This document shows, in pieces, positions 1 to 25,764 of a DNA stretch of 25,764 bases. Source of the stretch: Gloeobacterales cyanobacterium (GTDB lineage: Bacteria > Cyanobacteriota > Cyanobacteriia > Gloeobacterales > PMM-0068). The stretch covers positions 1 to 25,764 of the forward strand of contig JBBRSB010000042.1 in NCBI GenBank assembly GCA_038245785.1, given 5' to 3'. Below the pieces are notes generated by a model that ran no database searches, had not been told where the DNA came from, and saw only the letters and a list, made by a program, of their open reading frames with translations. Within the stretch, counting starts at the first letter, position 1. Every line of letters starts with the position of its first letter. The position numbers and the translations under genes were made by a program.

Positions 1-2682
1 AGATTCGCTTTCCGTGGGCTCAACCATCATCGTGCCTGCTACCGGCCAAGAAACCGTGGGGGCATGAAAGCCATAATCCATGAGGCGTTTGGCAATATCA
101 TCGACTTCAATCCCGGCACTGATTTTGAGCTGGCGCAAATCTAGGATGCATTCATGGGCAACTAAACCCTGTTTGCCTTTGTAGAGAATCGGATAGTGAG
201 GCTCCAGGCGATGGGCTATGTAATTGGCATTGAGAATAGCTACTTTGGTCGCTTCGGTCAATCCTTCTGCACCCATCAGCGCGATGTACGTCCAGCAGAT
301 GGGCAGAAGACTGGAACTACCCCAGGGAGCAGCCGAAACAGCCCCAATGCCCTGGATTCCCCCCGTTTTAACTACAGGATGTTTTGGCAAAAAGGGAACT
401 AAATGTGGTGCGACCCCAATCGGCCCGATGCCAGGACCACCGCCACCGTGGGGAAGACTGAAGGTTTTGTGCAAATTTAAATGGCAAACGTCTGCTCCCA
501 TATCTCCTGGACGGCATAGGCCAACCTGGGCATTCATGTTGGCTCCATCCATATAGACTTGTCCACCATGGGCATGAATAATTTCGCAGAGGTCTGTGAT
601 CGATTCCTCAAACACACCATGAGTTGAAGGATAGGTCACCATCATGGCAGCCAGTTCCTTACTATGCGCTTCGGCTTTTGCCTTCAGGTCAGCCACATCG
701 ATATTGCCTTGGGCATCACAAGCAACGGGGACTACCCGGAATCCAGCCATGACCGCACTGGCAGGGTTGGTCCCATGGGCAGAGGTGGGAATCAAACAAA
801 TATTGCGATGACTTTCTTGGCGATGTTGGTGATAAGCCCGAATCACGAGCAGGCCCGTATATTCTCCTTGTGAACCAGCATTCGGTTGCAAAGACATACC
901 TGCAAATCCTGTGATTTCAGCGAGTTGCTCTTCTAGTTGCTGGAAGAGAATTTGGTATCCCCTGGCTTGTTCTATGGGGGCGAAGGGGTGAATCTTGCCA
1001 AATTCTGGCCAGGTGACAGGCATCATCTCTGTGGTCGCACTCAGCTTCATCGTGCAAGAGCCCAGCGGAATCATCGAAGTAGTTAATGACAAATCCTTGG
1101 TCTGCAGGCGATACATGTACCGGAGCAATTCGGTTTCCGAGTGATAGCTGTTGAAAACGGGATGGGTGAGGTAGGGACTGGTACGCGCAAACTTTTGCTT
1201 TATAACTTCAGAAGCTATGAGAGATTCTAGAGTGAAATCTACAGGCTGACCGCCATTGAAAACGGTTAAAAGGTCTTCTAAGTCCTTCTCTGAGGTGGTT
1301 TCATCCAGACTGATGCCCAGAGTTTTTTCATCGAATATCCGCAGATTGATACGCTGCTCGGCAGCGGCTTCCAAGATCTTCTTGGCCTTGTCTGCAGAAA
1401 GATTGAGCTGCAAAGTATCAAAAAATGGCTCTGAGCTAACTTCATATCCTAGTCGTTTCAGACCTGCTGCTAAGGTCGCTGTTGCCCGATGGACTCGTTG
1501 AGCAATTTTTTTAAGCCCCTGAGGACCGTGATATACCGCATACATGCTGGCCATCATTGCCAACAAAGCCGCAGTAGTACAGATGTTGCTGGTCGCCTGA
1601 TCTCGGCGGATGTGCTGCTCCCGTGTCTGTAGCGCTAAACGCAGGGCAGGCTTGCCATGCACATCATGAGATACACCAACGATACGCCCTGGAATATGTC
1701 GTTTGTACGATTCTCTGGTCGCAAAATAGGCTGCGTGAGGACCGCCATAACCTAGGGGCGCTCCAAAACGTTGGCTATTCCCTACGGCGATATCTGCTCC
1801 AAACTCGCCTGGCGGCTTAAGCAGCGTCAGACTCAACAGATCTGCCGCAACTGTTACTAAGGCTCCTGCCTGATGAGCATGGTCTACAAAAGCTTGGTAA
1901 TCATAAATGGCCCCATTGGTTCCTGGATATTGCAGCAGAGCTCCGAAAATCGGTTGGTCAAAATCAAAGGTTTCATGATTGCCCACCAAGACTTCAATCC
2001 CGAGGGCCGTAGCACGGGTCGTTACGACCTCAATCGTCTGGGGATGACAGGCTTCGGAGATGAAAAACGTCTTTTTTTCCTGTCCCGCTATGGTCTTGGC
2101 CTGCAGACCATAGCTCATGGTCATCGCTTCGGCAGCAGCGGTGGCTTCATCGAGTAGGGAAGCATTGGCAATTTCTAAACCCGTCAGATCCATAACCATC
2201 GTTTGGAAATTGAGGAGGGCCTCCAGTCTGCCTTGAGCGATTTCCGCTTGGTAGGGGGTGTACTGGGTATACCAGCTCGGATTTTCTAGGATATTCCGCT
2301 GAATGACGGTGGGGGTGATGCAGTCGGAGTAACCCATGCCGATGAAGGAGCGAAAAATTTGATTTTTGGAAGCTAAGGACTTCAGCTCGCTGAGCACCTC
2401 GTATTCGCTACGGTTTTTTCCCAGTTTGAGAGGCCGTTCTAGGCGGATGTGCGCGGGGACCGTTTTCTGGATCAGGTCCTCTAGAGAAGCGAAGCCCATG
2501 CTTGAAAGCATGTCCTGAATGGCGGCAGGACTGGGACCAATATGCCGCCGAGCGAAAGAATCAGTGCTAGCGAGTGTATCTTCCGGGTACTTCAGAACAA
2601 GCTTTAGCCCGTTTCTATAGAGATATTTGTTTGACGGTTTTTTTGTGAATACGGAGGCATTTTTTATGGTTTCTGGGGTCAC
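1..2682 (-). CDS. gcvP: Glycine dehydrogenase (aminomethyl-transferring), glycine cleavage P protein; 3' end runs off the window
   Basis: Manual minus-strand translation from GTG at 2682 (AAGGAAG upstream) gives MTPETIK...[17 protein letters not shown], the PLP-lysine motif [20 protein letters not shown] and EPTESES at the window edge. It is absent from the ORF track because the stop lies outside the window. Confidence 0.97.
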
Positions 2683-2692
2683 AGGGCTTCCT

Positions 2693-2710
2693 TATGTAAG
2701 GCAATGTAAA
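2693..2710 (-). promoter_or_regulatory. HLR1-like direct repeat (candidate RpaB site)
   Basis: Minus strand reads TTTACATT-GC-CTTACATA, one mismatch to (G/T)TTACA(T/A)(T/A)-N2-(G/T)TTACA(T/A)(T/A). It lies immediately upstream of the gcvP RBS. Confidence 0.55.
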
Positions 2711-2870
2711 GTTTACCGTATTAAAGTACTGTTATTACTAAGTACAACAATGTGCTTAAGAATACTTTCAGCAACCCGTCAAATGTGCTTAATCGCCTGT
2801 TGATATAAATGATTTATATTCCAAGTATTAGCCACAGAAGAATCTATAAAGCATCTGGAAGGTCTTTTTA

Positions 2871-5800
2871 TTACAATGCAGCAACCTGAAGTTTTGCACC
2901 CCACCGTTCCAGGATAGTTTGCAGGTCTTGCATCTTTATCGGTTTGCTTACGTAGTCATCCATGCCTATCTGCAAGCACGCTTCACGGTCTCCTTGCATC
3001 GCATTGGCCGTCATGGCAATGATCCAGGGCCGTGGATAGTCATGTACCGCAGACCATTTTTGGTGAATAGCCTGTGTAGTCTGGAACCCATCCATTTCAG
3101 GCATCTGGACATCCATGAATATCAGGTCATAGGTTTTATGCCTCAGGGCTTCGAGCACTTCTAGGCCATTGTTGGCGATGTCTGCGCGGTATCCCATCTT
3201 CTTTAGCGTTTGTAGAGCTACCTTCTGGTTTACCAAATTGTCTTCGGCCAACAAAATTCGTAGAGGTAGTCGCTCTCCTAAGGTGGGCGTGGCCTCGGCT
3301 TGGACAACTACAGGGACAGGCTGCGCAGGAGTCTCAGAAGCTTCTTGAAAAATGCTTTCCAGGGCTTTGAGGAGTTGAGCTGCTTTGACCGGTTTACTTA
3401 ATATTGAGGCAAACTCTGCCCAGGCTGGTTCGGATTGCTCTCTGGATTCTAGATCCGCACGCTGGCCGATGGAAGAGAGCATGACCAGTGGAAAATGCTC
3501 ATATTTTTGTACTTTGCGTATCTTCTTGGCCAACATTAACCCGTCCATATCCGGCATTTGCATATCCAGAATGGCGAGATCGAAGGCATCTCCTCGGCGA
3601 ATCCATTGCAGCGCTTCAGGACCAGAGGCTGCCGAAAAAGGGATCATGCCCCAGGTTTGGGCCTGGAGGGTCAGGATGCGGCGGTTGGTTTCGTTGTCAT
3701 CTACGATCAATAGACGCTTCTTCAGCAATTTGGGTGAGGTGCGGCTGAGGCGTCCCGGTAATTGGCCAGAAGTCGCCATAGCGGTGATCGTGAAGTGAAA
3801 GGCCGAACCTTTACCGACTTCACTTTGGACCCACATTGTGCCTCCCATGAGATGACAGAGCCGTTTGCTAATAGCTAGGCCTAAACCAGTCCCGCCATAT
3901 CTTCTGGTTGTTGAAGCATCCACTTGGCTGAATGATTGGAAGAGTCGGTCCATCCGCTCTTGGGGGATGCCGATACCTGTATCCTGAATAATAAACTGGA
4001 CTTCATATTTAGAAGCGGGGAGAGGACCATTGCTTAGGTGTTTGTCTCCTTGTCCCGAGCTATCTTCCGAGCTGTCCACAAGACGGCTTGACACCTGGAC
4101 TACCACTTCTCCCAATTGGGTAAATTTGACAGCATTGCTGAGCAAATTCAATAGAATTTGGCGAATCCTGGTAACGTCACCCATGAGCATTGTCGGGACT
4201 TGTGGATCGATGAAATAGGCAAGATCTAGCCCTTTATCAGTTGCCTGTGTCACTAAAAGATCTAGGGCTTCTTCGACGCAGTTTCTCAAATTGAAGGGCT
4301 CTTCTTCCAAATCCAGCTTGCCCGCTTCGATTTTTGAGAAGTCCAAAATTTCGTTAACAATCGTGAGCAAAGCATCACTGCTATTACGGATTGTTCTGGT
4401 GAATTCTAATTGCTCTGAAGTCAGTTCTGTATCGAGGAGGAGTTGCGTCATGCCAATGATGCCATTCATCGGAGTCCGGATCTCATGGCTCATGTTGGCT
4501 AAGAACTGCCCTTTAGCTTGATTGGCGGCTTCTCCGGCCTCTCGGGCAATCAGGAGTTCTTCTCGCGCATTGCCAAGCCCCACGGCTGCACGGCCAATTT
4601 CTTGCTGCAACGTATTGAAACTCGCCGCCATCTCCCCTAGTTCATCTCGGGAATTGATTCTCACGGGTACTACGTCGATTCGGGCATAGGCTGCACCAAT
4701 GTCTCCGGCCCCAAGTGCTTGCATCGCCCGCGAGAAATCGGCCAGGGTTCCTGTTGAAAGCCGATTTGCCGCTTGAGAGACTTCTACTGCAGAGTGAGCG
4801 ATCATTCCCGGTAATACTAATCCGACCGTAATCGTTAGTATCGCCACTGCGACAAAGATGTCTTCGAGAATGACGGTTAAAGCTGTCTGCTGCACAGCTG
4901 CGTTTTGGACGGCCAGTAAATATCCTGCTCCATCTAGGGCTAATACCAAGAGCATGGCCCCGGTCAATTTAATATGCAGGCTACGGGCTATGCCCGGTAA
5001 GCCCTGACGCTTACGGTCAGAATATTTGCGCCAGGCATACAGCGCCGAACCGGAGTAGGCAAAGGCTAATCCCACCATGACCGTGGGTAGACCGAACTGT
5101 TGAAATCCCAGGACGGCTGAAGTTCCCCAAACGGATGAGGCTACCAGTCCCGCCATGATCATTCCACGGGGCGCACGATAGGGGCGCATCATCTCAGGAG
5201 CATCACGACGGAGTAGCCAAACCGCGACATTGGGCAAACAGATACCAATCAAATAGGTAAAGTTGGCCGCCGCAATCAACCAAACGGGGTCCCCAAGCAG
5301 TAAGAAGAAAATCGCCATACCCGCTGTAAGGAGTGTGGCGACCCAAGGAGCATCTGTGCGCGACCGGAGGGCTAGAAATTCTGGAAGCAAACCATCTTCC
5401 GCTAGCTGTGCCAAGGTGCGCGAGGCCCCAGCCAAAGGCTGCAGGGTTCCATGAAACATGTTCAACATCATGAATCCAATGGCACAAGCTTTTGCACCAC
5501 TGCCAAAAAGAGGAGCAAAGGTTGGGCCCAATACCAGGGCAAGGTCTTTCCCAAGAGGTTCTGGGCCAAGCACTCCCAACCAGATGATCGGGAGCAAAAC
5601 AAAGTAAACAGCGGCCATCAAGCCACTGGCTAACATTGCTCGCGGTACATTTTTATTGGGGTCGATCGTTTCTCCCACATGGCAGGAAGCAGCTTCAAAA
5701 GCTGGGGCCGCAAAACCAATCAAATAAAGTCCTGCCATCAGACTCGTCAGTTCTCCAAACCATCCAGGGAAGGGGACGGTGAGCTGAAAAGTGGTAGCTT

Positions 5801-6377
5801 GCTGCCAATCGACATGGCCCGTAAGTACGGGAATCAAACCGGACAGAAAAGCCAGTAGAGCAGACCCACTCGCGATCGGAATCACCAAACGCGTGACCCA
5901 TTGCACTCCACACAAATTCACAAAGGTGAAGAAAAGCACCAACCCACAAGCCGTAACCTGAAAAGGTACATCTGGCAGATACCATTGATGGATAGCGGAG
6001 GCCGATAAAATGGCGGTCAAGCCACAGGTTGGAATCCAGCCCCACCAGTAACAAACGCCTGTGAGGTTTGCTAGCACTGGACTATAGGGACGAAAAGCTT
6101 CAGCGCAGGTGGCGGCAATTCCGCCGACCCGATTGGGATACATCAAAATTAGTTCGGTCCAGCCTGGTGCTGCCGCCCAACTTAACAGAAGTCCAAGGAT
6201 GAGCAGGGGAATTGCTGCACTCCCTTGCCCAGGGATTGCTCCTTGACCGATAAATAGAGCAGATAAGAGGAAAAGACTCTGGTTACTACCGCCCATGGCA
6301 AGGGCTGTTGTTCCGATCCATCCGATTGTTCGTGGATGGGCAAGAGAAGCTGGCTTAGGGATAGACGTACTAGTCAT
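2871..6377 (-). CDS. APC-family amino acid permease fused to HAMP, hybrid sensor histidine kinase and two receiver domains
   Basis: The N-terminal ~460 aa form a multi-TM domain with the APC-like FEAASCHVGETIDPNKNVPRA and SRTLAQLAEDGLLP motifs. Two more TMs, a HAMP (SRDELGEMAASFN), the H-box FLANMSHEIRTPMNG, N/G boxes (NLLSNAVKFT, DTGIGI, GGTGLGL) and two REC domains (DMQMPDMDG; DVQMPEMDG) follow. The start is taken at the MTSTSIP ATG; the ORF extends to 6413. Confidence 0.93.
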   Translation of the reverse strand: MTSTSIPKPASLAHPRTIGWIGTTALAMGGSNQSLFLLSALFIGQGAIPGQGSAAIPLLILGLLLSWAAAPGWTELILMYPNRVGGIAATCAEAFRPYSPVLANLTGVCYWWGWIPTCGLTAILSASAIHQWYLPDVPFQVTACGLVLFFTFVNLCGVQWVTRLVIPIASGSALLAFLSGLIPVLTGHVDWQQATTFQLTVPFPGWFGELTSLMAGLYLIGFAAPAFEAASCHVGETIDPNKNVPRAMLASGLMAAVYFVLLPIIWLGVLGPEPLGKDLALVLGPTFAPLFGSGAKACAIGFMMLNMFHGTLQPLAGASRTLAQLAEDGLLPEFLALRSRTDAPWVATLLTAGMAIFFLLLGDPVWLIAAANFTYLIGICLPNVAVWLLRRDAPEMMRPYRAPRGMIMAGLVASSVWGTSAVLGFQQFGLPTVMVGLAFAYSGSALYAWRKYSDRKRQGLPGIARSLHIKLTGAMLLVLALDGAGYLLAVQNAAVQQTALTVILEDIFVAVAILTITVGLVLPGMIAHSAVEVSQAANRLSTGTLADFSRAMQALGAGDIGAAYARIDVVPVRINSRDELGEMAASFNTLQQEIGRAAVGLGNAREELLIAREAGEAANQAKGQFLANMSHEIRTPMNGIIGMTQLLLDTELTSEQLEFTRTIRNSSDALLTIVNEILDFSKIEAGKLDLEEEPFNLRNCVEEALDLLVTQATDKGLDLAYFIDPQVPTMLMGDVTRIRQILLNLLSNAVKFTQLGEVVVQVSSRLVDSSEDSSGQGDKHLSNGPLPASKYEVQFIIQDTGIGIPQERMDRLFQSFSQVDASTTRRYGGTGLGLAISKRLCHLMGGTMWVQSEVGKGSAFHFTITAMATSGQLPGRLSRTSPKLLKKRLLIVDDNETNRRILTLQAQTWGMIPFSAASGPEALQWIRRGDAFDLAILDMQMPDMDGLMLAKKIRKVQKYEHFPLVMLSSIGQRADLESREQSEPAWAEFASILSKPVKAAQLLKALESIFQEASETPAQPVPVVVQAEATPTLGERLPLRILLAEDNLVNQKVALQTLKKMGYRADIANNGLEVLEALRHKTYDLIFMDVQMPEMDGFQTTQAIHQKWSAVHDYPRPWIIAMTANAMQGDREACLQIGMDDYVSKPIKMQDLQTILERWGAKLQVAAL

Positions 6378-6498
6378 AATTACTGAGTATTCCCTGGCGT
6401 CACAAGCGATCATGAGAAAGTCAGTAAATCCTCATCCAGAATTTATAAATGATTAAATGATTAACTTTAGACAAAACCCCGGAGAGCGACAAAGCCCA

Positions 6499-7311
6499 AT
6501 GACCAAAGAACGTTTAGACCAGCTACTCGTGGACCTAGAGCTTGTTAGTTCGTGTCATGTAGCTCAGGGCATGATCCGAGCAGGTAGAGTGCGCGTCAAT
6601 GGTCAATTGGTGGATAAGCCCACGGAGACTTTTGATCCTCTAAAAGTGCAGATTTATATGGACCCTCTTCCTCTTTACGTCTCACGCGGGGGAGAAAAAT
6701 TGATCGGTGCTTTAACAGATTTTCCGATTGTGACTCAAGGCCGAGTCTGTCTGGATGGAGGCATCTCTACCGGTGGATTTACGGATTGTATGCTTCAGGC
6801 TGGCGCGGCAAAAGTCTACGGCATCGATGTTGGCTATGGGCAGGTTGCCTGGAAACTGCAAACCGATCCCCGCGTGGTTTTGAAGGAACGGACCAATCTA
6901 CGTCATCTCACCGCAGCCGAACTTTATGGCCCAGAAGATCCTAGACCTGATTTAGCGACGGTGGATATATCGTTTATCTCTCTGGCGAAGGTGCTACCAG
7001 CGCTCTATGAACTGTTGGTGGCCCCCAGAGAATTACTGCTTTTGGTCAAACCACAGTTCGAGGCTGCACGGACTGAAGTGGGGAAAAATGGCGTGGTCCG
7101 CTCTCCTGAAGTGCACCAGTTCGTCTTAGAGAAGGTGTGGCAAGCCTCCCAGCCCTTCGGCTGGAAATTTCAAGGGGTGACTTATTCCCCCATTCGAGGT
7201 CCGCAGGGAAACATCGAATACTGGCTCTGGCTTTCCTGCTCTAGCGAAGAAGTGCAAGAGCCCTCTGCAAAGTTCAAAGCAGTGGTCGAGCAAGCCCATG
7301 GCGTACTCTGA
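6499..7311 (+). CDS. tlyA: TlyA family RNA 2'-O-methyltransferase (S4 + FtsJ-like domains)
   Basis: Motifs KERLDQLLV, YVSRGGEKL, LDGGISTGGFTD, DVGYGQ, LVKPQFE and GNIEY are present. GGAGAG at 6481 lies upstream of ATG 6499; the ORF track start is 6457. Confidence 0.95.
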   Translation: MTKERLDQLLVDLELVSSCHVAQGMIRAGRVRVNGQLVDKPTETFDPLKVQIYMDPLPLYVSRGGEKLIGALTDFPIVTQGRVCLDGGISTGGFTDCMLQAGAAKVYGIDVGYGQVAWKLQTDPRVVLKERTNLRHLTAAELYGPEDPRPDLATVDISFISLAKVLPALYELLVAPRELLLLVKPQFEAARTEVGKNGVVRSPEVHQFVLEKVWQASQPFGWKFQGVTYSPIRGPQGNIEYWLWLSCSSEEVQEPSAKFKAVVEQAHGVL

Positions 7312-7331
7312 AAGCTTCTCTTCGGACAGTT

Positions 7332-7366
7332 GAGCTAGTGGGGATGCTACACATCCCCACTAGCTC
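7332..7366. terminator. Perfect 15-bp stem-loop between convergent tlyA and msrA; probable bidirectional terminator or 3' stabiliser
   Basis: GAGCTAGTGGGGATG-ctaca-CATCCCCACTAGCTC; there is no clear U-tract on either side. Confidence 0.7.
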
Positions 7367-7372
7367 GTGTTA

Positions 7373-8035
7373 CTAACTAACCGCAGACTCCATAGGAGGT
7401 AAGCAGACGTTGGTACCACCTAATCCACAATATCCATTGGGATTTTTGGCCAGATATTGCTGATGGTAGTTCTCGGCGTAGTAGAACTCAGGAGCCTCGA
7501 TGATTTCCGTAGTAATGGCCTTATGCCCAGCATCACTGAGAGCCTTCTGGTAAGCATCACGGGAAGCTTCTGCCAGTTTCTTTTGGCTGTCAGAATATGT
7601 ATAAATTCCTGAGCGATATTGCGTTCCCACATCGTTGCCTTGACGCATTCCTTGGGTCGGATCGTGGCTTTCCCAAAAGATTTTCAACAGAGCTTCGTAG
7701 CTAATTACTTTTGGGTCAAAAACCACAAAAACGACTTCGTTGTGGCCCGTCATTCCTGAACATACTTCTTCATAGGTAGGATTTGGCGTGACTCCAGCGG
7801 TGTAGCCTACGGCTGTCGTATAGACTCCCTTCTGCTGCCAAAATTTACGCTCTGAGCCCCAGAAGCATCCAAAACCAAACATGGCCATTTCCATGCCTGC
7901 GGGGAAAGGAGGCTTCAAGGAATTCCCATTCACGTGGTGACGAGCAGGTACAGGCATCGGTTCTGCCCTTCCAGGCAAGGCATTTTCCGCGTTTGGCAGA
8001 GTTACTTTTTTACCGAACAATCCGAATAGTGCCAT
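7373..8035 (-). CDS. msrA: Peptide-methionine (S)-S-oxide reductase
   Basis: GCFWG active site, [17 protein letters not shown] and AENYHQQYL are present. Likely start is [10 protein letters not shown] (ATG 8035); the ORF extends to 8116. Confidence 0.96.
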
Positions 8036-8185
8036 AAATTTCGTCTCTGACTTTGTTGCTATCTTTACTCTACTTAATATCGGCGAAGACGGCGAGGTCC
8101 GACCTGTCGTTTGCACGCTAAGCCATAATCACAAGGAGAGGCCAGAAAACTCATGCATTAAAACGTACACCACAAGGAGCTACGT

Positions 8186-8887
8186 ATGGAGAAAATAGCC
8201 GTTGTAACCGGAGCTAACCGGGGAATGGGGTTCGAAGTTTCCAGGCAGCTAGCAAAAGTAGACATGCAGGTGATTCTCACCAGTCGAGACCCTGAAAAAG
8301 GTCAAAAAGCAGCGGAGCAATTGCAGCTAGAAGGCTTCGATGCTATTTACTATCCTTTAGATGTTGCTAATGCTGAAAGTATTGAGGTTTTTAGCCAATT
8401 TGTCCGTCATAAATTTGGTCGTGTGGATGTACTTATCAATAACGCTGGTTTAATGATCGACGCACCAGAAATCAGTGTCTTTGATGCCAAGGTTGACACC
8501 CTGCGCAAAACGATGGAAGCCAATGTCTACGGACCTTTCCAGTTAATCCAGGCACTGGTTCCTTTGATGAAAGAGCATCACTACGGGCGGATTGTAAATG
8601 TGTCTTCTGGCATGGGTCAATTGACCGATATGGGGGGAGGCTATCCTGGCTACCGACTTTCTAAAGTTTCCCTCAATGCCTTAACGCGAATATTCGCTAA
8701 CGAACTAGAAGGCACCAATATTCTGGTGAATACGATGTGTCCTGGTTGGGTCAAAACTGATATGGGCGGACCCGGTGCAACCCGTACCCCTGAAGAGGGC
8801 GTAGACACGATGGTCTGGCTTGCAACTTTAGCGGATGGTGGTCCCACGGGTGGATTTTTCCGTGACCGCCAGCCCATTCCTTGGTGA
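8186..8887 (+). CDS. Short-chain dehydrogenase/reductase (carbonyl-reductase-like)
   Basis: TGANRGMG, NNAG, catalytic YRLSK and CPGWVKTDMGG are present; the RBS is AAGGAG. Confidence 0.93.
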   Translation: MEKIAVVTGANRGMGFEVSRQLAKVDMQVILTSRDPEKGQKAAEQLQLEGFDAIYYPLDVANAESIEVFSQFVRHKFGRVDVLINNAGLMIDAPEISVFDAKVDTLRKTMEANVYGPFQLIQALVPLMKEHHYGRIVNVSSGMGQLTDMGGGYPGYRLSKVSLNALTRIFANELEGTNILVNTMCPGWVKTDMGGPGATRTPEEGVDTMVWLATLADGGPTGGFFRDRQPIPW

Positions 8888-8907
8888 CTCCTTGGAGGAA
8901 GTCTGAA

Positions 8908-10653
8908 ATGGTGACGAAAATAGATTCCTATGTGCAGGTTGCCCAATTGGCGGAGGTGCAGACAGCAGGCTGTTTAGTTGTCCCTATTGCTGGACATACG
9001 CTGGTGCTTTTCAGCCAGGGCAAGCAAGTCCATGTTCTGGATAATCGCTGTCCTCATATGGGTTTTCCGCTGCATCGAGGCAGCGTCAAAGACGGGATTC
9101 TTACCTGTCACTGGCACCATGCCCGTTTTGACCTGGCCAGCGGGGGCACTTTTGATTCCTGGGCGGATGATATTCCTGCCTTCCCTGTACAAATCCGGGA
9201 CGGAGAAGTTTGGGTGGACTTGGCATCCCAGTTTGACCTCCAGACCCATCAGCGCCAGCGTTTACAGGATGGCTTACAGCAGAGTATTTCTTTGGTGATT
9301 GCCAAAGCAGTTATTGCTTTACTAGACGGAGGGACACCCCCCACAGAACCTTTCCGCATTGGGCTCGATTTTGGGACGCGCTATCGACAAAAAGGTTGGG
9401 GCGCTGGGTTAACTATGCATACCTGCCTGATGCAATTGTTACCTTATCTAGAGAAACAGGAGCGTGCGCGTGCGCTGTATCACGGTCTTGCCGCCGTAGC
9501 CCGCGACTGCGCTAGTTCATCTCCTCATTTTGGCGTTCATCCACTTCCTGCTTCAAATTTAGATGTGGATACACTCAAACGCTGGTTTCGCCAGTTCATC
9601 GAAGTCCGAGATGCGGAAGGAGCAGAGCGTTGCTTAGTATCCGCTGTCCAGTCTGGTGCTAACGCTAAGCAAATCGCCGACATGCTATTCGCGGCGGCTA
9701 CGGATCACCGATTTATCGACGGTGGCCATGCTCTAGACTTTACCAATAAAGCCTTGGAAGCGCTGGATGTGACGGGTTGGGAGCTTGCTGAACCCGTGTT
9801 GGGTAGTTTAGTCTCTGGTTATGCCAGTGCCGAGCGAATGGAGGAATCCAATGCTTGGCGTAATCCCATAGATCTAGTAGCCTTGCTCGAACGTGCCTTC
9901 GCCGTGTTGCCCGATGCTTTGGCAGAAGGTCAGAGTCGACGTGGAACTTGGTCAGGCCAGGCGCAATTGGTCCCTGTCCTCTTGGGGGAAAACCCACAGG
10001 CCATTGTCGATACGCTGCTTGCTAACCTTCGCGCCGGTTGCTGCGAGGAAGAATTAGCTGGAACTGTCACCTATGCGGCAGCGCTGCGGATTGCCCAATT
10101 TCATACCAGCAATGAATTAAGCGATTGGGACGCAGTCCATCACACCTTCACCTTCGCTAATGCTGTCCACCAAGGACTCTGCCGGGTGGCATCACCAGAA
10201 TTACTGCGCGGTGTCTTCGATGCGGCCATGCGCGTCTACCTAAATCGCTTCCTGAATTTGCCCGCCGCTCGCCTGCCAGAAGCATCTAGCCCAGCCACAA
10301 ATCCTGAGCAGTTATTGGATGAATTACCGAATCTACTGGATCGACAGCAGCAAGTAAATGAAGCAGGCACTCTAGTTGCCCGTTATCTATACAGCAAGGG
10401 CGATCCAGACCAATTGTTAGCCATCTTAGGCCGTTTGTTACTGCGGGAAGACCGCAGTTTCCACACAATCCAGATGATGGAAGCCGCTTTTCGCCAGTAC
10501 GCCGCCTTACGAGGAACGGATGCAGGAGTTCATATACTAGTTGCGGCTGCACGCTTTTTAGCAGCTCATGCACCGACCATGCGCGCTCAAGGGCAGACGT
10601 ATCAGATGGCTCAAAGACTGCATCGGGGCGATCATCTGTTTGAAGAGTCTTGA
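8908..10653 (+). CDS. Rieske [2Fe-2S] domain protein with a large uncharacterised helical C-terminal region
   Basis: Rieske ligands CPHMG...CHWHH fall in the first ~110 aa. GGAGG at 8894 precedes ATG 8908. The gene starts 20 nt after the SDR stop. Confidence 0.88.
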   Translation: MVTKIDSYVQVAQLAEVQTAGCLVVPIAGHTLVLFSQGKQVHVLDNRCPHMGFPLHRGSVKDGILTCHWHHARFDLASGGTFDSWADDIPAFPVQIRDGEVWVDLASQFDLQTHQRQRLQDGLQQSISLVIAKAVIALLDGGTPPTEPFRIGLDFGTRYRQKGWGAGLTMHTCLMQLLPYLEKQERARALYHGLAAVARDCASSSPHFGVHPLPASNLDVDTLKRWFRQFIEVRDAEGAERCLVSAVQSGANAKQIADMLFAAATDHRFIDGGHALDFTNKALEALDVTGWELAEPVLGSLVSGYASAERMEESNAWRNPIDLVALLERAFAVLPDALAEGQSRRGTWSGQAQLVPVLLGENPQAIVDTLLANLRAGCCEEELAGTVTYAAALRIAQFHTSNELSDWDAVHHTFTFANAVHQGLCRVASPELLRGVFDAAMRVYLNRFLNLPAARLPEASSPATNPEQLLDELPNLLDRQQQVNEAGTLVARYLYSKGDPDQLLAILGRLLLREDRSFHTIQMMEAAFRQYAALRGTDAGVHILVAAARFLAAHAPTMRAQGQTYQMAQRLHRGDHLFEES

Positions 10654-10732
10654 CACCAGATAGTCATTGATTTTAAGTGTCTAAATTACCTCTTTGCAAA
10701 ATTTGTGTTACCGAAAAATTGAGTCTAAAGCC

Positions 10733-10776
10733 TCTTCCTTCAGGATGACTTTTGTCGCTGTTTCATAGTTCATAAT
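10733..10776 (+). promoter_or_regulatory. Candidate activator-dependent promoter: 16-bp quasi-palindrome + 22 nt + -10
   Basis: TCTTCCTTCAGGATGA (10733-10748), a 22-nt spacer, then CATAAT (10771-10776). Confidence 0.5.
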
Positions 10777-10802
10777 AGAAATACCTAAGAGGACTGAATC
10801 TT

Positions 10803-11150
10803 ATGTCTAGCAATACAGAACTCAACAAACACATTTCACAAGATCGTTGGCCAGAGTTTTTTGAGATGCTTTCCAGTGGCAATAAAGGTCGGCACGTTTC
10901 TCTAGAAGTTGTGGACCAAGAGTTAGGTGATTTAGAACTCATTAACAATGCGCCTTTAAAGGCGATTGTCTACGACCCAGCTAATAGAGGAAATGATTTA
11001 GTGATTGAGACAGGTCAGGAGGAAGTAGCTTATGCTCACACAGTCAATAGCCCTACCGAAGTTTGGACGAAACAAGATGAAAATGGAGTAGTAGAAGCAA
11101 TCAGCATTACAGATGCAGCGAAGAACCAAACTATTCTGACAATGAATTGA
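10803..11150 (+). CDS. Small acidic protein, DUF5335-like
   Basis: 115-aa ORF with RBS GAGGA. The pattern I...W.EFF...S..N.GR.V.LEV...ELGD...PL..I.YDP...H.V..P is recalled as DUF5335. Confidence 0.75.
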   Translation: MSSNTELNKHISQDRWPEFFEMLSSGNKGRHVSLEVVDQELGDLELINNAPLKAIVYDPANRGNDLVIETGQEEVAYAHTVNSPTEVWTKQDENGVVEAISITDAAKNQTILTMN

Positions 11151-11213
11151 CCTTCCCTAGCGCATGGCGAATTTCCATTCACAAGTTAACAATTAGATCT
11201 GTAGATTTTATGT

Positions 11214-12434
11214 CTAACGAGGTTTCTTAGACCACTTCCAGCATTCTTGAACAATAGCCCAATCTTCTTGTGTATGGATGACTAGTACTTGAACCAGAGA
11301 ATCTGCTGTAGCAATATTTTGGTCTACAAGAGACTGGCTATTTTTCTTTTTATCTAAAGTTAAACCAATAAATTCAAATCCTTCGCATACTTTCTGGCGG
11401 ACCAAAGGTGCATTTTCTCCAACTCCAGCTGTGAAAACTAAAGCATCAACACCAATTCCGCCTAAAGTGGCCAGCATAGAACCGATATGAGAACGGATAC
11501 GGTGAATGTACATCTTGAAAGCTAACTTTGCCCGCTCATTTCCTCCATCCATCGCCTCTATAATCTGTCGCATATCACTGGACAATCCAGAAATTCCTTG
11601 AAGACCTGACTCTTTATTGAGTAGAGCCTCTAACTGGTCTGCCGTGAAACCCTGTCTCAGTAAGTAGATGAGAATGCCAGGATCTACAGAGCCTGAACGG
11701 GTTCCCATCATCAATCCGTCTAAAGGAGTGAAACCCATCGTCGTGTCGACACTGTAGCCATTCCTAATCGCTGCTAGAGAACAGCCATTACCTAAGTGGC
11801 ATGTAATCAACCGTAATGAATTGAGATCTTTGTCTAGAATCTGAGCGGTACGTTGCGCACAATACTGATGGCTAATTCCGTGAAATCCATATCGACGGAT
11901 ACCCTGTTCAAACCATTCATAGGGGCCAGGATAAATGGCAATATCAAGGGGCATCTTGCTGTGAAAGGCTGTGTCAAAGACAGCAATTTGGGGAATAGCC
12001 ATGCCTAAGCTTTGTTCGACTGCTTCAATCTCTTCTAGATTGGCTGGATTATGAAGAGGTGCGAAGGAAGATAACTTGTTCAAGGTATCTTTCACTTTTG
12101 GGTTTATCAGAGTCGGTTGGGTATACTGATGACCACCATGAACAACACGATGTCCAACCATGTTGATCTCTGATTTGTTCTTGATCACCTGAGTCTCTCC
12201 ACTCCAAAGAGTTTGAAGGAGCTCGCTAAGGGCCTCCGAACGCGAGTCAGTCTTTAACTCCTCTTTAATAGAGACTCTCCCGCCAAAGGTTTTAACCTGC
12301 ATAGTCGGGGTTTGAGTCCAATCAATCTGGGCTTCCCATAACGGGTCGGGCGGTTTATCCACCGAGGAATCATCCAGTGCATATAAACTGCTTTTTTGGC
12401 TGCTGGATCCAGCATTCATGACTAAGATTTTCAT
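11214..12434 (-). CDS. ackA: Acetate kinase
   Basis: ILVMNAGSSS, GHRVVHGG, APLHNP, FDTAFH, RRYGFHGISH, HLGNG, TTMGFTPLDG and FTAGVGEN are present. Confidence 0.97.
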   Translation of the reverse strand: MKILVMNAGSSSQKSSLYALDDSSVDKPPDPLWEAQIDWTQTPTMQVKTFGGRVSIKEELKTDSRSEALSELLQTLWSGETQVIKNKSEINMVGHRVVHGGHQYTQPTLINPKVKDTLNKLSSFAPLHNPANLEEIEAVEQSLGMAIPQIAVFDTAFHSKMPLDIAIYPGPYEWFEQGIRRYGFHGISHQYCAQRTAQILDKDLNSLRLITCHLGNGCSLAAIRNGYSVDTTMGFTPLDGLMMGTRSGSVDPGILIYLLRQGFTADQLEALLNKESGLQGISGLSSDMRQIIEAMDGGNERAKLAFKMYIHRIRSHIGSMLATLGGIGVDALVFTAGVGENAPLVRQKVCEGFEFIGLTLDKKKNSQSLVDQNIATADSLVQVLVIHTQEDWAIVQECWKWSKKPR

Positions 12435-12597
12435 AAGGCAAACTAGGCTCGTTTGACTAAGGTGACTATCTTAAATACACGTAAAGATTTGGCTAATGAA
12501 GCATTTGGGGTAATACGTCTTCATATTTTAGCTTCTCTTGAAGGGAGATAGAGCTGATAGCAAAAAGTAAAAGTATCAGCAACGCATGATGAAAGCT

Positions 12598-13236
12598 CTA
12601 AGTACCTGGTAAAGAACGTAGATGCTCATCCAGATGAGAACGGTCTGACGACATCCTCAAAAGTGGCCCCTGTGTATCAAATCTAATAACACTGATAGAA
12701 CCAACAGGCATTTCTAAACGATAGCGAAACCGTCCGACATCAATGCCAAGCAGATTGCACAAAATAATCCGAATAGTCGCTTTATGGGAAACGATTAAGA
12801 CATTTCCATGGGGGTGCCGCTGCTTGATTTCTTCGATTACGGTTAAAGCCCGGTTCGCGACGGCGACGGCTAGCTCTCCACTCGTGGGAGGAAACCAGGC
12901 AGGGTCTGCCAGCCAGCGAATATAGTCATCGTGATAATCGCTATCGACTTTCTCTACGGAATGACCTTCCCATTTACCATAGCTAAGTTCTTTAAGCCCT
13001 GTCCGCAACTCCATTCTCAGCCCGAGGGCATCACATAGAGGCTGGGCGGTAGCTACGGTCCGGCGCATAGGGCTGGAGAAGACGGCTCTCCAGGGAATGG
13101 AACGATAGGCCTCCGTAAAGGCTTTTGCCATCTCTACCCCTTCTGGAGTAAGTTCTGGGTCTAGCCAACCACAAAAAACGTTGTCTCGGCTACAGGTGGT
13201 TTGTCCATGGCGAAGAAAATATAGTGTCAGGCCCAA
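12598..13236 (-). CDS. Histidine phosphatase / phosphoglycerate mutase family protein
   Basis: LRHGQT, SSPMRRT, ELSYGKWEG and LIVSH are present; TTG start with a GGAGAG RBS. Confidence 0.92.
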   Translation of the reverse strand: MGLTLYFLRHGQTTCSRDNVFCGWLDPELTPEGVEMAKAFTEAYRSIPWRAVFSSPMRRTVATAQPLCDALGLRMELRTGLKELSYGKWEGHSVEKVDSDYHDDYIRWLADPAWFPPTSGELAVAVANRALTVIEEIKQRHPHGNVLIVSHKATIRIILCNLLGIDVGRFRYRLEMPVGSISVIRFDTQGPLLRMSSDRSHLDEHLRSLPGT

Positions 13237-13403
13237 AAATTGCTCTCTCCGCTTACGCTACTCAAGCATTCACTGATTTATAGCGCCTTTCACGAAAGAG
13301 TGGACAAGAACATAACAGATCGCAAAGTGCCCGCTATCACAAACGCTAAACTGACCTAAAGCTGACCGTTTTCTGCTCGCGAAGGAGAAACAAAGGAGAA
13401 CCC

Positions 13404-13628
13404 ATGGATGCCCATGAAATAGCGAACACCCTGTTTTATCTGGAGTACGTCTTGAAAGCACTCCAGTCCTCCGCAGAGGACCTAGACGATCTTCAGAAGC
13501 GCACGCTTTGCCAGGAAGCGATCCAAGAGATTCGGCGATGCGTTCAGCAGCAAAATCTCCAAGAGCACTATGCAGGGCTGCAGCAAGGTTTAGGCGATGA
13601 AATGTCTAGGCTCGAAGAGTTTTACTGA
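13404..13628 (+). CDS. Hypothetical small helical protein (74 aa)
   Basis: AAGGAG RBS directly upstream; amphipathic helical composition; fills an intergenic gap. Confidence 0.65.
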   Translation: MDAHEIANTLFYLEYVLKALQSSAEDLDDLQKRTLCQEAIQEIRRCVQQQNLQEHYAGLQQGLGDEMSRLEEFY

Positions 13629-13709
13629 GTTCCCGCTGAATCTCCGTGGTAAAAATAACAACGAAGGACACAACAAATCCTCAAGTCACTTATCTGAACG
13701 GTTATCAAT

Positions 13710-14831
13710 ATGTACGATGTGGCGGTGGTAGGAGCAGGTCCAGCAGGAGCAGCAGCAGCCTATCATCTAGCCCGAGCAGGACATAGCGTTCTGGTCTTAG
13801 AAAAAGCTTTACTTCCTCGCTATAAGCCCTGTGGCGGTGGTCTTTCCCCTCAAGTCCAGGAATGGTTCGATTTTGACTTCAGTCCGGTTATCAGCACCAA
13901 GGTTGATACCATCAGCTACACGTACCAGTTTACAGACGCTGTCCGAGCTCCTCTAGAAACTCCTGGTCCCGTATGGATGGTCCGTCGCGACCAATTCGAT
14001 CACTTTTTAGTAGAACAAGCGGTTAAAGCAGGGGCGGAGCTTTGGGAGCAGACAGAAGTGCTCGGTGTTGAAGAAGGGGAAGCGAGCGTCTTTGTGACCA
14101 CTTCGCGAGGAAAAATCCAGGCACGCTATCTGGTTGGAGCGGATGGCGCGAAAGGGAAAGTCAGCGCTTGGTTGGGCTTTGCTAAACGAGCTATGCTCAT
14201 TGGCGGAGCCATTGAACTAGAAATTCAAGCCCCCGTTCCAGAACCACATATCGCGCATTTTGATTTTGGGTCTGTTGCCTACGGATACCTATGGAATTTT
14301 CCAAAAGCAGAAGGACATTCGATTGGTGTTGGCACTTTTGGCAAGGGAAAAGTAGACCTCAAAAAGCCGCTGCTCGATTACATCGATTATTTTGGGCTTT
14401 CTGATCAAGGATGCACTTGGCATGGTCATCCTATTCTGCTTTGGAAAGGTAGTTCAAAGCTTCATACGCGCCGCGCGCTCCTAGTGGGAGAGGCTGCTTG
14501 CATTGTGGACCCTTTCACGGCTGAGGGCATTCGACCGTCTTTGCATTCAGGCGTATTGGCGGCTCAGTTTCTAGACAAAGCCCTTCTTGGAGCTTTAGGG
14601 GCTCTTGAACAATATAACGATGTGATCAACTCCTGGGCCGAAGACTTGAAATGGGCAGACCGCTTAGCTGGAGCGTTTTATCGTATACCCAAATGGGCTT
14701 ATCAAGTAGGGATCAAGCGACCTTCGGCCACCCGAACCATGGGAGCCCTCCTCTATGGCACTACTTCCTATCAAGAGGTCGCTGGACGTGCACTCAAACG
14801 CCTAGCGAGTGTTCCTGGGATAAACACATGA
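13710..14831 (+). CDS. Geranylgeranyl reductase family FAD-dependent oxidoreductase
   Basis: VVGAGPAG, PRYKPCGGG, VGADG, GYLWNFPK and GEAACIVDPFTAEGI are present. This is the paralogous type, not ChlP-like. Confidence 0.92.
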   Translation: MYDVAVVGAGPAGAAAAYHLARAGHSVLVLEKALLPRYKPCGGGLSPQVQEWFDFDFSPVISTKVDTISYTYQFTDAVRAPLETPGPVWMVRRDQFDHFLVEQAVKAGAELWEQTEVLGVEEGEASVFVTTSRGKIQARYLVGADGAKGKVSAWLGFAKRAMLIGGAIELEIQAPVPEPHIAHFDFGSVAYGYLWNFPKAEGHSIGVGTFGKGKVDLKKPLLDYIDYFGLSDQGCTWHGHPILLWKGSSKLHTRRALLVGEAACIVDPFTAEGIRPSLHSGVLAAQFLDKALLGALGALEQYNDVINSWAEDLKWADRLAGAFYRIPKWAYQVGIKRPSATRTMGALLYGTTSYQEVAGRALKRLASVPGINT

Positions 14832-15059
14832 TTACTTCAAGAATGAAATGATTTTCTCTTCTAAAAGAGGGGAACTCTCGGTATGGAGACTTCAGGAACG
14901 GCTACGCAATTTTTCCTTACCAAAACATCATTTTCCCTTAACCTGTACTGCCTAAATTATGGGGACATTGCCAATACGGTTGAGCACAATTTTGTATATG
15001 ATTACTGAGCAATTGTCCATTGTGAACATTTTTCAATTTTATAAGTATGAGTTAGGAAA

Positions 15060-16157
15060 GTGATTGATAAGTTCACCCATCGGTTTGCCGATCAGTTAGC
15101 GCCTAAAACTCGTGCGGTTAGCGGCAAGCAAAAAATTCTAATATCGTCCTATCGATTTGCTCCCAGCGTAGGAGGTATCGAAACAGTCGCCCTTATCGTC
15201 GCCGAAGAGCTAGCGAAAAGGGGATACGACATCAAAGTCATCACTCAAACACCAACCCAGACCAATGCTCACAAAGAGTTCCCCTTTCCTGTCATCCGGC
15301 GTCCTACGCCTTTGCAGACCCTGGACCTAGTTCGTGAGTGCGACCTGTTTCTGCTCAACAACAATGACAGTCTGCGGGCTGCTTGGCCTCTGTTTACAAT
15401 CCGCAGACCAGCAATTGTGGTACACCATCAACTCTCTAGACCCTATAGAGGCTTGATGGTCTGGCAAGAACCGCTGAAGCATCACCTGCACCATCGGGCC
15501 AAGAACATTTCGGTCAGTCATGCTCTAGCCAAACAGCTAGACGCGGCCTACACCGTGGTTTCTAATCCCTACCGCGATGATTTGTTTTTTGAAATGCCTG
15601 AAGTTAAACGAGAGCATGAGCTTGTTTTCTTGGGTCGCTTGGATCAGCAAAAAGGGCTAGATTTGTTGCTCAACGCCTTGTCTTTATTGAAAGATCAAGC
15701 CTTAAATCCCCGTTTGACGGTGATTGGTACGGGGATAGAGGAAAACAACTTTCGTCGCTTGAGTCAGGACTTAGGCCTTGGCCTACAGGTTGATTTTGTG
15801 GGAGAGAAAACAGGATTGGAGCTGGTCCGACTTTTAAATGCGCATCAGATTATGGTGATTCCCTCTCGCCCTTTTGAAGCGTTTGGCATAGTCGCTCTGG
15901 AAGGGATAGCCTGCGGTTGTGTGGTGCTCGGTTCAGCTCAAGGGGGCTTGCCAGAAGCCATCGGACCTTGTGGAAAGACGTTTAAAAGCCAGAGTATCCA
16001 GGATTTAGCAATGCAGTTGTCTCACTTATTAAATAATGCTGAAAGCTTGGCCGTTTATCGGTCCAGGGCGAAGGAACATCTCAATCATTTTCGGCGCGAT
16101 TCTATTGCCTCTTCCTATGTAGCAGTGGTGGAACGAATTTTGGACGCCGTTGTGTAG
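15060..16157 (+). CDS. Glycosyltransferase family 4 protein
   Basis: PSVGGIET, FLGRLDQQKG and EAFGIVALE (EX7E) are present; the start codon is uncertain. Confidence 0.92.
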   Translation: MIDKFTHRFADQLAPKTRAVSGKQKILISSYRFAPSVGGIETVALIVAEELAKRGYDIKVITQTPTQTNAHKEFPFPVIRRPTPLQTLDLVRECDLFLLNNNDSLRAAWPLFTIRRPAIVVHHQLSRPYRGLMVWQEPLKHHLHHRAKNISVSHALAKQLDAAYTVVSNPYRDDLFFEMPEVKREHELVFLGRLDQQKGLDLLLNALSLLKDQALNPRLTVIGTGIEENNFRRLSQDLGLGLQVDFVGEKTGLELVRLLNAHQIMVIPSRPFEAFGIVALEGIACGCVVLGSAQGGLPEAIGPCGKTFKSQSIQDLAMQLSHLLNNAESLAVYRSRAKEHLNHFRRDSIASSYVAVVERILDAVV

Positions 16158-16178
16158 CCTAAGGGAATAGGTACGCCT

Positions 16179-16898
16179 TTGAAAAAATTACTTGGATTTA
16201 GCCCTCGAACCCTTTATAGCAACCTGCTATTTCAGAGTTTACGGCTTAGCAGCAAGTCCCTAACCCTGAACCAGAAACCAGCGATGGTATTTTCTCCACA
16301 TCAAGATGATGAGACCTTGGGCTGCGCAGGCCTAATCGCCTTAAAGCGGGATGCTGGCATTCCCATCACCGTCGTATTTTTGACCAATGGGGCCAAATCT
16401 CCCGTTTCTGATGCCGCAACTATTCGCAGACAAGAAGCCGCCGTAGCCCTGAAGATACTGGGCGTTGATTCTGCCCATACCTATTTTTTGGACCAGATTG
16501 ATGGTGGACTGCGTCAGCTAGAAAGTACGCGCAAAAAAGAATTAATTAATCAGTTAGCTCAGATGATGCTGACCGCTCAGCCTCAAGAAGTGTATGTCCC
16601 ACACCGCCAGGACCGCCATGATGGGGGAGACCATGAAGCAACCTATACATTGGTAAAAGCAGCCATTGCTGAAACGGGTTTGACTATCGATCTGCTGCAA
16701 TATCCTATCTGGATCCTCTGGCATCCTTTGCCTTTCGTCGATCTCAAGCCTAAAGAACTTTCTGGGGCCTACCGACTTTCGATTGAGGCCGCTCAAGCCC
16801 GCAAGCAAAGAGCCATTGCCGCTTATGTCTCACAAACTTTTCCCGAAGGATTTTTAGAACGGTTCTTAACACCCTATGAAATTTTCTTTAGAGAGTAG
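16179..16898 (+). CDS. PIG-L / LmbE family N-acetylglucosaminyl deacetylase
   Basis: SPHQDDETLG metal motif, LTNG, RRQEA, H...DH and AYVSQ are present. Confidence 0.9.
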   Translation: MKKLLGFSPRTLYSNLLFQSLRLSSKSLTLNQKPAMVFSPHQDDETLGCAGLIALKRDAGIPITVVFLTNGAKSPVSDAATIRRQEAAVALKILGVDSAHTYFLDQIDGGLRQLESTRKKELINQLAQMMLTAQPQEVYVPHRQDRHDGGDHEATYTLVKAAIAETGLTIDLLQYPIWILWHPLPFVDLKPKELSGAYRLSIEAAQARKQRAIAAYVSQTFPEGFLERFLTPYEIFFRE

Positions 16899-18126
16899 CT
16901 TTAATTGCATAAGCATCTTTCCCTCGTCCAAACGCAAACTGAAGAGAGTCCGAAAGCGTTTTGCTGGACTGGGTAATAAAAGTTAGAAGGCTCAGGAAAG
17001 CAAGTCCTGCCGCGACTGCGAACATATTGCGGTAGTCGAGGCCGAAAGACCCGCCAACGGAGCCAAGGAGCGGACCAGAAATAGCAATCCCCAGGTCAAA
17101 ACCAATCAGGCAAAGGCCAAACAGGCGACCCCGCTCCTGAGGACGAGCACGGTCGGCAATCAAGGCAGAAATAGTAGGAATTAAAATACCGGCCGCACTT
17201 CCTTCGATCAGTCCTGCCAAGAGAAATCCGAAGGGATCCTGAGCTGACCATAACACCAACATAGCCAGGGTATAGAGCGTCAAACTAAGGGTAATCGGCA
17301 AACCACGTCCATAGCGGTCAGAAACCCGTCCAATCACTAAACGGACGCCAAAGCCGCCAACAGCAGTGGCCGTATAGAACAAACCTGGATTTAAATCTAC
17401 CGATGCACTTTTAATAAATAAGGGGACAAAGGTAGCCAACGTTCCAAAAGCCAAACCAATGAGCAGAAACACGAAGGTCGGTACCCTTAGCCGTGGCCCC
17501 GTAAGCAATTCCCACGATGATGCATAGGCTAGAGGGTTCGGCTCTATCGGGATTGCAGGCGCTTGAACCTGAGCCGCACAGATAAGACCAAGTCCACTTA
17601 ATCCAGCCGCTATGAAAAATAAGGGTGTACTCCCCCAACTTTGCTGAATAAAACCTCCTAAAGCGGGGCCAATCGCAGTCCCAATCGGATTTCCCAGCGT
17701 CATGTAACCAATCAATTCACCCCGATTTTTCGGGGGCGCTAGGTCTACGACAAGCGCCATGTAGGCGGTGGCGAAAGCGGCGACACAAATTCCGTGGAAG
17801 GCGCGAACCCCTATAAGCCAGGGAATGGACTGAATAGACAAATATCCTAGAGGGGCGATGGTCGCAATGCTAAACCCAATCAGGAGGACTAATTTGCGAC
17901 TCCGCTGGTCTGCCAAACGGCCTAACCAAGCTCGAGAGGCCAAGAGCCCAATGGCAAAAGCACCCGAGACAAAGCCAATCTGTTGGTCATTGCCGCCAAT
18001 GCCTTGCACATACAAAGACAGCGTAGGCAGCAAGGAGCCTAGCCCGGCCCAAAATAGCAGGCCTGAAGCGAGTAGCGTTTGCAAATTACGCTTCCTAGGC
18101 GCATCAAGGGTATAGAAGAGCTGCAA
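16888..18126 (-). CDS. MFS transporter
   Basis: About 12 TM segments with GRLADQRSRK and GRVSDRYGR loop motifs. Probable start is TTG at 18126 (the ORF extends to 18171). There is an 11-bp tail-to-tail overlap with the deacetylase. Confidence 0.93.
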   Translation of the reverse strand: MQLFYTLDAPRKRNLQTLLASGLLFWAGLGSLLPTLSLYVQGIGGNDQQIGFVSGAFAIGLLASRAWLGRLADQRSRKLVLLIGFSIATIAPLGYLSIQSIPWLIGVRAFHGICVAAFATAYMALVVDLAPPKNRGELIGYMTLGNPIGTAIGPALGGFIQQSWGSTPLFFIAAGLSGLGLICAAQVQAPAIPIEPNPLAYASSWELLTGPRLRVPTFVFLLIGLAFGTLATFVPLFIKSASVDLNPGLFYTATAVGGFGVRLVIGRVSDRYGRGLPITLSLTLYTLAMLVLWSAQDPFGFLLAGLIEGSAAGILIPTISALIADRARPQERGRLFGLCLIGFDLGIAISGPLLGSVGGSFGLDYRNMFAVAAGLAFLSLLTFITQSSKTLSDSLQFAFGRGKDAYAIKATL

Positions 18127-18303
18127 AACGGACTTTCCTGCGCAAAAAGTAATCTGGCTAACATAATACAATAATACTACACATTGAAGTGCAGCTTTAT
18201 TCGGTCAGCCGATCAAGCACAGGGGCCTCAGCCCGAACTGTTCGCATCTATCCTGGTGCAAACAGTACGCGAAGAGGACTTTATTTCAATCCACGCAGAG
18301 CTA

Positions 18304-18564
18304 CTAAATTAGCCCAGTCGTATTTGGAGTAATGACAACCTCAGGAGGCAGTTCCTCCGGCGGACTATCACTAGGATCGTTCAAATTATTAAACCCTTGA
18401 ATGTGAATTCCAATGTCTTCACAGGCTTGTGTCAGCTCTTCTTCAAAACGCGCAGTGTCATTGCCATATCCGCATCGTTCAGCAGCTACTGCTACGCCTA
18501 GAGTACTATTTGCTTTAGCACAATCAACTAGATCAAGGCCTTGAAGGGGAGTAGAGGATGCCAT
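18304..18564 (-). CDS. Conserved cyanobacterial-type small hypothetical protein (86 aa)
   Basis: MASSTPLQGLDLVDCAKAN...AAERCGYG...F...L..AC resembles a small cyanobacterial family; it has its own promoter-like upstream region. Confidence 0.8.
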   Translation of the reverse strand: MASSTPLQGLDLVDCAKANSTLGVAVAAERCGYGNDTARFEEELTQACEDIGIHIQGFNNLNDPSDSPPEELPPEVVITPNTTGLI

Positions 18565-18594
18565 AAAAAATTAACCTTTTTCTTATCAACCTCT

Positions 18595-18638
18595 ATTTTA
18601 GAAAAACCTAAAATTGTTTTCCTCCATCATGGGATAGA
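18595..18638 (-). promoter_or_regulatory. Candidate activator-dependent promoter: 16-bp quasi-palindrome + 22 nt + -10
   Basis: Minus strand reads TCTATCCCATGATGGA (18638-18623), a 22-nt spacer, then TAAAAT (18600-18595). Confidence 0.5.
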
Positions 18639-18746
18639 AAAAAGCTCAAGTATTTCTATAATTTGGACAAACCCTGGGAGTCGAAGACTTCCAGAGCACA
18701 TCAGCAGCTCAAGACCACGATCGGTTCCGGTTCTAAATCATGTTCC

Positions 18747-19253
18747 TTACTGCAAATCAATCTTGGCGTTCTCTCCACTTTTCGCTTTTTCACCCGTTAC
18801 CACCGCTTTGGCGAAACTAATTGTTTCCGCGACCCAGCCCGCTGGAGCATCCCAATATTCTGCTTTTTCCACATTCACCTTGAGCAAAGCAATATTCGGT
18901 TCATCAAGTTCCTTCGGAAACCAGGCCTTGAGCACAGGTTTCCATAGCTCCTGCATTTTCTCGCGATCTCTCACAAGCTCCGCTATACCTGAAACAGAAA
19001 CATAGCGTTGTTTGTCGGGTGCAGAGAAACTAACGTTAACTTGATGCTGACGCTCCACCTCTTCAACTTTGTGAGAACTGGCATCGGTAAAGAACCAGAT
19101 TGTCATATCCTGGTCAATCTGTCCGTTAATGGCCATTGGACGGCTGCGCAAATAGCCATTATCCATTGTTGTCAGCATGCCATATTCAATATCTTTGATC
19201 AGATCTCTCAGTTTTTGAATTTGATCACTTTGTTCTATTACAGAAGTCATCAT
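18747..19253 (-). CDS. General stress protein 26-like, pyridoxamine 5'-phosphate oxidase (FMN split-barrel) family
   Basis: GMLTT, LRSRPM, IWFFT...SHKVEE, YVSVSG, LKAWFP and AEYWD are present; GGAG RBS. Confidence 0.9.
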   Translation of the reverse strand: MMTSVIEQSDQIQKLRDLIKDIEYGMLTTMDNGYLRSRPMAINGQIDQDMTIWFFTDASSHKVEEVERQHQVNVSFSAPDKQRYVSVSGIAELVRDREKMQELWKPVLKAWFPKELDEPNIALLKVNVEKAEYWDAPAGWVAETISFAKAVVTGEKAKSGENAKIDLQ

Positions 19254-19434
19254 TGTTACGCTCCACTATTAGTTTTGATTGACGAAGTAGTGTTCTATCT
19301 ATCTGAGTTAACAAAGGCCGTGGTCGCTTCGTCTACCTGCCTGGTGATTGCTAAAGCATGGTCGTGGTCCGCAACAGATAACAGAAAATACATATTTATC
19401 TCCACCAAGCCGCTTCAATCTGGAAGGCTTCGCT

Positions 19435-19478
19435 AATCTATCAACAATTATCAAACTCGTCGTCTAACTTATGGATGA
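19435..19478 (-). promoter_or_regulatory. Candidate activator-dependent promoter: 16-bp quasi-palindrome + 22 nt + -10
   Basis: Minus strand reads TCATCCATAAGTTAGA (19478-19463), a 22-nt spacer, then TAGATT (19440-19435). Confidence 0.45.
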
Positions 19479-19800
19479 TGTTCCCCCGGTCATCGCATAA
19501 GCTTCGGGATGTATAGTTTAAAGCCCTCCAAAGCGCGTGACCACTTCAAAGGGCGAGGGATAAATCCCTGCTGTTTCACCAAAACCCCTAACCACAGAGG
19601 CAGAAACGATTCAGCCCATCTATACTAACGGATCTTGGATGTTAACCTTTATGCGAGTTCTACTTTGGATGGGTGGTGACCCAAGCGTTTGCTCAGTATC
19701 TTTCGACCCAGGTCTATTTGGTCTACCTAGCCTATAAGGTCTAACCAGCTAGCAGGCCTTACTCGTCGCGTAAAATGCTATTCAAGGTCCTAGGTTCTGC

Positions 19801-20685
19801 ATGTTTCCTGCTTTCTTACCTGCCCAAGTTCATCAATTGACGGAAGCTACTTCCATAGCGTTAGCCAAACAGATCCAAGTGCAACGTCTAACGCTTGACC
19901 CGGCAAAGCAAGAAATAGAAACCAGCTATGTGCAACAAGGACAAGGAGGCTCTCCTATCCTCTTGCTGCATGGATTTGATAGCTCAGTGATGGAATTTCG
20001 ACGTTTATTGCCGCATCTGGCCAAAGCACATGAGACCTGGGCTGTAGACATGCTGGGCTTTGGCTTTACGGAACGCAGAGGGGATATTCTCTATAGCCCG
20101 GATGCAATTAGGAAACATCTCTATAGTTTTTGGAAAACGCTCATCCAGCGACCGATGATTCTAGTAGGAGCTTCCATGGGGGGAGCTGCCGGTCTAGATT
20201 TTGCCCTTTCCTATCCTGAATGCGTAGAAAAAATAGTCTTAATCGACAGTGCTGGCTTTACGAATGGAGTGCCCCTGATCGCTCGCTATTTGTTTCCACC
20301 TTTTGACCATGTAGCGGTTGAATTTTTGAAAAGTCCGAAATTACGTCAACGAGTAAGTGAACTTTCCTATGTTGATAAATCCTTAGCCTCTGTAGATGCA
20401 CTCATGTGTGGTTCGCTCCATCTTGAGCAGAAAGGTTGGCATCAAGCGATTATCAAGTTCATGAAAAGCGGGGGTTATCCCTATCTGGGAGACAGAATTA
20501 AGCAACTGTCCCCAAGTGTCCTAATCCTATGGGGAGAAAAAGACCAGATTCTCGATCCTCAGGATGCGCATAAATTTGAAGAAAGATTGCCTGACAGCAA
20601 GCTGATTTGGATACCGGAATCTGGTCACGTTTCCCATCTGGAAAAGCCGGAATTCGTTGCAGAAAAGATTCTCCAATTTGCCTGA
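19801..20685 (+). CDS. Alpha/beta fold hydrolase
   Basis: LLHGFDSS, DMLGFG, nucleophile GASMGG, WGEKD and GHVSHLE are present. Confidence 0.93.
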   Translation: MFPAFLPAQVHQLTEATSIALAKQIQVQRLTLDPAKQEIETSYVQQGQGGSPILLLHGFDSSVMEFRRLLPHLAKAHETWAVDMLGFGFTERRGDILYSPDAIRKHLYSFWKTLIQRPMILVGASMGGAAGLDFALSYPECVEKIVLIDSAGFTNGVPLIARYLFPPFDHVAVEFLKSPKLRQRVSELSYVDKSLASVDALMCGSLHLEQKGWHQAIIKFMKSGGYPYLGDRIKQLSPSVLILWGEKDQILDPQDAHKFEERLPDSKLIWIPESGHVSHLEKPEFVAEKILQFA

Positions 20686-20797
20686 TTGGCGAGAGCCATG
20701 CTACCCGAATCAGTTTGGATATAAAGCTTTGCCAGAAGGGTGTATCAGTCATTGAGCATGATCATAAAATGTGAGATAACTTGAGTCGGATGACGAG

Positions 20798-21474
20798 ATG
20801 AGCGGTTTCCTTAGAACAATTGGATTTACGATTGCTTTGTTGGGCTTTATTGCGGTATTGATTGGGCTTCCTGCTTGGCTCTTTGGTGTTGTTGAGACCT
20901 GGCAGGTTATCTTTTTATCTACTAGCTATTTGTTTTTCTTTTTCGGCACGGTTTGGCGAGCAGTACGCTATGGAAAGTTAGCTAGTCGCAGTGAAGATAA
21001 GCAAGTCGAAAATATTTCGGGGAAGTTAGCCTATGTGGTCTTGCCCATTGGTCTTTTAGGAGTGCACTGCTGTCTATCTATGACTTCTCTCAATCTGGAA
21101 ATCATTCTAACCTAATGTTACTTTCTGCTTTAGCGATTACTCTAATAGTTGCCGCTATTGTTCTAAGTCAAATTGCTATTCTCACGTTAGGTAAATTCTT
21201 TGATCGACTGACAATTAAGACAGATCATCAGTTAGTTAAAGAAGGTATTTACAGTATGGTCCGTCACCCTATTTACTCCAGCTATTTATTACTCTTTACA
21301 GGATTTTGTACAATGCTCCAAAGCCTCTCAGGACTTGGCCTGCTCGCCATCATCTCTATGATTTGGTTTGGAAGCAGAATTCAGATTGAAGAAGCAATGC
21401 TGATTGATCAATTTGGGGACGAATATAGAAACTATCAGCAACAGACCAAGAGATTGATTCCTTTCGTGTATTAG
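20798..21474 (+). pseudogene. Isoprenylcysteine carboxyl methyltransferase (ICMT/STE14) family membrane protein, split by a 1-nt frameshift near 21069
   Basis: The C-terminal ORF has HQLVKEGIYSMVRHPIYS, EEAMLI and FG.EY..Y...TKRLIP. Restoring one base at CAC TG^CTG joins 20798..21115 and 21115..21474 into one reading frame. Confidence 0.8.
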
Positions 21475-21584
21475 TTGAGATCCCCCCAGCTTAAAAACAA
21501 CTTTTAAGCTGTCAGCAGCATTGCCCCCCTTCTAGGCAAAGCCTTCCCGTAAGGGTACAAGGGGGAGCGGGGGGATCTCAACTA
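21472..21584. mobile_element. MITE-like / small dispersed repeat element, 113 bp, with perfect 16-bp terminal inverted repeats
   Basis: TAGTTGAGATCCCCCC (21472-21487) pairs with GGGGGGATCTCAACTA (21569-21584). There is TA at both ends and there are internal hairpins. Confidence 0.65.
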
Positions 21585-21829
21585 TCTATTTGACCTGCGA
21601 ACTTACCATCGACTTCGGGACGAATATTTTCATAAGAAGCTTTAAGCCTATGGGTAATCTGTTCAAGATTGTCTACTTGGTAAATGGGCAGTGGGGCTTT
21701 ACCTTTGACATAACTGGCTAGCAGTACCATGGATCCTGTTGTTGAGAGTTGAATTCCTGCTACTCAAGTCCCATAAGTATGAACTTTCCAGACCAATTCT
21801 CCTAGGAGTATCGACTTTTCCTCAGGCAT
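21578..21829 (-). pseudogene. Remnant of a VOC/glyoxalase-like gene with an in-frame stop
   Basis: The frame reads MPEEKSILLGELVWKVHTYGT*VAGIQLSTTGSMVLLASYVKGKAPLPIYQVDNLEQITHRLKA..., with an internal TGA at 21766-21764. The final stop lies inside the repeat element. Confidence 0.5.
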
Positions 21830-22520
21830 CTGGAAGGAGCGTTAGTCCTTCTCTTTCTTTCTGCTTATTAGCGGTTCGAAGCTGCACATGCACTTCACTT
21901 GCAGATATGCCAATCTGTTGTTCAACTACGTTACGAATACTGGTTTGGATTTGCTCTCCCATATCCTTTATTGATTGACCGATGGATGGATTGACTTCGG
22001 CTACTCCATAGACAATTAGCCCCTGTTCACGCTGCTCTAAGCGAGGCTGAAAGCTTTCAACATTAGCCATTTGTACAACAGCTTGCTGAATAAATTCTTC
22101 GGCAACCTCTTCGGGAATCTCAATTTCTCCACCCGCATCAGACTTGATAATCAGTGTAGAGTTTGCTTTAGGAGCTTTGGGAATATGGATTTCCCTACTC
22201 ATATCGGACACGAGCATCAGGGAAGAACTTTCTTTAGGGGCTTTTGATATCAGTTGCCCTATTTCCAAGAGCAACCATACGAATCCCACAGAAGCGATAC
22301 CGATTCCAATCCCCCCTGCAGCAAGCGGGTCTGCCTCGAACCAGGCATAGAGCTCCTTCAAAAACATTTGGGGAGATTGCAGTACTATTCCCCCACGCCG
22401 CAGTAGAGCATTAGCCGTTGAATAAGAAATCTGGTTGAACACTCCAGCGACAATCCCGCTTCCTAGAAGAATCAAGAGGAAAGAGAGCGAAGTACTGATG
22501 ATTAAGTTGAAGATGCGCAT
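21822..22520 (-). CDS. Membrane protein resembling AmaP, with a C-terminal Asp23/Gls24-like domain
   Basis: Two N-terminal TM helices are followed by GEIEIPEEVAEEFIQQA...IQTSIRNVVEQQIGISASEVHVQL. ATG 22520 is preceded by a perfect TATAAT at 22551-22546; the ORF extends to 22583. Confidence 0.7.
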   Translation of the reverse strand: MRIFNLIISTSLSFLLILLGSGIVAGVFNQISYSTANALLRRGGIVLQSPQMFLKELYAWFEADPLAAGGIGIGIASVGFVWLLLEIGQLISKAPKESSSLMLVSDMSREIHIPKAPKANSTLIIKSDAGGEIEIPEEVAEEFIQQAVVQMANVESFQPRLEQREQGLIVYGVAEVNPSIGQSIKDMGEQIQTSIRNVVEQQIGISASEVHVQLRTANKQKEREGLTLLPDA

Positions 22521-22639
22521 AGCTATACCTGAAGCAGGCACCTCTATTATAAATATAGAGAATGAGGAAGAGCACTTCTCCATTCTCTATGTTAAGAGCA
22601 TTGAGAAGTTATGAGATCGGGGATTTAACGGGCAAGTGC

Positions 22640-23182
22640 TTAAGTTTTGTGTACAGATTGGTTGCCTGAAAGGGGTTGGCGGATAACTTCAACGGTTTCA
22701 ATTTTTTCTAAAGAATCGAGGATATAGATAGGTCGGAAACCTTCCTGCTCAAAGCCCGCTAAAGATTGCCTCAACTGTTGATAATGTAGTTGAACAACAG
22801 TTGCATCAACCTTACGATTGGACCGTTCTTTATTTCTTTGGATGCAAAGTGCTTCCGGGACATTGAGCACAATCGCTACAGGCAAACAGTTATATTCACG
22901 GGCTAGAGCCAAAAGCGGTTTGCGGGCTTTTAGCTCAACATTAGTGGCATCGATAACGGTTAATTTGCCTGCGGCAAGACGTTTAGCCGCTACGAAGTGT
23001 AAGACTTCAAAAGCATCTTTACTCGCTTCCTGATTGTGCTCATCATCAGAGACCATGCCTCGAAAAAAGTCTGAAGAGAGAATTTCCGTTGACTTGAAAT
23101 GCTTGAGCGCAAAGGTAGATTTCCCAGCACCAGAAGGACCGATAAGGACAACAAGTGCAAATTTAGGAATAGTTATGTTCAC
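22640..23182 (-). CDS. Stand-alone P-loop polynucleotide kinase, equivalent to the N-terminal kinase module of bacterial Pnkp (AAA_33-like)
   Basis: LVVLIGPSGAGKSTF, LSSDFFRGMVSDD, VIDATN, RNKER and EGFR are present; GTG start with AGGAGG RBS. Confidence 0.88.
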   Translation of the reverse strand: MNITIPKFALVVLIGPSGAGKSTFALKHFKSTEILSSDFFRGMVSDDEHNQEASKDAFEVLHFVAAKRLAAGKLTVIDATNVELKARKPLLALAREYNCLPVAIVLNVPEALCIQRNKERSNRKVDATVVQLHYQQLRQSLAGFEQEGFRPIYILDSLEKIETVEVIRQPLSGNQSVHKT

Positions 23183-23268
23183 TGTTGTTTTGCCCTCCTA
23201 GCTCCCATGGCGTTCGTGTAGCATCTCTATATGCTGCTGAAGAGTACGCGGCTTGGGAATTTAGCAAT

Positions 23269-23784
23269 TCACGCGAACTTTGTCAGTTCTACTCTTTCAT
23301 GCTGAAGTAGCCATTGTTTGCGCTCTAGACCACCTGCATAACCAGTCAGCTTGGCATTCGCACCGATTACCCGATGACAGGGCAACACGATTGCAACAGG
23401 ATTGAGGGAGTTTGCCATGCCGACGGCACGATACGCTGTCGGTCTTCCAATGGTCTCGGCCAAAGCTCCATAGGTCACAGCTGTTCCTGGCGGAATGGAG
23501 CGTAGTGCTAGCCAAACCTTCTGCTGAAAGGGAGTTCCACCGGTATGTACAGGGATGTGATCCAAGCTGTTGAAATCGCCTGCCAGATAGGCGCGTAGAA
23601 GGTCGCTAAATCCTTGAGGATTGGACTTCTCGATGAAGTAAATCGTCCCGTAGCGTTTCTCCAACAGCTTGATCATGCGAGACTCATACTCTGTAAAGTC
23701 AAGCGCACAGAGCTTTTCACCATCTGAAACAATTAGGATCTTTCCCATCGCGCTATCAATTTTGTCGATCAGAAGCTCAGTCAT
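23269..23784 (-). CDS. ogt: Methylated-DNA--[protein]-cysteine S-methyltransferase
   Basis: GTPFQQKVW, RAVG, active-site PCHRV and LTGYAGGLERK are present; ATGA overlap with the upstream gene. Confidence 0.96.
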   Translation of the reverse strand: MTELLIDKIDSAMGKILIVSDGEKLCALDFTEYESRMIKLLEKRYGTIYFIEKSNPQGFSDLLRAYLAGDFNSLDHIPVHTGGTPFQQKVWLALRSIPPGTAVTYGALAETIGRPTAYRAVGMANSLNPVAIVLPCHRVIGANAKLTGYAGGLERKQWLLQHERVELTKFA

Positions 23785-25295
23785 GCGGATAACATCTCCT
23801 TATGTGGCAATAGCGTTGAATCGGGCAAATCTAGGGAGGACCATAAATGCATGGCGGCATAGGCCCTCCATGGTCTCCAAGCTTGGGAACGTTCAAGAAG
23901 CTGTGCTTTGGTTACAGGATGTCCCAGAGATTCCATCGCTCTTAGCAAACCCAAATCAGCCGCAGGAAAGGCATCGGGTTCGCGTAGCGCCCGCATAGCG
24001 ATATAGTTGGCCGTCCATTCTCCAATTCCAGGCAACTGACAGAGGGTTTGAATGGCCTCATCCATAGTCTGAAAGTGGGTCAAAAGTTGAGGATTGCGAG
24101 CAACAGCTGCCGCCAAGGCCGTAATGGCGCTCGCTCTGTTTCGGGGTATTCCAAGGGATGTTAAATCAGCATCGGACAGAACTTCTGGACGGGGAAATAC
24201 AAACTGTATGCCCGTTCCTGTCCAGGGGGTAACTGCTAGCAGAGGCTCTCCATAGGTTCTTACCAGACGACCTGCCAGCGTTGTAGCCGCCGCAACACTG
24301 ACCTGTTGGCCCAAAATTGCCCGTACTGCTAATTCGAAAGGGTCCCAAGCACCCGGAATTCTCAACCCTGGTTGCAGGGCAATGATCTTGGCAAGGATTG
24401 GATCCCGTTGGAGTTGGGCAGAGATTTCGGCAACGTTTGCATTCAGATCGAACATACGCTGCAGTCGCTCCACGATTTGTGCCAGTAGCGTTACTTTAGG
24501 GAAGTAAATCTTGGCCATGAGATAGTTCTGTCCGGCAACAGGACAGATTTCAACGATACCGTGATGTCCATTCAGGGCGATGGCCCGTAGATAACGCTCA
24601 AGGTTTCCGGATTCCAGTCCTGGCGTCGCTCTAGGAAGGAGAAAGCGAATGAAAGCAGACCAACTAAAAGGTGGATTGAAGGGCAATTTTAAGGAGATGG
24701 TTGGGACACAAGGGGCATCTATTGGTTGAATTGTCTGACGCCGCAGGTCACGGGGCGATCGCTTATAGGTCTTGTAGATTACGTCATTAAAGCGACGAAT
24801 ACTTGCAAACCCAGCAGCCATGGCGACATCGGTCATAGACAGCGACGTTTCATCAATCAGCTTCTTGGCAAAGAGGAGCCGTCGTGTTTGTGCTACTGCT
24901 ATGGGTGAGGTGCCAAGGTGTTTAGCGAACAGCTGCCGCAAGTGGCGATCGCTCACACCTAATCGCGTTGCTAGGCCTCCAACCGCACCCTCATCCAACG
25001 CTCCAGCAGCAATTAAAGAAAGAGCACGAGACACAGTAGAGGTTGTCCCAACTTGGGCAAATGAGCTAGGAGCTAGCTCAGGTCTACAGCGCAAACAGGG
25101 ACGAAATCCTGCACTCTGTGCTGCCGCCGCATTCAAGAAAAATGTGCAGTTCTCTCGCTTAGGAGTGATCGCGGGACAAATGGGCCGACAGTAAATTCCT
25201 GTGGTGCAGACGGCGACAAAAAACTGTCCGTCAAAGCGAGCATCCTTGGTTTGCATCGCTCGGTAACAAACATCAGGGTCAAGATTTGGGCTCAT
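23781..25295 (-). CDS. alkA: Ada Zn-binding/AraC regulator fused to AlkA DNA-3-methyladenine glycosylase II
   Basis: TGIYCRPIC...FRPCLRCRP (Ada-N), an AraC-type HTH, an AlkA N-domain, RAILGQQVS, HhH-GPD LPGIGEWTA...DAFPAADLG and WRPWRAYA are present. Confidence 0.95.
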   Translation of the reverse strand: MSPNLDPDVCYRAMQTKDARFDGQFFVAVCTTGIYCRPICPAITPKRENCTFFLNAAAAQSAGFRPCLRCRPELAPSSFAQVGTTSTVSRALSLIAAGALDEGAVGGLATRLGVSDRHLRQLFAKHLGTSPIAVAQTRRLLFAKKLIDETSLSMTDVAMAAGFASIRRFNDVIYKTYKRSPRDLRRQTIQPIDAPCVPTISLKLPFNPPFSWSAFIRFLLPRATPGLESGNLERYLRAIALNGHHGIVEICPVAGQNYLMAKIYFPKVTLLAQIVERLQRMFDLNANVAEISAQLQRDPILAKIIALQPGLRIPGAWDPFELAVRAILGQQVSVAAATTLAGRLVRTYGEPLLAVTPWTGTGIQFVFPRPEVLSDADLTSLGIPRNRASAITALAAAVARNPQLLTHFQTMDEAIQTLCQLPGIGEWTANYIAMRALREPDAFPAADLGLLRAMESLGHPVTKAQLLERSQAWRPWRAYAAMHLWSSLDLPDSTLLPHKEMLSA

Positions 25296-25649
25296 GGCAG
25301 CAATCTAAACTTATGCCCACAGCGTAAAAGAACGAGCAAAGAACTGCTAGTCATTTCCGGAACTGGACTTAATGGTTCTCTTTTTGGCTGGAATTCTCCA
25401 ATAGATAGCTCTATGAACTCAAGCTGATAAGCTCACACGCTCTGCCAGCAGACTTCAAGAGGCTTCGAGACCATTGGCTTCATCAGTCGGTCAATCAGAT
25501 CGTGAAAGGTGAAGAAAAGTCTCTTTTCATATTAAGTTTTATTGCTTATTAAGTAAAACTAATAAGACCTATAAGTTTTGTTGTGAGCAGATAGGGGCAA
25601 GGGCGTCTCTAATAGAGAGGCACACCTACCTCAAAAAGGTATTTGACAC

Positions 25650-25764
25650 ATGACTGCTACTTTAGAGCGTCGCTCTAGTCAGGGTCTCTGGGGTCAGTTC
25701 GCTGACTGGATCACCTCCACCGATAACCGTCTTTATGTCGGTTGGTTCGGCGTCCTCATGATCC
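25650..25764 (+). CDS. psbA: Photosystem II reaction centre protein D1, 5' fragment
   Basis: Manual translation gives [38 protein letters not shown]; it is absent from the ORF track because it runs off the window. Confidence 0.97.

Follow-up and report, generated by a model that had tools for sequence, protein, structure and literature searches.

A permease-like domain fused to a hybrid histidine kinase is encoded directly upstream of gcvP in a genome of a Gloeobacterales cyanobacterium, and this raises the question of whether the protein is a sensor of glycine metabolism or a member of a signaling family with a different role. The window analyzed here is the whole stretch of 25,764 nucleotides that carries both genes. 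The fused gene is intact and likely belongs to a large and old family of transporter-derived sensors that shows unusual conservation and has an input module of 14 transmembrane helices (TM); its position beside gcvP would be incidental.

Gene structure and domain architecture

The minus strand of 2871..6413 was a single open frame (1180 codons plus stop, no internal stops), whereas the plus-strand translation of 2871-6377 contained many stops and was rejected as a reading. In a preliminary description, 2871..6377 had been given as one ORF; this region was indeed uninterrupted on the minus strand, but 6377 corresponded to Met13 (MTSTS), and the longest-ORF start was found 36 nt upstream at 6413. 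Since residues 1-25 were variable among homologues, both starts are possible. The ORF 2871..6413 is an intact gene. Pfam and the translation agreed on the architecture originally proposed, with permease, two TMs, HAMP, HisKA, HATPase, and two receivers in one ORF (Table 1).

Table 1. Features of the permease-kinase gene and its gcvP side
Feature	Coordinates	Strand	Basis and remarks
Whole ORF: APC-like module, 2 TM, HAMP, HisKA, HATPase_c, REC, REC	2871..6413	-	ORF list and Pfam
12-TM APC/LeuT-fold permease-like core, aa 26-470	5004..6338	-	Pfam AA_permease_2, AA_permease; AF2; Foldseek
TM1 break motif GGSNQSLF, aa 41-48	6270..6293	-	Family alignment; AF2 helix break at 44-45
TM3 aromatic motif CYWWGW, aa 121-126	6036..6053	-	Invariant in family (alignment)
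TM6 motif AAPAFE, aa 235-240	5694..5711	-	Alignments
Extra TM13-TM14 hairpin, aa 479-540	4794..4979	-	AF2 and alignment; conserved with the module
HAMP, aa 541-609	4587..4793	-	Pfam (554-606); first helix predicted continuous with TM14
HisKA/DHp, aa 633-698	4320..4517	-	Pfam; H-box SHEIRTP, His643
HATPase_c, aa 745-876	3786..4181	-	Pfam; N, G1, and G2 boxes present
Receiver 1, about aa 903-1020	3354..3707	-	DD905-906, Asp950, Lys1010; boundaries read from sequence
Receiver 2, aa 1053-1168	2910..3257	-	E1057/D1058, Asp1101, Lys1160; Pfam
188-bp AT-rich spacer to gcvP	2683..2870	-	No Rfam family, terminator-like or promoter-like site
gcvP, glycine dehydrogenase P protein (continues beyond the window)	1..2682	-	GDC-P 653.5 bits (Pfam); judged outside the system

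Seven Pfam families matched in the ORF at E≤0.01, and PAS, GAF, and Hpt gave no match at this threshold over the whole ORF, in agreement with the preliminary description; the permease-like domain was the sole recognizable input, which fits the view that it is the only plausible sensor. Response_reg matched in two stretches, with Pfam coordinates given for the best stretch and receiver 1 bounded by eye. The H-box His, the ATP-binding boxes LLSNAVKFT (N), DTGIGI (G1), and GGTGLGL (G2), and the acidic pair, Asp, and Lys of the receivers are those of a hybrid sensor histidine kinase; the catalytic motifs are intact, and the kinase is presumably active. An Hpt domain of its own, as in BarA, TorS, and ArcB, was not found (PF01627, E≤0.01), and these three identities were rejected because all of the equivalog scores were under their cut-offs. 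Hpt is encoded elsewhere in the genome: six matches, one of which was inside a 135-codon open frame.

Permease-like membrane module

Both APC permease profiles matched above their curated cut-offs: AA_permease_2 (PF13520; aa 30-424) with 111.5 bits (cut-off 27) and AA_permease (PF00324) with 62.3 bits (cut-off 24.6). The AF2 model of the membrane module (pLDDT 85.4, pTM 0.84) gave 270 Foldseek matches at E≤0.001, with y+LAT1, SLC7A10, LAT1, BasC, and AdiC at the top (E about 5e-12) and TM-scores to target of 0.72-0.80 for AdiC, LAT1, BasC, and y+LAT1. The N-terminal domain thus models confidently as a 12-TM APC/LeuT fold, the AdiC/ApcT type of comparison originally suggested. KimA, KCC, and NKCC were also among the Foldseek matches. 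In a profile search against PDB sequences, TM4-TM12 aligned to solved APC transporters and TM1-TM3 did not; TM1-TM3 was the best-conserved part of the module (0.80-0.90 identity).

The canonical substrate-site motifs of APC transporters (AdiC/ApcT/LAT) are G-(S/T/A)-G-(I/V)-F in TM1 and (F/Y)-x-G-x-E in TM6, and bind the α-carboxylate and α-amino groups in solved structures. In their place, the sequence and alignments gave GGSNQSLF, of which G41, G42, N44, Q45, and F48 were invariant in 69 sequences, and FAAPAFE, which aligned to FSYSGWD of y+LAT2 with Ser replaced by Pro and the canonical Gly by Ala; both motifs had already been noted as atypical. The fold is of the APC type with, as judged from the alignments, a changed amino acid-binding signature. 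On the other hand, the canonical APC cytoplasmic-loop motifs (PNRVGG; SRTLAQLAEDGLLP) and a KNxPR-type signature after TM6 were kept. The two extra TMs were predicted by AF2 as helices 479-503 and 510-554 with a 6-residue outer loop, consistent with the nearly loop-free hairpin first described, and the TM14 helix ran uninterrupted into HAMP in the model.

The best-scoring named family was TMAO permease (NF053774): 134.4 bits, compared with a cut-off of 690, 889.7 bits for a true orthologue, and 75 bits for the next model. Since this score was far under the cut-off and identity was 27-28%, the module was rejected as TmoP itself. The module and TmoP (Methylocella type) shared a YPN(K/R)xGG loop, an SRTL..DG.LP loop, and C-x-W-[FW]-x-W-x-P in TM3, a motif related to CYWWGW and present in the true orthologue; however, TmoP is a free transporter with canonical YGFE in TM6 and an extra insert after TM3, and lacks TM13-14, HAMP, and the output, all of which are found in the window gene. 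SLC7-type APC proteins (LAT1, y+LAT1/2, xCT, BasC, AdiC, and GkApcT) were the best structural and PDB sequence matches (TM4-TM12), but identity was 15-22%, TM1-TM3 could not be aligned by sequence, and their TM1 G(S/T/A)G and TM6 Gly were replaced in the module; they are transporters without signaling domains, in contrast to the kinase-fused module. These comparisons suggest a 14-TM module consisting of a 12-TM APC/LeuT core and a TM13-14 hairpin, associated with HAMP, that is distantly related to SLC7/LAT and closest to TMAO permeases among named families.

Distribution and conservation of the family

We defined an (uncurated) APC-2TM-HAMP sensor family by ≥65% identity over the 14-TM module, the invariant motifs GG-x-NQ (TM1), CYWWGW (TM3), and P-A-F-E (TM6), HAMP, and an output. 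The window protein showed 64-77% identity to 68 members and carries HAMP and a hybrid kinase output; the three motif columns were invariant in all 69 sequences, including its own. Among 8000 scored candidates, 1874 protein clusters matched at E≤0.001, and the best 120 of the 1874 showed 73-98% identity with 95-100% coverage of aa 1-560. From 116 genomic relatives, 80 loci were kept for comparison, in which the module was 66-79% identical across at least nine phyla, including Verrucomicrobiota, Pseudomonadota, Armatimonadota, Actinomycetota, Chloroflexota, Dormibacterota, Acidobacteriota, and Planctomycetota. A literature search found no paper on this family and, in line with the preliminary description, no characterized APC-HAMP kinase; the family is apparently unstudied.

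Histidine kinase or GGDEF types dominated the outputs fused to this permease clade: 44 and 26 (23 GGDEF-EAL and 3 GGDEF-HD), respectively, of 73 C-terminal parts, with 3 lacking an assigned type; HAMP was detected in 62 of the 73. At least six switches between histidine kinase and GGDEF were counted on the module tree (66 labelled rows), and the 14-TM module is, on this sequence evidence, a portable input joined to either output. Distant relatives (31-53% identity) were also 800-1265 aa in length, and HATPase, HisKA, GGDEF-EAL/HD, or HAMP was found in 15 of the 19 scanned, suggesting that the clade is dedicated to signaling.

Synonymous sites were saturated in all 68 comparisons (pS 0.78-0.87), with a median pN of 0.197 and GC3 of 0.47-0.96. 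The module tree tracked phyla (9 label changes; minimum 7, shuffled mean 32.8), and mean column identity of the module was 73% in the 69-sequence alignment, with extreme and uniform conservation over all helices and strong constraint on the whole 12-TM core. By these measures, the family is old and under strong purifying selection. The sensor domain usually evolves fastest in a histidine kinase. This pattern was reversed here: in the same 36 proteins, median identity was 74.6% for the module, 62.7% for HAMP, and 47.8% for the DHp+CA core. Such conservation of the module speaks for one signal under strong constraint that is monitored by many soil and freshwater bacteria. The window protein grouped with Pseudomonadota (SH-aLRT 91, without star, in a quick tree with long-branch warnings elsewhere), and the gene in this phototroph is probably a rare accessory sensor acquired horizontally.

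Proposed signal transduction mechanism and its alternatives

Transporter folds are known to participate in signaling in several arrangements. In LysP-CadC co-sensing, an APC permease, normally the lysine transporter, perceives the signal together with a separate regulator; these are two proteins, whereas the permease-like module of the window is covalently fused to its output. In Sd-Amt1 and Ks-Amt5, an ammonium receptor of the Amt fold is joined to HAMP-GGDEF or a histidine kinase (PMC11152129 and PMC5764959). They and the window protein reuse a complete transporter fold as the membrane input of a signaling enzyme, and Sd-Amt1 shares the HAMP linker. However, Amt receptors are trimers with 11 TMs of the Amt fold, while the window protein has an APC fold (no Ammonium_transp match by Pfam in the ORF; the fold search returned APC, not Amt) with two extra TMs before HAMP, and its family covers many more phyla and outputs. 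CbrA/CrbS (MxtR) similarly carry a LeuT-fold secondary transporter N-terminal to a histidine kinase, in an SLC5-STAC-PAS arrangement (PMC13022988), and CrbS is likewise a hybrid kinase (PMC5715377); they differ by an SLC5/SSS transporter with STAC coupling in place of APC with TM13-14 plus HAMP, and SSF and STAC were absent among the seven Pfam families matched at E≤0.01. The family would add a third transporter fold to the few cases of transceptors (SLC5-STAC kinases and Amt receptors), and is far more widespread (1874 protein clusters scored, at least nine phyla, kinase and c-di-GMP outputs).

For the family as a whole, we infer sensing, ligand, transport, and kinase control alike. A small solute would occupy a central pocket lined by the TM1 break (N44/Q45), the aromatic TM3 (Y122, W123, W124, and W126), TM6 (F234, P237, F239, and E240), and TM8, these putative pocket residues being assigned by helix position and knowledge of solved APC transporters. 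With Ks-Amt5/Sd-Amt1 and CbrA as models, either solute binding or transport cycling itself may shift the rocking-bundle equilibrium, and this shift may pass through TM12 and the TM13-14 hairpin to TM14, the predicted continuity of which with HAMP could serve transmission. HAMP would then set DHp/CA kinase activity, with autophosphorylation on His643 expected from the motifs. Since the protein has no Hpt of its own, the phosphoryl group may move via Asp950 and/or Asp1101 to a separate Hpt protein and a response regulator elsewhere in the genome. As the ligand, a small amine or quaternary-amine solute seems somewhat more likely than a standard α-amino acid because of the altered α-carboxylate/α-amino motifs, the aromatic TM3, and the kinship to TMAO permeases, an idea drawn from motif reading and a relative of 27-28% identity. 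Once identified, the ligand would give thousands of orphan signaling proteins a known input and make the family a clean system for studying how a rocking-bundle transporter drives a HAMP domain.

Whether the module also transports bears directly on this scheme. Since the canonical loop motifs are retained, it may still do so, in which case the protein would be a transceptor in the strict sense and not just a receptor. The core may even be a working transporter first, with the kinase reporting flux as proposed for CbrA (which transports histidine, according to PMC13022988), unlike the binding-only Ks-Amt5; the KNxPR-type signature and the constraint on the whole 12-TM core, not the pocket alone, are in line with this possibility. 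We nevertheless regard it as a minority reading: every relative down to about 31% identity carried a fused output, the few short relatives were cut or garbled (e.g., P0314) with no evident free transporter in the clade, and TM6 has Pro and Ala in place of the flexible Gly. Ks-Amt5 retains all Amt motifs, and binds but does not translocate (PMC11152129), and kept motifs are therefore no proof of transport. More speculatively still, the module may be a dedicated receptor without net transport for one ubiquitous soil/freshwater solute (possibly a methylated or quaternary amine bound through the invariant aromatic TM3 and the Asn-Gln of TM1), feeding phosphorelays and c-di-GMP turnover in at least nine phyla; if so, it would rank with the best-conserved membrane sensor domains described so far and constitute a major new type of bacterial chemoreceptor input.

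Solute sensing also has to be weighed against the idea that the module reports the state of the membrane (proton-motive force, pH, ions such as K+, or lipid state). This would explain the extreme, uniform conservation of nearly every residue, including lipid-facing ones, and the lack of a tie to any metabolic gene neighborhood, and the APC fold includes ion carriers, with KimA, KCC, and NKCC among the structural matches. It appears unlikely, since conservation peaks in TM1-TM3 and the TM6 motif, the substrate-site helices of the fold, and the nearest named family transports an organic solute.

Relationship to gcvP

The preliminary description had linked the gene to glycine/serine and photorespiration through gcvP, and the co-orientation at 188 bp on which this was based was confirmed. 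Three further studies had contigs of 90-95% similarity with the same arrangement (X2 record 17, X3 record 25, and X10 record 1). Since no terminator-like site (nor any Rfam family or promoter-like site) was called inside the 2683-2870 spacer, the two genes may be co-transcribed in this lineage. The input domain is of the amino acid permease type, and 5 Photo_RC matches in the genome mark the host as an oxygenic phototroph. However, the adjacency is real for a narrow lineage and no wider: gcvP flanked none of the 80 homologous loci (42 with full 6-kb flanks on both sides), and no metabolic neighbor recurred among their flanking genes, 18 of 120 of which encoded signaling proteins and the remainder of which were unrelated. 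In a same-genus genome, a truncated relic of the gene adjoined pdxJ, without gcvP beside it. The module was not detected in any of 40 relatives or in any of 400 additional genomes from the phylum, and therefore cannot belong to photorespiration in cyanobacteria generally; its ~75% identity to copies in non-phototrophic phyla argues for one shared ligand unrelated to that process. The altered TM1 and TM6 motifs and the scores for the glycine/D-serine transporter model and TMAO permease (27 and 134 bits, respectively) point the same way, and with neither Hpt nor a DNA-binding output, a hybrid kinase has no direct means of acting on gcvP. The glycine link is thus not supported: a glycine/serine (or related amine) transceptor controlling downstream gcvP and photorespiratory glycine metabolism is very improbable, the adjacency looks accidental, and annotation as a glycine or photorespiration regulator from the neighbor alone is unwarranted.

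Integrity of the permease-kinase junction

An assembly chimera or decaying pseudogene, which the 255 contigs of the assembly and the same-genus relic might suggest, can be dismissed with near certainty, being refuted by the 1180 stop-free codons, the intact catalytic motifs, proteins of identical length (1180 aa) on other contigs, and the fused permease-output layout repeated across related loci. The junction is not an assembly artefact, and the misassembly considered at the outset was not seen: independent contigs bridged the permease-kinase boundary, and one from another study (X3 record 28) covered 4465-5222, from TM11/12 through TM13-14 and HAMP into HisKA.

Gene structure and domain content

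The preliminary description had assigned an uninterrupted ORF to 2871..6377. A real gene is present there, but on the minus strand: the reverse complement of 2871-6413 is a single open frame of 1180 codons, and the plus-strand reading of 2871-6377 was rejected because of stop codons throughout. Position 6377 corresponds to Met13, and the longest ORF starts 36 nt further upstream; either could be the true start, since residues 1-25 showed no conservation among homologs. No PAS, GAF, Hpt, SSF, STAC or Amt domain was detected in the protein by Pfam (E<=0.01), in agreement with the absence of PAS, GAF and Hpt described previously. The H, N, G1 and G2 boxes are all present in the sequence, and both receivers carry the acidic pair, the acceptor Asp and the Lys. 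The motifs GGSNQSLF and AAPAFE were found as quoted, at aa 41-48 and aa 235-240, respectively, and the downstream gene on the same strand, after a spacer of 188 bp, was verified as gcvP (glycine dehydrogenase P protein; GDC-P, 653.5 bits). These results confirmed the observation of a fused permease-hybrid kinase gene and supported its reading as a transporter-sensor.

Domains assigned to the 1180-aa protein
Feature	Position (aa)	Source
AA_permease_2	30-424	Pfam (111.5 bits)
HAMP	554-606	Pfam
HisKA	633-698	Pfam
HATPase_c	745-876	Pfam
Receivers	two stretches	Pfam

Fold, membrane topology and junction

The alternative that the N-terminal region is not of the LeuT/APC fold was dismissed because the structural model and its matches were of the SLC7/AdiC type. 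The AlphaFold2 model of aa 1-610 (69 aligned sequences) had a mean pLDDT of 85.4 and a pTM of 0.84, and the top Foldseek matches in the PDB were y+LAT1, SLC7A10, LAT1, BasC and AdiC (E about 5e-12; TM-score to target, 0.72-0.80). In the model, TM1 has a break at N44-Q45. Two more helices (479-503 and 510-554), connected by a six-residue link, follow TM12, consistent with the two extra TMs with almost no outer loop noted before, and helix 510-554 continues unbroken into the first HAMP helix. Homodimer prediction with two copies of TM13-TM14-HAMP (aa 470-610) gave a score of 0.02 versus a mark of 0.42. Misassembly at the junction was ruled out by three findings: a contig from another study covers 4465-5222 (TM11/12, TM13-14, HAMP and H-box), 1180-aa versions of the protein are on record from other contigs, and the same fused layout was found again in related loci.

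Family size, distribution and output domains

A search with aa 1-560 scored 8000 candidate proteins, 1874 of which reached E<=0.001; the 120 best of these matched 95-100% of the query with 73-98% identity and carried varied C-terminal domains. When each species was represented by a single genome, 116 relatives were detected, of which 80 loci (66-79% identical) were kept, mostly from soil and freshwater MAGs: Verrucomicrobiota, Alpha-, Beta- and Gammaproteobacteria, Armatimonadota, Actinomycetota, Chloroflexota, Dormibacterota, Acidobacteriota and Planctomycetota. The family members include copies in Glaciimonas immobilis DSM 23240 (L051), Mesorhizobium (L013) and Actinoplanes (L072). Gene-level counts refer to 76 loci; L010, L067 and L072 (high-GC loci in which antisense ORFs were picked) and L077 were left out.

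In a tally of the C-terminal outputs of 73 genes by Pfam, histidine kinases accounted for 44 (HisKA or HisKA_2, with or without PAS, one or two receivers, and Hpt) and GGDEF proteins for 26 (23 GGDEF-EAL and 3 GGDEF-HD). Three were unassigned: two cut by contig ends, and L055, in which only HAMP was seen. A HAMP domain was recognized in 62 of the 73 genes, and none of the 76 recovered genes was without a C-terminal extension, except those cut by contig ends. In a 50%-identity library of 1.84 billion representatives, 1416 matched at E<=0.001, 227 of them with E<=1e-30. More distant relatives (31-53% identity) are 800-1265 aa long, retain the TM1 GG(S/A)N and Pro-containing, PAFE-like TM6 motifs, and in 15 of the 19 scanned contained HATPase, HisKA, GGDEF-EAL/HD or HAMP. 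Because these distant proteins are also long, fused to outputs and motif-keeping, the whole clade looks dedicated to signaling. The best cluster in the ESM Atlas was "Amino acid permease/HAMP domain-containing protein" (score, 0.90). Many short matches, which would be candidates for stand-alone permeases, were also listed, most of them "partial" or on short contigs; of three short representatives checked (P0314, P0277 and P0309), P0314 was garbled in the TM2-TM3 region.

Conservation and age of the input module

In an alignment of 69 modules (the 12-TM core with the TM13-TM14 hairpin), the mean column identity was 73%. TM1-TM3 were the most conserved (0.80-0.90 identity per 30-residue block), and the invariant runs include N44, Q45, E87, R95, C121-Y-W-W-G-W126, P128-T-C-G-L-T133, F234 and P237-A-F-E240. 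Spread of the module is not recent, since synonymous differences from the window were saturated (pS 0.78-0.87 in 68/68 comparisons; median pN 0.197) and third-position GC, from 0.47 to 0.96, matched each host. A quick maximum-likelihood tree of the module tracks phyla, with 9 label changes (minimum, 7; shuffled mean, 32.8), and requires at least six switches between kinase and GGDEF outputs (66 labeled rows). Among the same 36 kinase-type proteins, the 14-TM module had a median identity to the window of 74.6%, compared with 62.7% in HAMP and 47.8% in the DHp+CA core: the membrane sensor is more conserved than the kinase, the reverse of the usual pattern.

Gene neighborhood and origin of the gene

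A link with glycine and photorespiration, proposed from the proximity of gcvP, was not supported. gcvP was found by tblastn in none of the 80 homologous loci (42 with full 6-kb flanks on both sides), and when all ORFs of these loci were clustered there was no recurrent neighbor family, the best non-self cluster occurring in just 6 loci, which were close relatives. Among 120 immediately flanking ORFs analyzed by Pfam, 18 were signaling genes of scattered types (single receivers, hybrid kinases, REC-PP2C and one H-NOX), and the others had no common theme. Single-domain receivers adjoin the family members in L025, L026, L073 and L078. An H-NOX (HNOB) gene lies directly downstream of the family member in L048, at 9636-10145 (+). 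SpoIIE/PP2C phosphatase genes were located upstream of family members in L025 (4999-5799 (-)) and L045 (4222-5607 (-)), REC-fused in the latter. In the actinomycetotal L029, L031 and L033, the APC-GGDEF-EAL gene directly follows a PAS-GGDEF-EAL-HATPase ORF of ~880-917 aa, and the permease ORFs are much extended at their N termini; the two ORFs overlap in L031, which may reflect a larger fusion or a frameshift.

The host is an oxygenic phototroph, since its genome has five Photo_RC matches. The module was not found in any of 40 relatives (2 of the same genus, 11 of the same order and 27 of the same class; E<=1e-20), nor in any of 400 further genomes from 156 genera of the phylum (E<=1e-50). On the module tree, the window is placed with Pseudomonadota (SH-aLRT 91, not starred), a grouping that would fit acquisition by transfer.

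Within the window's lineage, the adjacency to gcvP is stable: contigs of 90-95% similarity from three other studies span gcvP, the spacer and the 3' end of the kinase gene. It was only in this lineage that the gene met gcvP. A search for riboswitches and other RNAs found no Rfam family at gathering score in the spacer or elsewhere in the window. A scan for promoters and terminators called none in the spacer, and overall fewer sites than in shuffles. Since no terminator-like site was called there, read-through into gcvP is conceivable, and would then be incidental to this locus and not something built into the family.

At the syntenic place in the same-genus genome G002, divergent from an FtsJ/S4 methyltransferase gene and with pdxJ as downstream neighbor, a 500-codon gene (L087:8371-9873 (-), contig C200) encodes HisKA, HATPase and a partial receiver. 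Over aa ~550-1026 of the window's protein it shares 55-58% identity, versus 48% for the best paralog within the window's own genome. An orthologous soluble kinase was rejected because a remnant of the HAMP specific to the family stands at the start of the gene and stop codons crowd the frame upstream; the gene looks instead like a permease-fused kinase gene that has lost its 5' part and is decaying. At that place in G001, the other genome of the genus, there is no kinase. From this relic and this absence, the gene was probably present in the ancestor of the genus and is decaying or lost in relatives. The window's copy is an accessory gene, and the family to which it belongs marks a large gap in the understanding of bacterial signal transduction, one that is amenable to testing.

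Nearest named relatives and candidate ligands

Although the protein shares the fold of APC transporters, it lies outside every curated permease equivalog of NCBIfam. The best model was that of the TMAO permease TmoP (NF053774), at 134.4 bits, far below the cut-off of 690 bits, followed by a generic amino-acid transporter (75 bits), LAT (62 bits) and ethanolamine permease (54 bits); the glycine/D-serine transporter model reached only 27 bits. A true TmoP ortholog (889.7 bits; L090:1495-3303 (-)) occurs in a Mesorhizobium genome (G041) that also holds a sensor copy, the GGDEF-EAL member L013. By eye, L090 also contains a GcvT-like aminomethyltransferase ORF (3456-4625) and a flavin-monooxygenase-like ORF (72-1421) in the flanks of this ortholog. 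TmoP resembles the module in the YPN(K/R)xGG loop, the aromatic TM3 (C-x-W-[FW]-x-W-x-P) and the SRTL..DG.LP loop, with 27-28% identity, but retains the canonical YGFE in TM6.

In solved APC transporters, the G-x-G backbone of TM1 binds the substrate carboxylate and the break in TM6 binds the amino group. Judged from the primary structure, both of these motifs are altered in the module. The family profile aligned with PDB sequences over TM4-TM12 only, and there FAAPAFE sits over FSYSGWD of y+LAT2, the flexible Gly of TM6 being replaced by Ala and a Pro added. Because of the altered TM1 and TM6, the aromatic TM3 and the kinship with TmoP, a ligand other than an alpha-amino acid, for example a small amine or a quaternary one, seems somewhat more likely.

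Searches of mostly open-access full texts, and term look-ups in PMC11109136, PMC13022988, PMC12421884 and PMC8846402, revealed no APC-fused kinase or cyclase. A passage of PMC12421884 describes the "amino acid permease" CCNA_01242 of Caulobacter as a glutamine transporter.

Proposed mechanism and comparison with known transporter-sensors

The protein is taken to be a solute-gated receptor kinase. It combines an APC fold, intact kinase and receiver motifs and modeled continuity of TM14 with HAMP, and the same module is coupled family-wide to kinases and c-di-GMP enzymes. A small solute would enter the pocket formed by TM1, TM3, TM6 and TM8 and shift the rocking-bundle equilibrium; the movement may be passed through TM12 and the TM13-14 hairpin to HAMP, which would control autophosphorylation at His643. 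The phosphoryl group would then move to Asp950 and/or Asp1101 and on to a separate Hpt protein and a response regulator. Six Hpt matches occur in the genome, and one of these lies inside a 135-codon open frame.

This mode of working would be similar to those of the Amt receptors, among which Sd-Amt1 also uses HAMP, and of CbrA/CrbS, but the defining domains of both groups were missing from the protein by Pfam. The module may still transport: it retains the canonical APC loops, but the non-translocating Ks-Amt5 likewise keeps the Amt motifs, according to PMC11152129.

Other observations in the window and metagenomes

In the metagenome runs X10 and X12, contig depth when summed rises abruptly to 3826 and 587, respectively, at 4374-4514 of the window (H-box/DHp bin), with many loose ends at 4447-4499; the rise presumably reflects conserved kinase cores of unrelated organisms at 90% likeness, and not copies of the present gene. 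Elsewhere in the window, a 590-codon ORF (8881-10653 (+)), the TTG start of which overlaps the end of a short-chain dehydrogenase gene (8186-8887), has a Rieske [2Fe-2S] domain in only the first ~112 residues, the other ~480 being without a Pfam match. A 253-codon ORF at 21822-22583 (-) matched no Pfam family at E<=0.001. An adaptive-response pair at 23269-25295 (-) consists of a 504-aa Ada_Zn_binding-HTH_AraC-AlkA_N-HhH-GPD fusion and a 6-O-methylguanine DNA methyltransferase (171 aa), the genes of which overlap by 4 nt.
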